Shown here: piece after piece, positions 1 through 64,000 of the stretch
How the letters are laid out: every line of letters begins with the position of its first letter
Position numbering within the stretch: position 1 is the first letter of the stretch
Origin: a virus
Taxonomy: Duplodnaviria > Caudoviricetes
Reading direction: 5' to 3' (one strand)
Virus record (IMG/VR): IMGVR_UViG_3300028591_000013
Location: 1-64,000 of that record
DNA: 64,000 nucleotides
The notes under the pieces: model-generated
The model's input: only the letters and a program-made list of their open reading frames with translations
Told to the model about the DNA's origin: nothing
Databases searched by the model: none
Position numbers and translations under genes: made by a program

Positions 1-1
1 T

Positions 2-568
2 GTAAATACCCACAGAAGCAATATAAAGCTGTCACAGGAGCTAGAAATGGCTCAGAACAACATTGAAGCCTATTAGGGGTTATTAGATAGCTCCTAGTAG
101 GCTAATAATGTTTTATGGCTAGATATAAAAGATTTATAGAAACAGAACGATATTACGTTACATAAGTTGGACAGTGTTATGAAAAAATTAAAAATAAAAC
201 CAAAAACTGTTTCAACTGCTGCAACGCAATCTCAGGTTTTAACCGTTAATGATAGTAAGGGGGTAGGAGGTGACTTATCAGTTATTCTTAAAGATACTAC
301 TTATACAGATAGTATAAACTACAATGATCTTACTACCGTCTACTATACTATAGGTAAAGATACAGTGAATGTCGGTCTTAAAGTAGAGAACGACATGTAT
401 TTTTATACCTATACTACTAGAGAGTATAAAAATAAAGGAAAGAACTTTATATAGCGACTATTCACATGGGACTGGAAGAAAGAGAATAAGACAAAGTACG
501 AATGGTATAACACCAACGATCTCTTCAGTTGTACTAATGTGAGAGTCGTTGAATCAACAAAGAAATAA
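2..568 (+). CDS. Putative spanin-like/lysis-region protein (5' partial; TAG=Gln)
   Basis: Frame 2 is open from the window start to TAA at 566-568 if TAGs are read through (…AQNNIEAYQGLLDSSQQANNVL…IQRLFTWDWKK…). Coiled-coil N-part. Function inferred from crAss synteny only. Confidence 0.55.
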
Positions 569-569
569 T

Positions 570-1313
570 ATGAGTAATACTTCACCACAGAAAACATCTC
601 TTAGAGAAATTATTGATGATATACTTCTCATAGCTAGAAATAGTAATATAAGCGAAAGCGAGGACTTCTCAAGAGCACACATAGCTGCCTGGATTGATCA
701 TTATCGCAGGATGCTGTGGAAGAAACACCTGGATGAGGTTGAAGCTAAGGAGTAGGCTGGAATGGATATTACCGATCTAATAGACGGTGAATTCTTATTT
801 TTGAAGGAGACTAAGCATAAGCTTATACCTGTAGAATCTGAGGATAAAGGTAGAAACTTGTTTACCAAGAAGACCGAAGATACTCTAGAAAACATATACG
901 GAAACAAATGGACTAGTATTCTTGCTGTGCACGACGAGGCTGGCGAGAATATTTAGTATATGAACCATATTCGCAGACACTATCAGTACTTCCGTAAATA
1001 TACATTTGGGGAACTGACTGCATACTATATGGATGATAAGCACGTATATGTACAAGGTTTACAGGATCAAGGGCTCCTTGATTATATATACGTTCTAGCT
1101 GTATATGAGAAGCCGGAAGATGACGCAGACGAAGATGGCGCAGAAGATCCAGACGAGGATGATATATAGATTCCTACATGGATGGTTCCTGATATCAAAA
1201 AGCTTATAATGAACAATGAGCTTGCATTTATGCTCAATAGACCTAGCGATGATGATAACAATTCTACGCTGGACGGTATAAAGCCTGACGGACCAAAGGA
1301 AGATGAGAAGTAA
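570..1313 (+). CDS. Tail ring (tubular) protein, 247 aa (TAG=Gln)
   Basis: ATG 570; fragments 549-755, 762-956 and 960-1169 share a frame joined by TAG; TAA at 1311. Fits crAss order ring-IHF-ring-muzzle. Confidence 0.7.
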
Positions 1314-1746
1314 ACAATCGCTAACGTTTAGAGACATGTATCGTACAATGCCCGTAGAGGTTGATTACAGCCTCTACAAGCGCATTTTAGACGAGATGTG
1401 TAAAGTTATTCTAGAATACGTGTTAGAGCGCTCAGACGGCTTTAAAATGCCTTATGGGCTAGGTTTTATTTAGGTGGGTAAATATAGACCCAAGACGCTT
1501 ACTCCAGATTCGTTATCTGTGGATTATAAAGCGAGTAAAGAATATGATAAACGCATCTATCACTTGAATGAACATTCTGATGGGTACAAATATAGACTAT
1601 ACTGGTCTAAGATACCAAGAACGTTCCCCGATAGATACAAGTATCAGTTATGTTTAGTAAGATAGAATAAACGCAGATTAGCTCAACTAATATTTAATAA
1701 ACACGATTATATAGATATAAATGATATACAAATATACAAAGTGTGA
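1303..1746 (+). CDS. IHF/HU-like crAss DNA-binding protein, 147 aa (TAG=Gln)
   Basis: MRSKQSLTFRDMY…GFKMPYGLGFIQVGKYRP…HLNEHSDGYKYRLYWSK; two in-frame TAG; TGA at 1744. Confidence 0.7.
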
Positions 1747-2677
1747 ATCAGTCATAGCAAAAATCATGGCTGATTTGGATTCCACAGAAGCGAAACAACG
1801 TACTACAGATATACGAGAGTGGATTTTTGAAGCCGTGGAAAAGATTGGTGCTCCTATGTAGTATATCACAAGAGAATCTGGGACAGATGATTTACCTATT
1901 CTAAAGATACAAGACTACTAGGTTCCTATCCCAGAAGATTTAGTGTCTCTGGATGGTGTAGCATATAGTAAGGACGGAATACATTGGTAGCCGATGAGTA
2001 CAATGACGAGGATATTTAAGTCTAAGCAACACCCTCATCCGCACCCACATCCCACAGCTACTGTTATGCATGATCCAGCTAACTTGGCAATATAGGAACC
2101 TGCTATTATACCAGATCCTATGCCGATGCCGCCTCCTCCACATCAACCTATGGAGTATAAGTTGCCTACTTCATAGCATCAATTGTATATGTACAATGGA
2201 ATGAGGTATGCTGAGCGGATGTTGCCAGATATGTTAAACAAACCTGAGTATTTTATTAAACCGGGTTGGATTGTAACAAATAAGAGACACGGATTTATAA
2301 AGCTTTCGTACAAAGCAATAGCTGTAGATGAGAGAGGTTATCCTCTTATTCCAGACCTCCCTTCATTCTAGGAAGCAGTTTACTGGTATGTTGTAATGAA
2401 GCTTACATTCCCTAAGTTTATGAGCGGTAAGCTTACTACTAGTAGTTCTAAGTACGCATAGAAGTATGCACAACAGACATACTACTATACACAACAGCAG
2501 TGGAACTTTTATAGAAATCAGGCGTACGCTGAATGTATGATGCCGACACCTGATGATATGCAGAATATAAAGAATGATTGGAATAAGCTTATCCCTGATT
2601 GGGATGGAGATGATACATTCTTTAAGAATATTGGAAAAGAACAATTAACTTATAACGACTACTATTATGGTTACTAA
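1721..2677 (+). CDS. Tail ring (tubular) protein, 318 aa (TAG=Gln)
   Basis: MIYKYTKCESVIAKIMADLD…IKLSYKAIAVDERGYPLIPDLPSFQEAVYWYVVMKL; TAA at 2675; lies directly upstream of the muzzle gene. Confidence 0.75.
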
Positions 2678-5600
2678 TGAGAACAATTCCTATATAAACT
2701 CGTTTACGAAGGGAATGAATTCTGACACCGCATTTGACCAAATAGACAACGCGCAATACATATATGGTCAGAACATTAGAATTACTAAGAATCAACTCCT
2801 TAGTAGTTCTGGTGACTATTCTTCTGTGCACGAAGGAATTGTTACTCCTGTACCCAGTGGCGTCAGTATAGATTCTCTCGGTACTATATCAAATAATCAA
2901 CGAATAATTGCAGTATGTTCTGTAGATCAGTTAGCTATTGTTGTTACTACAAATGATAGCGACTTACACGTATGGAAATTTACTGTTGACGAAGTTAACA
3001 ATACATGCAACGAATTTAAGGAGGTTTGGTTTGCAAACGGTGTATGGGAAGGAAATGCGCCAGGGAAGATATCAGCTGTATTATATAAAGAGCTTGAAAA
3101 CGTAATAAAACTATATATAGCTACTGGTAAAGACCCTATTATAAGTTTAAGAGTTGACGATGAACAGGATCATTCTTATATAACAAACGGAACTCCTGTA
3201 CCTATTGATAGTCTTATAAATAATAGAGAGATACCAGACAAGAGAGTGGTTATAACAGATATTATATCTGGAAGACTTACAACATAGTAGGTATAGTACA
3301 CATATAGATATTACAATAAATATGGTAATACCACTCAATTAGCTCCTCTAACTAATAAGATATAGGTTATTGATTCGTCTAGATCAAAAGAGACAGGTAA
3401 TGCTGAAAACACAGAAACGTCCGTTGGATTATCGTTGTCGATAGATATGTCCGGGTATTCTAGCAGATATAAAAAAATACAAGTATATAGACTATCTTAT
3501 ATAACACCCGGACATGATGCAGAAGTATCTTTGATATACGATGGAGATATAAAAAGCCAAAACAATTCTTTTGTATTAAACGATATTGGTATAGACCCTC
3601 TGCAAAAACTTTCAATGGAGGAGTTTGCTGCAATGTCCGGTCTTATACTTATTCCACAAACAATAGAACAGAACTAGGAATATATGTTTTGTGGAAATGT
3701 TACAGACGATACAATACTGAAAAACGTAAGCCTTGGTACAGCTGGGTCAATAAGTGAAATAACAGCAACTGTTGTATTATCAGATAAAATAGATGGAGAT
3801 ATACCTGATCCCGGGAAACACTATTATAAAGATGAATATAGTACTTTCTCCGATGGTTCTTCCGTATTGAGTTATTTAACAGAACGTGGAGTAAATCCTT
3901 AGATTGTAAAAGCTTCCTACAATGATATGATTACTTCTAGTCTCTTAAGATCTTTACGACGCGGAGAGAAGTATAAATACGCATTAGTATTTTATGACAA
4001 TAAAGGAAGACGAACAGATGTAATAAGCCTAGATGAAAAAACTATTTCTGATTATAACACATCTCGTCCTTTTGAATGTGTAAACGGAAAATTATTGGCC
4101 CACCCAATTGGGGTAAAAATACAACTTCCGACACTTACCGGTGATCGAGATGCTATAAGTAGTATTGTAGGTTGCTAGGTTATTCGTAGATCTTCATCCG
4201 AAGTATATCAAAAAACATTGCTATAGGTTACTTTAGCTAGACCAATATCTCAAGCAGTGCTCGATACAAATATACAAGAAATATCTGATGCAGATGATAG
4301 TGTAACTAAGAAATCTCCTTTCTATCCTAGTGGATTTATGTCTGTTAACGGGTTGTATATTTTTCCGTCGTATTATTACAAGTTAGGAATACGTACTCCA
4401 AGTGGGGAAGAATTAGGATATTATGCTGATCTTAGAGCAAGAACACGAAATCATAAGTTGTATTAGATTTTTTCGTCTGAAATAGATTTTAGAAGAAACG
4501 ATGTATTATCTAAAGTAAATACATCTGATACAAGTATAGAAGAAATGTTATATGTATCTTCTGTTTTTGCTAAATATACAAACAGTACAAAAGATACTAC
4601 GTATGACGGAACACTCCCAGGCTCAATGACGGCAAACCCAAACTCTTCGTATTATACTCAAGAAGAAACGGTAAGAACATACAATGTTGGAGTTGTCCGT
4701 GGTGAAGGAAACATGTTCGCTGTTGGTTCGTTGAGTACTTCTGCTCAAAGCGTGTTACTTAGTGTAGATGATCCAAATGTAACAGATGTGCAATTTATGA
4801 GACTTGAACCAGATAGTCTAGTCGCAGGACCTGTTATGAGCATTTCTGATAATGTAATGTCACATTCTAGTGTAACGGACTTTATAAACGAAGCAGCAAT
4901 ATTAAATAGGTCTATAGTAATAAAAGTAGATCTTCAATATCAACCTACTACGTTAACAGTAACTACTAGAATACCTCCTGTTGATTATGATTCGCAAGAA
5001 GGTACAATAGGAATAAATAGACTTTATGTAGAAAAACTTTCGTCTGACAAAAAACAGGCAAGGCATTGGATATTTAACTTCTATAAAACAAACGGTGGAT
5101 CGTTCTCTGGATTTGGTACGTAGAATGTAAATCAAATAAAAGATGTTAAAATACCAGAATGGAATTCTGCGTTTAGCGAAGTACAGAGAAATGAGGATCA
5201 GGATATATATACCGCTATAAAGAAGTATAAGAGTTTTACTACAAATATTGACTCCTACGTATACAACAATTGGGTTTCATTCGCAAAATATGATTTAAGA
5301 CCAGGAGAAGAAGATTAGGCTAATATGGACTATACTAGAGAAGGCGGCAATGGTCCAAATTCAGCAGAGATGCACGGTAGAACAAAAAGATATAGAAACT
5401 GGTTACAAGCTCCTGTATATCCAATGACACAAGATAATCAGGCTGTAAAAATAGGATATATAGGCGCAGGACCGTCTTGTTTCTTACTTACTACTGAGAA
5501 CGAAACCGGTTTATTCCCATTGAATTCTAATGCCTTCTATACTTCTATATGTAATATAACTCACGAAGCAAAGACAAGTGACGTTCAATCTGATGAATTC

Positions 5601-7037
5601 ACTCAGTATTATGGGTTTGGAAACTATTTCAATGTGTCGTATAATGCAAACGGCACGCCAAAAGATAATACAACACTAACCGTATTTGACGGAGATGTTT
5701 ATATTACTCCACACGAGTTAGGAACTATGTATAAAGCATATGATTTTAACTCTATGGATACACTTCAGTCTACACAGGTTGTAAACTACATTCCTCTTGA
5801 ATCAAAAGTAAATACTTACTTTGACTACGGAATGAATCTTATGAATACACAGAGCGAAAATCTGTTATATGAACCTGGGCAAATAGATGGCGTTACTACA
5901 CAAGATCGCCCTGTTCATCAGTATAACATGATATATTCTGATAACGACGCTTCTAATGACGTGTTCACATTAATAAGCACAGACAAAAACGAAACAAATA
6001 GTTTTAAGTAGCGTACTTATTATTCTGATTTGAAGACAAATGGTGAGTTTATAGACAACTTCCTTATATTCAAAGCAGCGTCTTTTATTGATGTAGACAG
6101 CAAATACGGACAAATAACAAACCTACTCACAGATAAGAACATGTTGTATTACTGGCAAGATCACGCATGCGGACGGTTCAGCGTTAATGAACGTTCTCTT
6201 GTGAATGATCAGAACAGCAACACTATAATGCTGGGATAGGCAGGCATATTATCACGTTATGATTATATAAGTACGAGATATGGAATGCGTCTTTATGATT
6301 TCTGTGCTAGAACAACTGAAGGAGGAGTGTTCTGGGTAGATATAAATAATAAAGCTATTGCGGCACTTGCAGAAAGTAGGGCAATAAATGTAGGAGAACA
6401 ACTAAATATTCAAAACTTAGTAAATCGATACATAACGGCAGATGTTCCGCATGTAGATTACGATTTACAAAACGACGAAGTGTTGTGTAAATGTTTAGGT
6501 TAGGACTAGATGGTGCTAAACATAAAGTATAATATCGGTACTTCTATATATACAAGACGTTATGATTTTATGTTATATATAAAGAATCACCTGTATGGTT
6601 TGACTGTAGACAACGAACATCAAAAACTTGATATAAAAAAGCATAACTATCTAGAACAAGCTACTTCGTATTTATATCCATTGGCTGTTAGTTTTATTGT
6701 AAACCCAATGGCATCTGTAACAAAAGTATTTGATTCTCAGCAGTTTATTCCAATTAAACGAGATGCTTTCACACAAGTAGATCATAGTGCATTCCTAGAA
6801 GGAGCGGTAATGTCGTTTGAAAGCGATATTATAAATAAAGAGTTCAGCGGCAATATGGAACCGTATACTGATAGGGAAGGTAATGTGATATATAATATAC
6901 CTAGATATATCACAGGAGATGGTTATGGAAACAGAATACGCGGTAAATGGCTAAGAGTAAATATAAAAAGCACAAATCCAACAGAATTCCTTACTATATC
7001 ACACATAATAACTAAATTCAGACAATCTTATAGTTGA
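2667..7037 (+). CDS. Muzzle / tail stabilization protein, 1456 aa (TAG=Gln)
   Basis: Ten ORF-track fragments in one frame, joined by TAG. N-term NSFTKGMNSD, internal RSLRRGEKYKYALVFYD, C-term NRIRGKWLRV, typical of crAss muzzle proteins. TGA at 7035. Confidence 0.85.
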
Positions 7038-7038
7038 T

Positions 7039-9102
7039 ATGAAAAGAAAGAATAAATTACCCAGATACTGGCTGGGAACAAGAATGCCTACTAGTTTAGG
7101 CTACCAACCCAACTATGGGATTGGAGGACAATAGATAAGTAGCACACTTGGATAGAATCTGTATCCTGAGATATAGACAACTAGATAGAATACTATTCCT
7201 AGTGCACTAAATAAGCTTCAAACAAATTCATCGTTTGCTTTAGAAACTTTAAAAAACTTAAAGAGTTTTGTACCAGCTGCAAATGCTGCTGTGAATACTG
7301 CAGCTTCTGGATTTGGAGCGTCTTTGGCATCAAGTGGAGTAAGAGATGTTTCTAACGTAATAAGAAATATAAATGCAATTGGACAAAAAGGGGTTGGACA
7401 GGCAGCAAGTAAAGTTGGATTAAATTCTTTAGGAGGTATTACTGCTGGTATAGGCACAGCATATGGTCTTGCTGACATGGGTATGCAATTTGCTGCAAAC
7501 AAAGACCATAGAAGTGCTGGTTAGATGCGCGATACATTGACTAAAAATATATACACAACAGACTTAGGTAATCAGTATACTAAATATGGTGGTGTAAATC
7601 TAGGAAATGAGCTCAAATATGCGAGAGCTTAGCGTGCAAGCCGAAACCTTAATTTTACAGCGTCTTCTATTGGAACGGGTATGTCGGCTGGAGCATTGGC
7701 AGGAATGGCAGCAGGAAGTTCTTTTCCAGTAGTAGGAACAGCCATTGGAGCAGGAGCAGGAGCGCTTCTTGGAGGATTGGCATATCTTGCTGGATTCGGA
7801 GATACAGAAGAAGAAACAAGGCAAGCTGCTCAAGATATTACTGATGCTACAACAATGGAAGGACGTATGTCGGAATCTATTGCTAAAAGTAAAGACGCAC
7901 AATAGGGTTTTTATGGTAGAACTAAATCTGGTAGTCTTGGTGCAGCTAATGGAAAACGTCCAATACACGCTAGAAACGGATACGGAAACGCAATGGTTTC
8001 TCATGGAGAAGTTATAGGAAATCTTAATGAAGGTTGGGCTTATAGAGAACCAGGAGTTCCTGATAATAATGATACATTAAAGAGGCATATAGCCAAAGAT
8101 GATTTTGTTATAAGTAATAAATATGGCCTATCTGATTATGCAGCATCTACTGGAGATCTTGTAGGCGCTTTATAGTTATAGGATATGTTAATGAAATATA
8201 ATAACGGAAAGGGATATAAATGCGGTAAACTTCCAAAATTTGAGGGAGGTTACTGGGATAGGGCATTATTGGCAATACCGAACATAGCACAAATATTGGC
8301 TGCTACGTAGCAATACAATAAAGACAAAAATATGCCCGTAGAAGCCCCTGCTGTGACACCGGATTATTCCTCTGCTAGAGATTAGGCATACGCAATACTA
8401 GGCGATATGATTCCTTCTAGACCTTACATGAATATGATAGACGACGAAGTTGCTAGAAACAAATATGCAATTAGCCGTATGCCAGGCATTGGAATGGGCG
8501 GAAGAGCTGTTTTAATGGATTCTGCTGATAAAACGGGTTTGAATGAAAAAACAAAGCAGCTGCTCAATATAGATGAACACAATAGAGCAAGAAGAGAGAC
8601 TGCTAGAAAATTACTGGCAAACACCAATGCTCACGCTGAAGATATGCGTATATAGACTACTACAGACCAGCTCAATAGGTATGCACGCGCCAACGCTGTT
8701 AAATATAATGCATTAGCACAAGACCTTAAGAACACAGTAACGCCGTTCGCGCAATGGTTTGGAGATTGGTGGAAGGATAATCAGTATCGAATAGCTAATA
8801 ATTAGAATGAACGAAAAATTAAGTTATTTGAAACTCAACAAGGTATAGATAGAGATTGGCTTAATTATCATTTAAACGGAGGCAATACAGCTGCTACATC
8901 GACACAACTTCCAAGTTATTTAAAATTAAATACGCCAACAATGACATTGTAGTCAAATCAACCAAAATATAGATTTAATGATATTTCTACATGGCCTGGG
9001 TATCCAAAAACTACTTTGTCAGAATTTACTTTACCGGAAAGCCTGTCGTGGTTACAATACAGAATACCAAACTAGTATAAATATATTAATCAATTTAGAT
9101 AA
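7039..9102 (+). CDS. Virion cargo/ejection protein, 687 aa, Gly/Ala-rich membrane-like segments (TAG=Gln)
   Basis: ATG 7039 to TAA 9100, only TAG interruptions seen; GAGAGALLGGLAYLAG hydrophobic stretch; follows the muzzle gene like crAss cargo genes. Confidence 0.7.
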
Positions 9103-9104
9103 TT

Positions 9105-11033
9105 ATGGCATTTTTAGGATACGAAAGGCCTATCGAATATACAGGACAGCAAATATTCGACCCAACAATGGCCAAAATGGTCCTAGATGCTTAGGACAAA
9201 TATTTTAATGCTGTTTATGCCGATTACCAGCAAGGTCTTGAAAATATGAAAGAATTCAAGAAGGAATACGGTGATTTTATTACTCCTATACTTGCTGATC
9301 AAGAATGGTATAATAATAATGTTACCGGTAGGGTTAGGAATTTTATTAATGATGCATATTCTAAAGGTATCGATTTAACTAGATCTGCTGAAGGTAGAGC
9401 TGCTATTGCACAGATGATCAATAGTATTGATGTCGGTAGCGTTGCTAAACTTAGAACTAGTGCTGAGAATGCTAAAGAGTATCTTAGAGAACGATCTAAA
9501 CTTGAGGCTGCCGGCCTGTATAATCCACTGCTAGAAAAATATGCAGGCAAAGGCATGGATACATTTAGTACTCTTGGTGGAGATGGTATATGGGGTAGAA
9601 TGAGTCCTACACGTATTACTGATATGGCTACATTTGGCAATCCTTATTTTGAGGGAATGAAACCAAATGTACACAGTGAAAGTAAAAACGGAATTGATTT
9701 CAGTGTTGAAGAAATCAACGAACAAGATCTACGAAATGTGGCGGACGCGCACTTCAACGAACTAGTATCTACTCCACAAGGCTAGCTTATGTATAAATAC
9801 TATAGAGATCTTGCTGGAGGAGACAATAATCCAAATGCAGACGCAATTGCACGCGAAAGGTTTAATAATGCTGTTGTAGATGGCCAACGTAGACGTATAT
9901 ATAGAAAAGACGACTATGATGATAATTACTATAAGGCCCAAAACTTAGCATTATAGCGAGCATCACAACAACTTCAAAGAGATAAGTTTAATTGGGACAA
10001 AGCTATGGATTTATTACAGCTTGGCGTAGATGAAAACGGCAACCCTCTTCCTAGTGCAGGCGGATATGGATTAGGAGGCAATAAGACGTTGGCTAGAGGA
10101 GCTGCGGATCAACTGGCCATTACACAAGATAAACAGCGTGCAGAGTACACAAATCAAATAAAAGCTGAAATAGACGCTAATAAAAAACAAGCGGATTCTG
10201 CATATGGTAAAATGTCGCCTGGATTTAAGTAGATAGCTAATAAATATAAGAAATACATTGAAGTATTGTCCGATAAATCTTCTTCTAAAGATAAAACTGT
10301 AGAAGCCGCTAATTTTATTGCAAAATGGCAAGGAAACAGCAACAAAGAGTTTTAGGAATGGAAATAGCAATATGAAAAGTCTTTACAAAATAAAAACTTG
10401 CAATATTATGACCAATTAACAGGTGCTAATAAATTTGGAGAAGAACAGGACTAGCGTATAACACTATCTAACGCACATTAGATATTCCAAAAAGCTAATG
10501 TAGTTCCTAACTTGACTACGTCACAAAAATCTGCACTAAATACAGCACTTAATTTAGTAGAATCAGATGATGGCTTGATTGGAACAGTAACACCTGATAC
10601 AGAATATTCTCCTGTAACAGAGGCCAGATTTACTGGAAACAGAATGTATAGATCGAATTCATTTATATCTAAGATAAATAGAATCATCAAAAACAAAAAT
10701 TATACTGTTTCCGATGAAGATGTTTCTGGAAGAAATTATGCATCTGCAGCATCTAGAAGTGGAGTAAGATATGACATAATACAACAAACCGGTACTTTCA
10801 GAGGTGAAGAGTTCGATTAGTTATTAGGAAATATATCTGATGAAAATCTTAAAGAATATGGAATAGAGAGAGTAGGAGACAATGGATATAAAATTCCTAT
10901 TTCTACTAGATTTTCTAAGGGAAATCAATCTTGGGCAGATGTAAATACAGAAAGCCACAGAAAGAATAAATCAGTAAGCGAAGAAGCCGCAATAGAACAA
11001 GCAAGGTCACTACTTCGCAAATATGGTAGATAA
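9105..11033 (+). CDS. Putative virion cargo protein, 642 aa (TAG=Gln)
   Basis: ATG 9105; fragments 9246, 10005 and 10512 in the same frame; TAA at 11031. Confidence 0.7.
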
Positions 11034-11044
11034 ATAATATAATT

Positions 11045-14000
11045 ATGCCAAAGAGAACTATAAAAAACAAACAAAAGTACTCATTGGATCAAGAAACACG
11101 TCGAGGGATGGAGCTACTTCGTCACCTCGACGATGTTATTGATCTTGGTACAGCGATATAGTCGCACGATCTGGAAATGATTTCCAAGATAGATTCTGAT
11201 GCCGTTAAACAAAGGCGTCAGAATACCGAAGAGTATGAATGGGAAGAGCAAAAGGAGAGAGAAGCTAAAGATTCAAATGACGTAAAACAATCAATAGAAG
11301 ATTCTAGAAATTCTATTCTTGGTTAGCTAGCAGAAGCATCTTCTCCGTCTGGAGGTATTGGGAATGAAGCAGATGCGCAAAATATAGTAGCTGCAGATGC
11401 AATAGGTATAGCTTATGGGCACATACAAGCAAAAGATATCCCAGGAATGCCCGAAACCTATAGAATGTCTGATTTTCTAAAAGATTAGTGGAATTCGTTC
11501 TTTGGAGAAATGAACACTCTTCAAGCAGAAGATGCTAAAGGATATTAGGTTCGTTCTCAAAATGATAAGAATCTCATAAAAGACTATCTCAATTCATTAG
11601 ATACGCTTGATGAAATAGATAATATCAATGGGGAGCTTGAACAGATAAATAATGCTTTATAGCAAGGTGGCTTATCTGTAGAAAATAGACAATCTTTGAG
11701 AAGTAGAACAAGTTCTCTTATTTAGTAGAGAAATATTTTATAGGCAGAATATGAAAGTCTTGCGCCAAATAGAAAATTACTTGAAGATACTGTAAATCAA
11801 TCTGGTGTAGGAGCAGCTTGGGACGATTTAATGTCCGGCAATGGTATATTTGGCGGTAACTGGGCAAATCCTGCAGGTAAAGTTACTGCAGCTCACGATG
11901 AACTTAATGATGCCCGTAGATTTATATACGACCTTGGAAAAGGTACCAGAAACAGGAAGGAAACCCGTTAGATGCTTAATAGGGCTCTTCAAGAATACGA
12001 CAACCTTAATGAAGGGTGGAACGCTGTAATAGAAGAGAATGAGCGCGATGCTAAATATCACAAAGATAAGATATCCAACTGGTTCCAAACAAGAGCAGAT
12101 AGAACTGGCATAAATTTTACAGATCCTGATACTTATTTGTTTAAGATGCCAGGCATCATCGGAGGTTCCTCTAGTTCTTATATGAAGTAGGTACCTGCAA
12201 TGCTTTCTTCTATATTAGGTTATGCTGCAGCTAATGTTGCTACGGGTGGCGGAGCATTACTTGCTACTGCTCTCGGCGCAGCAGGATCTTTCGCCATGAA
12301 CCGTGCGGCAGGTATATCTGAAAACAATGCAGAAGTTGCTTTAGCTACTAAAGAGAAGATAAAAGCAAAGACAGACCTTACTGACGAAGATATAGATAAA
12401 CTTATTGCTGGTAAGTTAGACGATCCTAAGAAACTTCGTACAATAACAGAAAACATAAAAGACGTAGAAAATCTGTTCAATCAAGATATGGCTGCTACTA
12501 CATGGGATGCTGCTATAGATGCAGCTCTTGGCGCAGTACCGGTAGGAGCTATTGCAAAGATGAATAGATTTGTACGTGGTACAAAAGCTTGGAGAAAGGC
12601 CGTAACAAATCCTACTATGAAGAAGATTCTCCGTAGTAAGTTTGGAGAAGACATAGTAAAAGGATGGGAGGCTGGAAGTGTAGCTAGTCCTTTAGTTGGT
12701 GTTGGGGCAGCAGCCGCAAACGCTACTGTAGGCAGGGCAGTTAAGAATGGAGCAGCAGGTCTTAAAAATCTTGTAGTTAGAGCTACAGATAATACATTAT
12801 ATGGAGCTCTTGCACACGATATGGCTAAAGAGATGTCTTTACTTGGTAAGACTGCAAAAGCACTAGATCTTGATAAAATAGCTGTAAACCGGGCTATGAA
12901 AAAGGGTCTTGGCGCGCAATACATGAAAGACATTGCCGGCAAGGTAATCAAATCTACTATTGCAGAAGGTATTGAGGAAGGTAAATAGCACGTTAACGCA
13001 GAAGCTTATAAGAATTCTTATCAGAATGACCCAGAGTTAAATAGTACGCTCGATATAGCTCTTACAGATGCACTAAACGGACTCACAATGGGCTCGTATG
13101 TGCTCGGCATTCCTTTGGATGGACTTGGTATAATAAATATAAAAGACCAAGATCTTTTACAAGAAATCAAAGGAGGTATGCTCGGTGGTTGGGGACAAAC
13201 AGCAATGGTAAATGTTGCTCAGAATATTGTTCCTTATATTAGTCAGCAGAAAGCTGCTGATATTATTACAGAACAGATATTTAATAACAAGCTGTCTTCT
13301 ACTGCGTAGAGAGACCAATATAGACAATGGTTAAGCAAAGGTTTATTTAAGCCTGGGCATCAAGATATACTCAATTCGTTTGATAGGCTTCGTAAAATAA
13401 ACGAAGAATATCAATAGACAAACGGATAGGTGGGTATAGCTCCGCAACAAATAGATGAGGCTCAGTAGAAATATGAACGCATAATAAGCTTAGCAAAAGA
13501 TCCTTTAATGCGTTAGTCTGCAGAAGACCAAGGAATTAACGTAAGAACAAAAAATAATCCGCTTACGTGGAAATCCAATAGTCAGTATCACGACTATGTT
13601 GCTACCATAGCCACAGCTATGGATAGAATATAGGAAATTGCGTAGAATAGAAATGAAGCTGCAGTAAATCTCAATTAGATAAAATAGCAAATACAAACAA
13701 ATCTTTCTATATCCGATGAAGGTTTGAGCGAGGTATTAAACGCATTACAATCTAATGAAGAATCAGACGATCTCATAAATCGTCAAAACGAAATAGAATC
13801 TGTAGGAAATACAGTAATGACTGAAGGATAGTCTGATTTTGAATATACTGACATTGTTGCACAACTAGCAGCGTTACTTACGTACAGAGATCAGATTGAA
13901 CAGGGATTAAAATTACAGCAAGATAATCCTTCTGCAAAGGTTCGTAGGGGTTTAAAAGGCCAACTAGATAAGCTAAATAAAGATATAGACGAATTAATAA

Positions 14001-17000
14001 AAGTCAACGAAGATAAATTTGTACATTAGCTCGGTATATCTATAGGGAAAGACTTTAAGACTGGAGAAGAATTACAATTGTTTAAAAATGCTAAACAAAG
14101 TCTTAAAACTCTCGCCGATGTAGAAGATCATCTGGCATATAACGAAGAAGCTCACGAGCAACTTAAAGAAGCTTATCTTGATCTTATAAAATGGAATAAC
14201 GAACTTGATTCTGCAAATAAGTCTTTTGAAAATCTAGTAGGAAAACGCGAACAGGATGAAAATGGAGAAATGCATTATGTTGGTGGAAATGCTGTAAATA
14301 CAATGAAGAATATACAGCAGATAAAAGATGCCGACGATGCGTTTGAACAAGCTGTAGAACAAGTATTTCAAGAAGATTTAAAAGCTTAGCATCTCAATGA
14401 AGAAAATGCTTGGCGTGAACAAGAAATAGAGCCTAGAATAAAAAAGCCTGTATTGAACTCAAAGGGAGAACAGATACAGGTATAGAGAAGTTAGGATGGA
14501 TATATAAACAGACGTCTAGCAGATAATGAGACTGTAGATGACCTTGGGTATTTATGGAAATACGAAGACGGTAATCCAGACGATCCTTTGAACAGAATAG
14601 ACAGAGGCGCCATTACTCCTGCCGGTAACGCAGAACAAGATCGTAGAGCATTTAGAGATGCTTGGGCTAACATTACAGGCACTCAGCTTCCTCTTACTCC
14701 AGAGGGTATGGTAGAGCGTCGTCAGAGAACTTTATTTGAAGAAGCTAGAAAGAACGGATGGCCTGAACCAGCTCCAGAGCCAGAAAAGAGAACAGACTAT
14801 AAGAGTTTGGTTGAGTCTTACTATGAAAGAAGAAATAGACTTGTTCCTCCGTCTACTCCACCAACCCCACCTACTCCTCCTATTGTACACAATGACGATC
14901 CTCAACAAGATGTACTTGATATGTTAGAAGCCAAATACGAAGAGGATAAAAAAGTTGTACAAAACAATCCTGATGGATATGACACCACGAGTCAAGACTA
15001 TTTTATTGAAAACGACGGAAAAATAGTAAGAGCCTCTCGTGTACATAATATTAAACCAGAATCGTATAATCGTCCGGATCAAAATAAACAAATAGAAGAT
15101 ATATATAATCGCTTTAAAGAAGCCAAATCGTTAAAGGATGTAGAAGATATAATGATAGAATATGTCGATCCAAATCCAGACGAGTTTGAAGAAATTCATA
15201 CATATCATTTATATATTTAGGATAATTAGAACACGTTTTTTAATAATCCAACAAGCGATTCAATAAAAGAATATCAAACAACAATAAGAAATCTTTCTCA
15301 AGCAATAGTAAACAATTGGCATACAGCTGGAGTATCTGTGAAGGTTGGTAATGTTGTAGATGAACTTTTAAGAAACTTTTTTGGCTCTTTTGAATTTGCA
15401 GACTATGCTCAAACAGAAGAAGGTATAGAAAAGCTATTCAACGGGTGGACTACCGAATCGGATGGCCGTGCATATAAAGAAATATTTAAAGGTAACATAG
15501 AACCTTTTAAAAATCTTATACACGATTTACAGAATCAATACGATTATTATACTAAAACGTTAAAATGGAAATTAAGTACACTTCCATTTACATGGAGAGC
15601 TAAGTTTAATGAGCTTGGTTGGGTTGCTGGTCAGACTGATATGATTGGTGTGGATAAAGAAGGAAAGGTTCATATTATAGACTTTAAAACTTCTAAATAT
15701 ACATTCTGGAATGCATATCCACCAAACATACAGCTAACGTCTACTTATCAAAGCGATTTAGGTATACTTACAGAAGATGATTTTTATACTGATTCTGGTA
15801 GATTAAGTAGAAAAGCTAGGAATGTTCTTCGCGCTATTAAGAACGACAATAAAAATTCTAAAATAGACTTAGAGTGGCAAAACGGTCGAGCCGTTGTTGT
15901 AAACAAGATAAGACCTTTTGTAAGTCTTCCTAATGTACAATATGGGCAACAGTTGTCTTCATATGAGGATTATAGCAACCAGCTTACTGCTTATGCAGAA
16001 ATGATAAAAGCTGAAGGATTTGATGTAGCTTCTATAGAAATACTCCCAATTAAAGTTCAATACGATTATGAGTTTACTGAAGCCGGTAATGGATTAAATA
16101 GTGCTACATTAGAACCCAGAGTATTCCTTACGTTCAGCAGCAAGATGTTAAATATTCTTGACGGTATTGAATCTAGAGACTATCAGGCTTTATAGAATGT
16201 AAAAGAAGATTTGCATAATTCTATAGGACATATTGACTATAAGTTGTCGCAACTAGAAGAGAAGGTAACAGACGATGTGTTCAATGAATTGTCAGAACAA
16301 GGCAAGCTTCTTTATTCTGATTTTGTTACACAAGTAAATAACATCGTTGCAGAAGTAGATTAGACTCTGTATAACACAAATTTTAAAGACGATATTGATG
16401 TATATCGCTCTTAGTTATCAGAAGTAGATAGGTTGTTAGAAGAGTTTGATCAGTTCTTAAAAGATCTTAGAACAGATTATAATTAGGCTAGGCTAAAAGC
16501 TACTCAACAAGCTGAAAACGAAGCTAAACGAAATCTTTAGAAGCAGAGAGAACAACAAGCTGGTCCAGCTGTAGGTACTGTACAATCTCCAAATAAGAGA
16601 GACAGTCAAGGTAACGTTAGTCACACTAACTTGAATTATCAAAGAATAAATGGGGATAGAGAATTAGCGCTTGCTACAATAGCTCCAAACTTTATAGATG
16701 ATGCAGATATTACTCTATATATAGATGGAGATGATATATACTGCGACATTCTGTTTGAAGGTAAGACTTGGCAAAGGGTGCTGATTGATTCTAAGTACAA
16801 TAATACATGGATGCCAAACGGAAAGATGTTGTATGACACAATAAAACAACTTCAATCCGAAGCAAAACCAGGCGAGAAGATCGTGCCTGTTAAGGCTACA
16901 ATGTATAGAACCAACGGTAGAATAAATCTTGCTGTAGATAAAGATGGTAAACTTACTTACAATGATGTAAGAAATACCGATTTGTTTGCTGGTCAGGATA

Positions 17001-20000
17001 TATATGATATAGAATTTTCTGCTGCATACGGTTCTCTTGGATTTGTAGACAACAACGGACAAGTAGTTACATTTGACACTAGCGAAACAGACAGGAAACC
17101 GATCGGTCAGTGGTCAAACGTAAAAATGGCTTCTAAACAAGGCACGCTTATATATAAAAAGCGCATGCCGAAGAATGAAAGAAGCAATTCCGAAGTATAT
17201 GTGGCTATCGATAGAGTAAAAATGTCTCCAAACGATACAGACTTTATAGTAGAAGCTCTAAAGAATCATACACAACTTGATAGAACATACTTTAAGGAAA
17301 TAAACGGCACTACTTATAATCTGCACGCTACTCCTAGACAGATTATTAATCTTATGATTCCTATTGTCGACGATCCTCAACGCCTTGGTAACTTTGACTC
17401 TATAATACGAGATCCAAACAATCAGAATGTTGTTTATATCATGAAGAGGCAAGATTTAGCAGCAAATACTACAGGAAGAGGCAGATTTGATCTTGCTGTT
17501 GATGCAGATGTTGCTAAATTTAAAGCAGAACTACAATCTATGTCTATTGCAGAAAGGCATGACGTCTTAATGAGTAGACTCGGGTCGTTTAATTCTACAG
17601 AAGGCGCACTTCCTTTTGGTGGTATAAGATAGTTTTTTGTTGAACAAAACGGTGCTATAATTTCGCTTGATATAACAGACACTATTAAATTTGATCTTGA
17701 AGATTTTAAAGTAGTTAAATCTACATCCGGTGTTACTAGACAAGGCGTAAACGGTTTTGCATACTATCTTAAACACGGAATGCTTCGTACTCAATATGCA
17801 AATATGGGAGGAGCTAATGTGGAGATAAAAGATGCAATGATTGACAGAGGGCAACCAGTGGATATTAGTGCAAACGGTGTACAGTCTGTACCAAATGTTC
17901 CAGAATCTACCCCCATTGGAAGTGTATCGACAGTTATAGATACAAGCAGTGTAGACGACTTGTTTAAAATAGCAGATCCTTCTAAGAAGACCAAACCTAT
18001 ATCAGAAGAGAAGGCTCGTAAGCATATTGCTGAGATTCTTGGAGAACACGTTCCTGTAGAATTTCAATCTACATTTATCAAAGTAGCAAGTGGAGCAGCT
18101 CATGTTGTAGGTAATTGTAAAGCAGATGCTATTGTTCTTTCTAGTTATGCTTGGCCTGGTGTAGAATATCACGAAGCATTCCATAGAGTATTTGAATTGT
18201 TATTACCATCTCATGAAAGAGATGCTATATATCAGAAAATAGCAGAACGTATCGGGGTCGAATTATATCAAGACGGAAAAGAAAATAAACAAGCATTTAG
18301 AGAAGTTGCTGAATATGCTGCAGATCATTACATGGAACATATGCAGCATCATATGACTGATTTAAAAATACCGTTCTTAACTAAGATATACAATAAGATT
18401 CACGATTGGGTTTCTATGCTGTGGCATTGGAGCGATAGAGATTTATACAAGACGTTCATCAAAGTAAATGACGGCAAATATAAGAACGCTATACCGTCTA
18501 AGAAAGCTATAGAACGTTTCAATAGATTGTATAATGAACTTTATTGTCAGATACATGGAATTGAATTTGAACATATAGTAAATCGTCCTATGTACGATAA
18601 ACTTCGTCAGAATGTCATGTTCTGTATATTATATGGTCAAAATGTAGATCCTTCTGGTAGAAATATCCAAGAAATAGGAAAGCATATAGATAAAGAAACA
18701 TTCTTAGCTGGCGCAGAAAGACTTAAGAAAGGTGGTATAGATATCTTTGGAGATACTACAGATATACCTACTGTAGGCCAGCTTGCAATGAAAGAGATAT
18801 ATGATAACTTCGATAATGAAGTTTTACGTGATGACATTGCGAATGATATCTCCGTGTTGTCTACTGACTTTGTTAAGCAAATAGAAGAAGATTCTATAGA
18901 AGATGCTCAATCAGACGATGTAACAAACGCAAGCATAGGTGAGCACACAAGAAGTTCATATGAATTTAGTAGATTTAGTAAGACTTCTAGTAGAGTACGT
19001 TTCTTCTTCGCCACCATACCGGATACTAAATACGAGAAAGTAAAAGAAATTGGCCAAGACGGAAAATCTGTTGTAAAGCAAAAAGAAGTTCTGGCATTAA
19101 ATGAACTTGGTTTGCCTCAGTATGCACCTGTTGGAGTTGTATTTAATGAGTTCTTAAATTTCTTCCATGATATTGATACTATATCAGAACTTAAAGCAAG
19201 ACTTGAGTATCTTGCAAAAGAAGATCCTCTTTACAGTCGTCTTTATAAAGCCATAGATAAGATTGATAAATCTGTTTATACAGTAAAAGACGGTGTAATG
19301 ACAAGAAACTCCGATCAGGAAGCTTTACTTGTACAGTTGATGAATATTATCAGATCTAATAAGCATAATTTTGATATAGCAAGATCTACTTCGCATAACA
19401 ATGGAAACGGCTTATAGAGAATAAATATACAAACTACTGATGCTGATTATAATGCAACATTCTATCCTACTCAATGGAACCAAATGCTTGTAAACGGAGG
19501 TACTCCGGTCATAAAGGTATCTCAAGACGGATCTTTGAGATTTAATCCGGCCATAAAAGGAGTAGAGTTTACGTTCTAGAAAATATCAGAGTTATTCTCG
19601 CATGGAGCGCAAATTAAAACTGCAGAAAACGGATCCAGTTATACAGATGTTGGTATTAAAGAGTGGCTTTCTAATGCTGTAGTAGGTGGCGAATTTAATA
19701 AATATTTAAAGCTAAAGATAAACGGAAAGTCTGCTTATTACAACAATCCTAAAAATCCAGAACAATTAGAAGTTGTAAAAGATAAGATTGTACAAGCTTT
19801 GAATATGATCGGTATTCAGTTTAGTGGTGACGAGTTCAACTATATGTTGCGTCATAAATACGGATCTACTGATTACGAAGCGTTATCTAGAATGTTCTCT
19901 TCTACATCCTTCTAGGATTCTATGACGTCATTCTTGCAATTCTTAAGAGATGCTGCGTCTAACGGAAAGCTTAACCAGGAAGTATATATAAGAGGTAAAA

Positions 20001-23000
20001 AAGTAAAAATAGAAAACGCATATTCAAAACTTGCATTTATTAGAGAACTTGCTAACTGGAAGTACGCATATAGACATGCACATGATCAATTAACAGTACT
20101 CGCTACAGGAAATAATAAGTTCTACGAGATATCAGATAACAACTATATTTCGGACGTAACTAGATATATAAACAAGAGGTCTTCTGAATTTGAAGACCTC
20201 AAGAATGATCCTTATGTGTTCTATGAAGGAGAAGCTGATATTACTGGTGTAAAACCTGTATACGGCTCTTTAATACTAAAAGAGATTACTGACAACCCTG
20301 ATGCTTTTATAACTCTTAGAAACTTTGTTGGTTTTAAGACAGATAAACGTGGCGATTACGGCTCTGATTACTTTGAAATAAGTAAACAAGAAGATTACGT
20401 GTCTAAAGCCACAATTCTCGAACAAGGAGGTATTATAATGCCAACTCTTTCTGATAAAAAGACTTGGGTATATGTAGACGGAATAAAGCTTCCTGGACTC
20501 GATTATTCTGGTACGGTAGACGATGCTGGTAACACGGTAGCGATGGCTGCGGAGACGCTCGGAGACTAGTTTGTAATTAGTGCAGATCCAATGTCTCAGC
20601 TTGATGAAGTGCTGTCTCAGAAAGAAGACGTTGTAGATAGATTTATTTCTTACGCGATGTCTGAATATCAGTCTATCAAAAAGGCAGATAGAGACCTTGA
20701 TGAAATGGAGGCCAACGGAACAAAAGGCGAGGAAGTTGCTAACTACTACAATAAGGAGCAGGGTGCAATGTTCAGTTCTCTACTTGGAGTATGGGTTTCT
20801 ACGTATAAGAATGATGCTAACGGTCAACCTATTGTATCTGGTGAGAAGTTTATATCATTTAATAATAAGAAAAACGGCAGGACAAGAAAGGATAATATTA
20901 AAGATGCAGAGGATTACTTCTTCAAACAACCTCGTAATATTTAGAGAGCATTAATATCTAGACTTCTGCATAAGAGACTTTTAAAAGAAATAGATACGTG
21001 CGAAAAGCTTGGCCTAATTAAACGCGTAGAAAATTCGAATAGCGTATTTGGAGACTATGAAAATGTAGGCTTGAACAACCAGGCTATTGATATAATCTAC
21101 AAATCTATTGTTCTTAAGAATGGACAGCCAAAAGACGGTATTGCTACTCAAAGATATAAGTCTCTTGCTGTAATGATTTATCTAAATGATATATCAAACA
21201 AGTCTATTATGTCTGGACAGGAAGTCGAAAGAGTATTCTCTGGAAATCCTGCATTCTATAAATGGAACTACGACGACAATGGTAATCTTATCGATCGTAC
21301 TGTAGACGAACTTAAACGTTTGGGTGGTCTTGTTTCTACTGGTAATAATAACTTTACGGAACTCAAGGACGTTCCTTCGAAATATCTTGATGAAAACGGT
21401 AACTTTAAAGGAACATATGTCGCAGCTGAAGTTGATAACGAGCTTATAGAATCTCCTCAAATTGAAGATATAGAAGAACAGATGACTTATGGCGAGATAT
21501 CTGTTGCCACTTATCTGCAAGAAGAAGAGAAGGCTATAAATGAATATAGAGATAGAAGAGACGCTTTGCTATAGGAATATAACAGAGGTTCTGAACTTGA
21601 TGAAGAAGATCGACAGTTCTTAGAAAATTCTAACCCAAAAATAGACGAACAACAAATAAGAGAAGATGTTTCTGAACGTATAGACGCGATGTCTATTGAA
21701 GATATGAAACAGATACTCAGTCCTAAAGCACTTCAAATTGCTGAACGTAAAGCTAAAGAGGCAACTGATAGTTATCGTCTTAAATATAAGAACGGTAAGA
21801 TTGACGATGGTATTGATGTTGCAGATGGCGGTGCTTATATTACAGATACAATGGCAGAAATGCTTTTGCGCATGAATGGTAATTATAGTGCTGAAATACA
21901 GAATGCATTTAAGATACTTAGAGAAGAAGTTACTTCTAATCTGATGCAGAAGCATTAGGCATATCAACAAGTTGTCACTAGCGTAATAGGTTCTCAAAAA
22001 TATACTGCGTTTGGTAGAAGATTGCATAAAGGTACTGGCATACAAGTTACTTATTATAATAAGATGGCATTGTTCCCATTGTTCAAATGTATCGCTACTG
22101 GTAAAATGCAGAATATATTCAATAAGATGAAGTCCCAAGGCATAGACATGCTGATGGTTAATTCTGCTGTAAAAGTAGGTAGCCAGGGATCTAAACCAAT
22201 TGAGTGGAATACTTATGCACAAAACCAAGAAGAATATTCTACGAAACCATCGTTTGACGAATCGTTTGAGTTTAATACATACGAACAGAAGTTCTTATAT
22301 CTTAGGAAACAGCTTAATACTGATCCTAAAGAAGAATCTATGATGAGTATGGGTACTCAGATGACAAAGGTTGTGATGTCATGTTTGTTTGACGGCCGCG
22401 ATTATGTCATGCAAGACGGTTCTACAATGACAGGAAGCGAATTGAGAAACGATATCATGAGCGCTATTAATACTCTATCAGATAGAGGTTATCATAATAT
22501 CGTTACTAGATTCTTTAAGACTGATTCAAACGGAAACGTTGTAGACAAGGACGGAAATATAGTTTTAGACGATTCTAGATACAAGATTCTTGACGAAGTT
22601 AAGTTTGCAAAAGAAGTTAGAAACATGATGCAAACCAAGGATCCTGACAGAAACATCATAGATGCTCTTGAGATAGTAGAATAGAAGAACAACGATGGTA
22701 CAACTTCTAAACATTTAAGATTACCACTTAACGCAATATCCAATTCTACCTGGATGGAGAGCGTACTTGTATCTTCTATAAACAAGAAAGTTGTTGATAT
22801 AGAAACTCCAGGTGCTGCATTCATTCAGAGATCTGTATGGGCTATGGAAGGATCTAGTATGTACGATATGACTTCTATACAAGGTGATACAGATCTTCCA
22901 CAATGGATAAATGGAGGTAAGCGTCTTCAAACGATCAATGAAGAGGGATCTATGGATTGTGTACTCAGTCTTGACTTCTTTAAGAAAATGTTTAAAGGAG

Positions 23001-26000
23001 AGCTTCCAGTAGTTCCTATTAGAGATAAGAATAGAAACCTTATATGGGATCTTATTCCAGAAACAGACAAGAACGGAAAAGTTAAGCTTGACGAGAACGG
23101 TAAGATTGTATACAAATAGAAGAAGGATAAAGACGGCAATCCTGTATTAGACAAGGATGGAAAACCTGTATATAAGAGAAAGATAAGAACCAGAGAAATG
23201 TCGTTTGACGAAACTAGAAACTGGTTGATGAATAGAGGTATAATTGGTCCAAACGCCACTGCAAATATAATCGGTTATCGTATTCCTACTCAGGCAGAGT
23301 CTTCTATACACGCTTTACGATGCGTAGATATACTTCCTGTAGTGAATGATACAGTTATACTTCCGGCAGAGTTTACCAAGATTACTGGTTCTGACTTCGA
23401 TATTGATAAACTGTTCTTGTCTTCTATACAATACAAAGTTAGTAGAGAAGAAGGCGAAGATGGTAAGTTCCATCAAACCGTATCTGATGTATTCAGCGAA
23501 TCTAGTTCTGCTTACTATCAGAACAAGCTTATTAAAGACTATTTAGCACTTCTATTAGACTGGAAGTCTATAGATGAGAAGAAACCTAGAACTACTAATA
23601 TTCTTCATAGATCTATCGATAATGATACAAAGCTTCTTAAAGATATTATAAAAGATATAGAAAGAGGAAAACCTGCAAATATAGAAGAGCCATATGCTTT
23701 CTATTCTTTAAGCGCACAAACAGAATCTAAGAACGATTATATTACTGGTAAGATTGGTATTGGTCCATTTGCATTGAATAACAACAACCATATTCTTACT
23801 ATGATGTATCACGTTAGATTCAAGCACATAGAATCTAGTATAATGTCAGAGCTTGGTCTTGAAAGTCTCGACAATAGAGAAGATAAAGATGGAGAATCTA
23901 TAATGTCTTGGATATCTGCTCTTATCAACGCTCACGTGGATATTGCTAAAGATCCTTATATTAGTAGACTCAACGTTAATCAGTTTACTTATAATATTGT
24001 GAACCTTCTTGTTAGAACAGGTCTTGGAAAGAAGACATTCTACTTTACAAGTCAGCCTATTATGAGGGCTCTTGCAGAAGCTTATATAAACGCCGGATCG
24101 TTGTATATGTCAGATCCGCATAAAGGCAAATTTAAGCTTCAACAGGAGGCGATCGACGAGACTGCTGATAAATGGTTCAAAGACCTTGGAGAAGACGCTT
24201 AGAATCAAATTAAAGCGGTAAAAGAGGGCGGTGTAAAGAACGCTAAGGTTAGAGAAGATATAAATAAGTAGATTCGTGAGTTGTTTGAAAGTGGTAGATT
24301 AGAAAAAGCAGCTAAATCAAATGATTATTCTATGCAAGACCAGCTTCTGGTATACCTTGCTTATTTACAGTTTGATAAGTATGCGAATGCTTTATCAAAT
24401 CTTGTCAAATACAGTAAGATTGATACCAAGAAACACGGTAAGAATATAGTAGAACAAATGATATATGAAAAAGGTTATGCGAAAACGTTCAATACTGGAC
24501 GAGAAGATAACCTGTTTGATCCTATTGGACTTGACGCAATGCAACATGATTCTTATATTGCTACTAAAACAAGCAATGCTATAGGCAGTGTAAGAGACAT
24601 TCTTTCTAGCCAATTTATTCAAAGTACTCCTGCATTCCAAGGGAGTGTAGATGTAATACTTGAGGCAATAGGTCGAACCGAATCTCTATCTACTACTCTT
24701 GTAACAAAAGTATGCAATGCCTTAAGTGCAGCTATCAAATCTAAGTTCTTTGTAGACGAATACGTTCCTTAGATAACAACTAATCCTAACTATATGCACG
24801 ATCTTGTTAGCGAAAGTTAGGAATACTTAGATTTTAGTGTAGATCAACAAGGTTATGTTATAAAACTCAATGGAAATATAGTACACGATCTTACATCGTA
24901 TTGCAAAGGAACCTCTTATATCTTCTATCAAGGTAAAGCTTATCCCGTCTAGGTAAAGGCCGCAGATAATAATGCTAAAACGATTACTATAGACAAGCCT
25001 ATATCTAAAATATCTGGCAAGATATTGTTAAAGAACGGTAGAAATACTATATACGATAGATTTATGAAGTTGCAGACAGATATAGCAAATAATCCAGATT
25101 ATGCACAACTTAGATCTGAGTCAGGAGACATAAACAATAGATTACTTTCTATGATCGTGCCAGGTACGACTACAGAATATAAACCAGCATATGTTGTTGG
25201 AGAAACTCCAGATACATATGAAACTTCTAAGTTTATTAAGTTGTTTAATTTTGTAGAAGATAGTGGTAATACTGCAAATTATATAATAGACGGGTGGGAG
25301 GAACTTCTTTCTTATACGGATTCAGCTCACCCAGAAGCAGAAAAGACTATCAGAGAATTTGCTAGAGATCTGATCGTATACGCGTTTATTACTTCTGGAG
25401 ATAGAGGAGGCTTTACTAAGATGTTTAAGTATGTTCCTACTTCCTGGAGAGAAGAATCTGGGTATGGTCAGTTTATTTATAATAAACTAATGCAGTATCA
25501 GGTTGGTACAGAAACAGATATAGACATATCTGATGTCATATTAAACAACTGGTACGATAACGAGATTGTTCCTACTCATTATCTTATAGACAAGAAGAGC
25601 AAAACTTCTAACTTCATGCAGTACAAGACTAAAGTTAATGGAGTTCCTTATGGGTTCCCAACAATACTTGCTGCCCTTAAGAAGGACGGTAACAACTGGG
25701 TTCCTTATATTGACCCAGAAACAGCTCCTTTGTATATTAAGATACCTAGACGTCAAGACAGAAATGCAGAAAATAGTCAGCGTAGATACACTGTATATAA
25801 GATGCACAAGATTGCTATAGGTAATAATGGAGTTAAGTATCCTGTATATATAAAGGTTAATCCTAGAGGAAATTAGATATCCGGAGGCTTTATGATTACA
25901 GAGTATGGTAGAAGCGATAATATGAATACTCCAGAGTATACCATAAACGAAGAAGTTTTGAGCAAAACATATCAGGCTTCCGATATTGCAAGCCATATTA

Positions 26001-26179
26001 ATCTTGTGAAACATTCAGAACCAATTTATGCTTCTATAGTCGAAGGTCTTAATAGAGCTTGGAATAAAGAACAAGAGCAAGGAAGTGGAGTATCTGCTTA
26101 GGATATAAGAAATAAACAAAATAATAATTTTGATGACTCTTAGTTCTCTGATGACGCTATGAATCATTGTAAAAGTTAA
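11045..26179 (+). CDS. Giant virion RNA polymerase polyprotein, 5044 aa (TAG=Gln)
   Basis: All large + fragments from 11972 to 25892 share frame 2; gaps checked contain only TAG. Catalytic ITGSDFDIDKLF (DFDID at 23393-23407) preceded by YRIPTQ; HEAFH at 18170; GQTDMIGVD…IIDFKTSK nuclease at about 15620-15690; TAA at 26177. Confidence 0.9.
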
Positions 26180-26184
26180 GCGAT

Positions 26185-29100
26185 ATGAGTATAATATGTC
26201 CAAATTTTAGTAATCCCGATGTTGCTAGGGACTTTAATGAACTAGTAGAAGCAACGAGTGAGAAGGCGGCATATGCTATATGGTCGCTTAATAATGGAAA
26301 TGCTATAGATAAGGCCCCTAATGGGGCCTAGTCTAAGCTATTTGAAGATCTTTTGAATTATTTCGGCGGAGATAGAACTAGGGCAATAAAAGCAAAAGCA
26401 AATATATTTGGTAAACCTTTTATGGATTGGTTTGGCGATTGGATCGGAACAAATGCCGTATATGACGAAGAAGGAAATCGCGTAGACGAAGTATCTAAAG
26501 TTGTAGATGAAAGCGGGGAGCCTCTTGTTGTATACAGAATAGATACATCAGATTTCGAAGTCTTTGATAAAAATATGCTTGGAACCACACGTATTGATTT
26601 TTTTGGTGACGGGTTTTATTTTTCTAATGACTTAAAAGCAGTGAATCGATCTTACAAGGAACCAGGAAGAGCTGCAAGAGGGTTTTTCTTAAACATACGT
26701 CATTTTGATACATACGACTATCAAGATCAGCCTATATCCGGATTTCTTGGTGAAATGCCAAAAGACAGAATTATTACATTCGAATCTGCAGATGACGATT
26801 TTTATAAAGAATATATTGTAAAAGAACCAAACCAAATAAAGTCAATAAACAACGACGGCGCATTTACTGATGGAAATAATATATATCATAATCTAAAGTC
26901 GAGTTCTCCAAAATCAGTAAACGAAATTGCTTCTGTTATAGAAGATATTCTTAGGGACTATTATAATTTTCATAGATATTATGGACTCAAAGAGACTATT
27001 AATAACAGAAATAGAGCTATAAACGAGGATGTTATATTAAACGTAGAACGTGTTTTTGGATTTCCAGCAGGAACTATACAATTGTCAGAAAATGGTACAG
27101 GTGTAAAGATAAATAAACGTCTTATACAAGATAACATCGAACAGTTTAGAAATTCGATAAACCACAGCACTGTTACATATTATAAATATGCAATAAATCT
27201 TGTTGAGTTCATGAAGTCTAAGTTCCCGCAAATAAAAGGAATAAAATTTGCAGAATCTTCAGAATGGAACGGCAGATTTAAAGATGGATATGTTTATTTA
27301 AACTTTAATTCGTCTCTTGACATTGCTGCAGAAGAATGTTTACATCCGTTTATTGAGGCAATATTCAGTGAAAATAAACCATTGTTTAATCAGCTTTTAA
27401 ATGAAGCTCAAAAAGATTTTAAAGAATTAAGAGCTGAAATAGCAAAGACATATTCTGATAAAAAAGGGTTTAATGTACAAGATAGACAGAAAGAGCTAGT
27501 AACATAGGCTTTTGCTAGACATTTTTCTGAAGTATTTGAAGAAGAAAATAATATAGAAGGAAGGAAAAGTAAAAGTATATGGCAAAAGGCTTGGGATTGG
27601 ATCTTAGAAAAACTTAGCGTCAGTGGAGTAAAAGAACTTGGAAAAGACATGACGTTGCGTTAGCTTGCCGAAGCCGTATTCAAAGCTAATAATATATCTA
27701 TATCAGATACTTATTTCGTAGACGAAAAGTTTAATTTGTCGCAAGAATCGCAAGAAGCTCTAGACCAATCTATAACTCGCCAAATGTATGATATAGGTGT
27801 TAATATAGATACTGAGCGTCAATAGTATATTAGAAGTATAGTAGATCAATATAAGCAATCTAATCCAAATGCAAATCAAACTAGTATATCTAGAGTTATG
27901 AACAACGCTAGAAAGTCTTTTGATACTGATAAATCAAACCAGATAATGTAGCAGAAACAACAAATTCTTGCACAATCGTTTGGTCTATCTATGAATCAAA
28001 AAGGCTTCTTTGAGAGTTCAGAAACTACATAGAAGAAACTAATGCTTGAACATTTCATAAATAGCCTTCAAGAAGCCACTTTTAAGGCTTACAGCCTTGA
28101 AAATATCAACAGAGGTAAGTATGAATAGGTTGGTGCTGTTTAGAGCGCTGGAAGCGTCGCAAATGTTCTTTATAACGCAATATACAACGGTGATCTAACT
28201 ACTCTCGATAAAGAACTTGCTAGAGACTATGTTAGAATGTTCTGGACTTCACCTTTAATTCAGTCTGCATTAGATGTATTAAATACAAATAATAAGACTG
28301 CAAAATAGATAGAAGATGATCTTGTTGAGCATATGACTAAAGATCCAGTATCTGAAAGGAGTAACGCCATCATAGATTGGTTTAGAAACATGTGGCAACA
28401 ACTCAATCAACTTGTACATACTGTATTTGGAGCACATGTGTTTACAGATCAACAGAAAGAAGATATTCTTAAAGCTGTTGATGCAGCATTTATGGTTGCT
28501 GAAGATATGGAACTTGCTCAAGAAGGTTCAAAAATTCTCGATAGAGAAGATGGGGATTTCTCTACTTCAGATTTACTTTCTGATAAAGATAAATCTATAC
28601 TTTCTGATATATACAATGGAACAAAAACTCGTTTACGTTCTCAACAAGCAAGAACTGCGCAAGATCCAAAGCTTATTTCTGATTTAAAGAGTAGACTTGA
28701 GATTATAGACGGTAAAGACTAGGATTCTATAGAAGATACGTTTAATATAATTGAGGATTTCTTATTGTTCGCCAATAAAGAAATAGGACAAACACAGTAT
28801 ATGATAGACAGTAAATTCCTTGTTTCTGGTGATATGAACACTTGGGATCCGCAAGAAATAAACTTTATTTAGCAAGATCTTATTGGTCACTATGATAGTT
28901 TACTTAACAGTATATTTGAGCTATTTTCAGATAAATCTTCTGCAATAAATAAATATAATGAACACAGAGTAAACACAGATCCAAATAAAGTAGATCTAAA
29001 GAACGTCGTATCTCAACTTATTAGATCTATAGATTCTATCAAAAAGGATTACAACTAGAGTATAGTAAAGCCTTATGTAAGAAAGATTCTTACAGACTAC

Positions 29101-32100
29101 GTAAACGAACAAGATGCTATAACAGACAAGAAAACATTTATATATAATATGGAACGCTGGCTGGAACAAGATAGCACATATGGTGATCTTGCGGCCGGAG
29201 AAGTTCTTATTGGTATGGCGTCCAGATCTAAAAGCCCTATTGTACGTATAGTAGAAAAGATGGCTTCTGAAGCAGAATTTGAGACTAATAGAGAAGTTCT
29301 AAAGAAAGGAAACGAACTTGTAAGACTATATAATAAAATAAGACCATCTGGTTCTCAAATAAGTCCGCATAACTGGCAGAAACGTTTTATGGAGCTCGAT
29401 AGAAATGGTGTTTCTACTGGTTATTTTATACGAGAGCTTAATGAAGGGCAATTCTTTAAGGATAAGGATGAATATGAAGCCAAACTTAGAAGCGAGTTTA
29501 ATTTGACCGCTGACGAAGATGGTCATACTATATTTCCAGAAGAAGAGTTTACTAAAGATGATAGTATATATAATAAGTACAACGACAAGCTTGATGAATG
29601 GCTCGATGAACGTTGTGACAGACGATATAAACTGGAATACTATAAAGCTAGACGTAGACATCTTTCTCCAAAAACAATACAAGCTCAGAATAGAATACAA
29701 AGACAGATTGACCTTATTCTGGACAAATGTAGAATGGAATCTGGACTTGTAGACCTTTCTAAACTTACGTTGAATGAACGTCATCAACTCGAACAATACA
29801 GAAGAGAAAAACGTGACCTTGGTAGCCATTATATATTTACATATGGTAGTGATGGCATTCTTAGAGTAGAAGAGAAGGTTGGAGATGCTTTAAAGATGGC
29901 TGATGAAATCAGTGAATGGAATAAGTATATTACCGATAAGGTAAAATATAAGCCAGACTGGACAGCATTTAATAAGGCTATATCAGATATGCAAGCTGCA
30001 GGCGCTACTCAAGAAGAAATAGATTAGTTTAAACGAAATAATACAGTAATGCGTTTAACTCCAGAGTTTTATGATTTACTTCATAAAGTAGTAGGTAAAG
30101 CTGCAACAAGTCCTAAATTGGAATAGCTTAAGCATAGACATAAAGAGATTCTAAATGCGTTAAAGGAACGCCAAGGTGCAGTTGCTCATAATCTTTCTAA
30201 GCTAGGTTCTGGATTAAATACAGATTTGTCTGGTTGGAAAGAGTTGCATAGGCTCGAACAGGAAATGGCTGATGAAAAACGTAGATTAAAGGCAGCTGGA
30301 ATAAAAGGTCAGCCTGGAGAAATAGAATCTATGGGATTTTCCGAAGTAGCTACTATGTTGTATGTACCAGTAAGCGATACTGACCAATCTGCATTCTTAC
30401 CTACTCTTATAGAATAGTGGAGGTCTGCTGCAGTTTCTAATACAAATTTACATAATATATTTAACGAACTGTTTATGTATAGAGACGAGAAAGGTAAGAT
30501 GCGTTATCTAAACGCGTTTAAATATCTCACTCCGTTAAAGTACACACTTACAGTGAACGATAAATCTATTGATTGTATACAGTCTCTTCCTGGCAGCGAG
30601 TATTCAGAACTTGATGAATCTTCTCCTTTCGTAAACGAAAACTTTAAGAAGAATGGTAAATCTATGCAGGTTAAAGATATGTATAAGAATGAAAATTATA
30701 CAAATCTTACTGACGACGAAAAGACATTCTTAAATGCTCTATTAGGAGCTATGGATGAAGCTAATAGTAGAATACCAAACAAATCTCTTAATAGAGATGG
30801 AAGACTGCCTCAGATTAGTGGTAGAACTATGGCTGTTATTGCTAACACTATGATGGCAAAAGAATGGTCTACTGCTTTAAAATATCCATTCAGAAAGTTT
30901 GGTGTGAAGTACTCCGAAACAGATACAGACGTTACTACTAATATGGATTTGGCAAGACGTCCAGACGGCTCTGTTGTAAATAATATACCTATTAGATTTG
31001 TAGAAAAATTGCCAGATTCTTCTGTACAATCTACAGACGTACTCGGTTCTGTTATTATGTACTATGATATGGCATGTAATTACGCCAACAAGTCTAAGAA
31101 TCTTCCTACGCTAGAACTTATCAAATACGCAATAGATCCAGCACAAGCTAAGAATGGTAATAAAATGGATGACCAATACGCAAAAGTTGAGAATATACTT
31201 GACCAACGCTATTATGGAAAAGAAACTTCTTTTGGCTTTAACAGCGAAGAGAAGATAACTCCAGCTAAACAAAGAACCATTCAAGCTACAAAAACTATTA
31301 GGAATCTTGCAGCTGTGGCTATGCTTGGTGTAAACTTCACAACAATTGAAGTAGGTTATATTGATGCGTTATGCTCAATGATAGCTGACGCAGTAGGTGG
31401 AAAATACCTTACTGGTGTAGATATGCGTAAAGCTTTTGCTCAATGTATAGCGCATACAGGAAAAATGTTAAAAGGTATAGGAAATCCTGTAGTTCATGAT
31501 AAATTAGTTGCTTCTATGTAGTATAACTAGCTTAGTAGAAGCAATTCTGAAATATTTTCTTCAACAGATAAATTTAAGTTTGACAGGTTTGTACACGATC
31601 ATCTTCTGATGGGAGGTTATACTCTTGCGGATTACATGATAAACTCTATGATGCTTACTGCAACATATAATCATTATAGACTTATAAAAGATCCGAAAAC
31701 TGGTAAAGATAAATTCTTCTCTAAAACAGACGCAATCAACACATTTACTTCTCTTGGTTATACTGAAAAAGAAGCAATAAATCAATGGAAAGCATCTAAA
31801 ACTACTTTGTGGGATGCTTACGAAGAGAAAGATGGGCTGTTTGTAAAGAAAGCAGAATACGAGAATATAATTACAAAGAAGTTAGAAGATCAAATTGCTG
31901 GTAGACTTAGAGATAGAACAGCTATGTATAATGGTATTGTTCCTATGACAGAAAAGGCTAAAATGCAGTAGAATGTGTTCGGTTCTTTTGTAACTCTCAT
32001 GCGTAACTTTTATGTAAATACATATTGGGATAAGTTTAAAACTGGAGGAGACTACGTTGTTGAAGATGGAGATCATCATATAGGATGGACTTCGGAGTAT

Positions 32101-32913
32101 AAACGCGATGATTTAGGTCTTGTCAACTTAGAAACTGGCGAATTTGAAGGTGCTGTGTTTAAAGATTTCTGTAGAGGTATGTATAAATTAGCAGCAAATT
32201 ATAAACATGCGTTTAGAAGCGGATTTATGGACACGTTAACAGAATCTCAATCATACGCGGTCAAGAGATGTCTAACCGAAATAGGTACTATAACAGCTTT
32301 AATGTTTCTTATGTTATGGAGTGTAGCATTCGCACGTTCAAACAATTACGATGATGACAAAGATCCAGTATGGTTGTTAAACATAGCAGGACTTATACCG
32401 TGGAGAGATGAAAAATTCCTTACGTTTGATTTTGATAATGCTGATAAGAAGTTCTTCGACTTCCTCAGATGGAAATTGGCATTGCTATCAACAAGAGGAT
32501 TTACAGAAAGGCTTACTTCTTGGTGGCCACCAACCGTTTTAGAGTTGTTCACTTCTCCATCAACAGCAAAATCTTATTTGGACGACGTATGTACGATTTG
32601 GGACCTTAGTTTAGACATGTTCAGTCAACATGCGGATGATGAAATTAAGACTGGTGGATATAAACACATGACTCGAAGAACTCGTGACGTACTAAAACTA
32701 GGTTCTGCGTTTGGTGTAGATAACTTAGTAAGACAATGGCACACAGATGGTATAAAATCCACGTTTAATTACTATAGAAAACTTACTCCTACTAGTGCGA
32801 TTGTTCCATCTCAGTCAGAATGGAATGAGGAACATGGTTTAGGAAAACATGGCGGACAAAAATCAGAAAATAAATAGTTGAAGAAAAAGAAATCAAGTGG
32901 ATTTGCTTATTAA
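26185..32913 (+). CDS. Large virion/ejected polyvalent protein, 2242 aa, N-terminal ART-like and degenerate metallopeptidase-like domains (TAG=Gln)
   Basis: ATG 26185 (MSIICPNF…APNGAQSKLF); fragments 26353-31975 in frame 1; TAA at 32911; hydrophobic segment near the C-terminus. Confidence 0.8.
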
Positions 32914-32959
32914 CTTTGGCTATCTTGTAGATTGTTGTATTTAACCAATAAAACGAATA

Positions 32960-32992
32960 AAGGGGAGGCATTCATTTAGAATGCTTCCCCTT
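32960..32992. terminator. Bidirectional hairpin terminator at the late/early convergence point
   Basis: AAGGGGAGGCATTC-ATTTA-GAATGCTTCCCCTT 14-bp stem between convergent gene blocks, overlapping the stop of the - strand gene. Confidence 0.75.
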
Positions 32993-33455
32993 CTTCGTAT
33001 CCATCTTCCTCTGGTGCCCAGTCCTCTTCAGGAAGCACCAAAGGTTCAGGATGTTCGTACATTGTTCCAAGAAGTACGTTATTTGTTATCCACGCGTCGC
33101 TATGTCCCCAAAAATCTAAGATTCGCTGCTTTTGAGCTACAGATAATATTATATTACCATCCCTCAGATTTCGTATAGTTTTATCAATAGTAAAATAATA
33201 TACGATATATTGTTTTCCTTTAATACTAACTACACGTGTACCATATCGATTGTTAAAATGCTGTAACTTATAAAAACAAGTAGCAACATTTGGTTGTTTA
33301 CTTTCGGTATCATACATTAAAAACAAATGATTTGTAAGATATGGTTTGTTTATGTCTTCAAAATATGCATCAACAAATCCACTTTCATCCTCTATATCTT
33401 TTTTTGTAATATTAGGGTTTATTAGCGGAATTGCTAATTTCATTAGGTTACTCAT
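32976..33455 (-). CDS. Hypothetical protein, 159 aa
   Basis: Clean ORF, ATGA-coupled to the upstream nuclease gene; acidic C-tail. Confidence 0.75.
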   Translation of the reverse strand: MSNLMKLAIPLINPNITKKDIEDESGFVDAYFEDINKPYLTNHLFLMYDTESKQPNVATCFYKLQHFNNRYGTRVVSIKGKQYIVYYFTIDKTIRNLRDGNIILSVAQKQRILDFWGHSDAWITNNVLLGTMYEHPEPLVLPEEDWAPEEDGYEEGEAF

Positions 33456-34465
33456 AGGTTTAATGTTTCCGAGCCATCACCTTCATAATAAGCTCTACTG
33501 TGTTCCCATTTGTTGTTCTTCTGATGCCATGCAATAGTATCTAAAGCGTCATATATGGTATCCATTCTGGATTGTATCATATACGGTTCAACCTTGAATA
33601 CACGAATTTCATAACTACCAGTAGTATCTATACCGATAATATAGTATTCATAAGTCCAGTCTAAAGGTTCTTCTTTACACTCTTCTTCTAAATACCAATC
33701 TACAGCCATACTATAATAAGCAAGCTGTCTACAATAGTCATACATTTCTATACTATCTTCAAAGTGCCACAGCTTAGCTGTAGTCTTTAAGTCATAGATA
33801 ATAGCTTTCTTATGTTTGAAGTTTAATGTTAAACCATCTAACAACGATTTACATTGTACGCCTCTGCATTCCCAGTTTATATGAAATTCATGATACGTAA
33901 TATCTGAATCTGCAATAGTTGCAGACCCATTTTTATAGTCTGCCATATACTTATGTGGCCATACTATATACTGTGCAAGTTTATGACCATATATATTCGT
34001 CTTGATTTTCTCAAGCATCTTGTACTCAGAAGGACTGATTATCTGTTTCCTTTCAGGATCTTTTAGGTAATCTATATATTCCTTCAACGTAGAGGCTATT
34101 TTAAGGCCTTCTGACAGCATTTTATCTTCCGACTTTCCTGCTGTGCTATACGCTTCTTTATAAGCGCTTAGAATGGCTCTATTGGGCTCTATTTCAACGG
34201 TATTTGCTAATGCCTGACAGAACTTCTCCTGCTGTGCAGAAAAAGGTCTACTTTTGTCCCATACTACGTATGTCTTAAGGAACTCTTCAGGCTGCAACAG
34301 ATACATATGGATAAGACTTCCACGCTCCAACACAGGGTTTTTCTCCTCTGGAGGAGGATCTGTTAGCATTTTATGTAAATAGGCCGGTCCCTTCTGTAGA
34401 AACCAGCCTATGTTACTATTTGAGATACGAGTTAAATCCTCGTAATACGGTTTATCAATTACCAT
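33452..34465 (-). CDS. PD-(D/E)xK exonuclease (RecE/ExoVIII-like, DUF3799-type)
   Basis: ISNSNI…GSLIH…CKSLLD…IYDLKTT…YCRQLAYY motifs; start moved to MVIDKPYY. Confidence 0.8.
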   Translation of the reverse strand: MVIDKPYYEDLTRISNSNIGWFLQKGPAYLHKMLTDPPPEEKNPVLERGSLIHMYLLQPEEFLKTYVVWDKSRPFSAQQEKFCQALANTVEIEPNRAILSAYKEAYSTAGKSEDKMLSEGLKIASTLKEYIDYLKDPERKQIISPSEYKMLEKIKTNIYGHKLAQYIVWPHKYMADYKNGSATIADSDITYHEFHINWECRGVQCKSLLDGLTLNFKHKKAIIYDLKTTAKLWHFEDSIEMYDYCRQLAYYSMAVDWYLEEECKEEPLDWTYEYYIIGIDTTGSYEIRVFKVEPYMIQSRMDTIYDALDTIAWHQKNNKWEHSRAYYEGDGSETLNL

Positions 34466-34703
34466 CTTGTTTTGGTTTATGTTTCTCAACATATTTACGA
34501 ACACTGTCTCCGTCTTTCAGTACATTCTTGGAGAAATACCTTAAGAACTGTTTTAATTCTTCTAATGCTCCATCAGGAGTAGGATATTTCTTATACCCAA
34601 GTATAAATCCGAATGGAGTATCTGTATTAATACACCACTCCCATCCAGATGCAGTATACATAATAGACATTCTGACAATGTAGTTTGCTTCTTCTAAGCT
34701 CAT
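34455..34703 (-). CDS. Hypothetical protein, 82 aa
   Basis: Overlap-coupled with both neighbours. Confidence 0.65.
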   Translation of the reverse strand: MSLEEANYIVRMSIMYTASGWEWCINTDTPFGFILGYKKYPTPDGALEELKQFLRYFSKNVLKDGDSVRKYVEKHKPKQDGN

Positions 34704-35470
34704 TTTCGTGCAATATTAAGGTCGTTGAGCAATTCATCAAATGTAGCATCAGGATTATTCTGATGTTCTTCTCCGAATACTACAACATTATCGTACGAAA
34801 CAACGCTCATTGCACTACAACAGAACTCAGCAGCACCTTCTATAGACTCCTCTGTATCGAAATACTTTCGTAATACAGTTTTGACTATATCCTTATCTAT
34901 ACTCTTAAATGTACGCTTATAACGTATACGAGAGCATCGATCGTTCAGGTACTTATTGATTTCATTTTCTTCGTTTGCAGTACAAAGAATGAGTTTTTTA
35001 CAGGTAGGCTTAACACCATCGAAGAATCCCAAGAGAGCTGGCAGGTACCAGTTTTTATCAAGTTCATCCATAATAATGCATACATCATCACTGACCTGTG
35101 CAAAGAATGACTCTATATCACCTGCTCGCACAGTACCATTAATGACTATAATAGGTAGATTAGACTTCATAGCTGTCTTTTTAGCCATAAGAGTCTTACC
35201 TGAACCTTTAAGACCGCTAAACAGCACACCTGTAGTTAATTTATCGGTCTTATTATAAGTATTGACGATTTTGTCCATGAACTTCTCGTCTGATTCACTG
35301 AGATAGTAATCATCAGGGAATATAAACGGATCGATCTCGGATAGACACGGACTGTCCATCTGAGTATTATGAAGTTCATATATTTTACCAGCTTTTAACG
35401 TGTAGTTACTACCTGACGGTATCGGCATGATATTCTCGCCATTCTTTATAAAAGAATATTTACTTTCCAT
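34700..35470 (-). CDS. AAA+ ATPase
   Basis: Walker A GLKGSGKT, Walker B CIIMDELDK, sensor LCTAN, arginine finger DRCSRI. Confidence 0.85.
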   Translation of the reverse strand: MESKYSFIKNGENIMPIPSGSNYTLKAGKIYELHNTQMDSPCLSEIDPFIFPDDYYLSESDEKFMDKIVNTYNKTDKLTTGVLFSGLKGSGKTLMAKKTAMKSNLPIIVINGTVRAGDIESFFAQVSDDVCIIMDELDKNWYLPALLGFFDGVKPTCKKLILCTANEENEINKYLNDRCSRIRYKRTFKSIDKDIVKTVLRKYFDTEESIEGAAEFCCSAMSVVSYDNVVVFGEEHQNNPDATFDELLNDLNIARK

Positions 35471-35843
35471 TTTTGTTTTTAAGTTCTTCAATCATCTCGT
35501 TAACCTGCTTTTGGTTTCTAACCAAATAAAGCTTAGTCTTAGCGTGATGCTTGTGTAAATAATACTTAAATAGTTTCCAGCGTAAAGGAAACGAATCCCC
35601 CATAAGACCTTTGCATTCTACTATAAAACCTCGTCCAACGAAGTCTGGTAGATATGTAATAGGTCTTATTTTTTCGCCTAAAAATTCGAACTTTGGAAGA
35701 AGAGTAAAATGCTTTGGCTCATACTTAACAGGTATACCTGCTTTCATAAAAGCTTCATACGTATAGAGTTCGAGTTTGCTGCGGAAATGCAGCCCATACG
35801 CATCGACCTTCGTCGCATTCTTAACCCTTCCCTTAGATTTCAT
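35460..35843 (-). CDS. Small PD-(D/E)xK endonuclease (DUF1064 / endonuclease I-like)
   Basis: FRSKLE…YEP…YLPDF…IVECKG motif. Confidence 0.8.
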   Translation of the reverse strand: MKSKGRVKNATKVDAYGLHFRSKLELYTYEAFMKAGIPVKYEPKHFTLLPKFEFLGEKIRPITYLPDFVGRGFIVECKGLMGDSFPLRWKLFKYYLHKHHAKTKLYLVRNQKQVNEMIEELKNKNGK

Positions 35844-35991
35844 TTTTAAGAGTTATCTTAAAAGTGTTTGCATCCTCAATTAGTTTGTTGATTTCTTTTA
35901 CAGCTTTGTTAAATTCGTACTTAGCTATATAAAGACTTCCTACTAGACCAATTAATGTTCCCATCAGGGAACCTATTACACATGTTATCAT
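35833..35991 (-). CDS. Small membrane protein, 52 aa
   Basis: MITCVIGSLMGTLIGLVGSLYIAKYEFNKAVKE…; fills the gap between primase and endonuclease; below the ORF-track cutoff. Confidence 0.5.
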   Translation of the reverse strand: MITCVIGSLMGTLIGLVGSLYIAKYEFNKAVKEINKLIEDANTFKITLKNEI

Positions 35992-36961
35992 ATCTTTCTA
36001 CTGTTTTAGTTAACCAATCCTTTACAGCAAAGAACCCGTTAGCTTTAACAGCATCGGATACGTCCTTTGCTTTAAACTTTTTATGAACAAATATAGCATC
36101 TAGCTTATATTGCTTACTATACTGTCTAGCATTCTTCATACCAGCAACATCTCTGTCATATAGTATGATGATATGCTTCCATTTACTTCTCAGAGATTGA
36201 AGCGTGTCATCGGGTATGAAAGTAGTTTCGCTACTCGAAGATATTGCATTAAAACCCATTTCATATAGGCACATTACGTCTTTTAAAGATTTAGTAATAA
36301 TCAAAAGATTTCCACCGTCAGGATTCAGTTGTTCTAAACCTTGTACATGGCGCACGGTTAAGTTTGTCCTCCATTTAGTATACTTACTTGCTAGTGGTCG
36401 ATATATTTTAAACTTATCAAACACTTTGTATGCATACATAGGATTATCTTCTTTGTATACTCCTCTGACAATACTGTTGCAGAGAAAATACTTAATACTA
36501 AACACATTAAAATGACGCAACGTGTCTATTGAAATATGGAACTGTTTCCAATAGGCTTTATCAACCTCTGTAAATGGTTGACGAACTATTCCGATATCTG
36601 TTAGCCCTGAATCCACCGTTTTTACGTATTTTGGTTTAACCTCACCGCTCATCGGATTCATTTTTCGGACGATGCGTAACAGCTCTCGTTCAAGCTCTTC
36701 ACGAGTCTGTATTCCTTTATAAAGCTTCATAAACTTTATAGCGTTTCCAGACTCTCCAGTCCCATGATCCTTAAATAACAGATCTCCAGTCTTGCTAGGA
36801 AATATAGCGAAACTGGGGATCTTATCGTCTGGGCGCAAGGGACTGTTCATAAGTTTTCCAGGCTTAAATGAGCCTAAATAATAAGCATAGATGTCATAGT
36901 CGCTCACTTTCTCCAACAAGTCTCTAAGACTCATTGTGATAGCTGTTTTTGTACTATACAT
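35921..36961 (-). CDS. DNA primase (DnaG-like, TOPRIM)
   Basis: SPLRPDDKIPSF…FKDHGTG N-domain; IITKSLKDVMCL…LYDRDVAG…KDVSD TOPRIM. Confidence 0.85.
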   Translation of the reverse strand: MYSTKTAITMSLRDLLEKVSDYDIYAYYLGSFKPGKLMNSPLRPDDKIPSFAIFPSKTGDLLFKDHGTGESGNAIKFMKLYKGIQTREELERELLRIVRKMNPMSGEVKPKYVKTVDSGLTDIGIVRQPFTEVDKAYWKQFHISIDTLRHFNVFSIKYFLCNSIVRGVYKEDNPMYAYKVFDKFKIYRPLASKYTKWRTNLTVRHVQGLEQLNPDGGNLLIITKSLKDVMCLYEMGFNAISSSSETTFIPDDTLQSLRSKWKHIIILYDRDVAGMKNARQYSKQYKLDAIFVHKKFKAKDVSDAVKANGFFAVKDWLTKTVERYDNMCNRFPDGNINWSSRKSLYS

Positions 36962-36975
36962 AAGCTTAAGCTTTG

Positions 36976-37055
36976 TGGGTGCCAGGTGAGATTCGAACTC
37001 ACATTTCTATACAATATTAATTATGTATAGACGTTACCATTACCTTACTGACTCC
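36976..37055 (-). ncRNA. tRNA-like element with elongated anticodon arm
   Basis: Acceptor GGAGTCAG/CTGGCACC (one mismatch); T-arm GTGAG-TTCGAAT-CTCAC; anticodon arm CTATACA-TAATTAATAT-TGTATAG. Confidence 0.6.
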
Positions 37056-37065
37056 GTATTGATTA

Positions 37066-37383
37066 TTAATAAGGAAATAATTGTTCCGGATCTCTAAAAT
37101 CTTTTAGGAGATATGGAGATACATAATATTTTCCTATTTTATAATCTGCATATTTTACTGTTTTCTTTTGTAGATAAACTTTTGTGTTTTTATCTGTTAC
37201 TGGTATTAACCACCAATAATATATATCTAAATCATCTGTTGGTTTATTTCCAAATTTAGATACAAGGTTTGGAACAATATGTTCTTTTTCGAATTCAACA
37301 TAGTCTCCACGTTCTCCGTGTACAATTCTGTTATATCCTGTAGCAAATAATGTTCCATTTTTAAGAAATATATTTTCTTTCAT
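37066..37383 (-). CDS. Hypothetical protein, 105 aa
   Basis: MKENIFLKNG…RIVHGERGDYVE…QKKTVKYADYKIGKYYVSP; start trimmed because the longer ORF runs through a tRNA-like element. Confidence 0.75.
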   Translation of the reverse strand: MKENIFLKNGTLFATGYNRIVHGERGDYVEFEKEHIVPNLVSKFGNKPTDDLDIYYWWLIPVTDKNTKVYLQKKTVKYADYKIGKYYVSPYLLKDFRDPEQLFPY

Positions 37384-37386
37384 ATT

Positions 37387-37468
37387 TGCGGAGTTGGGCG
37401 GATTCGAACCACCCATATAACAGTTTGGCAACTGCCATATTGCAAACCTGCGTACATGTACAAACTCC
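37387..37468 (-). ncRNA. tRNA-like element (GCC-containing loop, long D arm)
   Basis: Acceptor GGAGTT/AACTCC; T-arm GGGTGG-TTCGAAT-CCGCCC; anticodon arm GGCAG-TTGCCAAA-CTGTT (8-nt loop). Confidence 0.55.
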
Positions 37469-37476
37469 TTAATTTT

Positions 37477-37767
37477 TTAATCTAATTCTGATATCAACTT
37501 TTTTACAACATCGTCCATTATAACATTAGTGATTTTATTTCCGTTATATAACATTAATGTGCACAGATAGAGATTGTGTTCATTCAAATAATGATGTGCT
37601 TCTATCTCTTTCCAAGTATCATCTATTACTATTTCTCTAATGTGTTCTGTTACTGCTATAATTTCGCTTTTTTTAACATGCGTAAATGTTGTTATAAATT
37701 GAATATCGCGCTTCTGGTTAACTGAAGCTTCTTTTACAGCAAATTGTAATCTTTTTAATGTTACCAT
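37477..37767 (-). CDS. Hypothetical protein, 96 aa
   Basis: AT-rich ORF between two tRNA-like elements. Confidence 0.65.
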   Translation of the reverse strand: MVTLKRLQFAVKEASVNQKRDIQFITTFTHVKKSEIIAVTEHIREIVIDDTWKEIEAHHYLNEHNLYLCTLMLYNGNKITNVIMDDVVKKLISELD

Positions 37768-37792
37768 ATTGATTATGTTTAAAATTAATAAT

Positions 37793-37873
37793 TGTAATCA
37801 GATGGGGAATCGGACCCCACAATCCGTCAACTATCTTGTAGTTGACCGTCATAACCTCTAGACTACTGATTTC
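37793..37873 (-). ncRNA. tRNA-like element with 7-8 bp anticodon stem
   Basis: Acceptor GAAATCAG/CTGATTAC; D-arm GTC-TAGAGGTTAT-GAC; arm GTCAACTA-CAAGA-TAGTTGAC; T-arm GTGGGG-TCCGATT-CCCCAT. Confidence 0.6.
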
Positions 37874-38612
37874 CAGAAAGTACTTTTACCATATTGAAAT
37901 TCTTGCAAGTATAATTAATAATTAAACCATAGTGTCGTTTAACCCACTACTATTACAATTACCTGGCCGCTGCTGTATAAACTCAGATTTCAACGATTTC
38001 TTCATTGTAACAACATTATTAATTAAATTTCAACTTAGGCATTCTTATCAGATACATCTGAATAGAATGTGAGGGTATTCAATGTATTTCCCTCATATCT
38101 CCTATATACTCTCTACACATTTATGAAAACTATTCTACAATTATAACTTCCACCTTGACCTTATCCTCGAAGTCGTTTTCAATTTAGCACGGTATTATCC
38201 TTACACATTATTGGTTAGTGCGTTTTTCATAAGCGATTGGGCATCTTTGTGTTCCAATGTAACTTCAACTTATTACTCTTGCTTAAAAGGACTTCCACCG
38301 TTTTAGGGAGATTCTACTATGGGATTTCTCGCCATAGCAACAACGACAAAGAAGTTTGTTAGGGGCTGACCGGATAGTTGTGATACGTGTACTTCGAACT
38401 TAATCTACTTATCTCCGCATCCTTTTCAACTCCAATCAGTCCTCCACCACTGACCATTGCGTGTGATTAGAACGATAAAGTTATATTCTCACACTTAATA
38501 ACTGAATGACGTTCTTTTTATTGGTTGTCAGCACCATTGACTGTTTGTTCTAATCTAATCGCCAGCAATACACTTTCGTGGGCTGTCAACGTGCGAATAT
38601 ACGCGTATTAAA

Positions 38613-39212
38613 TTAGAAAGGCAGGTCGTCAGCACCTGTAGAGTCTGCAGTCACCGGAGCACTGTTACCAGCGAGCGGGTCGTTAGGCTTCTCAACGTCA
38701 GCCTGTACGGGACGCTCCAGAAGATCGTTCTTCCAAAGCTTAATCTGCGACTCTGTTACACTCATAGGTTCAACAAAAATACCAAGACTAGATACTTTCG
38801 TATAACCGTTCTTGTCGTAAACAACCTTAAGGCGAAGCTTCTTATTGTCGATATTCTTATACTGTTCAAGGATACCCTTAGTCCAGTTAATCATTTCAAC
38901 GAATGAAGAGCCTTCAAATTCTGGTCGTAACCCAAGACAATCGATAACTTGTAGAATACGACCAAACTGCTGATCATCACGCTTCTGAAGGTCTTCATCA
39001 GTCTTGATCCACATGTTCTTCTCGTTCTTCCACTCAGTCATTGTTGCTGTCTGGCCATTTTCATTCTCAAAGACAATCTCCAAGAAATCACGACCATTAG
39101 GAGTCTTATTTACGTTAACTTCTTTCAAAGTTACATTCTCGTTGATGCCTACAGGCATATATGAACTACTAAACTCAGTATTGTTTGTAGTTGCTGTTTT
39201 TGTACTATACAT
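38613..39212 (-). CDS. Putative single-stranded DNA-binding protein
   Basis: Acidic C-tail …TGADDLPF; directly downstream of the Sak4-like ATPase, a common pairing. Confidence 0.65.
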   Translation of the reverse strand: MYSTKTATTNNTEFSSSYMPVGINENVTLKEVNVNKTPNGRDFLEIVFENENGQTATMTEWKNEKNMWIKTDEDLQKRDDQQFGRILQVIDCLGLRPEFEGSSFVEMINWTKGILEQYKNIDNKKLRLKVVYDKNGYTKVSSLGIFVEPMSVTESQIKLWKNDLLERPVQADVEKPNDPLAGNSAPVTADSTGADDLPF

Positions 39213-39225
39213 AGTTCCTTAAATT

Positions 39226-39972
39226 TTATTCAGGTTTATAAACTTTATCCCAGTATGTTGTTATACTTCCGTCTTCATTTCCAGTGGCAATGACGATGTC
39301 GCGTCCCGCAATGTGACGGGCTCTTGCTTCCATAATAGTGCCGTCGCCCCCAGATTTAAATGATATATGTGTTTCATTATCTTTTCGGTAAACGTATCCA
39401 ACGGCATCTGCCATTCCACATACAATTTTTCCGAGTTTCCCAACAAGGTCAATTTCTTTTGCGTTGACCTCTTGGCCATCTTTGTCTGTGATACTGTCTT
39501 TGACATGCCCTATGAGAATAAACTCATCACAGAGATCCTTGAACATATCAATCACCTTCTTCACTGCTGTTCGAAGATAACCATATCCAGCACCGCGAGC
39601 AAGCGTTGTTACATCTGTACCTTTCCAGTTTTTACCTAGTTCGGTTTGACGATACAACGTACAAGCATAACTCATACAAATATCCTCTAGACGAGTTGCA
39701 TTATCAATTGTTATATGTTTATAAAATTTACGACCAGCTTCGTCATTTTTAGCTCGAATAGCCTGAGCAATCTGACCAAGGTCTTCTATCGTGCGTGCTT
39801 GTACAGCCATTGCATCAATAAAAGTAGAACCTCCTTCGAGGTCTATAATCAAATTGTTAGGTATCTGAGCTACGCAGCTGGTCTTTCCTGATTTAGGCAA
39901 ACCGTACAGTATCAAATACTGAGGGTTTACCGAGGTCGCAGGAACCGGTTGTGTAGGTAGTACTAAGCTCAT
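39226..39972 (-). CDS. Sak4-like / AAA_24 ATPase (recombination)
   Basis: LILYGLPKSGKT, IIDLEGGS, ITIDNAT, GAGYG, ILIGH motifs. Confidence 0.85.
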   Translation of the reverse strand: MSLVLPTQPVPATSVNPQYLILYGLPKSGKTSCVAQIPNNLIIDLEGGSTFIDAMAVQARTIEDLGQIAQAIRAKNDEAGRKFYKHITIDNATRLEDICMSYACTLYRQTELGKNWKGTDVTTLARGAGYGYLRTAVKKVIDMFKDLCDEFILIGHVKDSITDKDGQEVNAKEIDLVGKLGKIVCGMADAVGYVYRKDNETHISFKSGGDGTIMEARARHIAGRDIVIATGNEDGSITTYWDKVYKPE

Positions 39973-39987
39973 AATTGTATTACTAAA

Positions 39988-40491
39988 TTATTTCTTAATC
40001 GTAATCTTCAGACCATCAGTGTAAATGGTAGCGATAGTCTTCTTCATACTATCACCAAGGTTGTAGAAGAAGTTGTTATCCATCAGATTAAAGTAGAAAA
40101 TCTGATCGTTAATGTGGATATAGTCATCGGTAATCATAATATAATCACCGTTAGACAGCTTCATCACCTTATTCTTCTCAAACGGACACTTGAAAGCAAG
40201 GTTCGTCAGGAAGTTATAAGCCTTAGTGAAATTATCGTTTTTATCACCGAAAATGAAAGCATTCTCGAGATCGTCACTGTTATCCTTAATCTTAATCTTG
40301 ATCTTAGTATTCATAGGACACTCAGAACAAGTATTAATGGTAGCAGTGTTATAGCCATACAGCCAAGGATTCTTCTCTGCTATATCACTAGCAATAAGGT
40401 CATCAAGAACCTTAGAATAGTTTGTAGACTTATAAAAGGGACAATAAAACGTTGAAGGATTATTCTTAGGATTAAAAGTATACTTTGTCAT
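39988..40491 (-). CDS. Hypothetical protein, 167 aa
   Basis: Clean ORF in the replication operon. Confidence 0.7.
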   Translation of the reverse strand: MTKYTFNPKNNPSTFYCPFYKSTNYSKVLDDLIASDIAEKNPWLYGYNTATINTCSECPMNTKIKIKIKDNSDDLENAFIFGDKNDNFTKAYNFLTNLAFKCPFEKNKVMKLSNGDYIMITDDYIHINDQIFYFNLMDNNFFYNLGDSMKKTIATIYTDGLKITIKK

Positions 40492-40533
40492 AATTCAGCC
40501 TTTCTTTTAAAATGTTAATACTTGTCCGATGCA

Positions 40534-41457
40534 TTAACATTCAAGGAGGTTGTTGTACATAAGGTCGTTCTCGAATTCAAGGATACAAGGCTTACCAGCA
40601 TCCCTGTTCTTTAAAACGTGAATATAAACCTTGTTTTGTGTAGGTAAATGATTAGGACCATATTCTTGTATGCCCAACACCTCAGGTCGATGAATGACCA
40701 GGACATAATCTGATGCCTGGAAAATCGCATCGGACGATGACAGGTCACTTCGCATAGGATAGTGACTCATAGGGTTATTAATCCTTTCTGGAGCTTCTAT
40801 ATTTCTATTCATCTGAGTAAGTTGTACTATCGATGTCATCGGTAGCTTCTTTACTTGGATAAACACTCGCTGTAATTCTGCAATTGTTTCCAATACAGAA
40901 CCTATGGGCTTAGTAAGCAATGCGTGATCATATAAGATCACGAAATGCTTATTTGTACCTTTTACATGAGTATTATAGAAGTTATATATAATTTCTTGTA
41001 CTTGCATGGGAGTAGTAGGACTATCTACGAAATAGATAGGATACTCCTTTAGCTGGTTGCATACTGTGATGACTTGCCCCATTGTAGCATCATCCAGACT
41101 CATTTCTGAGCTATACAAAGTCGAAGTCGTTTTCCTGAGCTTATTTGAAAGCGTCCTTCCAACTTGCCTAAATCCAACCATCTCTAATGAGAAGTTCAAT
41201 ACTATTACATCTTCAGTAGGATTAAGATCTATGATATCAGTTTGGAGAAGATTAGCAAAGCTACTCTTACCCGATCCAGAAATACCAGCTATGGTAACAA
41301 CGGTATTGGGTTCAATACCTCCCATACACTGCTTATTGAACTTCTTCCATCTAGTTTTCAAGGACACAATGTTGTGCTCTTTGCGCCCTTTGATATAGTT
41401 GATAGCTTCTTGAGCTACAACTTTCATCGAGCGTACATTAGATAATGTCTGTTCCAT
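40534..41457 (-). CDS. dnaB: DnaB-like replicative helicase (C-terminal ATPase domain only)
   Basis: Walker A GISGSGKS, FSLEM, QLTQMNR, SDLSSSDAIFQASD, LKNRD. Confidence 0.9.
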   Translation of the reverse strand: MEQTLSNVRSMKVVAQEAINYIKGRKEHNIVSLKTRWKKFNKQCMGGIEPNTVVTIAGISGSGKSSFANLLQTDIIDLNPTEDVIVLNFSLEMVGFRQVGRTLSNKLRKTTSTLYSSEMSLDDATMGQVITVCNQLKEYPIYFVDSPTTPMQVQEIIYNFYNTHVKGTNKHFVILYDHALLTKPIGSVLETIAELQRVFIQVKKLPMTSIVQLTQMNRNIEAPERINNPMSHYPMRSDLSSSDAIFQASDYVLVIHRPEVLGIQEYGPNHLPTQNKVYIHVLKNRDAGKPCILEFENDLMYNNLLEC

Positions 41458-42004
41458 AAGAGTTTACTGCTTTTTGTTCAGTATCCTGCATTTCTTCCTC
41501 AATCGCTTCCCATTGTGAACGCGTTAACCAATTCCACATAGTCATCATATAGCTTAGACTACCTTCACGCATGCGTTTAGATATCTCATAGTCGAGACAC
41601 TTTATAATGTGTTCGGCCATTGCACTACTTCTTCCACATTTAGTATTGAAGAAATGACGACATTTGTTTACATTAGCTCGCAGATAAGATTTACTCCCAT
41701 CTGCTCGTGTTACATACACTGGGTACATATCATAGAAGACATCAAAGTAGTCCTTCTTAGGAAGAACTGCTTCTTTAAGCTTGTCTGTCGGCTGATATGT
41801 AATTGACTCGCCGCTCTCAATCGCGGTTACTAGTTCTTGATTGACTAAGTATGATATTTCGTCGTCGCTTATAAGGCTGATAACGTTGCGGACGTCTTGA
41901 TATATTGGTTGATTCTTACCCAATATCATACTTAGGAATACTAACTGATTCATAGATATACCTGGAAACTCGTCCAGGATTTTTGTGTTTACTTCAATAA
42001 TCAT
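41438..42004 (-). CDS. Putative replication initiator / replisome organizer
   Basis: FDVFYDMYP and WNWLTRSQWE motifs; lies between PolB and DnaB. Confidence 0.55.
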   Translation of the reverse strand: MIIEVNTKILDEFPGISMNQLVFLSMILGKNQPIYQDVRNVISLISDDEISYLVNQELVTAIESGESITYQPTDKLKEAVLPKKDYFDVFYDMYPVYVTRADGSKSYLRANVNKCRHFFNTKCGRSSAMAEHIIKCLDYEISKRMREGSLSYMMTMWNWLTRSQWEAIEEEMQDTEQKAVNSYGTDII

Positions 42005-43944
42005 AATTGGTCATCAAATAAACTTAGTTGCTGTTCAGTGAAGTCGGCAACTATCTTTTTTGCTTCACTGATGTAGTAACGATAGTTAATCTTTCGATCT
42101 TCTATCGGTCGATCATCAAACTTATTCAGGATAGTTACCCCTGATTTAGTTAACATATTTTGTTCGTTGTACTCAGGAACAGTATACTCACCAGCAGGTC
42201 CTGCATTTGACAATTCCCACTTATAAGTTTTTCCTGCATCTTCATTATATTTTCGTTTAAACAATGAATATCCATTTGTACTTGCATAGAATCTATTAAT
42301 GCGCTGCACTCGATTTTCTCCGTGCCACACTTCGAACTTCTTATCAACCTGTTGGCTCATAAGAAAATCTCTGATATCTCTATCAGATTTAATAAATTCT
42401 TCTATTGGTTCTCCTTTCACAAAGTAGTTTATCACCGCCTTTGGTATAACCACAGGTGCAAGTCCTTTGCCTAACTTATTTTTTGTAATAAACATACCTT
42501 TTTCCTCTATCTCCCCGCCTTTTAAGACACCAAAGTAGTCATTAATAGCGTATTGATAGAACGCTTCGTATTCGTCAGATTCGAATTCTAGACGTGTAAG
42601 GGCTTCCACCTCCTTAATAGCGTCTGAAACAGCCTGTTTAAGGCCATTTTTAGCCCTGTAGACGACACCATCAGTGTTGCACTGAATAATTTCACATCCA
42701 AGCTCTAAAAGCCTGTCTACGAGCAAAAGAAGGATTAACTGACCGTTAATTCTTATCCTGAAAACATTAAAAGGATCGTACATCCAACTCACTTCCTGCT
42801 GCATTTTACCAGTAGGTGAGTTGAGCACAATCTTTAGAAACAAGTTTTTAGTCTTCTGACCAGTACGTTTCGCTTCTAGCCTTTCGGCTTTCAACTGGGC
42901 AAACAGTTCGCGAAATATTTCTCCACCTTGACGGGGGCCAAATCCGTATTCGATTAGCAAACTAGGGTACATTGACGCCACATCAGCGTGCCCTATGAAC
43001 TCGTCAGCTTTAGGAAGGAATATCATTGGTGTATGTATAGTATGGATACCACCTACACCAACAGAATATACCACATTCGAGAGAACAAACTTCTTCTCGT
43101 AGCCTTTTCGCTCCTTAGAATATACTACCTGTTTCTTCATATCTTCTAAGACGCTCTGTAACTTTGGGTTTTTGTATTTTATATATGGCAGAATTACATC
43201 CTTCAACGGAATATAATCCATAGGAGAACGCATTTCCTTTATAACATTTTTCGGAATACCTGATTTCTCACTAAATTTCTCAAGCAAGAAGGTTTCTGCC
43301 ATCTTAACAGAGTCCATAGATAGACAATCGATACCGTGTTCCTGTTCAATAAACAAACGTAACTCGATATCTGGTTGTAGTCTATAAAATAACTCTGTAG
43401 TAGATTCAACATCGTTAATGTTGTACTCAATCATTTCATCTATCTTATCCACAGGGATAGGTAGTGTGAAATCACCGTCGTACTCCTGCACGTTTTTGTA
43501 GTGCATTGTTACTTGCATGGTCTTAAGACCTACGCGCAGTTTCTGACTAAACTGCATGGTTAGTAAATCCATTGAATAGAAGTACTTAGCATACTTCCAC
43601 CTTTTGAAGGGGATATCTCCACCTTCTTCGGATTCTATAATTTTCTGTGATAAGTTGGATACAGATTGACAGACTCTCCACCAAGGGAGTTGATCGAGTT
43701 TATAATAATAATCGATCATATAGTTTATAATAACATCATCATAATGTTTATTGTTATATCCACAGAACATTCTGTCGTTGTTCTTATAAAAGAAGAAATC
43801 AACTAACTCAGTTAGCTGATTCCTTCGTTCAGATATCTCAAATTTTATGACTTTGTTGGTTTCTGTATCTTTTACACAGCAATGGAAGCAATTGCTAAAC
43901 ACCTCTATGTCATATACATTTACACATAGGTCTTTAATCTTCAT
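42001..43944 (-). CDS. polB: Family B DNA polymerase with 3'-5' exonuclease
   Basis: Exo I YDIE, Exo II GYNNKHYD, Exo III YNINDV; Pol motifs DVASMYPS, KIVLNSPTGK, NTDG; C-terminal QLSLF. Confidence 0.93.
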   Translation of the reverse strand: MKIKDLCVNVYDIEVFSNCFHCCVKDTETNKVIKFEISERRNQLTELVDFFFYKNNDRMFCGYNNKHYDDVIINYMIDYYYKLDQLPWWRVCQSVSNLSQKIIESEEGGDIPFKRWKYAKYFYSMDLLTMQFSQKLRVGLKTMQVTMHYKNVQEYDGDFTLPIPVDKIDEMIEYNINDVESTTELFYRLQPDIELRLFIEQEHGIDCLSMDSVKMAETFLLEKFSEKSGIPKNVIKEMRSPMDYIPLKDVILPYIKYKNPKLQSVLEDMKKQVVYSKERKGYEKKFVLSNVVYSVGVGGIHTIHTPMIFLPKADEFIGHADVASMYPSLLIEYGFGPRQGGEIFRELFAQLKAERLEAKRTGQKTKNLFLKIVLNSPTGKMQQEVSWMYDPFNVFRIRINGQLILLLLVDRLLELGCEIIQCNTDGVVYRAKNGLKQAVSDAIKEVEALTRLEFESDEYEAFYQYAINDYFGVLKGGEIEEKGMFITKNKLGKGLAPVVIPKAVINYFVKGEPIEEFIKSDRDIRDFLMSQQVDKKFEVWHGENRVQRINRFYASTNGYSLFKRKYNEDAGKTYKWELSNAGPAGEYTVPEYNEQNMLTKSGVTILNKFDDRPIEDRKINYRYYISEAKKIVADFTEQQLSLFDDQL

Positions 43945-44094
43945 GCTTCTTTATTTTGTTGTTCCCCACCGCCTATCGCTAGACACTCCGTTTCGCGAGG
44001 ACTTGCTTGGCAATGTCCACGAAGTCCACTCAGTGAAGTGGGGTTCCTTAAACTCGGTTACGTGCTAAACAGAGGCTGGACCGAGCCTTATGGA

Positions 44095-45027
44095 TTAAGC
44101 AGCTTTTTTCATTGCTTTCTTAGAAGCTAATGTTTGCTGCTTTGCGTTCTTAGCACCTATTAACGGACGCTTTTGAGTTCGCTTATGGTTCAACAAGTCT
44201 GCGTCCAGAATTGTCGAATCTTTCTTCATTGCGACCTCAGCAGCTTTCTCTGCATTTTTGTACAGTTTATCCTCGGAACTAAGTTTTGGAAATGAGACAT
44301 CGTGTCCTTTTCCATTTACATCGTTAACTTCTGCTATTTTAATAGCATCCATCTTCTTGTCTTTAGAATTAACACGATTTCCCATTATATCTAATTTGTT
44401 GTAACACGAGACGACGAAATCTCGGAAACGTTGCTCTGCATTAAAGCGACGCTGCTCCCAATCCTCTACTTTATCGAAGAGGTCCTGATTAGGCTTTGGG
44501 TTCTTCTTGTCCCACTTCTCGAGTTTGTGGGCAACAAGTTTCTCCATATAAGCCTCTTTACACATTGGTTTGATTGTGTACGGATAGTTGGGAAAGTACT
44601 TTTGAAAATCATTGCGCTTTTCACGCTTAATCTTCTTCACGCTCTCGTCTTGTGGAGCGTATGACTTCCAGTTACTATACTTACGTGCTTTACACTTAAT
44701 CAGTCGCTTAGGCTGTTTAAAACCACCTTCTGGTATTATCCATAGACTACCGCTATTTTTCTTGAATTCCTCCAGAGGAATCCAATCATACGCAGTGATA
44801 GATGCTCCATACATACCTGTTACAGTATGAGGATTGGTTTGCATAAACTTATTACCAGTAAGAGGATTGGTTATGACCATACTCTCATCAATCTTAGCTC
44901 CATAGCGCTTATGTTCTACTACTGAAGATATTGTCTTGGTAATATTACTAACGGTAAACTTGCGACTAATGGATGCAAGTTGATTGACGTGAATTTTCAC
45001 GCCTTTTATGATACGATAGTTCTTCAT
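44095..45027 (-). CDS. Basic hypothetical protein ending …KKAA
   Basis: ATG at 45027 behind a strong SD; clean ORF. Confidence 0.8.
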   Translation of the reverse strand: MKNYRIIKGVKIHVNQLASISRKFTVSNITKTISSVVEHKRYGAKIDESMVITNPLTGNKFMQTNPHTVTGMYGASITAYDWIPLEEFKKNSGSLWIIPEGGFKQPKRLIKCKARKYSNWKSYAPQDESVKKIKREKRNDFQKYFPNYPYTIKPMCKEAYMEKLVAHKLEKWDKKNPKPNQDLFDKVEDWEQRRFNAEQRFRDFVVSCYNKLDIMGNRVNSKDKKMDAIKIAEVNDVNGKGHDVSFPKLSSEDKLYKNAEKAAEVAMKKDSTILDADLLNHKRTQKRPLIGAKNAKQQTLASKKAMKKAA

Positions 45028-45030
45028 ACT

Positions 45031-45042
45031 CACCTCCTTTCT
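45031..45042 (-). promoter_or_regulatory. Extended Shine-Dalgarno AGAAAGGAGGTG
   Basis: Reads TAAGAAAGGAGGTGAGTATG on the - strand. Confidence 0.7.
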
Positions 45043-45815
45043 TATGCAGCCTTTTTAATGCCCGTAGAAGCCTTTTTCGAGGCCATAGAGACCTTCTTAG
45101 TCTTCTTCTGGGTAGTTGTACCAGCGGCCTTACGTTCGGCCTTCAGATCGGCTTTTTGAGCCTTCGATAGAGCTGCTATATTACAGCGTTTACGGAACTT
45201 CATATATTCTTTACCTTCACGCTTTTTAATATCCATAGCAGCTTTACGAGCCTTCTTAGCGGCTTTAGCAGCAGCTTTTTTCTCAGCCTTAGTCTTTGAC
45301 TTGGTCTTAGACTTATGCTGTTCTTGAACAGGCAAGATTGGTGGCTTTTTCTTCACATACGGATAGATCTTAGATCCAGGAGTCATAATACTGCGGATAG
45401 TACCGAGAGTATCCTGGTCTGCTTCTATGTAGAAGTAGTTAGATCCCTGCATCTTCCACACAATGCCCTCATTCTTAAGAGCTTGTGTATTCATGTCCTT
45501 GTCATTAGGATTGAACGTAACGAGCACTAGATACTGATTAGGAGTATCAATCTGCTTAATCAGTTCCTCGACCTTGACCTTAGTCTGTTCTTCTGTCAAT
45601 CCCATACGCTTGGCACGACGCTTCAGTGCACCAATACGGAAGTTCTTGTACTGTTCTTCACGCTCCTTTTTCAGGGCTTCCTTGTCTTTGAGCGTTTTTA
45701 CTTTGCCAGTAGGAGTCTTATCCTTCTTGACGTTAACGGTTGCAAAAATATGCTTAGTATCTTGTTTTGGGGTCTGACCATTGTCAGTTGCCACCTTAAA
45801 ATTCTTCTTACTCAT
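45042..45815 (-). CDS. Lys/Ala-rich (histone H1-like tail) protein, 257 aa
   Basis: KAEKKAAAKAAKKARKAA low-complexity tail; ends …KKAA. Confidence 0.8.
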   Translation of the reverse strand: MSKKNFKVATDNGQTPKQDTKHIFATVNVKKDKTPTGKVKTLKDKEALKKEREEQYKNFRIGALKRRAKRMGLTEEQTKVKVEELIKQIDTPNQYLVLVTFNPNDKDMNTQALKNEGIVWKMQGSNYFYIEADQDTLGTIRSIMTPGSKIYPYVKKKPPILPVQEQHKSKTKSKTKAEKKAAAKAAKKARKAAMDIKKREGKEYMKFRKRCNIAALSKAQKADLKAERKAAGTTTQKKTKKVSMASKKASTGIKKAA

Positions 45816-45863
45816 TTTGATAATGTATTAAATTAAACATGTTATCTGGCCTCTTTGCCATTG

Positions 45864-45934
45864 TTGGACCACCGAGATTCGAACTCAGACGATAGGACCC
45901 AAATTCCTATGTACTACCATTATACTATGGTCCA
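45864..45934 (-). tRNA. tRNA-Gln(UUG)
   Basis: TGGACCA/TGGTCCA acceptor (U1-A72); TAGGA-ATTTGGG-TCCTA; CTGAG-TTCGAAT-CTCGG. Confidence 0.85.
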
Positions 45935-45964
45935 GTGTGGTTAGTGTCACTCTAACCTATTATT

Positions 45965-46516
45965 TTATGCTGCCATATACATCTTGAAGTCTTCATTGCT
46001 ATTATCATCGAGCTCAATTGCTGTATCAGTATTGAACTTCTCAAGCATAGCATCGAACTTATTAGCCTCAAGCTGCTGGTCATGGATCAGCTGAGCAATC
46101 TTCTCCTTAGAGAACGTCTCCTTCTGAGCCAGAGCCTTCTTACCCTTCTGTGCCTTAGTCTTCGGATCCAGAGTCTTAATCATCTTCAACAGAGTGATGT
46201 CCTCCTTAGCCTCACAGGCAGAGAAAATAGCATAATAATTAGTCTTCTTAAACTCCTCATAGTTAAATGAGGTTGTACCCATATTCAGGTACTGAATCAT
46301 GCCCTTAAGCTTGATTCGCTTCTCGCGCAACTGCTGGATAGTGTTATACAGAGCCTTGAGGTCAAAGCCCGAACCCTTACCTGCTGCTATAGCCTTGTTC
46401 GACATTACATTCTCCTCTCGGATAATGTGGCTATACTTCGTGATCTCCATATCGATCTTCTTCTTAATATTCAGAATATTACTTGCATTCATCTTTATCT
46501 TGATTGTCTTTGTCAT
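45965..46516 (-). CDS. Coiled-coil hypothetical protein, 183 aa, ending …YMAA
   Basis: Clean ORF with high-expression-type codon usage. Confidence 0.8.
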   Translation of the reverse strand: MTKTIKIKMNASNILNIKKKIDMEITKYSHIIREENVMSNKAIAAGKGSGFDLKALYNTIQQLREKRIKLKGMIQYLNMGTTSFNYEEFKKTNYYAIFSACEAKEDITLLKMIKTLDPKTKAQKGKKALAQKETFSKEKIAQLIHDQQLEANKFDAMLEKFNTDTAIELDDNSNEDFKMYMAA

Positions 46517-46578
46517 AAGCGTCTTGATTTAAAAAGTGAAACATGTTAATTATCTGAATTCGAGATCATTTACCTACG

Positions 46579-46788
46579 TAACTTATAGTGGTTGCGAGCT
46601 ACTATAAGTTAAAATTAGACTATGATCTGCATATAGTCCCCCGCAGAGTCCAACAGATCATAGTCTAATATATTTTTATTTTTGTTTTCGAATATTCTAA
46701 TCAGGATGTACAATATCCAGATAGTCTAAACTAACACACGTACCACGTATAGACAAGCCCGCAGACCCTCTATACAACCCCCGCAGAG
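46579..46788. repeat. Two perfect hairpins plus three CCCGCAGA repeats
   Basis: TAACTTATAGT/ACTATAAGTTA (46579-46611); ATTAGACTATGATCTG/CAGATCATAGTCTAAT (46614-46669); CCCGCAGA at about 46640, 46758 and 46780. Confidence 0.7.
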
Positions 46789-46804
46789 GTTTGAACGTAC
46801 CCGT

Positions 46805-47407
46805 TTAGTGTCGACCACCCTTCCAACGTACATTTAAGACTTCAAATACATCTCCAACAGCATCCCGAACGGTTAGGAAACCGTCTGGGTGTGTGTGTCG
46901 AGGCTCAACCTCAACTTCGATGCCACCGGCATACGGGCATGAGTTAATATGGTGGTGAGGAGGATTATCCTTCTTCAGTCCCTTATCACGCCAATATCCG
47001 TCATCGACTATGTGTCGACATACGTCGAAGAATCTATGGAGAATATTCTGATCCTTGCTATGAATACCCTGCAAAAGTACCTCTCGCGATAGTCCCTCTG
47101 CAATAGCTTCATGTGCTACAGGATTAGTTGTCATCTCCAGCAATGCGTCCCACACCTTGAGATAAAAATCATCAAATGTGATGTGGTCATAACACCCTAT
47201 AAGTTTATTCCAGAAACCGCTAAACCCTCCCCAAGAATACTTGGCGAAGTATATTCGCTCTTCTTTTCCGTCAATCTTATATTGTGTATATTCTCGTGCT
47301 TGAGCCATTAGTCCCAAACAGACTTTCTGTCGAATTTTCGGTTCCTTCAACAGATAGCCGATCAAGTCTTCAGCACCAAGCACTCCTTGTGCCTGGTTCT
47401 CTGCCAT
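46805..47407 (-). CDS. Hypothetical protein, 200 aa
   Basis: Clean ORF, closely coupled to the upstream gene. Confidence 0.75.
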   Translation of the reverse strand: MAENQAQGVLGAEDLIGYLLKEPKIRQKVCLGLMAQAREYTQYKIDGKEERIYFAKYSWGGFSGFWNKLIGCYDHITFDDFYLKVWDALLEMTTNPVAHEAIAEGLSREVLLQGIHSKDQNILHRFFDVCRHIVDDGYWRDKGLKKDNPPHHHINSCPYAGGIEVEVEPRHTHPDGFLTVRDAVGDVFEVLNVRWKGGRH

Positions 47408-47412
47408 AGCTA

Positions 47413-48021
47413 TTATGCTTCAACAGTAACACTCACAGCACCGCTGCCCATATCAACCTCGGGCTTGAACTTGTTGATGGCCTCCTGGTAGTCAAGAGCC
47501 TTCTTCTTGTTGGATGCGATAGTAGAACGGATAGAGTCACAATAGCGCTCAATCTGATTCTTCAGAGCAACCCAACGATCAAGCTCAGCCTGGTTCAGAG
47601 CATTGGCCTTGGTTACGGTCTTAATACCATCTGCGAATATACGTAGCTCACCACGAAGAGCGTCCTTCATGGCGTCATCGGTAGTCTGACCGAAGGTCGA
47701 ACCACCTGCCACAATCGCAGCGCGGCTCTCATCACCCATGCCCTTATTGAAGATAACTACGTTGTTACCATCGATATCCTGGGCAAACTCCTGGCTCAGT
47801 ACGCTGTGGCCAATAACGTTAATAGCGCGCGGTCCACGATTCGTAATAAGATCGGGGCTCTGTGGGTTCTGAAGAAGCTGGTTCTTTGTATCGTTGAATT
47901 TCAGATCTACATCTTTACCTTCAACTGTAAAATACTGTGCTCCCGTAGGAATCATACGGGAAATGTTCATTACCTGACCACGAATGGGGTTCAGGTTGTT
48001 TTCCATTTCAATATTGTTCAT
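47413..48021 (-). CDS. Hypothetical protein, 202 aa
   Basis: Clean ORF; TATCAAAAA leader. Confidence 0.8.
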   Translation of the reverse strand: MNNIEMENNLNPIRGQVMNISRMIPTGAQYFTVEGKDVDLKFNDTKNQLLQNPQSPDLITNRGPRAINVIGHSVLSQEFAQDIDGNNVVIFNKGMGDESRAAIVAGGSTFGQTTDDAMKDALRGELRIFADGIKTVTKANALNQAELDRWVALKNQIERYCDSIRSTIASNKKKALDYQEAINKFKPEVDMGSGAVSVTVEA

Positions 48022-50303
48022 ATTTATGTCCTTTTTGATATCGTCAGTGATTGACTAACGACATAAATGATACATATGTCCTCTCGGCTCGGACGTTGCC
48101 ATAAAAAATTACTACAATTCTCTCTTCAGGCTGGCTACTGTCATTATTGGCTGTACAAGATATAGTGTTTCTTATTTTGTTCTTAATCTGGTTGTGCTAT
48201 GCATATGGGAAGCGCGTTTACTTTACACACATAGTTATCAATATATTCCTCATACATCCCCTGCGAACAGGTCGTGAAAGTCATGATAACGGAGGGCCAA
48301 ACGGTATGGCACAGAATATCCATCAGTGTGAAAGGACCAAAAGCGCTAAATGCCAAGATGTGCAATCAAGCACCAAAAACGAAACACAATATTGAGTTTG
48401 GTAATATTTTGTCGAATCATATTTCCCATGCGGTACTAATCCGACGGAAGTTTGTTCGTTGGCAGCATTCCATTGACTAATGCTCAAGGCAAAATTTCAA
48501 TATTGGCTACTGTTCATAGAACTCAATAAAGTGCAGTTGGTTTTCGAGTATTTACCAAATATTTCTAAAACTTACTGCCTTACTGTTGTGACCCGGTCTT
48601 GCGATACCGAGTTAGGCACAGCTACCCCTGTTCTGGTTTTAAAGTGGTCAGAACAATCAATACCCCACCGTTTAGTTTATCAGCTTTTGGCATCTCAGGC
48701 TAAATCTAACCTGTTCATTATCGGACATGACCTAGGAGCTCCAAAACTCCATCATGGATCTACGGCTTTTTACTGTACATTCAGCTTTGCTGCTGGCTTC
48801 TGTTTATAGTGCACGAATACTGGAGGAATTCCACCTCATACGCTATAAGATTTATCACCCACTTAATGTTCCGCTTCATCGGTTTGCAGTAGTACTAACT
48901 CCATTACAGAGGTTTCATACTGTTCACTTTACCCCTCCGAGACAGGGAGGTGACTTCACTTCGCGATAAGCTGCCTTGCATCGTTTGCGTATATTGCTTC
49001 ATAGACTAAGCCGATTAGTTAGATTTGCAGTCTAACCCCTAACTATTATCTATCCTGCTACTTGCTTCTCAGGAACGGTTGGCACTCGGTTCTCTATCAT
49101 ACGTCTAAAATGGCTATGTTTCTTCAATACAACAGAAGGACACTTTTCTAAGGCGTTGAACATAACGTAATAGATTTCATAGAGGGACATCCAATTTTGT
49201 TTAATAATGTTAATTATCACACACTCGATTATTTTCACATAGTTTATCCTTATGCAATCAAGCTATACCGCACATGAGTTTACTACTCTCACTGATATAG
49301 TACAGCAGTGTTGCGAACTATGTTATTATCTTCTCGTGTCGAGCGATCTCCGTATATACTGGAGTGTATAAACTTCGAATCGACCCTAATGTAAGTTTGA
49401 ATACTTGAGTTTTGACTGTCAGGTTGTCATCCTTCGACTCCAGCATTTCCTCTGGTACATCTCCAATCTATATTACTTAACTATCGCTTACCATAGTCTT
49501 TCATAACTTTAGAATAGTCTTACTCGCGGACTTCACTCGCGTGGCATTCAAGCATCAATGCCCTACTTCGCCATAGGTAGCGCCATCTACCTAGCGGTCA
49601 TTTTCTCTTTTATATACCGAATAAACGACCAAAAGCTCATCGGTTGTCTTCATCACATTTTCCTCAGTACCCCATCCCCGGTGACCCAGTGGGACCGTAG
49701 CCTCAAAGGTGGTCATCTAGTAATCGAAACTAGAAGGATTTCTTCAAGGACCGTAGTTACGGTACGGCGTAGATTGTCAAGCCATCTACTTGGCTAATAT
49801 GCTCAGACTCGTCCCTCAATGCAGGTTTTGGAGACCTGTGACACTAGACTACAGCTAATTGTGAATTGATACATCATCCTACGTTGTGGCATATTTCGGA
49901 TGTTCAGCTCGTGTAACGTGATTTTACTACTATGTATCATTATAGTAAATCTATCGATACGGTTCAGTTTAGAGCTACTTTGAGATTACTCTCATTTCGT
50001 TTTACTCTGTGCGTCTTCCTTACTAATATCCCTCACTTCACGAGTCTGGCAAACGCATAAAGAACGTTGCTGGTATATATTAGTGTTGGGGTCTGATACA
50101 GACGCTCTCCCCACTTACTATGAACTTTTCTGTGTAGAGTATAGTTACACATCATAGCATTTCATCCTACCTTTTGGGTTTCTCACCTGTTGAGCAGGCT
50201 AACATATTCTCGGATCAAGTATATACTCTTGCGCGCCCGGCTAATGAGACCGTTTACATGGCGCTGACGGGTTGCCAAAACTGGCTAGGAAGCCAGTGAA
50301 TCC
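48022..50303 (-). ncRNA. Candidate giant structured non-coding region (about 2.3 kb)
   Basis: No credible sense-strand ORF; dense short and nested inverted repeats. Strand assumed from flanking genes. Confidence 0.45.
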
Positions 50304-50798
50304 TCACTGGCCTCCCACCCCGGAGTGATTGTCGTTTTTGGAGTATACAATCTCATCGTCGACAATGAGCTGTATAGATGTAGCTTTAGAAGCTACAACA
50401 GAGTCCTTGGGCTGCTCCTCACGACCCATTGTACTGTTGTTACTCAGAGCAAGCTTCATACTGTCTGGATTGACAGCCAAAGGATGCATTCCTGAGTCAC
50501 GTGCTGTAGTACGATCAGCAACGTCTTTATAACGAGTCTTCCAACGTATTTTGGTTTCCCATCGTACGCTATCAATGATATTGATAGAGTCTTTGACCTT
50601 GGGAGATTCGCGCGAGAGTCTCTTATCCAGATCGAACTGGACGTCGAGTGGCAATCCTGGTCTATCGAAAACGATAGGCTGTGGCACAGGTTGCGCCATC
50701 GCGACCTTGTTGCTAGGGAACTGGAAGTTCTGAAACGCGGTTGCACAACCGAGAATCATCATAGCAACGCAACAGATAATTGTTGTTAATCGTCTCAT
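50304..50798 (-). CDS. Putative exported protein or lipoprotein, 164 aa
   Basis: MRRLTTIICCVAMMILGC signal peptide / lipobox-like N-terminus. Confidence 0.7.
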   Translation of the reverse strand: MRRLTTIICCVAMMILGCATAFQNFQFPSNKVAMAQPVPQPIVFDRPGLPLDVQFDLDKRLSRESPKVKDSINIIDSVRWETKIRWKTRYKDVADRTTARDSGMHPLAVNPDSMKLALSNNSTMGREEQPKDSVVASKATSIQLIVDDEIVYSKNDNHSGVGGQ

Positions 50799-50840
50799 AC
50801 TTTGATAGCATTACTAGGCGAATACATAATCGCGAATTCC

Positions 50841-50888
50841 GCGGACAAAAGGCGTAACGCGCTCCTTAATCCGCTTTATGAGTTTTTT
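50841..50888 (-). other. Predicted -1 ribosomal frameshift signal
   Basis: In-frame A AAA AAC (50888-50882), 7-nt spacer, then hairpin GCGGAT…GTCCGC (50874-50841). Confidence 0.6.
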
Positions 50889-52303
50889 GACTCGCCCTCA
50901 CTTTCATCGGCCTTCTTCTCTACAGTGCCAAATTCGATAAGATTGCTCTCAGAGTAATCATCGCTCTTAGCAAGAGGAGAACTGAACATATTCAGGATAA
51001 TACCAGCACGCTGCTGAACGTTCAACAGAGCAGACTCAAACTCCAGCTCAGGAATCTCCACATCACTGTAATAAGTGTTGAAGATCTCCTTCTTTATAGC
51101 GCAAGCACTAATATAATTAGCGTTGGTCTTATCGTTATAAATAGCGATGAAGTTGTCTACAACGTCGAACGACGGGTCTGTTACCAGAGAGATCATACCA
51201 GTGAAGTGTGCAATAGCACTCTTCAGACCAGCAATCTTCTTGGTCTCAGTTTCGATACCCTTGGCATTAGCCTTCTCATCCTTCTTCAGGACTTTGATGT
51301 TCTCTTCCTTAGCCTTTATGGCTTCACTCATCTCTGCGTTCTTTGCAGAAACATACCATACGATAAGCACGCGAACCAACGATGCAATCGTCGCATCATC
51401 ATACTTATACTGCTTGGTCTTCTTATTGTAGAGACAGTTCTTGAATCCACAGAAGGCAGGAATAACACTGTTAGCATCTTCTGCGAGAGTGCACAGACGC
51501 TTGCCGAATCCCGTAAGCACAAAGGTCGGTTTGACCATTGTAATAACGTCCTGAAGGAGAGCAGCGAGATCGAGCTCGTGCACCTTAGCAAGTTCAGCTT
51601 CCGAGTTCTCGGCATTAGAGGCGCGGAATTCCTTATAGGATCTGTAGAACTGAGCTGTTGTGATAAGACGCTCAATCGGATTAGTGATCGCGGGGTTAAG
51701 GAGTTGAAACTCAAGCGCCTCCTTCAACTGATCATCAGTCTCAATCTTAGTGTGGTCCTTGGTATAATCCTTATTCTTAGCGTTCTCTATCGCAGCATGT
51801 TCAGCTTTCTTCTTCTCCTTTGCCTCTTTGGTTATATTCTTATCTTCGATCTGCAACATCACCTGATTAGGTGCTGCACTAAGACCAGCCTGTGCGAGCT
51901 GTTCTTTCGTAGGCTTCGGAAGGGACTCATAGCTGGGTACGTTAACACCCATGTCCTTTGCAAGAGGTACAAATACACCCTCATAGTTAGCCTTATTGAT
52001 AGTAAGAATACTTCCAACTGGGTTCTTGCGAATCACTACCTCTGTTAAAGTAGTGTCAAGAAACAGAGCATCCTCAAGAAGCGTAAGAGCCTTATACTTC
52101 TCAGGGTTGTTCTCATTATTCTTCAGCATCTCATCCTTTCTATGCTGAGCATACCCGATCATGTCAGCTTTGTGATTCTGATCAAGACCGCTGGGAATAC
52201 CAGGGATCTCAACCTTTGCCTCAGTAGTAGCAGGAACAGTATCTTCCTTCTTTTCTACCACAGGAGCTTCTACTTCGGGCATTTTTTTCTTGTCTTTTGC
52301 CAT
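50876..52303 (-). CDS. Hypothetical protein, 475 aa (possible frameshift-extended isoform to 50814/50811)
   Basis: Long clean ORF with high-expression-type codon usage. Confidence 0.85.
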   Translation of the reverse strand: MAKDKKKMPEVEAPVVEKKEDTVPATTEAKVEIPGIPSGLDQNHKADMIGYAQHRKDEMLKNNENNPEKYKALTLLEDALFLDTTLTEVVIRKNPVGSILTINKANYEGVFVPLAKDMGVNVPSYESLPKPTKEQLAQAGLSAAPNQVMLQIEDKNITKEAKEKKKAEHAAIENAKNKDYTKDHTKIETDDQLKEALEFQLLNPAITNPIERLITTAQFYRSYKEFRASNAENSEAELAKVHELDLAALLQDVITMVKPTFVLTGFGKRLCTLAEDANSVIPAFCGFKNCLYNKKTKQYKYDDATIASLVRVLIVWYVSAKNAEMSEAIKAKEENIKVLKKDEKANAKGIETETKKIAGLKSAIAHFTGMISLVTDPSFDVVDNFIAIYNDKTNANYISACAIKKEIFNTYYSDVEIPELEFESALLNVQQRAGIILNMFSSPLAKSDDYSESNLIEFGTVEKKADESEGESKNS

Positions 52304-52400
52304 TTTTGATAAATGTTTGATGTTAATTACTTAGGATTGGCTAAATCCCTTAACTGTAGCCATAATCTTTTTGGGTGTGTTCTGATGTGTGACTTGTCAG

Positions 52401-52787
52401 TCATGAATCATTAAAGAACATTTGCCAAGTTGGTTGTCCACGAGCAGATGTGTGGACTTTACTCAAGACATTGTTGCTCAGATTGACATAATCATCCTTA
52501 CTCACAGGCTTCGGGGATTTCTCCCGCAGGGTTGCTGAAAGAGCAACGTCTGTCACTGTGGTAAATACGCACGGCGTACCTTCCAGCACCTGTGTGGGCA
52601 TAGTGTCAATCATAACAACTTTGTCTTGTTTCTTTTCGCTGCTCATTGTATTAGACACGATAGTGCCTGCAACAAATGCTCCTGTAAAAGAGATGAACAG
52701 CTTCCAGAACAGCGCCTCATCGCGGTTATAGCGAGCTATACCGATACATGTAGCCAGTCCTGCTAAGAACCAAAATAAAGTCATCAT
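52401..52787 (-). CDS. Membrane protein with 2 TM segments, 128 aa
   Basis: Two N-terminal hydrophobic helices; ATGA-coupled to the sigma factor gene. Confidence 0.75.
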   Translation of the reverse strand: MMTLFWFLAGLATCIGIARYNRDEALFWKLFISFTGAFVAGTIVSNTMSSEKKQDKVVMIDTMPTQVLEGTPCVFTTVTDVALSATLREKSPKPVSKDDYVNLSNNVLSKVHTSARGQPTWQMFFNDS

Positions 52788-53341
52788 AATTTTAATTTTT
52801 TTAATTGTTTACGTCTCCGAGAGAGATGTGATTTTATCGTACCCTCTGGGATTTTGAGAATATTACTAATCTCACTTACTGTTAAGTTGTCTATGTAATG
52901 CAGTTCGAAGACTTTACGGACGTCTTCTGGGAACCGATTAAACTCTTCGAGTATTTGATTATAGGTAATCTCGTCGACGGTGGATTCCCCATAATCTACT
53001 TCCTGAGCGATATCAAAGACACAAGGTCCTGAACTCTCAGGCACACACACGGTTGGTTTAAGTTTACGCAGATAATCAACAGCAGTACGGTTAGTCAGCA
53101 CACGTAGCCATCCTCCAAATGAGGAATAGTCTACGAATTTAGAGAGTTTTTTGTAAACCTTATCCCAGACAATATTGTTAATCTCTCTGGCCTCATCGTA
53201 ATCTTTGAGGTATTTGTACAAAATGTTCGTTGTGAACTTCTCATACTTATGATAAAGTTTATCAAACGCAGGCATGTAGCCTGCTTGAGCACTTTTGATA
53301 AGAGCTATTTCTTCTTCAGTAATCTTCGGATTCTTAGCCAT
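52784..53341 (-). CDS. ECF-type RNA polymerase sigma-70 factor
   Basis: AFDKLYHKY…FGGWLRVLTNRTAVDYLRK (region 2); VFELHYIDNLTVSEISNILKIPEGTIKSHLSR (region 4 HTH). Confidence 0.9.
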   Translation of the reverse strand: MAKNPKITEEEIALIKSAQAGYMPAFDKLYHKYEKFTTNILYKYLKDYDEAREINNIVWDKVYKKLSKFVDYSSFGGWLRVLTNRTAVDYLRKLKPTVCVPESSGPCVFDIAQEVDYGESTVDEITYNQILEEFNRFPEDVRKVFELHYIDNLTVSEISNILKIPEGTIKSHLSRRRKQLKKLKL

Positions 53342-53398
53342 ATCAAACAAATTTAACCGGTTATTAAGGTGTCACTCCTGTAACAGACGGTGCTGTAT

Positions 53399-53475
53399 TG
53401 CGCCAATACCAGATTCGAACTGATATATACATACCCTAGGATACGTATGTTTTGCTCTATTAAACTAATCGACTC
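53399..53475 (-). ncRNA. tRNA-like element with CUA at the tip of an elongated anticodon arm
   Basis: Acceptor GAGTCGAT/ATTGGCGC; D-arm GTTT…AAAC; arm TACGTAT-CCTAGG-GTATGTA; T-arm ATCAG-TTCGAAT-CTGGT. Confidence 0.55.
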
Positions 53476-53602
53476 GGTGATTACTATTTCACCTATTGCG
53501 CAATTTGAGTAGCGGGTAAGGTACACACCATTAAATCACACTCTTTCAGTGATGCTACTCATTGTGGGCTGTTGCTATCAAAAGCTACCTAGAAGGACAG
53601 CC

Positions 53603-54037
53603 CTAGAATGGAAGATCCTCATTTACAACAAGAATATTCTCATTCCGTAAATTTTCACAAAGATTCATATGTATCCTAGTTGCAATATATTTGTTTACAC
53701 GGCCTTTATCAACCAGTCCATATAACATACTTGTTGCAATTCTCAATCGCACATCAAGTGTTTGATAGGATTGTATTCCTATCTCTAATGTTATTTTCCT
53801 GTTGACCCATTTTAGCCAGTATGCTAATTTTGGTTCAGACCATATTGCTTCTATTATATCATAAGAATCCTCGTCATCATTAAATAGAGTTACCATTCTA
53901 GTGGTATTAGCTACGCCAACTGAACCTTGATTGTATGCGATGCGCAGCTGGTCATAGATATCACTTGGTTTCTCTACTTCGGGCAATAGTCCCATTTCGT
54001 AATAGGGACTCAAATAGTTGGTAAATACGCTTATCAT
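53603..54037 (-). CDS. Hypothetical protein ending …EDLPF (TAG stop)
   Basis: Clean ORF; SSB-like C-tail followed by TAG. Confidence 0.7.
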   Translation of the reverse strand: MISVFTNYLSPYYEMGLLPEVEKPSDIYDQLRIAYNQGSVGVANTTRMVTLFNDDEDSYDIIEAIWSEPKLAYWLKWVNRKITLEIGIQSYQTLDVRLRIATSMLYGLVDKGRVNKYIATRIHMNLCENLRNENILVVNEDLPF

Positions 54038-54041
54038 ATCT

Positions 54042-54536
54042 TTATATAAGATTTTCAAAGCTGTTGATAAGGAAGTCACAAAGTTTGTTCACATAAGCAT
54101 TTTTATGTTCACGTATTTTTTGATTATCCTTATTTGTGGGACAGAAATCTTTCAAATGCTCAGATATAATTTTGAGCTTGATTTCAGTAATACTTTTCCC
54201 ACATTTCTTAGAGATATCATACGTATTTTGTATATACGCATGATTTTTACTAAACCAGGATACCCACGTAACTACTGCGTTCCAGCGCTTCGTTTCATTT
54301 TCTGTGAAATTATCCCACAGAATAGTATCCTCAAACTTAAAACCTTCATTAGAATCTAATCCAAGCAATGATCGAGTTGCTTTAAGTCGCTCTTTATTAC
54401 TTTTATAAATCCAAATCCAGTTATTGTACACATGGTCAAGCCATGCATCTGTTACTTTACACCATTTTAATGCAAAGATGACAACCTTCGGAGTCCTATC
54501 ACGAAGCATTTGTCGGTATCCTGTCTTTGTTATCAT
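54042..54536 (-). CDS. Hypothetical protein, 164 aa
   Basis: Clean ORF. Confidence 0.75.
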   Translation of the reverse strand: MITKTGYRQMLRDRTPKVVIFALKWCKVTDAWLDHVYNNWIWIYKSNKERLKATRSLLGLDSNEGFKFEDTILWDNFTENETKRWNAVVTWVSWFSKNHAYIQNTYDISKKCGKSITEIKLKIISEHLKDFCPTNKDNQKIREHKNAYVNKLCDFLINSFENLI

Positions 54537-54638
54537 TGTTATTTAATTAATCTCTTAAGAAAGTTCTTCTACACGGTCCCCTGCGACTTTTACATCAGGA
54601 ACCAGCCTACCCTCCCAAGTTGCCCTCGAAGAACTATG

Positions 54639-54712
54639 TGGACCATGCAGGGCTTGAACCTGCGACCTCCAGATTATGAGTCTGTTGCTCTAACCAACTG
54701 AGCTAAAAGTCC
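54639..54712 (-). tRNA. tRNA(CAU), most likely Ile2
   Basis: GGACTTTTAGCTCAGTTGGTTAGAGCAACAGACTCATAATCTG…GGTTCAAGCC…GGTCCA. Confidence 0.9.
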
Positions 54713-55010
54713 AGATGCAGGCACTTAGGTAGCCTGCTCACCGACTTCACGCTGCCTCCTTGAGGCCCGTGTAGTCAACGATGTTCATATCGCCGTTTAA
54801 TTTTATGTCAAAGCGCTTAATGTCTTTACTTCCTTCGCCCGTCAAAATCCTGTCGAGCCCGGAATGCCCACATGAGGCCTACGAGTGGGCTGCGTAGATA
54901 GTCACCCCTTATTCGCTCTATGTGACAGATAGAACTCGGGACTTGCCGTGGACCCGGAGGGATTCGAACCCTCGTCCGAACGAAATACCTCAGACACGCT
55001 AAGATTTCTT
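54713..55010 (-). ncRNA. ssrA: Circularly permuted two-piece tmRNA
   Basis: Acceptor piece (…GGACGAGGGTTCGAATCCCTCCGGGTCCA, ends 54949) lies upstream of the coding piece (GGGCTCGACAGGATTTTGAC, starts 54860). G3·U70 and A73 present; tag frame 54794-54747 = GDMNIVDYTGLKEAA*. Outer ends approximate. Confidence 0.88.
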
Positions 55011-55223
55011 TAGTTGCAGCTTGTCAAATTGAGTATATGGTTAATACTACTCTGCAACCCAGCTGAATCTCCCAATGATCAGTTGGAAAATCCAATTTAA
55101 GGCTATTTACAGGCTCTTTGACGCGTTTTCTAGCCTCTTGTGGGTAGCGAACCCACTCAAGGATATACGACGCCTCAAATCGCTTATAACGTCACCTTAA
55201 ATGTTCTACATTGACCATGCTCT

Positions 55224-55694
55224 GGCTCAAAGGCTCGCACATAGTATATAGTTCACATTCTTGATATGTTGTGCAGTGTCTATATCTCGTCAATGAGAAT
55301 TCCTTCTAGGAGCACCGGCTCAAAGGCTCGCACACAACAGTGATTTGATCAAATGGTCCAATATATTTTAACAGCGTTGGCTCGCTGCTTACCTGCGGAC
55401 ACGTCTCGCGTAACATAGAAAGGAACTACTAGTTTCTATATAATGTACAAAAATTATATGTAGGCATAACGCTCTCAACACACGCTTCCGGTAAAACCGC
55501 TTTGCTGGTGTATTTATCAGGTTAAATAACCATTTTGAATTCTTATACAAATATATATCCACTAGTAGTATAATTTCCTTTCTCATACTCTGGCTCTAGT
55601 CCAGAATGTCGTTTCATTCGTTTTCACAGACAGGGCCCTCCCATGGTCCGTCCATTCGTTCACATCTGTCTACAGGTACTGGCTCAAAGGCTCG
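55224..55694. repeat. Dispersed repeat GGCTCAAAGGCTCG(CACA), 3 copies
   Basis: Copies at 55224-55241, 55317-55334 and 55681-55694. Confidence 0.75.
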
Positions 55695-55709
55695 GACCTG
55701 TTGCAGGAT

Positions 55710-56204
55710 TTATCGTGCTCCATCGCGAATAGCGGAATTCGCGCGAACGAAGATATCGTCCCAGCTCATACCATACCACTCACCATAGGTCTTCTGCAGT
55801 TCACGCAGACGGGTGCGGCGGGCATCAGCGCAGTCGTTGATCTTCTTCGTACCATCCTTGCCGATCTTGGCGATAGCGTCCTCATACTGAACAGGCGTAG
55901 ATTCACCCTTCATGAGCTTCTCTACTTCAGCCTTCTGGGTCTTCAGCATCTCCTTCAGGACGTCGGCAGTCTCTTCAGCATACTTGAAATCGATGTGACA
56001 GTGGAGGTTCTGATAGTTCGCCTTCTTGATCTTGCGCATCAGCTCATCAGCGCGGCGCTCCTTCTCTTCCTTCTCCATCTTCTCGGTGGCCATGTCGAGG
56101 ACCTCCTGGTCCATCATGTTAGCCTTCTTCAAACTCTCGTCGAGATTACTGGTGGTTACTTCGGCAATCTGCATGCCGTTCTTCTTGTCATTCTTGTTTG
56201 CCAT
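55710..56204 (-). CDS. Coiled-coil hypothetical protein, 164 aa
   Basis: Clean ORF; TATCAAAAA leader. Confidence 0.8.
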   Translation of the reverse strand: MANKNDKKNGMQIAEVTTSNLDESLKKANMMDQEVLDMATEKMEKEEKERRADELMRKIKKANYQNLHCHIDFKYAEETADVLKEMLKTQKAEVEKLMKGESTPVQYEDAIAKIGKDGTKKINDCADARRTRLRELQKTYGEWYGMSWDDIFVRANSAIRDGAR

Positions 56205-56247
56205 AATTTTTGATAAATTTTAGTTGTTATTACTGTGGGTTTCCCCA

Positions 56248-56382
56248 TTATTTAAATCTCCTTGGTTCCCTTGAGATTTCGATTTCTATCTCAATCTCTG
56301 TGCGTTTACGCTTATAGGGAATTGCATTTTGATGGCGCTGGCCTTTTTTACCAACGAACACTTTTCGATAGGTTCTAGACAT
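56248..56382 (-). CDS. Small basic protein, 44 aa
   Basis: MSRTYRKVFVGKKGQRHQNAIPYKRKRTEIEIEIEISREPRRFK; start overlaps the upstream TAG stop. Confidence 0.55.
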   Translation of the reverse strand: MSRTYRKVFVGKKGQRHQNAIPYKRKRTEIEIEIEISREPRRFK

Positions 56383-56866
56383 TCCACAGATCGCTGCTTA
56401 TGTTCAATACGATGTGATAAATCTCATCGTTAAACCCTGTCTCGCGACGCACTTTGTCGCCCACACGAGACATCGCGTAGTCTCTTTTGAGGATTTTTAC
56501 AGCCTCTAAGAGTTGTGGATTGTTTTCCTTTCGGATGGCGTCACAGAACTTTACCGCAAAATCTGCAGCAAAGTGACTAACAGACTTGTTGATACTATCT
56601 TTGCAGATACCTGCAATATATGTAACAGCAAGTTCTTGCTCAGTCAGATTTTCCTCACTTTTGTAAAAGTGCTGGCTGATAACTCCTGACGCGGGTTTTG
56701 CTGCAATTGCTTGTACCAACTCTTTTTCGTTTACGAAATAGATAGATACTTCTTTTTGACAATTACAGCATCCTGACTGTGCCAAGGTATCACAGATGTG
56801 TGACTTTGTCATATCATCTGGTTCTGCACCATCATAGGTTATTACAAGTGCTACTTTTCTACCCAT
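56375..56866 (-). CDS. Hypothetical protein, 163 aa (TAG stop)
   Basis: Clean ORF. Confidence 0.75.
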   Translation of the reverse strand: MGRKVALVITYDGAEPDDMTKSHICDTLAQSGCCNCQKEVSIYFVNEKELVQAIAAKPASGVISQHFYKSEENLTEQELAVTYIAGICKDSINKSVSHFAADFAVKFCDAIRKENNPQLLEAVKILKRDYAMSRVGDKVRRETGFNDEIYHIVLNISSDLWNV

Positions 56867-56869
56867 AAT

Positions 56870-57433
56870 TTACTCGTGGACGGTTGTTGTTATTGTTACT
56901 TTCTTACCATCTACAACAGTATCTTTACTGGTAGTAGTAGTCTTATTTACCCTGGTTGGCGGTGCCTCCGTCACCGTCGTTTTCTCTTCTTTGACTAATT
57001 CTACGGATGCAATCGGCTTGTTAGTAGAACTGTCTAGTTTAGTACTCGTATCCTTTGAACTCGGTAAGTTATTATAGTTCAGTATAGTAGGATGCGTGTA
57101 CTCGTTGACTATTTCCTGCACTGTTACACTAGTTGATGTTCTCAATAGTACTGTGGACACTGCACGAATAGCCTCTTCAGACATGGATAAGAAGATAGAA
57201 TCCACGTTGTGTTTGGTAGCCATAGCTATCTGGAAGGCAACTACCTCGTCTGATGAAATCATCTGAGGGTTGATAGCGTTCTCTACAGACGTTTCAATGT
57301 CTGTAGGCTCAATAGGACCTTTGATGTAAGCACCAAGTCCATTCTCTGTGCAAGAGTTTACTCCTGCGAGCACGGCAATCGTGATGACTACCGATGCAAG
57401 GGCCATGAGGCCCCATTCAAGAATTTTGTTCAT
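56870..57433 (-). CDS. Membrane-anchored protein with Thr/Ser-rich tail, 187 aa
   Basis: N-terminal hydrophobic helix followed by NSC. Confidence 0.75.
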   Translation of the reverse strand: MNKILEWGLMALASVVITIAVLAGVNSCTENGLGAYIKGPIEPTDIETSVENAINPQMISSDEVVAFQIAMATKHNVDSIFLSMSEEAIRAVSTVLLRTSTSVTVQEIVNEYTHPTILNYNNLPSSKDTSTKLDSSTNKPIASVELVKEEKTTVTEAPPTRVNKTTTTSKDTVVDGKKVTITTTVHE

Positions 57434-57572
57434 CGTTTGATACGAATTAAATTGTTAATAATTTATGTTAATTAAACCCAAAAAGATTCAATTTAAAATG
57501 TCCTACCAGATGTTTGACATTACATCTCCCAACCTCACGTACGCGAAGTACGCCCCTTAACCTCGGACATAG

Positions 57573-57644
57573 TAGTCTATAGCAGAGTCGAACTGCTCTT
57601 TAGAGAATGAAAATCTCTCGTCCTAACCGATAGACGAATAGACC
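57573..57644 (-). tRNA. tRNA-Glu(UUC)
   Basis: GGTCTATTCGTCTATCGGTTAGGACGAGAGA-TTTTCAT-TCTCT…GTTCGACTC…ATAGACTA. Confidence 0.9.
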
Positions 57645-57906
57645 GTGTGTACTGTTTTCACCGACTTGACGAGGTCAGACGATACTACCGTGAAACGTCG
57701 GATCTTCAGGTACAGTACTAAACCTATGGGTTGTGGGGTGTTTCACAATACCCCACACTGGCAACACTTCTTTGTTTCTCAACAAATAATGCTCGACTGC
57801 ATAGATACAGATGTACGTATGCTATGAGTCTGTGTTCTCTTTCTGGAAAACCAAAACCATTAAGAATGAACAATCGGTTTAACATTATAAAGTAATGCCA
57901 TTATTG

Positions 57907-57979
57907 CTGGGGAAGGCGGGCTCAAACCGCCAACATCTAGATCCAGCGTCTAGCGTTCTATCAATTGAACTATTCCCCA
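57907..57979 (-). tRNA. tRNA-Gln(CUG), non-canonical (G33)
   Basis: TGGGGAA/TTCCCCA-G acceptor; CTAGA-CGCTGGA-TCTAG; GGCGG-TTTGAGC-CCGCC. Confidence 0.7.
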
Positions 57980-58556
57980 TACATGCATTTCAGCATGTTT
58001 CTTTGGCCCCTCTTTTTTAAGTGGTTTGACTGGCCGCCTGAGATTACCACCGGTTGTACACTTCTACCTGTACCCATAGTGTCAGCTTCTTTTTAAGTCT
58101 CCTCTGACCACGACATATTCACTACTTACAACCGAGGTATACTTTCGTTCCGTCTCGTACTGTTGCTAAATGGAGTAGTAGGCCATTCGATTACTTTTGC
58201 AACACATTTCTTCTCTCTTCAGACTTCCACTGTCATTCTTGGTGGTGTTGCGGTTGGTGCTGTGCAACACTAGTATATTGCACACTTTCTAGATTTGCAC
58301 CATGCTTGCAATCTGTCTACACATACAATCAACCTTAAGCTTGTTGTTGCTGCCAGTTACCAAGCAATTTTGTCAAAAGACATTCCCTCTCATCATTCGT
58401 CGCTTCTTTACAGTCGTCTCTCTCAGACTGAGGTACCATGGAGATGCATGGTGTGACTTGCGGGCTTGAGGTTTCCGCTTTAGCTGATTTCTAAATGTCA
58501 TATAAATGAGTCTCCGTGTTTCACAACAGAGAGACTCTAAACATTAGTAAATTCAT

Positions 58557-58751
58557 CTATGGCTTCACAAATATAATATCATTGATTAAGCAATTTGGCT
58601 TATTGCTATTATCGCCATTTTTTGTTTTTACGTCAGGACATAACATTATATTGTCCTCGTACAGACAACCAGTACATCCTGATGTACGCTTACGGGCTCT
58701 TACGATACACCCGTTACAGGACCAGAATTGTCCTGGTTTAATCTTTTTCAT
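58557..58751 (-). CDS. Small Cys-rich protein (TAG stop)
   Basis: MKKIKPGQFW…CTGC…C…C. Confidence 0.65.
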   Translation of the reverse strand: MKKIKPGQFWSCNGCIVRARKRTSGCTGCLYEDNIMLCPDVKTKNGDNSNKPNCLINDIIFVKP

Positions 58752-58841
58752 ATTCTCATTTTTATATAAAACCTCATAATCAGTATAATTACAATGAGAA
58801 GTACACCCAGCCAAAAGCCAGGCGGTAAAGGTTCTGAGTTC

Positions 58842-59054
58842 TTACTGATGCTGCTCATATTTCTTAAAATACTTATTAACACCAATAATTTTCTCACATG
58901 TTGTTACACCATGAGACTTTTTGAACTCCTGTAGTGCTTTGTTATATGCACAATTTTTGATTTCACATACTGTACATGCACACTGATGTGGTTTTGTTGG
59001 GGTGACTATGTATTTCTCGTCACCTATAGTTACAACAGAGTTTATATTAATCAT
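58842..59054 (-). CDS. Small Cys-rich protein
   Basis: CACTVC…C…C. Confidence 0.65.
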   Translation of the reverse strand: MININSVVTIGDEKYIVTPTKPHQCACTVCEIKNCAYNKALQEFKKSHGVTTCEKIIGVNKYFKKYEQHQ

Positions 59055-59211
59055 TGTTCATATTTTTTTGTGACAAACCTTCTTTGTAACCATCATCGTA
59101 TCCGACGTTATAACCTTTTGACCAACCATCACGCCTACCATCCCAATAACCCATTAGGAACATAGCTACTAATAGGCATACTTCAAAAGCTACTTTTAAT
59201 ACTACAATCAT
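59047..59211 (-). CDS. Small membrane protein with GxxxG repeats, 54 aa
   Basis: MIVVLKVAFEVCLLVAMFLMGYWDGRRDGWSKGYNVGYDDGYKEG; overlap-coupled at both ends. Confidence 0.6.
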   Translation of the reverse strand: MIVVLKVAFEVCLLVAMFLMGYWDGRRDGWSKGYNVGYDDGYKEGLSQKNMNND

Positions 59212-59435
59212 CTTATTATTTTAAATATAGTTTTTTGTTTACCTCCCAATTTACCTATTACTTCAGAGATCTTGTTGATGAATACTTCGGCAGCATTTTC
59301 CGTCAAGTTTTCTACAACAATCATACTAGCGCCACCATCTTTAGCAATTACTCTTACACGAGAATTGCCTTTATCATCCACACGCTTCTTTTTAGGAAGC
59401 GGTGGATGTATTTGATTCTGTGTGCAGCATCCCAT
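59208..59435 (-). CDS. Hypothetical protein, 75 aa
   Basis: Coupled ORF. Confidence 0.6.
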   Translation of the reverse strand: MGCCTQNQIHPPLPKKKRVDDKGNSRVRVIAKDGGASMIVVENLTENAAEVFINKISEVIGKLGGKQKTIFKIIR

Positions 59436-59436
59436 A

Positions 59437-59940
59437 TCATTTGTTGTTTTCTATGAAACACTTACACATTTTTATGGCCAACTTCTTGGAGAAGTGACCA
59501 TAAGGGAGTACAATGCTGTTATCACCAAGCTCGATTTCGGATAACAATGCCAGTGCCACGCAGTCTCCGTCTTCGAGTTCTTGAAGGACCTCTTTAACGA
59601 ATTCTACGTCTTTATTTCTCTCCCTCTTTTCGTCTTGAACCTTCTCGTCTTCAATCTCCATCTTATTGATGGCATCGAGGAATGTCTGTGTTGCCATCTC
59701 AAGATCATGAATGTCCTGGTGATCGAATACCATGTTGGTTCTTGATGTCAACAATACTGTTGTGTTATCGCACTCAATAGACCACGTTAAATGGCAATCT
59801 TTTGCCAAAGCAACGATACGGTTACGCAACTTCTTGTCTGCGAATCTTTTAGTTTCGCTGTCTGTCAGTACAGTTACGATTGAACACTTAATGGCTTTTA
59901 CACCATTTTCAACTTCTACCAAACTAAATTTCTGTTCCAT
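59437..59940 (-). CDS. Hypothetical protein, 167 aa
   Basis: Clean ORF; TATCAAA leader. Confidence 0.75.
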   Translation of the reverse strand: MEQKFSLVEVENGVKAIKCSIVTVLTDSETKRFADKKLRNRIVALAKDCHLTWSIECDNTTVLLTSRTNMVFDHQDIHDLEMATQTFLDAINKMEIEDEKVQDEKRERNKDVEFVKEVLQELEDGDCVALALLSEIELGDNSIVLPYGHFSKKLAIKMCKCFIENNK

Positions 59941-59981
59941 AAATTTGATATTTATTTAGTTGTTTTATATTTTCCAGCAAC

Positions 59982-60212
59982 TTAACCTATGCTGGATTTA
60001 GGTTCTAGAGGTTTTGGGTAGCGGCACATTCCCATTTGTTCAGCACAATACCATAATCCCAATATACAAGGATGATGATTTTCTTTTCTACAGGTCTCAC
60101 ATGAGTAACCAAATTCTGATTTAGTTATGCGAAATTGCTTTAACTCCCTTTTGACTCGTAAAGTCACAATTTGTCCAGCTTTCCATTTTGGAACTAAACA
60201 CATCTTTGCCAT
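59982..60212 (-). CDS. Small Cys-rich protein
   Basis: MAKMCLVPKWKAGQIVT…CETC…C…C; start trimmed to avoid overlap. Confidence 0.6.
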   Translation of the reverse strand: MAKMCLVPKWKAGQIVTLRVKRELKQFRITKSEFGYSCETCRKENHHPCILGLWYCAEQMGMCRYPKPLEPKSSIG

Positions 60213-60213
60213 A

Positions 60214-60576
60214 TTAATTTCCTTTTTTCCAGTTAATGTCATATGCAATTGAATCAGCTTTTGTTTCCAATTCAAATGCACCATAGAAATCACCGTCAAC
60301 CAATTGGTCTAGAGATACCCACTCATCGCACTCAACCAAAACATCCTCAACATAATTTGGATTATCCACCCAAATCCGATGCAACAGTGCATTGTATGCA
60401 TAGATTATGTTGTTTTTGTTTTCTAATTGAGTCTCGAGAGCGTTAGAGTTTATTTTCTCTAATTGAGAAAACTTAGCACACTGCCCTATTGCAATTGCAG
60501 TGAGGGCGACCAAGGTAATAGCTAGAGCTATTATAATAGCTTCTAGTCTTTTTGGAATTAAATACTTCTTTTTCAT
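60214..60576 (-). CDS. Membrane-anchored protein, 120 aa
   Basis: N-terminal TM helix. Confidence 0.75.
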   Translation of the reverse strand: MKKKYLIPKRLEAIIIALAITLVALTAIAIGQCAKFSQLEKINSNALETQLENKNNIIYAYNALLHRIWVDNPNYVEDVLVECDEWVSLDQLVDGDFYGAFELETKADSIAYDINWKKGN

Positions 60577-61351
60577 ATGTTTAAGTTTGAATTGATTTCT
60601 GTTAAAAACGGTGAGAGTGCTACCGCTGTAGCATAATCATCATGAGTTCTTTGAATATGAGTAAAATTGCGTACTGATATACTCTCTCACCGCTGTGATT
60701 GTTCCTGAAACAATCTATTCACCTAAAAACAACTAAATGTGGTTTCTACAAAAAGGGAGAGCATATCTGAAAGCCCAGATTATGCCCTCCACACGCGTGC
60801 TCGGTCTTATGTACAACTCAGACCGACTAGTTTGCATGTATCCCATGACTTCCATGCACTCACAGTGTTCCGACTCCTATTTTCAAATAGCGAGTAACTG
60901 TGTGTTTTGTGCATATTCCAATTGTTTTATGCACATCCCACAATATTTGGACTATCTACGTACGATAGTAATTGTGGGTTTTGGTGAACGCACGTGTAAT
61001 TCACCTGTTTCAGCATCCAGATAATGATTTTTCACATTTCTTTTTCGACCATATTGTAGCTGAATACATTTGTGGACGGATTTTCTTGGTCACCGTCTCA
61101 CGATAATCCATCAGAGGCTGTCTCTCCCCACATAGCGTGACTTAAGGAATATGTGGTAAGTGTGATGGATTAAAAATTTGAGCGTTTCAGTTTATCTTAC
61201 GCACAACTTGAACAGTATCTCTTTTCAGGCCTATTTCAAGAGTTCCTTCTGTTCACGCCAGGCCGTTAAACATATTACTGTTTCGTCTCAATTTTCAGGG
61301 ACTCATCAGGAGCTTTGGTGGGCTCGACAGTGTAGCAGTTTAGACACTTGC

Positions 61352-61576
61352 TTAGGTGTAGAAGATGTCTATTATACGATTTAACCTAATAAATATGTCT
61401 TTGTTTGACATTTTATTATTTGCTACTTCGTTTGATAGGCTTATCAATTGTCGTCTTATAGTATTTATTCGTATTTTGTCATCTGTTTTATTATGATGTA
61501 ACGACAACCAATGCATCAATAGCAATGTTGCACATGCTATTATTACCACTAATAAAATTGTTATTTGTGTAGTCAT
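61352..61576 (-). CDS. Small membrane protein, 74 aa
   Basis: N-terminal TM; TATCAAAA leader. Confidence 0.65.
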   Translation of the reverse strand: MTTQITILLVVIIACATLLLMHWLSLHHNKTDDKIRINTIRRQLISLSNEVANNKMSNKDIFIRLNRIIDIFYT

Positions 61577-61609
61577 AATTTTGATAATTAAAAGATTTGT
61601 GCTACTCCT

Positions 61610-61735
61610 TTACACCGAATAGCTCTGTGAATAGTACACTGGAATATTAACAATGTGAGTGTGGCCTGCCCATTTTGTAACTTCCTGAACATATTCTTGT
61701 CCTGCCACATTGATTGTTTGTTTCTTGTATGTCAT
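61610..61735 (-). CDS. Small hypothetical protein, 41 aa
   Basis: MTYKKQTINVAGQEYVQEVTKWAGHTHIVNIPVYYSQSYSV. Confidence 0.45.
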   Translation of the reverse strand: MTYKKQTINVAGQEYVQEVTKWAGHTHIVNIPVYYSQSYSV

Positions 61736-61739
61736 ATTG

Positions 61740-61832
61740 CTATGATATTATAATTGACAAACACCAAATGCAGAACCAACCCACTATCATACCTAATGCA
61801 GTGGGGATAAATGAGAGAATTGATTTCATCAT
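61740..61832 (-). CDS. Small hydrophobic peptide, 30 aa (TAG stop)
   Basis: MMKSILSFIPTALGMIVGWFCIWCLSIIIS; ATGA-coupled. Confidence 0.45.
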   Translation of the reverse strand: MMKSILSFIPTALGMIVGWFCIWCLSIIIS

Positions 61833-62005
61833 ATTTTGAAATTATGATCTTCCATTATTTTCTTGATGAAGCCATTAGCCCTTTCAGAGTCTTCGTCGCA
61901 CGATAGTACGATATCACACATATTCACATACAGCTCTAGTTTCTGTTTGAATTGTTTTACATACTCATGAGGTAGTATATCCTCACCTTTAATACCTTTT
62001 GCCAT
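61829..62005 (-). CDS. Small hypothetical protein, 58 aa
   Basis: MAKGIKGEDILPHEYVKQFKQKLELY…; GAAATCAATT leader. Confidence 0.55.
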   Translation of the reverse strand: MAKGIKGEDILPHEYVKQFKQKLELYVNMCDIVLSCDEDSERANGFIKKIMEDHNFKI

Positions 62006-62121
62006 ATTTTGTTTGTTTAAGAATTGATTTCAAGGAAAAGGCCCGCTTTCGAATTGCGGGAGTGCGGGCCAAGGTGCTTAGGCATCACCACCCAACTCTT
62101 TAACGCGGTTGGGTTTACGTT

Positions 62122-62316
62122 TTAGTAATTACAGTCACCTGATACTTCTAAAGCAAGACCTTCGTCTGTCAGGCATATTTCAGCAGATTTCTTGAAGTCG
62201 TGATTCCAATAATCTGGATACCATACTCCAACAGGAAGATCATCTGGAAGCGTTGCTAAAAAAGCTTTTAATTGTTTTACGCTTTTTACTGTTTTTGTTT
62301 TGATTTCTTTTGCCAT
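62122..62316 (-). CDS. Hypothetical protein, 64 aa
   Basis: SVKQLKAFLATLPDDLPV motif, common in small phage proteins. Confidence 0.7.
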   Translation of the reverse strand: MAKEIKTKTVKSVKQLKAFLATLPDDLPVGVWYPDYWNHDFKKSAEICLTDEGLALEVSGDCNY

Positions 62317-62383
62317 AAATATGTTGTTTAAAAATTGATTTCAATCAAACACAGTATACTGACATCCAGCGATACTGTGTAGT

Positions 62384-62578
62384 TTAGAGTCTTTCGATGC
62401 GTTGATAAGATGCGAGCATCATAGCTTGTCGTGGCGTGACAGCTATTTTTATTAGCCCGCATTTTGCGAACACATTCTTAACTCTACGGCCAGTTGTACC
62501 AGCCTTTTTGTCGTGCAATAAATGCACATGTTCTCCATCACTTGATGCGATGGAATTACGATTGAATCTTGGTCTCAT
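62384..62578 (-). CDS. Hypothetical protein, 64 aa
   Basis: ORF with A-rich leader. Confidence 0.55.
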   Translation of the reverse strand: MRPRFNRNSIASSDGEHVHLLHDKKAGTTGRRVKNVFAKCGLIKIAVTPRQAMMLASYQRIERL

Positions 62579-62818
62579 ATATTATGTTGTTGGTGAATAT
62601 TCAAACAAAAATGTCTGTCTTTCCAGACTGCCAGACTCTTATGCGCTCACATGCTCGTCACACATGTTTGCGGAACAGTTCCTTTAGCCGATTACCCACA
62701 CGCCCTAACTGTCAACGGTGGAACGTAACTTTCGTCACGATTAAAACCTCTGGTTCTCTTTGGCATCGCCTCTCGTCCATAATGACGTTCATTTTGAGAT
62801 CTCGGAGTGCGCACAGCT

Positions 62819-62863
62819 GTTTCAAACGTTTCAAACGTTTCAAACGTTTCAAACGTTTCAAAT
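62819..62863. repeat. Tandem 9-bp repeat GTTTCAAAC, 5 copies
   Basis: Four exact copies plus GTTTCAAAT. Confidence 0.9.
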
Positions 62864-63000
62864 TGTACGGAGTTGCAGACTAACTGCCATGTTTTGGTCG
62901 CCCGTTGTTTTTGGTGAATATTCACTTAAATAATATTCTTGATTGATTTATTGTTTCATTTTGGCTATTTTATGTGTTGTTTTACTCCGAGACAAAAGGT

Positions 63001-63028
63001 AAAAGGGCCGTGCTCTGTGGCACGACCC
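63001..63028 (-). terminator. Rho-independent terminator
   Basis: GGGTCGTGC-CACAGA-GCACGGCCC-TTTT just downstream of the 63040 stop. Confidence 0.65.
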
Positions 63029-63039
63029 CGTGTTGCGGA

Positions 63040-63657
63040 TTAGACTGCTGGTGCTCCTCCTTGTTGTGAAACGCCATTTATTAATGGTGCTTCTGCTCCA
63101 ATTGGCAGTGCTACACCCGTCTGAGAGCCTGAGTCGAACTGTGACGCAGGAGCATACAGGTTGTTCCAGATTCCGCTGGCCTGCTCTTGTGGGCTCCACC
63201 CGCGTGCATAACGCGATTCACCAGTCTCGTTGTCCACGACCTTCTTGGTCAACACCAGAATGGATGTGCGACGATAGAACTGGTTGTTCTTGGGATTCAC
63301 AGCAGGACCTTCGCCAGTGTCGTTGAGGCGAACCATTTCGACGCCACCTGGGCTTGGAACTTCCTCAAACTGAGAGTGAGTCATCACCAGCATTTCAGCA
63401 GGAATTGGCTTGGTAGCATCCTTGAGCTGGCTGGGTAACCAGGAATCGCGGCCGAACTGGTCTTTTCCGCCTGGCTGTGCTGGGAGAATATACTGCTCGA
63501 ACTGTTTGACTACACGCTCATTGAACGTGGTCATCTGTCCTGGCTCTTCCCAGATGTCGTCAGGGTTAACTACTGTAGCCTGAATGAACAGTGCACCTGC
63601 ATTCTGCTTACCTTCCGCAACTTTGCGCAATTTAATGTCTTCAAGATTGTACTTCAT
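63040..63657 (-). CDS. Hypothetical early protein, 205 aa
   Basis: Clean ORF followed by a terminator. Confidence 0.8.
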   Translation of the reverse strand: MKYNLEDIKLRKVAEGKQNAGALFIQATVVNPDDIWEEPGQMTTFNERVVKQFEQYILPAQPGGKDQFGRDSWLPSQLKDATKPIPAEMLVMTHSQFEEVPSPGGVEMVRLNDTGEGPAVNPKNNQFYRRTSILVLTKKVVDNETGESRYARGWSPQEQASGIWNNLYAPASQFDSGSQTGVALPIGAEAPLINGVSQQGGAPAV

Positions 63658-63793
63658 ACTTTAAAACGTTTTAAATGGAACAATGTTATGCAGCTTTCTT
63701 ACTGCAATCGATAGTAAAAGGCTTATTCGATTTCCGCCTTATTTGAAATTCAAACAAAATGGGAACAGGATTTACCTGTCCCCAATCTTGTAG

Positions 63794-63976
63794 TCATAGT
63801 GCGATAAGTTCTTTCTCAACGAATACACTTCCAGAATCCCATGACAGTGGAAGCATAAACTCATTGACGTACTTTTGTGCAATCGTAAGAGGGTCGTATC
63901 CCATATAGTATGTGCCATTCTTTGTTTTTGGACACATTAACACAAGGTTGCGAGTTGCCATTACGCCACCAAACAA
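63794..63976 (-). CDS. Hypothetical protein
   Basis: Short ORF; likely starts at MATRNLV. Confidence 0.5.
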   Translation of the reverse strand: MFGGVMATRNLVLMCPKTKNGTYYMGYDPLTIAQKYVNEFMLPLSWDSGSVFVEKELIAL

Positions 63977-64000
63977 ATCACGCTTGATATTACCTTTACC

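Follow-up and report, generated by a model that had tools for sequence, protein, structure and literature searches.

Non-decoding tRNA mimics with closed, covarying decoding arms alternate with small genes before the primase gene of a crAss-like phage

Three elements found on the minus strand of the early replication operon of a Crassvirales phage, here designated A, B and C, are non-decoding tRNA mimics in which the decoding arm has become a closed hairpin. They are members of a large set, comprising dozens of unannotated phage tRNA mimics, and the comparison with relatives argues that these elements are functional and under selection. The role that can tentatively be assigned to them is that of RNase P/Z cutting signals resembling the t-elements of plant mitochondria.

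The window, i.e., the whole stretch of 64,000 nucleotides that was analysed, corresponds to the first 64 kb of a genome of 103,568 bp with direct terminal repeats. Its replication genes match those of the Crassvirales, family Suoliviridae, subfamily Oafivirinae, and both the related contigs and the sequencing runs in which the genome occurs derive from rumen or gut material, including that of sheep and goat. The plus-strand late ORFs of 5069, 2246 and 1462 aa are open only when TAG is read as sense. The three elements lie between an SSB-like gene and the primase gene, exactly where an earlier reading made from the letters alone (the sequence-only reading) had placed three minus-strand tRNA-like elements. 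The features of this region are as follows:

38613–39212, minus strand: SSB-like gene, conserved left border of the hot spot (weak PHROG 378 match; present in 53 of 53 close relatives)
37874–38612, no strand assigned: ORF-free tract upstream of element A (conserved core at about 38076–38375)
37794–37873, minus strand: tRNA mimic A (24.0 bits with Rfam tRNA, 105.7 bits with its own model, R1; 27 distinct relatives)
37477–37767, minus strand: 96-aa accessory gene (5 homologue clusters, all of 96 aa, one labelled Prevotella sp. MAG)
37388–37468, minus strand: tRNA mimic B (fold z = -4.0; 4 distinct relatives; 97% of cells paired)
37066–37383, minus strand: 105-aa accessory gene (120 homologue clusters; predicted beta-tent fold)
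36977–37055, minus strand: tRNA mimic C (27.8 bits with Rfam tRNA; 6 distinct relatives)
35921–36961, minus strand: DNA primase gene, conserved right border of the hot spot (PHROG 12622 at 3e-31 plus a Toprim domain)

All three elements preserve an acceptor helix, a GG-containing D-type loop and a T arm, and it was confirmed that the decoding arm is abnormal in each of them. Element A combines a 6-bp acceptor, U8-A9, a D arm like that of tRNA-Glu, a 5-nt variable loop and a 6-bp T stem, whose loop reads UCCGAUU in the window copy, with C at the position usually occupied by U55. Its decoding arm is a helix of 8 bp, GTCAACTA/TAGTTGAC, closed by the 5-nt loop CAAGA. In element B, both the acceptor (GGAGUU) and the T stem have 6 bp, the discriminator is G, two mini-hairpins of 3 bp each are present, and the decoding arm is replaced by an 11-bp hairpin with the 4-nt loop GCCA; the 8-nt loop with a long D arm originally proposed for this element was mistaken, as indicated by the fold z-score of -4.0 and by covariation. 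The acceptor of element C has 7 bp and carries an A.A mismatch at 2.71, its D arm contains GG, and its T stem has the normal length of 5 bp; the decoding arm, CTATACA/TGTATAG, is of 7–8 bp with a 10-nt loop, UAAUUAAUAU. The stems of A and C are therefore as they had been described, and the two A·A mismatches noticed near the acceptor end are real, that of A being located at -1/73 (or 1.72).

The tRNA elbow, formed by a D-loop GG and a UUCRA T loop, is found in A, B and C, in A with C55. A regular 7-bp acceptor on a 5-bp T stem is absent from the three elements, A and B being built as 6+6 and C as 7+5 with a mismatch, and none of them presents a 5-bp anticodon stem with a 7-nt loop and U33, the pairings found there instead being supported by covariation. 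ARAGORN at default settings called 0 of the 3 elements, where pseudo or undetermined calls had been predicted, and the 29-bit threshold of Rfam RF00005 was not reached (27.8 for C at 36978–37054, 24.0 for A at 37795–37872, and no match for B). A loose acceptor-plus-T-arm scan found 3 elements in the 1.65-kb stretch, with about 0.1 expected by chance, although this scanner is unspecific genome-wide (10 matches vs 7.5 in shuffles), and the element counts reported below rest on a strict scanner.

The elements are closely packed against the genes that follow them. The next ATG is found 27, 5 and 16 nt past the discriminator base of A, B and C, respectively, compared with the 3–25 nt or so estimated beforehand, and the gaps between a stop codon and the next element within the array are of 8 and 10 nt; no terminator-like site was found within the array. 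The discriminator is followed by C, and CCA is not encoded, which is a 3′ context equal to that of the genuine tRNAs of the phage. The primase leader, CAAAGCTT(AAGCTT)ATG, starts at the 3′ end of element C, and in relatives the same leader is found behind whichever element precedes it.

Relatives were gathered as 80 loci by means of the primase protein, with more copies recovered by DNA patterns, and each of A, B and C recurs in related Oafivirinae phages. Among 27 distinct sequences of A, 93.5% of the pair cells are paired, and 10 of the 25 pairs are changed on both sides (30 doubly changed cells); none of 500 shuffles reached the observed score, and slid registers drop to 28–55% paired. The three inner pairs of the extended stem, invariant in the first 14 sequences, vary among the 27, with pair 34-44 being C-G in 24 and U-A in 2, and pair 35-43 being U-A in 26 and C-G in 1. 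The sixth pair of the T stem is G-C or G.U in 27/27. For C, double changes were seen at four pairs among six sequences, two of these pairs lying in the long arm (1/500 shuffles), and for B at three pairs among four sequences, corresponding to the outermost and the seventh pairs of the 11-bp arm and to one pair in the first mini-hairpin. Compensatory changes are present in every helix, including the inner extended-stem pairs of A.

These data bear directly on a possible decoding function, which the elements might have retained as suppressor or Leu tRNAs of an unusual kind, or might exert once a short insert is removed from the loop. Such a role could be supposed from the CUA present in the decoding arm of A, in a phage whose late genes read TAG as sense, and from ARAGORN runs with lowered thresholds, which returned Leu(AAG), or Cys(ACA) with a 4-nt 'intron'. 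However, the CUA is paired with UAG inside the stem, and one relative (L133) harbors UCA/UGA at the site of the window's CUA/UAG, which, together with the variation of the inner pairs, indicated that the extended stem of A is a selected helix and that CUA is no conserved anticodon. Moreover, the genome encodes its own tRNA(CUA) at 72102–72178, with the loop CUCUAAC and an encoded CCA, and known active tRNAs have an anticodon stem of at most 6 bp with the 7-nt loop kept (PMC7609411). A decoding function is, altogether, very hard to credit. A masked amber suppressor, in which the CUA of A would be hidden by UAG, was rejected on account of the UCA/UGA relative and of the phage's own tRNA(CUA), and the ARAGORN calls obtained with introns or lowered thresholds were inconsistent (Leu-AAG, Cys-ACA, Ile) and uninformative. 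Bacteria are not known to possess a splicing system for such short introns.

The distance between the SSB-like gene and the primase gene ranges from 160 to 2281 nt in 53 close relatives, and that of the window (1651 nt) is among the largest. A strict scan, requiring a T loop, a T stem of at least 5 bp and an abutting acceptor of at least 6 contiguous pairs, revealed 60 elements in the 2.3 kb before the primase gene of the 80 loci, where dinucleotide shuffles gave 0.35 ± 0.65 and the opposite strand gave 1. These 60 elements constitute 33 sequence families. Twelve were called by ARAGORN (Leu-UAA, Gln, Trp, Glu, Lys), all 12 with a normal 5-bp T stem, and 48 are non-canonical, of which 32 carry a 6-bp T stem; this feature recurs across 11 or more unrelated families and is absent from the tRNAs called by ARAGORN. 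Some elements are 'top halves' of 42–45 nt that consist of a 6- or 7-bp acceptor, a 10-nt GG linker and a T arm whose stem has 5 or 6 bp, the lower half being missing, and other elements have one hairpin (59–67 nt) or bigger inserts (84–117 nt). A looser look found elements in most of the loci that were empty by the strict scan. An element before the primase gene was not detectable in L004, L022 and L025, so primase expression must be independent of such an element.

Nearly always, one element, canonical or not, directly abuts the conserved primase leader, and true tRNAs (Leu-UAA, Gln, Trp, Glu, Asn) are found at this same place in other relatives. Among the non-canonical elements of relatives, 33 of 51 end at most 30 nt before the next ORF start. 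In one locus (L001), 23 nt that appeared to duplicate the 3′ end of C before the primase gene were considered as a target-site duplication, which was rejected, since they belong to another, more degenerate tRNA-like element. When the family-A pattern was searched in 185,579 prokaryote genomes, the sole match was a tRNA fragment in an archaeal MAG, which is irrelevant here.

The presence of canonical tRNAs at the same place in relatives could also be taken as a sign that A, B and C are former tRNA genes that lost their function and are now in decay, as could the scores just below the tRNA threshold and the fact that the nearest non-member of the A model is a canonical tRNA-Glu, at 30 bits. Nevertheless, the mean pairwise identity is 89% for A, 85% for B and 95% for C, against 77–78% for the first 900 nt of the primase gene in the same genome pairs; the pairing of A is maintained over its 27 sequences through doubly changed cells that no shuffle equalled, and the 6-bp T stem is restricted to elements that ARAGORN does not call. 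Decay is, in our view, extremely improbable. The sequence-only reading had set two signs of simple pseudogenes, canonical tRNAs in relatives and extended stems devoid of covariation; the first was indeed observed, but the extended stems covary, and for this reason the 'simple pseudogenes' explanation fails. Its argument that such well-paired stems are not the product of simple decay was upheld by compensatory changes in all helices and by an identity above that of the primase gene. The pattern of substitutions thus argues that the elements are functional, selected tRNA mimics and not decaying tRNAs.

Both genes that separate the elements are real, the 96-aa one being rare. Neither of the two proteins had a match in Pfam, PHROGs or the protein atlas. 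The AlphaFold2 model of the 105-aa protein (pLDDT 92.8) presented whole-length matches, at Z of 5–7, to Yippee/Mis18, cereblon CULT, Mss4, MsrB and the RIG-I C-terminal domain, and a beta-tent fold is predicted for this protein, the scores being middling but the top matches all belonging to one fold class. The C-terminal domains of RIG-I-like receptors, which are among these matches, are RNA-end-binding. The 105-aa gene was also found inside genuine tRNA arrays in unrelated phage contigs of 164–179 kb and in two smaller ones. In L112 and L113, a tRNA-Trp ends 1 nt before the ATG of this gene and a tRNA-Arg starts 5 nt after its stop codon; in L114, L115 and L120, a tRNA-Leu or tRNA-His is located 3–17 nt upstream, and in L122 a tRNA-His is found 41 nt upstream. 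Since this gene is flanked by genuine tRNAs in those phages, the mimics occupy positions that belong to true tRNAs elsewhere.

The gene content between elements was compared in relatives, as had been suggested, and element/ORF pairings were seen to change, with one element placed before different ORFs and one ORF placed behind different elements. In addition, BLAST blocks of 84–87 nt at 93–98% identity coincide with the elements, with unrelated flanks on either side and primase genes that are about 75% identical. This configuration would be produced if the elements acted mainly as DNA-level homology anchors for the swapping of cassettes between co-infecting phages, one of the roles imagined at the outset. 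However, the double changes that keep pairs (10 in A, 4 in C, 3 in B) indicated selection on the RNA fold and not on DNA identity, and the conserved SSB-like and primase genes already supply homology for exchange. As a main function, anchoring is therefore improbable; 'recombination anchor' describes an observed consequence and gives no account of selection at the RNA level.

In the conserved core of the ORF-free tract upstream of A, invariant blocks surround two variable inserts, with modular conservation and long-range pairings in 5–6 relatives. When positions 37874–38612 were compared with Rfam, including ROOL and GOLLD, no match was obtained even at E up to 10, and what ROOL/GOLLD have in common with the tract is no more than their context, i.e., their occurrence in phages, in the rumen and next to tRNAs (PMC5737381). 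Expression was evaluated over positions 35900–39300 in six sheep-gut metatranscriptome runs, used as assembled contigs only, in which strand and ends are not resolvable. The summed RNA-contig depth of 6,000–70,000 over positions 37885–38410 indicated that the ORF-free tract is an abundant RNA; the depth was about 15–60 over the primase gene, 0–8 over the small genes and low over the elements, small structured RNAs being under-sampled in such libraries. The depth falls more than 1000-fold at about 37885, where contigs of other strains diverge and leave loose ends, so this fall is uninformative on cutting at A. One RNA contig stops at 37789, 4–5 nt past A, and no contig of a second study stops there. 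No inference about cutting was drawn from this contig end or from the fall in depth.

Among the roles put forward in the sequence-only reading, which were tRNA punctuation, decoys for anticodon nucleases or uncharged-tRNA sensors, and recombination anchors, RNase P/Z punctuation appears to fit the anatomy best, and t-element-like cutting signals are the reading that we favour, with some reserve. A, B and C would be transcribed within one long early-operon RNA, and the part that they keep would comprise the substrate features of the host tRNA end-processing machinery (the CCA-adding enzyme, RNase P and RNase Z). These features are the stacked acceptor and T stem, which total 12 bp as 6+6 or 7+5, the docking of the T loop onto the GG loop, and the C that follows the discriminator. 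Each element would be cut by RNase P at its 5′ end and by RNase Z directly behind the discriminator. These cuts would free the upstream non-coding RNA and provide the 96-aa, 105-aa and primase messages with leaders of 5–27 nt. What was observed is the architecture of the elements, with their conservation, their covariation and their exchange for true tRNAs; the cleavage itself is an inference.

The processing-relevant half is what all members share, with the 42–45-nt versions occurring in the same slot, and the total of acceptor and T stem stays at 12 bp even when it is divided as 6+6. As in t-elements, a tRNA-like fold with a conserved T arm is found at gene borders in a polycistronic unit. 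Against the cutting-signal reading, covarying lower halves are needless for a pure cut signal, and the mini versions do without them. The few relatives in which no element was detectable before the primase gene also count against it. Since the lower halves are also under selection, the excised RNAs of 76–80 nt probably matter in their own right too.

The main rival explanation starts from these excised RNAs, which would act as decoys for, or inhibitors of, host factors with affinity for the top half of tRNAs, such as immune nucleases binding the acceptor stem, the T arm and the CCA tail; we regard it as possible but rather unlikely. It would explain why the lower halves are selected and why every would-be anticodon loop is closed or shortened, as RNAs with closed lower arms would have no activity on the ribosome and would withstand anticodon-loop nucleases. 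The elements also occupy a fast-turnover accessory slot, with 33 families and many small ORFs, as is the case for arms-race genes, and tRNAs encoded by phages are a known counter to defences that cleave tRNA (PMC10264068, PMC11555353). On the other hand, no partner was identified, and the neighbouring genes had no defence or counter-defence domain in Pfam or PHROG. Decoys would have to compete against the whole cellular tRNA pool, the RNA-contig depth is low over the elements (although the libraries usually lose small structured RNAs), and true tRNAs are able to replace the elements at the same site. Whatever its merit, a decoy role might suit enzymes that read the top half rather than the anticodon nucleases originally suggested.

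In a more specific and somewhat more doubtful version, the elements would constitute a dedicated counter-defence RNA class, in which top-half mimics with 6-bp T stems, released by RNase P/Z, would bind or sequester host immune enzymes such as the Cas12a3 nucleases of Bacteroidota. The targets, in this speculative and equally doubtful scheme, would read the acceptor stem, the T arm and the CCA tail, and the closed, covarying lower arms would evade both the ribosome and the anticodon nucleases.

Returning to the elements as a set, no description of them in Crassvirales was found in the literature; two tRNA-like loci with low scores are simply listed as 'pseudogene' in a recent preprint on another crAss-like phage with amber recoding. 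The tRNA-like RNAs of phage tRNA clusters have been left without a function since T4 species 1 and 2, and standard annotation ignores them, so that the statement 'no tRNA found' conceals many tRNA-derived genes in such genomes. The present locus offers a natural series in abundant gut and rumen phages, from true tRNAs to cloverleaf mimics to top halves of 42–45 nt, placed before an essential gene, and it is this graded series at one defined position that makes the question of function testable. If the elements are cutting signals, crAss-like phages would organise early gene expression by tRNA punctuation; if they are decoys, they would represent a new RNA-based counter-defence against tRNA-targeting immunity.

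The kind of element described here is already known from t-elements, from T4 species 1 and 2 and from mascRNA. In plant mitochondria, t-elements direct RNase P and RNase Z cuts at mRNA ends (Forner et al. 2007, PMC1920247), and the excised t-element RNA can be stable and gain non-templated C or CA (PMC1920247). Like A, B and C, they are non-canonical cloverleaves with the T arm kept, located at gene or mRNA borders in long transcripts. However, t-elements belong to an organelle and not to a phage, and the phage elements are distinguished by strongly conserved, covarying lower halves, many 6-bp T stems and dozens of families turning over in one hot spot.

The T4 species 1 and 2 (rnaC, rnaD) are small stable RNAs encoded among phage tRNA genes, to which A, B and C bear an architectural likeness only. 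In rnaC, a T arm (CCGGG-UUCGAAU-CCCGG) and a closing helix are accompanied by long hairpins instead of a decoding arm, and next to rnaC the T4 segB ORF is wedged between tRNAs, at 5 and 41 nt from them. The location in a phage tRNA locus, the T arm with a closing helix and the lack of an anticodon loop are common to rnaC and the present elements; unlike A, B and C, the T4 RNAs have 119–139 nt and are found beside eight working tRNAs. In mascRNA/MALAT1 and MEN-beta, a tRNA-like 3′ module stands behind an abundant non-coding RNA, and the RNase P cut makes the 3′ end of this RNA. Similarly, the ORF-free tract, very abundant as RNA, is immediately followed by element A, which is a positional link only, and the mascRNA and MEN-beta modules are eukaryotic and nuclear, unlike the phage elements.

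Some phage tRNAs evade anticodon nucleases by means of an altered anticodon loop (PMC10264068). Like A, B and C, they are phage-encoded, occur in the same kind of locus and are changed in the part that the nucleases attack, but they keep a 5-bp stem and a 7-nt loop and decode, whereas A, B and C have stems of 7–11 bp and loops of 4, 5 and 10 nt. The tRNA-Pyl, the tRNA-Sec and the mitochondrial tRNA-Ser(UCN) have stems of up to 6 bp with the 7-nt loop kept (reviewed in PMC7609411). A lengthened anticodon stem and shifted arm junctions are common to these tRNAs and the elements, and tRNA-Pyl also carries CUA. A tRNA in which an acceptor of 6 bp is combined with a T stem of 6 bp is not known to have been described. 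What is new is the 6-bp T stem combined with a 6-bp acceptor, the extended, closed and covarying arms, the graded series down to bare top halves, and the fixed position before the primase gene in a hypervariable slot.

In element A, the minus-strand tRNA mimic closest to the SSB-like gene, departure from the tRNA norm extends to the T loop, in which the near-universal U55 is replaced by C in the window copy (UCCGAUU). The same C was found at position 55 in three related loci (L008, L134 and L139), and most relatives carry UUCGAUU.

Window 37810-37816, minus strand: T loop of element A.

Other odd tRNA-like elements are encoded elsewhere in this genome, two of the three features listed here lying beyond the window, in whole-genome coordinates (G000:C1).

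Window 53401-53474, minus strand: a fourth tRNA-like element of unusual form (7-bp arm, 8-nt loop).
G000:C1:71913-71972, plus strand: acceptor-plus-T-arm element of 60 nt.
G000:C1:72102-72178, plus strand: amber suppressor tRNA.

The fourth element, whose loop (UCCUAGGG) includes CUA, was called by neither ARAGORN nor Rfam. About 130 nt separate the 60-nt element from the suppressor tRNA downstream of it. The CCA of the suppressor is encoded, its loop reads CUCUAAC and its D and T loops are atypical; ARAGORN did not call it even with lowered thresholds. Late genes on the plus strand (window 2649-32913; ORFs of up to 5069 aa) are open solely if TAG is read as sense, and the minus-strand early genes are open without such recoding.

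Two further RNA matches were sub-threshold.

Window 61275-61333, minus strand: Hammerhead type III ribozyme (37.1 bits against a threshold of 48.5, E = 2e-4).
Window 54747-54997, minus strand: permuted tmRNA adjoining tRNA-Met (38.9 bits against 47), also called by ARAGORN as permuted tmRNA, with the tag GDMNIVDYTGLKEAA.

The 105-aa beta-tent (predicted fold) protein belongs to a small family tied to phage tRNA loci. In two phage contigs of 176-179 kb, its gene lies inside large genuine tRNA arrays, with tRNA-Trp 1 nt before it and tRNA-Arg 5 nt after it.

L112:1125-1594 and L113:1125-1594: 105-aa beta-tent gene locus.

The two genes bordering the hot spot begin with the same 21 nt (TATGTATAGTACAAAAACAGC), encoding MYSTKTA, beyond which they are unrelated.

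Window 36941-36961 and 39192-39212, minus strand: start regions of the primase and SSB-like genes.

Upstream of element A lies an ORF-free tract common to 5-6 relatives, with a depth of 6,000-70,000 in assembled RNA contigs against 15-60 on the primase.

Window 37874-38612: ORF-free tract, core at about 38076-38375.

Two hypervariable inserts, each stem-closed, are set amid invariant blocks, and long-range pairings occur, such as AUCUCC/GGAGAU. Rfam gave no match to the tract. A tRNA mimic follows within about 150 nt in L017, L048, L051 and the window, and the likeness to ROOL/GOLLD RNAs is one of context.

Follow-up and report, generated by a model that had tools for sequence, protein, structure and literature searches.

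A conserved ORF-free tract in crAss-like phages of the Suoliviridae probably encodes a new, very large structured RNA

Introduction

The systems closest to the locus presented here are GOLLD and ROOL, RNA-only multimeric cages of unknown function for which no protein partner is known (PMC12286853). GOLLD is about 0.8 kb long, occurs near tRNA genes in Lactobacillales, mycobacterial and marine phages and contains disordered internal linkers (PMC12286853). ROOL (~580-660 nt) is likewise an RNA of phages and prophages, found partly in rumen and gut and near tRNA islands, and its fold includes multiple pseudoknots. Other large non-coding RNAs defined by comparative analysis, OLE and the raiA-motif RNA, are cellular and span ~200-600 nt; OLE has known protein partners.

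In the window, i.e. the whole stretch of 64,000 nucleotides that was analysed, an ORF-free tract of ~2.3 kb (48022..50303, minus strand) lies between the genes for a 164-aa and a 202-aa protein and occupies 2% of a tightly packed genome. A first-pass annotation had read it as a very large structured non-coding RNA or as a cluster of such RNAs; strong conservation and covariation across relatives, together with the absence of an Rfam match and of any ORF, are in agreement with this reading. From the comparison of related sequences, the tract is very probably a functional structured RNA gene, to which we assign a probability of about 0.85; the best explanation would be a new RNA family, specific to the Suoliviridae, formed by a very large structured non-coding RNA.

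The putative RNA resembles GOLLD in being phage-encoded and very large, with an intricate fold supported by covariation and with highly conserved loops and junctions; the position in a phage genome near tRNA genes, a poorly conserved or disordered internal segment and the lack of a known protein partner are also common to both (PMC12286853). Conversely, no sequence or structure match to GOLLD is found, and the length is ~2.1 kb instead of ~0.8 kb, ~2.5 times that of the largest phage RNA comparable to it. Moreover, GOLLD is distributed among the phages listed above, while the tract is found in crAss-like phages infecting Bacteroidota, in a single virus family and there at one fixed syntenic locus. 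ROOL shares with it the association with phages, the gut environment, the vicinity of tRNA genes and the lack of a known protein partner; the tract RNA, which has at least one pseudoknot, is nevertheless more than 3 times longer, has another modular layout and is without a match in Rfam. Thus the claim of the first-pass annotation that the tract exceeds both GOLLD (>800 nt) and ROOL (~660 nt) is correct (PMC12286853). OLE and the raiA-motif RNA are similar in the way they were defined, but no homology between them and the tract was detected.

Genomic context

The source record is a complete virus genome of 103,568 bp with direct terminal repeats, and its nearest public relatives are the uncultured crAss-like phages cr272_1 and cr273_1 (Suoliviridae, Oafivirinae). 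The minus strand carries every gene around the tract; sense positions within it are given as 50304 minus the window coordinate. Read 5' to 3' on this strand, the genes for an ECF-type sigma factor (52784-53350) and for proteins of 128 and 475 aa are followed by the gene for the 164-aa membrane-anchored protein (50304-50798), directly upstream of the tract, and by the gene for the 202-aa protein (48021-47413, with ATG at 48019-48021), directly downstream of it; this agrees with the earlier placement of the tract downstream of a sigma-factor block. Four further small protein genes and a tRNA-Gln (45863-45934, 2.1 kb downstream of the tract), on the minus strand as well, separate the 202-aa gene from the PolB gene (43944-42001, minus strand), and a tRNA-Met and a tmRNA are found 4.3 kb upstream of the tract. 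A search for related loci that started from the 475-aa protein returned one locus.

The two flanking proteins belong to no Pfam or PHROG family and have no sequence match in the PDB. The AlphaFold model of the 164-aa protein shows an N-terminal transmembrane helix, the rest being mostly disordered and of low confidence (pLDDT 62), and that of the 202-aa protein a small beta domain followed by a long C-terminal helix (pLDDT 81); for the latter, Foldseek returned nothing at E <= 0.001 and VIA-align only generic coiled coils with Z <= 4.5. The two proteins downstream of the tract are not paralogues of each other. The flanking proteins thus give no functional lead to the role of the RNA.

Suoliviridae are rich in group I introns (PMC10136315), and the tract might be a self-splicing group I or group II intron, or a mobile ribozyme, with the 164-aa and 202-aa ORFs as possible parts of an ancestral gene that it split. 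ORF-less introns are indeed large, multi-domain and self-folding, and common in these phages; they are, however, 3-8 times shorter than the tract, and the models Intron_gpI, Intron_gpII and group-II-D1D4 give no match at E up to 10. The tract does not interrupt a gene, as the first-pass annotation had recognised: both flanking ORFs are complete, the upstream one with its own stop and the downstream one with its own conserved Shine-Dalgarno sequence and ATG. The locus is fixed and displays neither signs of mobility nor an ORF for a homing endonuclease or a reverse transcriptase, and the search for a fused or longer homolog of the downstream protein remained empty, which counts as weak evidence in the same direction. 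An intron is therefore scarcely credible at this site.

Absence of coding sequence

The tract does not code for protein. No convincing ORF is present in 48022-50303 on either strand, as originally described: the longest stop-free run measures 110 codons, compared with 99 +/- 21 in shuffled sequences, and each sense-strand frame contains 51-63 stops. A six-frame check under code 15, which the first-pass annotation had proposed, and under other codes uncovered no hidden ORF; with TAG or TAA read as Gln, or TGA as Trp, the runs reach at most 134-145 codons, and neither these reassignments nor code 11 open a reading frame across the tract. Similarity at the peptide level among the 27 relatives compared is spread over all six frames, which overlap, and over both strands, the pattern that nucleotide-level conservation produces. 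Column entropy has a period-3 power of 0.86x the median within the tract, whereas the flanking genes reach 146x and 50x, with the entropy excess at the third codon position, as expected.

Public records either leave the tract blank or give it short spurious ORFs, and these annotated frames are an argument in favor of coding that is hidden or decayed, through an alternative code, many small ORFs or the remnant of a pseudogene. The inner ORFs of 101-130 aa occur in few lineages, are lineage-specific and junk-like, and leave the distance from flank to flank at 2.07-2.25 kb. In addition, nucleotide identity to the window has a median of 0.56 in the tract and of 0.43-0.44 in the flanking genes; being better conserved than real genes nearby, the tract is not decaying. 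This reading is already largely refuted and has a negligible probability.

Comparison with known RNAs

The whole window was compared with Rfam 15 by cmscan at the gathering threshold, and the interval 47900-50450 at E up to 10. Within the tract nothing is found at gathering thresholds, and a single chance-level snoRNA match appears at E up to 10; the absence of Rfam matches excludes recognisable rRNA, RNase P, tmRNA, group I and II introns, GOLLD, ROOL, OLE and HEARO. The covariance models of GOLLD (RF01998), which represents a conserved 3' core structure, and of ROOL (RF03087) have no match in either comparison. ARAGORN identifies no tRNA-like element in the tract, the tRNAs and the tmRNA of the window being located elsewhere. 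With 16S and 23S rRNA the tract RNA has in common a size between the two, a multi-domain organization with locally closed domains and the presence of GNRA loops; differently from rRNA, it matches no rRNA model and no ribosomal-protein genes are found near it.

Neither Rfam 15 nor the literature open to search, from which many subscription journals are missing, yielded an account of this RNA; non-coding regions are unmentioned in the main crAss genomics paper and in a review on Crassvirales (PMC10136315).

Conservation among the Suoliviridae

At the nucleotide level, blastn matches within the tract are limited to short stretches, 82-91% identical, in six phage records, and the flanking genes have no matches. 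Four more public records were found through protein or polymerase homology, giving 10 GenBank/RefSeq Suoliviridae from the subfamilies Oafivirinae, Loutivirinae and Uncouvirinae; the corresponding syntenic position holds an empty gap of 1.9-2.2 kb in the annotation of all 10. A motif derived from the best-conserved block fetched 58 loci from IMG/VR and at least 119 from metagenomes. Among the 96 motif-fetched loci that contain both flanking genes, the gap measures 1971-2367 nt (median 2190) in 76; in the other 20 the measured value is shortened only by a chance inner ORF, and the distance is ~2.07-2.25 kb in the 7 that were checked.

Since these loci had been chosen via the RNA itself, an independent test based on PolB was performed. 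PolB homology alone selected 80 loci (61-98% identity). In 34 of them the sequence extends 6.8 kb or more upstream, and in each of these 34 the profile of alignment A1 matches over nearly its full length (positions ~2-2175 of 2176), 3.2-4.8 kb upstream of PolB. The same profile recognises genomes from which it was not built: Burzaovirus over positions 35-2174 (E 1e-204 to 1e-206) and cr56_1 (Loutivirinae) over positions 3-1889 (E 4e-83). The RNA is present in one copy per genome, and in every relative its modules keep their order, spacing and total length, none of them being lost, gained or shuffled. By comparison, the 202-aa flanking protein shares only 26-37% identity with its relatives.

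A covariance model, R1, built on the most conserved subdomain, recovers members that are missed by blastn and by the motif. It scores 86-88 bits in Burzaovirus and 59 bits in cr56_1; in the Uncouvirinae member cr118_1 the score is weak, 27 bits, and the hit is correctly placed in the 1.9-kb gap. The score against the window, 138.5 bits, comes from a model partly built from the window itself. On the whole records of crAss001 (Steigviridae) and cr8_1 (Intestiviridae) R1 finds nothing significant, a result that concerns the recognisability of this subdomain only. As far as the R1 model can see, the RNA family thus appears confined to the Suoliviridae, where a full-length collinear match to A1 or R1 coincides with the syntenic site between the gene for a transmembrane protein and that for a protein of ~200 aa, upstream of PolB.

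Evidence for a conserved fold

The first-pass annotation had described the tract as dense in hairpins and had suggested, besides the comparison with Rfam, which returned no match in the tract, folding z-scores against dinucleotide shuffles and a search for conservation and covariation. Folding energies of 300-nt windows, each compared with 40 dinucleotide shuffles, give a mean z of -0.25 in the tract (14 windows), which is not significant, and of -2.5 in the flanking coding DNA (16 windows); hairpins are thus not denser than expected by chance, and because of this z-score the inference from stems in a single sequence is weak. Conservation and covariation across relatives are instead strong, and the interpretation as structured non-coding RNA is supported on this comparative evidence.

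Alignment A1 comprises 33 representatives below 93% identity, with a median pairwise identity of 57%, aligned by MAFFT and folded by RNAalifold, which predicts 251 pairs in 53 helices over the whole tract. Canonical cells amount to 89.7%, versus 34-42% when the partners are slid by 1-3 columns; 138 pairs have double substitutions in at least 2 sequences, versus 45-61 in the slid controls, and compensated cells number 1076, versus 200-278, these raw counts being inflated inasmuch as they come mostly from MAFFT/RNAalifold alignments of related sequences. An all-against-all helix search on the MAFFT alignment, which gave 276 antiparallel runs and 236 in parallel controls, was dropped in favor of RNAalifold. 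Realignment of domain 4 recovered only 15 pairs, because variable inserts misalign.

Shuffle and slide controls by pair counting cover two subdomains, 50087-50221 and the pseudoknot region. In the former, 23 pairs are 94.3% paired, 18 of them changed on both sides, and compensated cells are 116 versus 32 in shuffles, with 0/500 shuffles as high; in the latter, taken together with the next hairpin, 16 pairs are 92.2% paired and cells with compensated double changes are 102 versus 30, again with 0/500 as high. Several hairpin loops are near-invariant, namely CUCAA, CAAAA, YNGUAAM, CNGCAAA, UGGAAUU and UACCGUU. The tract therefore displays the features by which large 'ornate' non-coding RNAs, an operational class of the Breaker and Weinberg labs, are identified, i.e. 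a length above ~500 nt, the absence of coding, a covarying fold and conserved loops and junctions. On these comparisons, a single-copy, conserved, non-coding element whose base-pairing is under selection can be regarded as demonstrated, and since selection on pairing acts only on RNA, the element would be an RNA.

The strand from which this RNA is read was considered as well. GNRA tetraloops are 27 on the sense strand, i.e. the minus strand of the window, and 0 on the antisense; among 165 pairs predicted on both strands, G-U combinations are 184 and A-C 117; and the RNAalifold consensus score is -246 for the sense and -217 for the antisense, which also scores well. These asymmetries, which are moderate, together with the orientation of all the neighbours, favor the minus strand without being a proof.

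The same data bear on a function at the level of DNA, for instance as an origin of replication, in packaging or recombination, or as a series of sites bound by proteins. The location in the arm of replication genes and the A/T-rich linker described below would suit such an element. Nonetheless, compensatory changes in ~50 short hairpins with conserved loops, in a pseudoknot and in long-range helices, the tolerance of G-U over A-C and the restriction of GNRA loops to one strand speak against it, and the tract contains no direct repeats or iterons of note, nor does the cumulative GC skew show an inflection at 48-50 kb. A DNA element is thus highly improbable.

Architecture of the tract

All elements described here are on the minus strand. 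The stop codon of the upstream gene is immediately followed by a hairpin, CUGGCU-UCCU-AGCCAG with UUUU behind it (50277..50297), which could be either a weak terminator of the upstream gene or the 5' hairpin of the RNA. The 5' structured core, ~1.55 kb long (48714..50259, sense 45-1590), contains ~44 helices supported by covariation, which form several locally closed domains. The most conserved subdomain, on which R1 is based, lies near its beginning (50087..50221) and consists of GAGAAUAUGUUAGCC-hairpin-GUGAGAAACCCAAAAGGUAGGAUGAAAUGC and two more hairpins. It is followed by the hairpin CAGGU/ACCUG (49822..49838, sense 466-470/478-482), of 5 bp, all of which covary (5/5), and by an H-type pseudoknot (49511..49541), where the loop of a CGCG/CGCG helix (AGUC, A.G) pairs with downstream GACU and CU; both crossing helices covary, and pair 18-31, for example, is UA in 13 sequences, CG in 5, AU in 4 and GC in 4.

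Further along, the helix ACAUAGUU/AACUAUGU (49237..49323, sense 981-987/1061-1067), with 7/7 covarying bp, closes a variable insert of ~75 nt. A multi-branched domain (48801..49207, sense 1097-1503) is closed by long-range helices; in one of them, adjoining the near-invariant GAGUGCCAACCGU and AUUCGUGCACUAUAAAC, AGUGC (49082-49086) pairs with GCACU (48808-48812) across ~270 nt. This long-range helix shows compensation from GC to CG, seen in 3 sequences at pairs 231-236/605-611.

The core is followed by an A/U-rich variable linker of ~330 nt (48379..48713, sense ~1591-1925), whose length is conserved (271-371 nt) and in which no family-wide consensus structure was detected. The 3' structured part, of ~180 nt (48196..48373, sense 1931-2108), has six covarying helices, one of which (2014-2019/2065-2070) is 98% paired with 5 covarying pairs, and the conserved loops UUGAAU and UACCGUU. 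Finally, a tail of ~170 nt holds, after a variable A-rich stretch, two hairpins. The first, GUCC-GAGCCGAGA-GGAC (48078..48094), corresponds in most relatives to a hairpin with a GAGCC-N3-GAGCC loop and a variable stem, and is likely a boundary or regulatory element outside the core RNA. The second, UUAUGUC...GACAUAA with an inner hairpin loop AUCAA (48024..48066), is conserved and encloses AAGGA, the Shine-Dalgarno sequence of the 202-aa gene; its helix (2238-2247/2271-2280) is 97% paired with 5 covarying pairs.

This map also clarifies the six stems listed by the first-pass annotation. Those at 49822-49838, 49237-49323 and 50131-50151 match covarying helices, the last as an extension of one. 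The other three lie in variable parts: those at 49543-49562 and 48629-48655 have no family-wide support, and the one at 50281-50296 forms a real hairpin with TTTT after it, but varies among lineages.

Possible organization and role of the RNA

Because its ~330-nt middle is without detectable conserved structure, the tract may hold two RNAs. In a wider form of this idea, the tract would be a tandem cluster of independent smaller non-coding RNAs, either one of ~1.5 kb and one of ~180 nt or five to six of 200-400 nt. Indeed, the supported helices are mostly local, domains self-close at 200-400 nt, the variable, unstructured linker stands between the core and the 3' part, and no helix was found that joins the 5' and 3' ends. 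On the other hand, the order, spacing and length conserved in all relatives, without loss, gain or shuffling of a module, speak against it, no internal terminator-like sites were seen on the minus strand within the tract, and disordered internal linkers occur in GOLLD too (PMC12286853). A cluster is accordingly a rather unlikely organization.

Somewhat less likely still is a giant cis-acting spacer or leader within a polycistronic early mRNA, which would control the stability, processing or translation of the 202-aa gene. The strand is common to both neighbours, and the scan of the tract for promoters and terminators gave none that is conserved or clear, a result obtained with a sigma-70 consensus that is probably unsuited to Bacteroidota or phage polymerases; furthermore, the 3' tail ends in the covarying hairpin around the downstream Shine-Dalgarno sequence. 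Nevertheless, 2 kb with ~250 conserved pairs and near-invariant loops exceed the needs of any known leader, the gene supposedly regulated is much less conserved than the core, and the A-rich stretch sets the Shine-Dalgarno and GAGCC hairpins apart from this core.

Over both the cluster and the leader we favor, by analogy with the described phage RNAs, a scaffold that acts in trans, a proposal that we put forward tentatively. The RNA would be produced in the early or middle programme, along with the sigma-factor, tRNA, tmRNA and replication genes nearby; its 3' end would probably be bounded by the A-rich stretch and the GAGCC hairpin (~48078-48195), and it would fold into several autonomous domains. 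It could then serve in the takeover of the host as a self-folding 'ornate' scaffold or assembly RNA, made of RNA only or as a ribonucleoprotein, working similarly to GOLLD or ROOL; the translation apparatus may be involved.

A bolder version, which must be considered doubtful, sees in the tract one RNA of ~2.1 kb, the largest known non-ribosomal structured RNA of any phage or bacterium, that would itself be an RNA machine and not a passive leader. It might be, for example, a self-assembling compartment, or a particle engaging the ribosome or translation factors to take over host translation or to switch between standard and TAG-recoded programmes.

Significance

Few viruses of the human and animal gut are as abundant as the Crassvirales, and to our knowledge no member of the Suoliviridae has ever been cultured. 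For annotators of their genomes, the model of this RNA would remove spurious ORF calls and would mark the family. The RNA would also be a rich target for cryo-EM and a way to test the roles of such RNAs, and, added to the giant 'ornate' phage RNAs GOLLD and ROOL, it would carry this small class into another size range and another host phylum. A conserved RNA gene of 2 kb, better conserved than the adjacent proteins, would therefore be an unrecognised core component of these phages.

Folding energy and ORF annotation around the giant RNA

On either side of the ORF-free gap, the protein-coding DNA of the minus strand (46551-48021 and 50304-51800) has a markedly more favourable folding energy than dinucleotide shuffles of the same sequence, with a mean z of -2.5 and a lowest value of -4.3 over 16 windows of 300 nt; the giant RNA gene differs from this flanking coding DNA, its mean z being -0.25. 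In the homologous RNA tracts of two relatives, public annotation places "hypothetical protein" ORFs on the opposite strand, ECCNAKDA_00150 in PV686213.1 (4297-4803 of locus L006) and gp52 in NC_055895.1 (4138-4620 of locus L187), both of which are very likely spurious calls.

A probable diverged form of the RNA in Uncouvirinae

In cr118_1 (MT774379.1, Uncouvirinae), the syntenic gap measures 1.92 kb (5545-7464 of locus L189); it gave no match by nhmmer and a weak one, of 27 bits, to the covariance model of the 5' subdomain, and probably holds a highly diverged form of the giant RNA. At the same locus, the DNA polymerase gene (span 12001-14288) is annotated as two pieces, 12001-13197 and 13566-14288, separated by a small ORF; the split agrees with published reports of group I introns in PolB of Suoliviridae (PMC10136315).

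Other RNA elements of the early arm

A conserved, covarying hairpin (48024-48066, minus strand) surrounds the Shine-Dalgarno sequence, AAGGA, of the 202-aa gene, next downstream of the giant RNA. AUCAA is the invariant loop of its inner hairpin, with UAUCAAAAAGGA coming next. The hairpin appears to be an element that controls translation of the 202-aa gene. The same early arm also carries, on the minus strand, a phage tmRNA of permuted form (54656-55038; tag GDMNIVDYTGLKEAA) and four tRNAs, Gln-UUG (45863-45934), Met-CAU (54638-54712), Glu-UUC (57572-57644) and Gln-CUG (57906-57979).

Directly upstream of the tmRNA gene lies a non-coding stretch with three copies of GAGCCUUUGAGCC (55224-55236, 55317-55329 and 55681-55693, minus strand), against 0.27 expected by chance. 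All three occupy hairpin loops, on stems that differ between hairpins, and loops with a single GAGCC are found nearby; further sites grouped with these hairpins are at 55383, 55596 and 48078-48094. In most relatives, one GAGCC-N3-GAGCC hairpin is present in the tail that separates the giant RNA from the next gene. The GAGCC-loop hairpin could be a phage-specific promoter, terminator, processing site or protein-binding hairpin, marking transcription-unit boundaries.

Follow-up and report, generated by a model that had tools for sequence, protein, structure and literature searches.

The window analysed here is a whole stretch of 64,000 nucleotides of viral DNA, and the genome it comes from is that of a rumen crAss-like phage. 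One gene on its minus strand encodes a protein of 475 amino acids (aa), and the last codons of this gene are TCA AAA AAC TCA TAA. The features at the 3' end of the gene and just downstream of it are as follows:

50876..52303, minus strand: coding sequence of 475 aa in the 0 frame, ending ...GESKNS (ORF translation)
50882..50888, minus strand: slippery heptamer A AAA AAC, in X XXY YYZ phase with the 0 frame (read from the sequence)
50875..50881, minus strand: spacer TCATAAA, 7 nt from heptamer to hairpin (sequence and fold)
50876..50878, minus strand: 0-frame stop TAA, one codon past the heptamer (sequence)
50841..50874, minus strand: stem-loop of 34 nt, candidate 3' stimulator of frameshifting (RNA folding)
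50817..50882, minus strand: -1-frame extension of 22 codons, LIKRIKERVTPFVRGIRDYVFA (translation); its first codon CUC re-reads the C of the heptamer
50811..50816, minus strand: double stop closing the -1 frame, TAG (50816..50814) and TAA (50813..50811) (sequence)
50304..50798, minus strand: downstream neighbour, ORF of 164 aa with its ATG at 50798, 12 nt past the stops of the tail

The gene end, the in-frame heptamer, the 7-nt spacer and the stem-loop were all as claimed in the preliminary description of this DNA, and the sequence also confirmed its account of a -1 frame without a start of its own, closed by TAG TAA 12 nt before the next ATG. In the window the -1 frame has a stop 5 codons upstream of the slip point and contains no ATG, GTG or TTG, and its open frame is 27 codons in all. 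Among the genes of the window, the 475-aa gene was the only credible case of a slippery heptamer at the stop. The window by itself is weak evidence for a frameshift, because the hairpin is only marginally more stable than shuffled sequences (z -1.2 to -2.3) and an open -1 frame of the same length, with at least 22 open codons past the stop, is found in 18 of the 76 ORFs of the window. The weight for frameshifting comes from the conservation of the sequence across homologs.

The 475-aa gene belongs to a minus-strand block of replication and transcription ("early") genes and not to a tail module, because a sigma-70-like factor, the DNA polymerase, tRNAs and a tmRNA share the block. The upstream neighbours of the gene are an ORF of 128 aa and then the sigma-70-like factor, and the DNA polymerase gene, also on the minus strand, follows about 7 kb downstream. 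The preliminary description had already remarked that this is not the usual tail-chaperone context for a frameshift, and the gene neighbourhood agrees with it. No tRNA-Lys or tRNA-Asn that might tune the shift is encoded in the window.

The downstream ORF of 164 aa matched no family. Its N-terminus, with a basic start, a hydrophobic run and a Cys, looks like a lipoprotein signal peptide, as far as can be read from the sequence. A similarly placed ORF with a similar N-terminus lies directly 3' of the tail in most of the printed loci. The next 2.2 kb or so (48058-50303) contain no ORF of at least 100 aa on either strand. At positions 1-33000 the plus strand of the window has only short ORFs under table 11 for a crAss-like phage, which fits TAG-to-Gln recoding of late genes. 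The gene studied here sits in a block where TAG is still a stop.

The 475-aa protein matched no family in Pfam or PHROG. It carries an acidic, disordered C-terminal linker, ending ...ESKNS. The AlphaFold2 model (32 homologs, pLDDT 75) consists of helices only; residues 303-373 form a long helical hairpin, and both ends are disordered (residues 460-475 have pLDDT <50). Foldseek against PDB gave no match for this model at E <=0.001, and a search of BFVD found uncharacterised crAss-like proteins only. Matches obtained with VIA-align were rejected: they covered only the long helical hairpin (303-377) with Z <=8.5, which is the background level for helical proteins. As modelled, the protein would be all-alpha with no known fold. 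Its nearest named relatives are "hypothetical proteins" of cr272_1, cr7_1, cr131_1 and Bohxovirus (Crassvirales, Suoliviridae, Oafivirinae).

The DNA of the 3' ends of homologs was taken from IMG/VR, JGI metagenomes and GenBank phages. The tally comprises 42 distinct loci of Crassvirales, Suoliviridae, whose proteins are about 20-96% identical to that of the window; these loci are related, so all counts are of non-independent events, spanning several genera and two subfamilies. The preliminary description had set the comparison of homologs as its test, and all 42 loci keep the heptamer and an open -1 frame without a start. The heptamer is in frame in each of them, as A AAA AAC in 32, A AAA AAA in nine and A AAA AAT in one. 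The 0-frame stop follows the heptamer directly in 17 of these loci and after one codon in the other 25.

The codons used at this site differ strongly from those of the gene bodies. The Lys codon of the heptamer is AAA in 42 of 42 loci, compared with 28% AAA among 2214 gene-body Lys codons, and the codon before it ends in A, also in 42 of 42, against a background of 22%. This A-ending codon is variable (TCA, CCA, GTA, GGA, GAA, GCA or AAA, for Ser, Pro, Val, Gly, Glu, Ala or Lys), and where it encodes Ser it is TCA in 24 of 24 loci (background 17%). AAG, the preferred Lys codon, was found in none of the 42 loci at the last codon of the heptamer. Because AAA is fixed, and the base before it is fixed as A despite seven different residues, the constraint acts on nucleotides and not on amino acids alone.

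At the protein level, an end of K-[NK] plus 0-1 residue was found in 118 of 120 close homologs and in 99 of 113 full-length representatives of 50%-identity clusters. The closest homologs (P0002-P0005, 74-96% identity), which were compared as proteins, have ends that agree with the window. P0002 (495 aa) was considered as a fused form and rejected, as its extra length is N-terminal and comes from an alternative start call. About five exceptions to the K-[NK] ending seem to come from gene calling in which the 0-frame TAG was taken for Gln. P0008 and several other odd-ended representatives were also considered as products of the -1 frame, and they were discarded as looking like such TAG-to-Gln read-through calls. 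Six calls in total (P0008, P0148, P0171, P0207, P0212, P0221) were apparently made with TAG as Gln and show spurious 0-frame tails past TAG. In 10 of the 42 loci the 0-frame stop is TAG, and a third isoform could in principle arise there if the phage suppresses amber codons late in infection.

Among sites of this kind in E. coli, A AAA AAG shifts most readily, because both Lys codons are decoded by a single tRNA-Lys; A AAA AAC shifts much less, and organisms with a separate AAG-reading tRNA behave differently at such sites (PMC5009743). The complete avoidance of AAG in the family would fit hosts which have a separate AAG-reading tRNA. Since A AAA AAC is much less shift-prone in E. coli, the efficiency at the site described here may be low.

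The -1 frame past the slip site is open in 42 of 42 loci, for 16-62 codons, and ends shortly before the ATG of the next gene. Upstream starts in this frame (ATG, GTG or TTG) were found in none of the 31 loci checked. The clade of the window has 17 distinct tails, and all of them are exactly 22 codons long with zero indels, unlike the acidic 0-frame linker just upstream of the slip site, which varies in length and sequence. Over these 17 tails the entropy by codon position of the -1 frame is 1.01 at the third, 0.79 at the first and 0.59 at the second position. The synonymous share of differing codon pairs is 0.27 in the -1 frame versus 0.18 and 0.10 in the other frames, both of which contain stops across the tail region in the sequences checked.

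The C-terminus of the tail is kept as R-D-Y-[IV]-F-[AV] in the clade of the window. Arg17 is retained through CGC, AGA, CGA, CGG and CGT, and Tyr19 and Phe21 are invariant with both synonymous codons in use. By these measures the -1 frame varies like a coding sequence, which points to purifying selection on the trans-frame peptide. More distant clades carry different tails, and many of the printed ones end in an aromatic-hydrophobic motif.

The tail had been described as basic and amphipathic, and the first property held throughout: the net charge was +1 to +7 in 23 of 23 tails examined, with +4 for the tail of the window. The second held in part. The hydrophobic moment ranged from 0.36 to 0.77 over the 23 tails, and the share of shuffles reaching the observed value ranged from 0 to 0.41, so that the tails examined are only modestly more periodic than shuffles, with an amphipathicity that is clear in some and ordinary in several relatives. 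The tail of the window has a hydrophobic moment of 0.71, which 2% of shuffles reach. It is predicted to be basic and partly amphipathic, and it ends D-Y-V-F-A.

The hairpin of the window has stems of 6, 4 and 3 bp and a loop of 5 nt, and the segment of 61 nt containing it folds at -16.7 kcal/mol. Most lineages of Oafivirinae have hairpins of unrelated sequence at the same position, with -11 to -20 kcal/mol. As read from the folds, the main stem begins about 5-8 nt past the heptamer in the hairpin-bearing relatives, and in relatives with weaker outer pairs the first paired column is 1-4 nt past it. An Rfam scan of 50700-51000 found no known frameshift element or other family.

Conservation of the hairpin was another check named in the preliminary description, and it was borne out for most lineages of Oafivirinae. 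In a gap-free alignment of 17 distinct sequences, 77.9% of the cells of the 12-pair helix are paired, and when the 3' partners are slid by 1-3 columns only 21-49% are. Seven of the 12 pairs have changed on both sides, and one of them shows GC, UA, CG and AU. The covariation score is 0.46 versus 0.23 for shuffles, and 0 of 500 shuffles reached it. These compensatory changes indicate, at the level of sequence, that the hairpin covaries. The z score is below -2 in 26 of the 38 loci with an A-run of at most 7. A significant hairpin is absent in one sub-clade (L032, L034-L040), where the heptamer and a long tail are kept, and in the loci with long A-runs described below.

We therefore turn to the reading that we consider the best explanation, with a probability of roughly 0.8: a programmed -1 ribosomal frameshift in the last codons of an early gene that is conserved in Suoliviridae. 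This reading, which was also that of the preliminary description, gains its support from the comparative evidence. It is favoured because the heptamer is phased in 42 of 42 loci, the open -1 frame has no start, the hairpin covaries and the tail evolves like a coding sequence. Programmed -1 ribosomal frameshifting is defined by just such an anatomy, with a heptamer in phase, a short spacer after it and a covarying structure on the 3' side.

In such a mechanism most ribosomes would read ...S-K-N-S and stop, giving the 475-aa protein. Some ribosomes would pause on A AAA AAC, held up by the hairpin 7 nt downstream, which is hard to unwind. The Lys and Asn tRNAs would then re-pair one base back (AAA AAA), and translation would go on for 22 codons in the -1 frame, giving a predicted isoform of 474 + 22 = 496 aa. 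This isoform would differ solely by its basic, partly amphipathic tail, joined via the acidic disordered linker. In one point the preliminary description needs correction: plain -1 translation suggests K-K-L at the junction, and the standard tandem-slip model keeps the Asn, giving ...S-K-N-L-I-K.

Transcriptional slippage is the strongest competitor of ribosomal frameshifting, and we regard it as unlikely for the window. Here the polymerase would add one A on the A-run, and plain translation would make the same extended protein with a K-K junction, so the outcome for the reading frame is identical; the residue at the junction would discriminate between the mechanisms by mass spectrometry. Runs of about 9 A or T are the length known to be prone to slippage, and the six A's of the window are well under the documented lengths (PMC5009743). 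A homopolymer of at least about 8-9 A or T at the shift point occurs only in the Loutivirinae relatives (A8-A10), and the window has A6. A run length that differs by one base between relatives (L041, cr53_1, L059) would also suit slippage. Slippage needs no frame phasing, no fixed seventh base and no covarying hairpin after a short spacer, and all of these are conserved.

Logan contigs from RNA libraries are also relevant here. Sheep-gut contigs from two studies (X15 and X16 from one sample, and X18) run through the site into the next gene, and a further RNA run covers the downstream part of the site only. The A-run in the X15, X16 and X18 contigs shows no indel, which speaks against slippage to the extent that contigs, which drop minority variants and leave parts uncovered in some runs, represent the transcripts. 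The dominant RNA form is A6.

The case for slippage is better within the Loutivirinae. We compared structure by A-run length. The 38 loci with at most 7 A have a median MFE of -14.6 kcal/mol and a median z of -2.6, and the four loci with 8-10 A, all Loutivirinae (cr4_1, cr56_1, cr109_1 and cr52_1; loci L054, L056, L057 and L058), have medians of about -4 kcal/mol and about 0 (MFE -3 to -6 kcal/mol, z about 0). In these four the A8-A10 run abuts the stop, and the -1 tail is basic and aromatic with 16-24 aa. Because the runs are A8-A10 and no significant structure lies downstream, these relatives may use transcriptional (polymerase) slippage instead of frameshifting.

Beyond the 42 loci, four depart from the heptamer pattern: L041, cr53_1, cr124_1 and L059. 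L059 (1980-2380) and P0226, which share 70% identity, both have the basic tail continuing the frame of the body, owing to an A9 run. It means that the extended protein is made directly in at least one lineage. P0269 is a possible second in-frame fusion. In L041 (1950-2240) and L055 (cr53_1) the A-run has one A fewer than that of close relatives and the tail is in the +1 frame, which is either a homopolymer assembly error or genuine variation. In cr124_1 (L029:2760-3000, NC_055899.1) a deletion takes out the heptamer together with the basic linker, about 11 residues from the start of the tail are fused in frame, and a further 1-nt deletion shifts the rest. The deposited CDS of cr124_1 (518 aa) reads through TAG and overlaps the start of the next gene.

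A mosaic pattern was seen in another group. L005 and L022 (one contig of 106,598 bp present in two collections) and L020 have bodies 47-49% identical to that of the window, and from just past the 0-frame stop their tail, hairpin and start of the downstream gene are identical in DNA to the window (50740-50888). The pattern points to recombination with a breakpoint at the slip site or close to it. The RNA-library contigs show many differences from the window upstream of 50876 and none in 50811-50875.

A second alternative holds that no recoding takes place, the -1 frame being open by chance and the region being conserved as a hairpin for RNA stability or processing, as a weak terminator or as a promoter for the downstream gene. 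In its favour, open -1 frames are frequent in the window (the 18 ORFs given above), and the conserved 3' end of the tail region, immediately ahead of the next gene, is rich in A and T. We nevertheless hold this alternative to be very improbable. It leaves the phased heptamer and the constraint at synonymous sites unexplained. Nor does it account for the 17 diverged tails of 22 codons, which show no indel or stop, variation biased to the third position and an Arg kept by several codons, for a tail frame kept over 16-62 codons across the family, or for the in-frame fusion in L059 and P0226.

As for a terminator, the main hairpin was rejected as a candidate, since no U-tract follows it. A small terminator-like hairpin lies at 50843..50831 and could be counted for termination. 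This element (50831..50843, minus strand) was flagged in a scan as a GC-rich stem-loop of 5 bp with a T-rich stretch after it. It lies inside the codons of the tail, where it shares sequence with the 3' arm of the main hairpin, and it is not conserved in relatives. The RNA contigs that cross the hairpin speak weakly against a terminator.

Least probable of all is a separate small protein made from the tail by independent initiation or termination-reinitiation: in the window and in several relatives the 5' arm of the hairpin does contain an AAGGAG-like sequence, but in the -1 frame the 31 loci checked have no ATG, GTG or TTG upstream of the slip point or in the first 11 codons of the tail, later starts are inconsistent from locus to locus, the -1 ORF of the window is just 27 codons, and the slip site is located exactly where the two frames must join.

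Taking the programmed frameshift as the preferred reading, we infer that the slippage is ribosomal and that its efficiency would set the ratio of tethered to free protein. Our best guess, made by analogy, is that through the tail some of the protein is tethered to the membrane or to a partner; membrane targeting and docking to a partner protein are equally possible roles. A broader idea, which we put forward as speculation and hold to be rather doubtful, is that the tail is a family-defining module reached in three interchangeable ways (frameshifting with a hairpin at A6-7, probable slippage at A8-10 without a hairpin, and fusion at A9), setting the membrane- or partner-tethered share of a core early protein. 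In this view the proportion of the isoforms could also follow how actively the infected cell translates, since the site depends on the decoding of Lys and Asn, in a phage with its own tmRNA and tRNAs.

Few viruses of the animal and human gut are as abundant as crAss-like phages, and for most of their early genes no function is known. In the literature we found no description of frameshifting in an early gene of a crAss-like phage; Yutin 2021 mentions only disrupting frameshifts in RNAP genes. In all six deposited homolog records with flanks the gene is annotated as "hypothetical protein", and five of these GenBank records treat the tail region as intergenic; in the sixth, cr124_1, the CDS runs through it. 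The site seems to be a previously undescribed and well-supported new case of a known type of recoding.

If this is true, many genomes of Suoliviridae encode an extra isoform that is not annotated. Annotation pipelines would need correction, and so would the gene callers whose reading of TAG as Gln yields spurious read-through tails. It would also give a new natural example of one gene family with apparently three routes (frameshift, slippage and fusion) to the same product. To our knowledge, frameshifting has hardly been studied in Bacteroidota hosts, and the absence of AAG at the site is a testable statement on the rules for slippery sites in these hosts.

Among the closest known systems is the insertion sequence IS1. 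The heptamer of IS1 InsAB', the subject of work by Sekine and Ohtsubo in 1989, is reportedly A AAA AAC. In IS1 the shift joins a DNA-binding ORF to a transposase domain, and it occurs at very low efficiency. The site described here is like that of IS1 InsAB' in the identical heptamer, in being read by bacterial ribosomes and in having a 0-frame stop close by. It is unlike it in that a 22-aa tail is added to a phage protein without similarity to transposases (Pfam, PHROG) and in that a covarying 3' hairpin is present; a fusion of a DNA-binding ORF and a transposase domain was not found, and only the heptamer is common to both. IS1 frameshifting is listed in a review (PMC5009743).

The dnaX gene with its tau and gamma products (A AAA AAG plus a hairpin in E. 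coli) shares with the present gene a heptamer in a Lys run, a stem-loop a few nt downstream and isoforms that differ at the C-terminus. In some bacteria dnaX is "reversed", with a stop directly past the shift site and the long form made via shifting, and across dnaX genes frameshifting and polymerase slippage are interchangeable, the A9 run of Thermus being a case of transcriptional slippage (PMC5009743). The family described here resembles dnaX overall in being split into A6-7 loci with a hairpin and A8-10 loci without one. It differs from dnaX in showing no DnaX homology (no Pfam match) and in never having AAG at the last codon.

In phage T7 the slippery site is G GUU UUC in the major capsid gene, and the stimulator is distant. 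Our case is like gene 10 of T7 and T3 in that a phage gene has a -1 shift near its 3' end which adds a short C-terminal extension; it is unlike T7 in that the gene is a non-structural one of the early block, the site is an A-run and the hairpin is adjacent. In the gene 10A/10B system of T7 and T3, the -1 shift near the 3' end adds the short C-terminal extension to a minority of the molecules (PMC5009743).

The tail assembly chaperone pair G/GT is likewise a conserved -1 frameshift in dsDNA phages. In G/GT the frameshift sets a fixed ratio of isoforms. Unlike G/GT, the gene described here lies beside a sigma-like factor gene in the polymerase block and not among tail genes, and a short tail is added, not a domain; its neighbours and the family searches (Pfam, PHROG) gave no chaperone family.

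Finally, the extended protein would be comparable with MinD and FtsA and their membrane-targeting helices. By analogy, it would combine a folded body, a flexible linker and a short C-terminus which is cationic, partly amphipathic and rich in aromatic residues. Unlike MinD and FtsA, the amphipathicity is clear only in some relatives, and the tail here would be attached conditionally, by recoding.

Follow-up and report, generated by a model that had tools for sequence, protein, structure and literature searches.

A predicted two-piece tmRNA gene conserved in TAG-recoded crAss-like phages of the Suoliviridae

Introduction

The two-piece tmRNA is a textbook case of a permuted RNA gene. Such tmRNAs have been described in the Alphaproteobacteria, a betaproteobacterial lineage, the cyanobacteria and mitochondria (PMC11915505), those of bacteria by Keiler et al. 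2000 and Sharkady & Williams 2004, as cited in PMC9004378, and the Rfam models RF01849, RF01850 and RF01851 have been merged as RF04321 (tmRNA_permuted). Phages also carry them: 53 of 133 unique phage tmRNAs are two-piece, 50 of these 53 come from aquatic phages, and marine myophages are among the carriers (PMC9004378). The tmRNAs of mycobacteriophages follow the one-piece order, and mycobacteriophage DS6A encodes an RNA that consists of the tRNA-like domain (TLD) only, without a tag frame (PMC4131195). The 2025 tmRNA database holds 79 phage sequences and, uncommented, 48 permuted instances in Bacteroidota genomes (PMC11915505, Table S2).

Here, we analyse a locus in a 64,000 nt stretch of phage DNA, hereafter the window (positions 1 to 64,000 of the IMG/VR record IMGVR_UViG_3300028591_000013), where an earlier note made from the sequence had placed a phage-encoded, circularly permuted tmRNA with its own tag. 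The tmRNA of the window is real, conserved, phage-borne and two-piece, and is of a lineage distinct from those described. It resembles the tmRNAs of the Melnitz-type marine myophages in being phage-encoded and permuted and in that no phage SmpB is reported for them; these differ in being of the alphaproteobacterial type and matching a bacterial two-piece lineage, and the Melnitz gene comes with a glutamine riboswitch (PMC9004378). With the mycobacteriophage tmRNAs and the DS6A RNA it shares that parts of the trans-translation system are borne by a phage.

Identification of the gene

ARAGORN called a permuted tmRNA gene on the minus strand of the window, on which all features given below lie, and the tag it returned, GDMNIVDYTGLKEAA, is the one in the earlier note. 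The whole gene (54713..55011) runs from the acceptor piece through a spacer to the coding piece and is defined by the ARAGORN tmRNA* call, by a match to RF04321 and by a conserved block in two alignments of relatives, A3 and A4. A search with Rfam bore out the permuted reading in extent but not in score: all 213 model positions of RF04321 could be aligned, to 54747-54997 (E 4.6e-6), but the 38.9 bits obtained lie below the gathering score of 47, and the copy in the window is therefore seen at E-value thresholds, while at gathering thresholds Rfam reports only tRNAs in the window. The model for betaproteobacterial two-piece tmRNAs, beta_tmRNA (RF01850), gave 31.7 bits against a threshold of 84 and covered model positions 76-172, which represent the tRNA-like domain; beyond that domain the window copy has no match to this model.

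When the coding piece and the acceptor piece were joined in silico, ARAGORN recognised an ordinary tmRNA in one piece, 214 nt long, its tag unchanged. Hence, the gene is a true circular permutation of the standard layout, and its order departs from that of the one-piece genes (RF00023), in which the 5' acceptor strand is followed by the tag, the pseudoknots and the 3' acceptor strand. The coordinates in the earlier note all held when the window was re-read, and its description of the gene as very compact is correct, the RNA totalling about 214 nt with no pseudoknots found. Bacterial two-piece tmRNAs have the same order of acceptor piece, spacer and coding piece, a tRNA-like domain built from two strands, the tag on the coding piece and a full-length match to RF04321. 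The phage gene differs from them in its affinity to the one-piece tmRNAs of Bacteroidota, in its small size and missing pseudoknots, and in being found only in phages. We infer function from this anatomy alone, and it is very probable that the gene is a functional two-piece tmRNA of a TAG-recoded crAss-like phage of the Suoliviridae.

Relatives and distribution

The window DNA polymerase is 70 % identical to those of the crAss-like phages cr272_1 and cr273_1 (Suoliviridae, subfamily Oafivirinae), and a blastn search of GenBank phages found the tmRNA region in the same two phages. The RefSeq record of cr273_1 (NC_055904.1) includes a feature 'transfer-messenger RNA, SsrA' with ARAGORN coordinates and the tag GNINVVDYTGLQEAA, the blastn table lists a tmRNA under cr272_1 too, and the copy in cr124_1 (NC_055899.1), with the tag GNVNNIVDYTNVA, is also annotated as tmRNA in RefSeq; in both RefSeq records the coordinates are the padded ones of ARAGORN. 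The tmRNAs of cr273_1 and cr124_1 are encoded by homologous genes in the same neighbourhood and have tags related to that of the window copy, from which they differ by compensated sequence changes. What follows the coding piece also differs: in cr273_1 a tRNA-like element lies between it and tRNA(CAU), and in cr124_1 several CDSs intervene. The uniqueness implied in the earlier note can consequently not be upheld, as two-piece tmRNAs were known from marine phages (PMC9004378) and this very family is annotated in RefSeq. A search of the literature for tmRNAs of crAss-like phages or Crassvirales returned only mentions of ARAGORN in methods sections. The family is already labelled in public records, but no paper describing a tmRNA of crAss-like phages was found.

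IMG/VR was searched with two pattern scans, the second of which used a 21-nt motif from the end of the tag and retrieved 23 contigs, mostly of about 100 kb. Homologues were found in 22 further IMG/VR contigs, and 14 IMG/VR copies score above the RF04321 gathering score (49-71 bits). Five further tags from this source conform to G-[DN]-x-N-[IV]-[VA]-DYTGL-[KQ]-EAA. Ten of the 12 other Suoliviridae genomes examined have a homologue, namely cr272_1, cr273_1 and eight of the ten that were searched with RF04321. Full-length matches were obtained for six Oafivirinae (cr131_1, cr130_1, a Bohxovirus, Dulem virus 42, cr124_1 and cr7_1) and two Loutivirinae (cr53_1 and cr52_1), and five of these eight pass the threshold, at 50-71 bits. 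No match to RF04321 was found in the Loutivirinae cr113_1 and cr4_1. The tags of the distant relatives (GNVNNIVDYTNVA, GNYNVVDYTHVA and GNTSYVTDYTRLVA) retain a DYT core and have different ends.

A bacterial home for the gene was also sought. The 21-nt family motif had no match in 185,579 species-representative bacterial and archaeal genomes, so a bacterial home was rejected and the family is regarded as phage-borne.

The tRNA-like domain and helix P2

Pairing was assessed in two alignments. A3 contains 15 distinct sequences and was evaluated over a 40-pair structure made up of P2c, P2b, P2a, the T-stem, the acceptor stem, a small helix in the tag and the 3' hairpin. A4 contains 21 sequences, distant genera included, and covers the tRNA-like domain with P2b and P2c (21 pairs). 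In A3, 88.7 % of the cells are paired, compared with 32-51 % when the partners are slid by 1-3 columns, and 19 of the 40 pairs change on both sides, a number reached by none of 500 shuffles. For A4 the corresponding values are 93.3 % of cells, 29-52 % in the slid controls and 15 of 21 pairs changing on both sides, again with 0 of 500 shuffles reaching the observed count. Each helix of the tRNA-like domain and of P2 is kept by compensatory changes across two phage subfamilies, and the covariation in relatives that the earlier note had put forward as a check is thus present throughout.

The acceptor stem is formed between the two pieces. Its 5' strand, GGGCUCG (54854..54860), opens the coding piece with G1 at 54860, the presumed RNase P site, and was assigned from sequence and covariation; its 3' strand, CGGGUCC (54950-54956), is followed by the discriminator A73 at 54949 (together 54949..54956). 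The seven pairs of the stem are G1-C72, G2-C71, G3.U70, C4-G69, U5.G68, C6-G67 and G7-C66, and four of them covary in the 21 sequences. The pairs, with the G3.U70 and A73 pointed out in the earlier note, are all there: G3.U70 is kept in 15/15 sequences of A3 and 20/21 of A4 (U70 likewise in 20/21) and A73 is invariant. In the acceptor piece of the window GGAC precedes the T-arm, GAGGG/UUCGAAU/CCCUC (54957..54973), which has a 5-bp stem with every cell paired and four of its five pairs covarying in the 21 sequences, and a 7-nt loop of the UUCGAAU type. The D-loop analogue ACAGGAUUUUGAC (54841..54853) fits the tmRNA_permuted consensus, ends in GAC and is similar to the ACUGGAUUUGAC of Bacteroides. 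The two pieces can thus pair into a canonical tRNA-like domain of the alanine type, and charging with alanine is predicted.

The coding-piece strands of P2 (54812..54840), supported by duplex predictions and covariation, consist of P2a (54833-54840), an internal loop GAAGUAA, P2b (54822-54825), a bulge AUUAA and P2c (54812-54816). P2a pairs GGGCGAAG with UUUCGUUC of the acceptor piece (54978..54985), as found with RNAduplex and by pairing each sequence separately. P2b pairs AGAC with GUCU (54992..54995) and has compensatory changes, GUCU/AGAC being replaced by GACU/AGUC or GUAU/AUAC. P2c pairs GCGCU with AGCGU (54996..55000), and all five of its pairs change on both sides among the 21 sequences. 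Beyond it lies the conserved 5' tail of the acceptor piece, AAAGAAAUCU (55002..55011), which is conserved in A3 and at which the position of the 5' end is putative.

P2a was the sole weak helix in A3, with 59 % of cells paired in the MAFFT columns, a value that reflects a problem of register in the MAFFT alignment, as about half of the sequences are out of register. Direct reading from the junction shows 6-8 contiguous bp of P2a in 11 of 18 sequences, the paired strands differing in sequence from lineage to lineage without any relation; in the other seven of the 18 the same pairing, with one acceptor-strand U bulged, was seen by eye. Of the helix 2 drawn in the earlier note, the parts corresponding to P2a and to P2b stand, but the half that paired UUAAG with CUUAG does not. 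This pairing is 90 % paired in the relatives, but it has no two-sided change, every change in it breaks a pair and it does no better than shuffles, and it was rejected. It is mutually exclusive with AGCGU/GCGCU, which covaries at 5/5 pairs in A4 and is the outer part of helix 2.

The coding piece and the tag

P2c is followed by a single-stranded A/U-rich linker of 17 nt, UUGACAUAAAAUUAAAC (54795..54811), which was identified with the ARAGORN resume consensus and resembles the AAAUUAACU-GGC context of Bacteroidota. The tag frame (54747..54794), GGC to GCG UGA, encodes GDMNIVDYTGLKEAA and a stop according to ARAGORN and to the conservation of the frame. It had been noted earlier that the tag resumes at GGC after an AT-rich stretch, begins with Gly as in Bacteroidota and ends in Ala-Ala-stop, and this reading was confirmed. 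The end is EAA in the window and Val-Ala (HVA, NVA or LVA) in the distant relatives. In 15 relatives the frame is always 15 codons long, with zero indels, and its variable sites number 4, 2 and 7 at codon positions 1, 2 and 3, respectively; the DYT core is maintained in distant relatives through synonymous codon changes.

The tag region is also almost fully paired. RNAalifold predicts a 5-bp hairpin, H1, within tag codons 1-6 (54778..54793, GCGAU/AUCGU; all cells paired, two pairs covarying) and a P5-like helix of 13 bp (54743..54776; all cells paired) that takes in tag codons 7-15, the stop codon and AGUC. Altogether, 270/270 cells are paired in the helices of the tag region. In 15/15 sequences the wobble base of the Tyr codon, C or U, changes together with the middle base of the stop codon, G or A (10 versus 5), and the amino acid pairs at tag positions 2 and 5 (D...I, N...I and N...V) are a reflection of H1. 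Either the RNA structure or the peptide can thus account for the nucleotide conservation of this region. Since the helices are fully paired while the frame is constant and the changes synonymous, the peptide and the RNA structure are both plausibly under selection, and the two are not fully separable. For a hairpin to start at the resume codon is unusual.

None of the pseudoknots PK1-PK4 was found in the window gene. The 17 nt between P2c and the resume codon leave no room for PK1, and a single hairpin follows the tag. PK1 is usually regarded as important for tmRNA. If the phage RNA of about 214 nt does lack pseudoknots, it would provide a natural minimal tmRNA for asking what trans-translation needs.

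The spacer, the ends and the flanking tRNA

The 88-nt spacer between the pieces (54861..54948) is presumed to be excised. In relatives the spacers range from 15 to 199 nt and are unrelated in sequence. A structured or functional spacer was considered and rejected, as the fold of the window spacer is no better than that of shuffles (z = -0.42) and both length and sequence vary among relatives. The bases following A73 in the window are CGG, of which only C74 is part of CCA; hence, CCA is not encoded in the window. Among 18 distinct IMG/VR copies, three encode CCA in full, and several more encode part of it.

The coding piece ends with the hairpin GCAGGC/UACCUAAGU/GCCUGC (54717..54737), which has a covarying stem and a deeply conserved loop. 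Oafivirinae copies retain the loop motif CUACNNAAGUG, even those in which the tag region is otherwise diverged, and the loop may comprise a U bulge, two pairs and an NNAA tetraloop. No covarying pseudoknot partner for it was found. The CUUAG of the acceptor tail and the AGGUA of the internal loop were each considered as partners and rejected on inspection, one-sided changes in relatives being uncompensated.

tRNA(CAU) (54638..54712; ARAGORN, and Rfam with 66.2 bits) begins 4 nt past the hairpin. The earlier note had seen that hairpin and tRNA lie directly 3' of the coding piece; they do, and the arrangement fits a predicted trimming of the 3' end by RNase P. In the IMG/VR relatives, as well as in several of the distant copies from Oafivirinae, a tRNA or a tRNA-like element with acceptor stem and T-arm lies within about 20 nt past the coding piece. 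The tRNA-like element, which most relatives have next to the 3' hairpin and in which the middle is reduced or odd, can be seen in L028 (~13320-13385) and also in L025, L044, L116, L144 and L146, and is probably an RNase P handle for forming the 3' end of the coding piece. In the window its place is occupied by tRNA(CAU). This tRNA is 77 % identical to tRNAs annotated as tRNA-Ile (ileZ) in several Stx-phage records, and may be a lysidine-type tRNA-Ile instead of tRNA-Met.

Upstream of the gene, at about 55075-55125, a motif conserved in the family, GCCUUAAAU, is followed by a hairpin with the loop CUGAUCA. About 45 extra bases separate the motif from the acceptor piece in the window, and they include a UCAAUUUG box that resembles the Bacteroidota -7 promoter element. 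The conserved motif may be a promoter or a processing site.

Genome context and TAG recoding

The phage genome is 103,568 bp long with a 128-bp terminal repeat and was rated 100 % complete by the tool used. TAG is a sense codon in its plus strand genes, and one ORF of 5,069 codons includes 51 in-frame TAGs. The minus strand block from 33 to 64 kb has essentially no in-frame TAG; the tmRNA lies in it, together with the tRNAs and the genes for the DNA polymerase and an ECF-type sigma factor. The boundary lies within the window, where the plus strand genes at 543-32913 contain TAG and the minus strand block at 33452-63660 uses the standard code. Hence, recoding is split by strand and module in this genome. 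No ordinary tRNA(CUA) was found in the genome despite TAG being sense. With a lowered threshold, ARAGORN picks up a tRNA-like gene at 53399-53475 (minus strand), whose anticodon loop of 8 nt it reads as 'ctag'.

This context raises the question of whether the tmRNA is specific to TAG recoding, rescuing ribosomes stalled at UAG or running off the end of host mRNAs after readthrough of UAG. In late genes, TAG is a sense codon both in the window genome and in all relatives with a tmRNA that were checked (36 in-frame TAGs in gp35 of cr273_1, besides the 51 in the ORF above), and the tmRNA lies beside tRNA genes in the strand block that is not recoded. Among the genomes checked, TAG is recoded in cr273_1, cr53_1 and cr52_1, which have the tmRNA, but equally in cr113_1 and cr4_1, which have tRNA(CUA) and no match to RF04321; a normal tRNA(CUA) was present in all Loutivirinae genomes checked. 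TAG recoding thus does not require a phage tmRNA. As all Suoliviridae checked are recoded, the association of tmRNA and recoding is not separable from shared ancestry and does not discriminate among them. The suggestion in the earlier note of rescue at ambiguous UAG codons therefore lacks discriminating support, and we consider a role specific to recoding unlikely.

Ancestry

A 29-nt pattern built from the phage T-arm and acceptor strand with three positions free also matches one-piece tmRNAs of the Bacteroides type, whose tags include GENNYALAA. Every ARAGORN tmRNA in the fetched loci was then scored over two regions that had played no part in the fetching, the 5' domain and the resume region. 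The best matches outside the family were all one-piece tmRNAs of Bacteroidota (scores 19-25), compared with about 10 for alpha-type two-piece tmRNAs, the reference set being small and incidental. Phage and Bacteroidota tmRNAs have in common the resume context AAAUUAAC-U/C-GGC and a tag with Gly first.

The one-piece tmRNAs of Bacteroidales, for example that of L046 (396 nt, tag GENNYALAA), share with the phage RNA the T-arm and its flanks, bar acceptor-stem positions, a near-identical D-loop analogue, and an A/U-rich context before GGC and a Gly-first tag that contains Tyr. The host gene differs in its standard order, in being about twice as long, in having pseudoknots and in its 9-residue tag ending in LAA, compared with 15 residues ending in EAA in the phage.

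These likenesses favour a separate permutation from a Bacteroidota one-piece tmRNA, as judged against that small, incidental reference set, and most likely the gene arose by permutation and shrinkage of such a tmRNA inside the phage lineage. The derivation from a Bacteroidota-type tmRNA, and not from the alpha, beta or cyanobacterial lineages, which the earlier note had suggested, thus gains support from the 5' domain and resume region. Alternatively, the phage could have captured the gene in permuted form, from a bacterium with a two-piece tmRNA of the alpha, beta or cyanobacterial type, with no separate permutation. Marine phages do carry two-piece tmRNAs of host type (PMC9004378), and beta_tmRNA matched the window copy over the tRNA-like domain. 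That match, however, is to the generic tRNA-like domain only and far under the threshold, and in its 5' domain, its resume context (AAAUUAAC(U)-GGC) and a tag that starts with Gly the phage gene is nearer to the Bacteroidota one-piece tmRNAs than to the permuted tmRNAs compared, making capture quite unlikely. A separate origin in an abundant gut-phage family would, if true, mean that permutation of tmRNA recurs.

Predicted mode of action

In the mode of action that we propose, a single precursor would be transcribed from the non-recoded early/replication strand. RNase P would cleave twice, just 5' of G1 (54860) and at the start of the tRNA downstream (54712), the RNase P site of tRNA(CAU) setting the 3' end of the coding piece; the spacer would be removed and CCA added after A73. 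Host AlaRS would charge the RNA and host SmpB would deliver it to stalled ribosomes, where translation would resume at GGC and append A-GDMNIVDYTGLKEAA, and tagged products would end in AGDMNIVDYTGLKEAA. No SmpB was found in the phage genome, and the function of the tmRNA would thus depend on compatibility with the host. The likely benefit is extra ribosome-rescue capacity during infection. As the tag ends of the phages (EAA, HVA, NVA and LVA) are not the LAA of the host, the fate of the tagged proteins may differ. This would raise the question of why phages that rewrite the genetic code encode a ribosome-rescue RNA of their own whose tag is not the host's.

The RNA might instead act as a decoy or inhibitor, its tRNA-like domain titrating host SmpB, EF-Tu or AlaRS or competing with the host tmRNA, with the consequence that host trans-translation is damped or nascent proteins are spared the LAA degron, the tag frame being secondary. 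There is a precedent in the DS6A RNA, and a similar molecule inhibits tmRNA (PMC4131195, PMC11915505); that the phage has no SmpB, that its tag does not end in LAA and that the tag region is heavily structured would also agree with a decoy. A pure decoy would, however, have no need of the complete resume context and the constant-length frame ending in Ala-stop that are conserved across two subfamilies, and we consider this explanation very unlikely. A spurious ARAGORN call, or the decaying remains of a host tmRNA acquired at an integration site, to which the false positives of ARAGORN's permuted mode and the sub-gathering Rfam score of the window copy might point, is ruled out for practical purposes by the covariation counts, both halves being kept in the 22 further IMG/VR contigs and 10/12 other Suoliviridae genomes with compensatory changes throughout.

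The preferred reading thus remains a rescue RNA supplied by the phage. In its fullest form, it would be a separate origin of two-piece tmRNA beside the three bacterial lineages, made by phages from a Bacteroidota one-piece tmRNA, stripped of pseudoknots to about 214 nt, working with host SmpB and redirecting rescued polypeptides through a non-LAA tag (DYT core; EAA, HVA, NVA or LVA). We put this combination forward tentatively, as a possibility that is rather unlikely to hold in full.

Other permuted tmRNAs and intron-bearing relatives

ARAGORN called other permuted tmRNAs with unrelated tags in the IMG/VR contigs L051, L089, L097 and L099 (GKVVNMNQVGMRKAA, GEQVELAMAA, GNVIEMFPKLRAVA and AKVIQMNPFQAVATAA, respectively). 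Gly comes first in three of these four tags, and L089 has a Bacteroidota-like AACUGGC resume context. Further lineages of phage-borne two-piece tmRNAs may exist.

In three IMG/VR relatives of the window gene, a group I intron (Rfam RF00028, 63-87 bits) lies in or next to the T-loop of the acceptor piece: L119 (~5366-5568 and 7024-7270), L120 (3568-3798) and L125 (7072-7317). There are at least two insertion points: in L120 the intron follows the first U of the loop, and in L119 it comes behind the entire loop. Such copies would combine the 'permuted' and 'intron' forms of tmRNA genes, which are separate in the tmRNA database.
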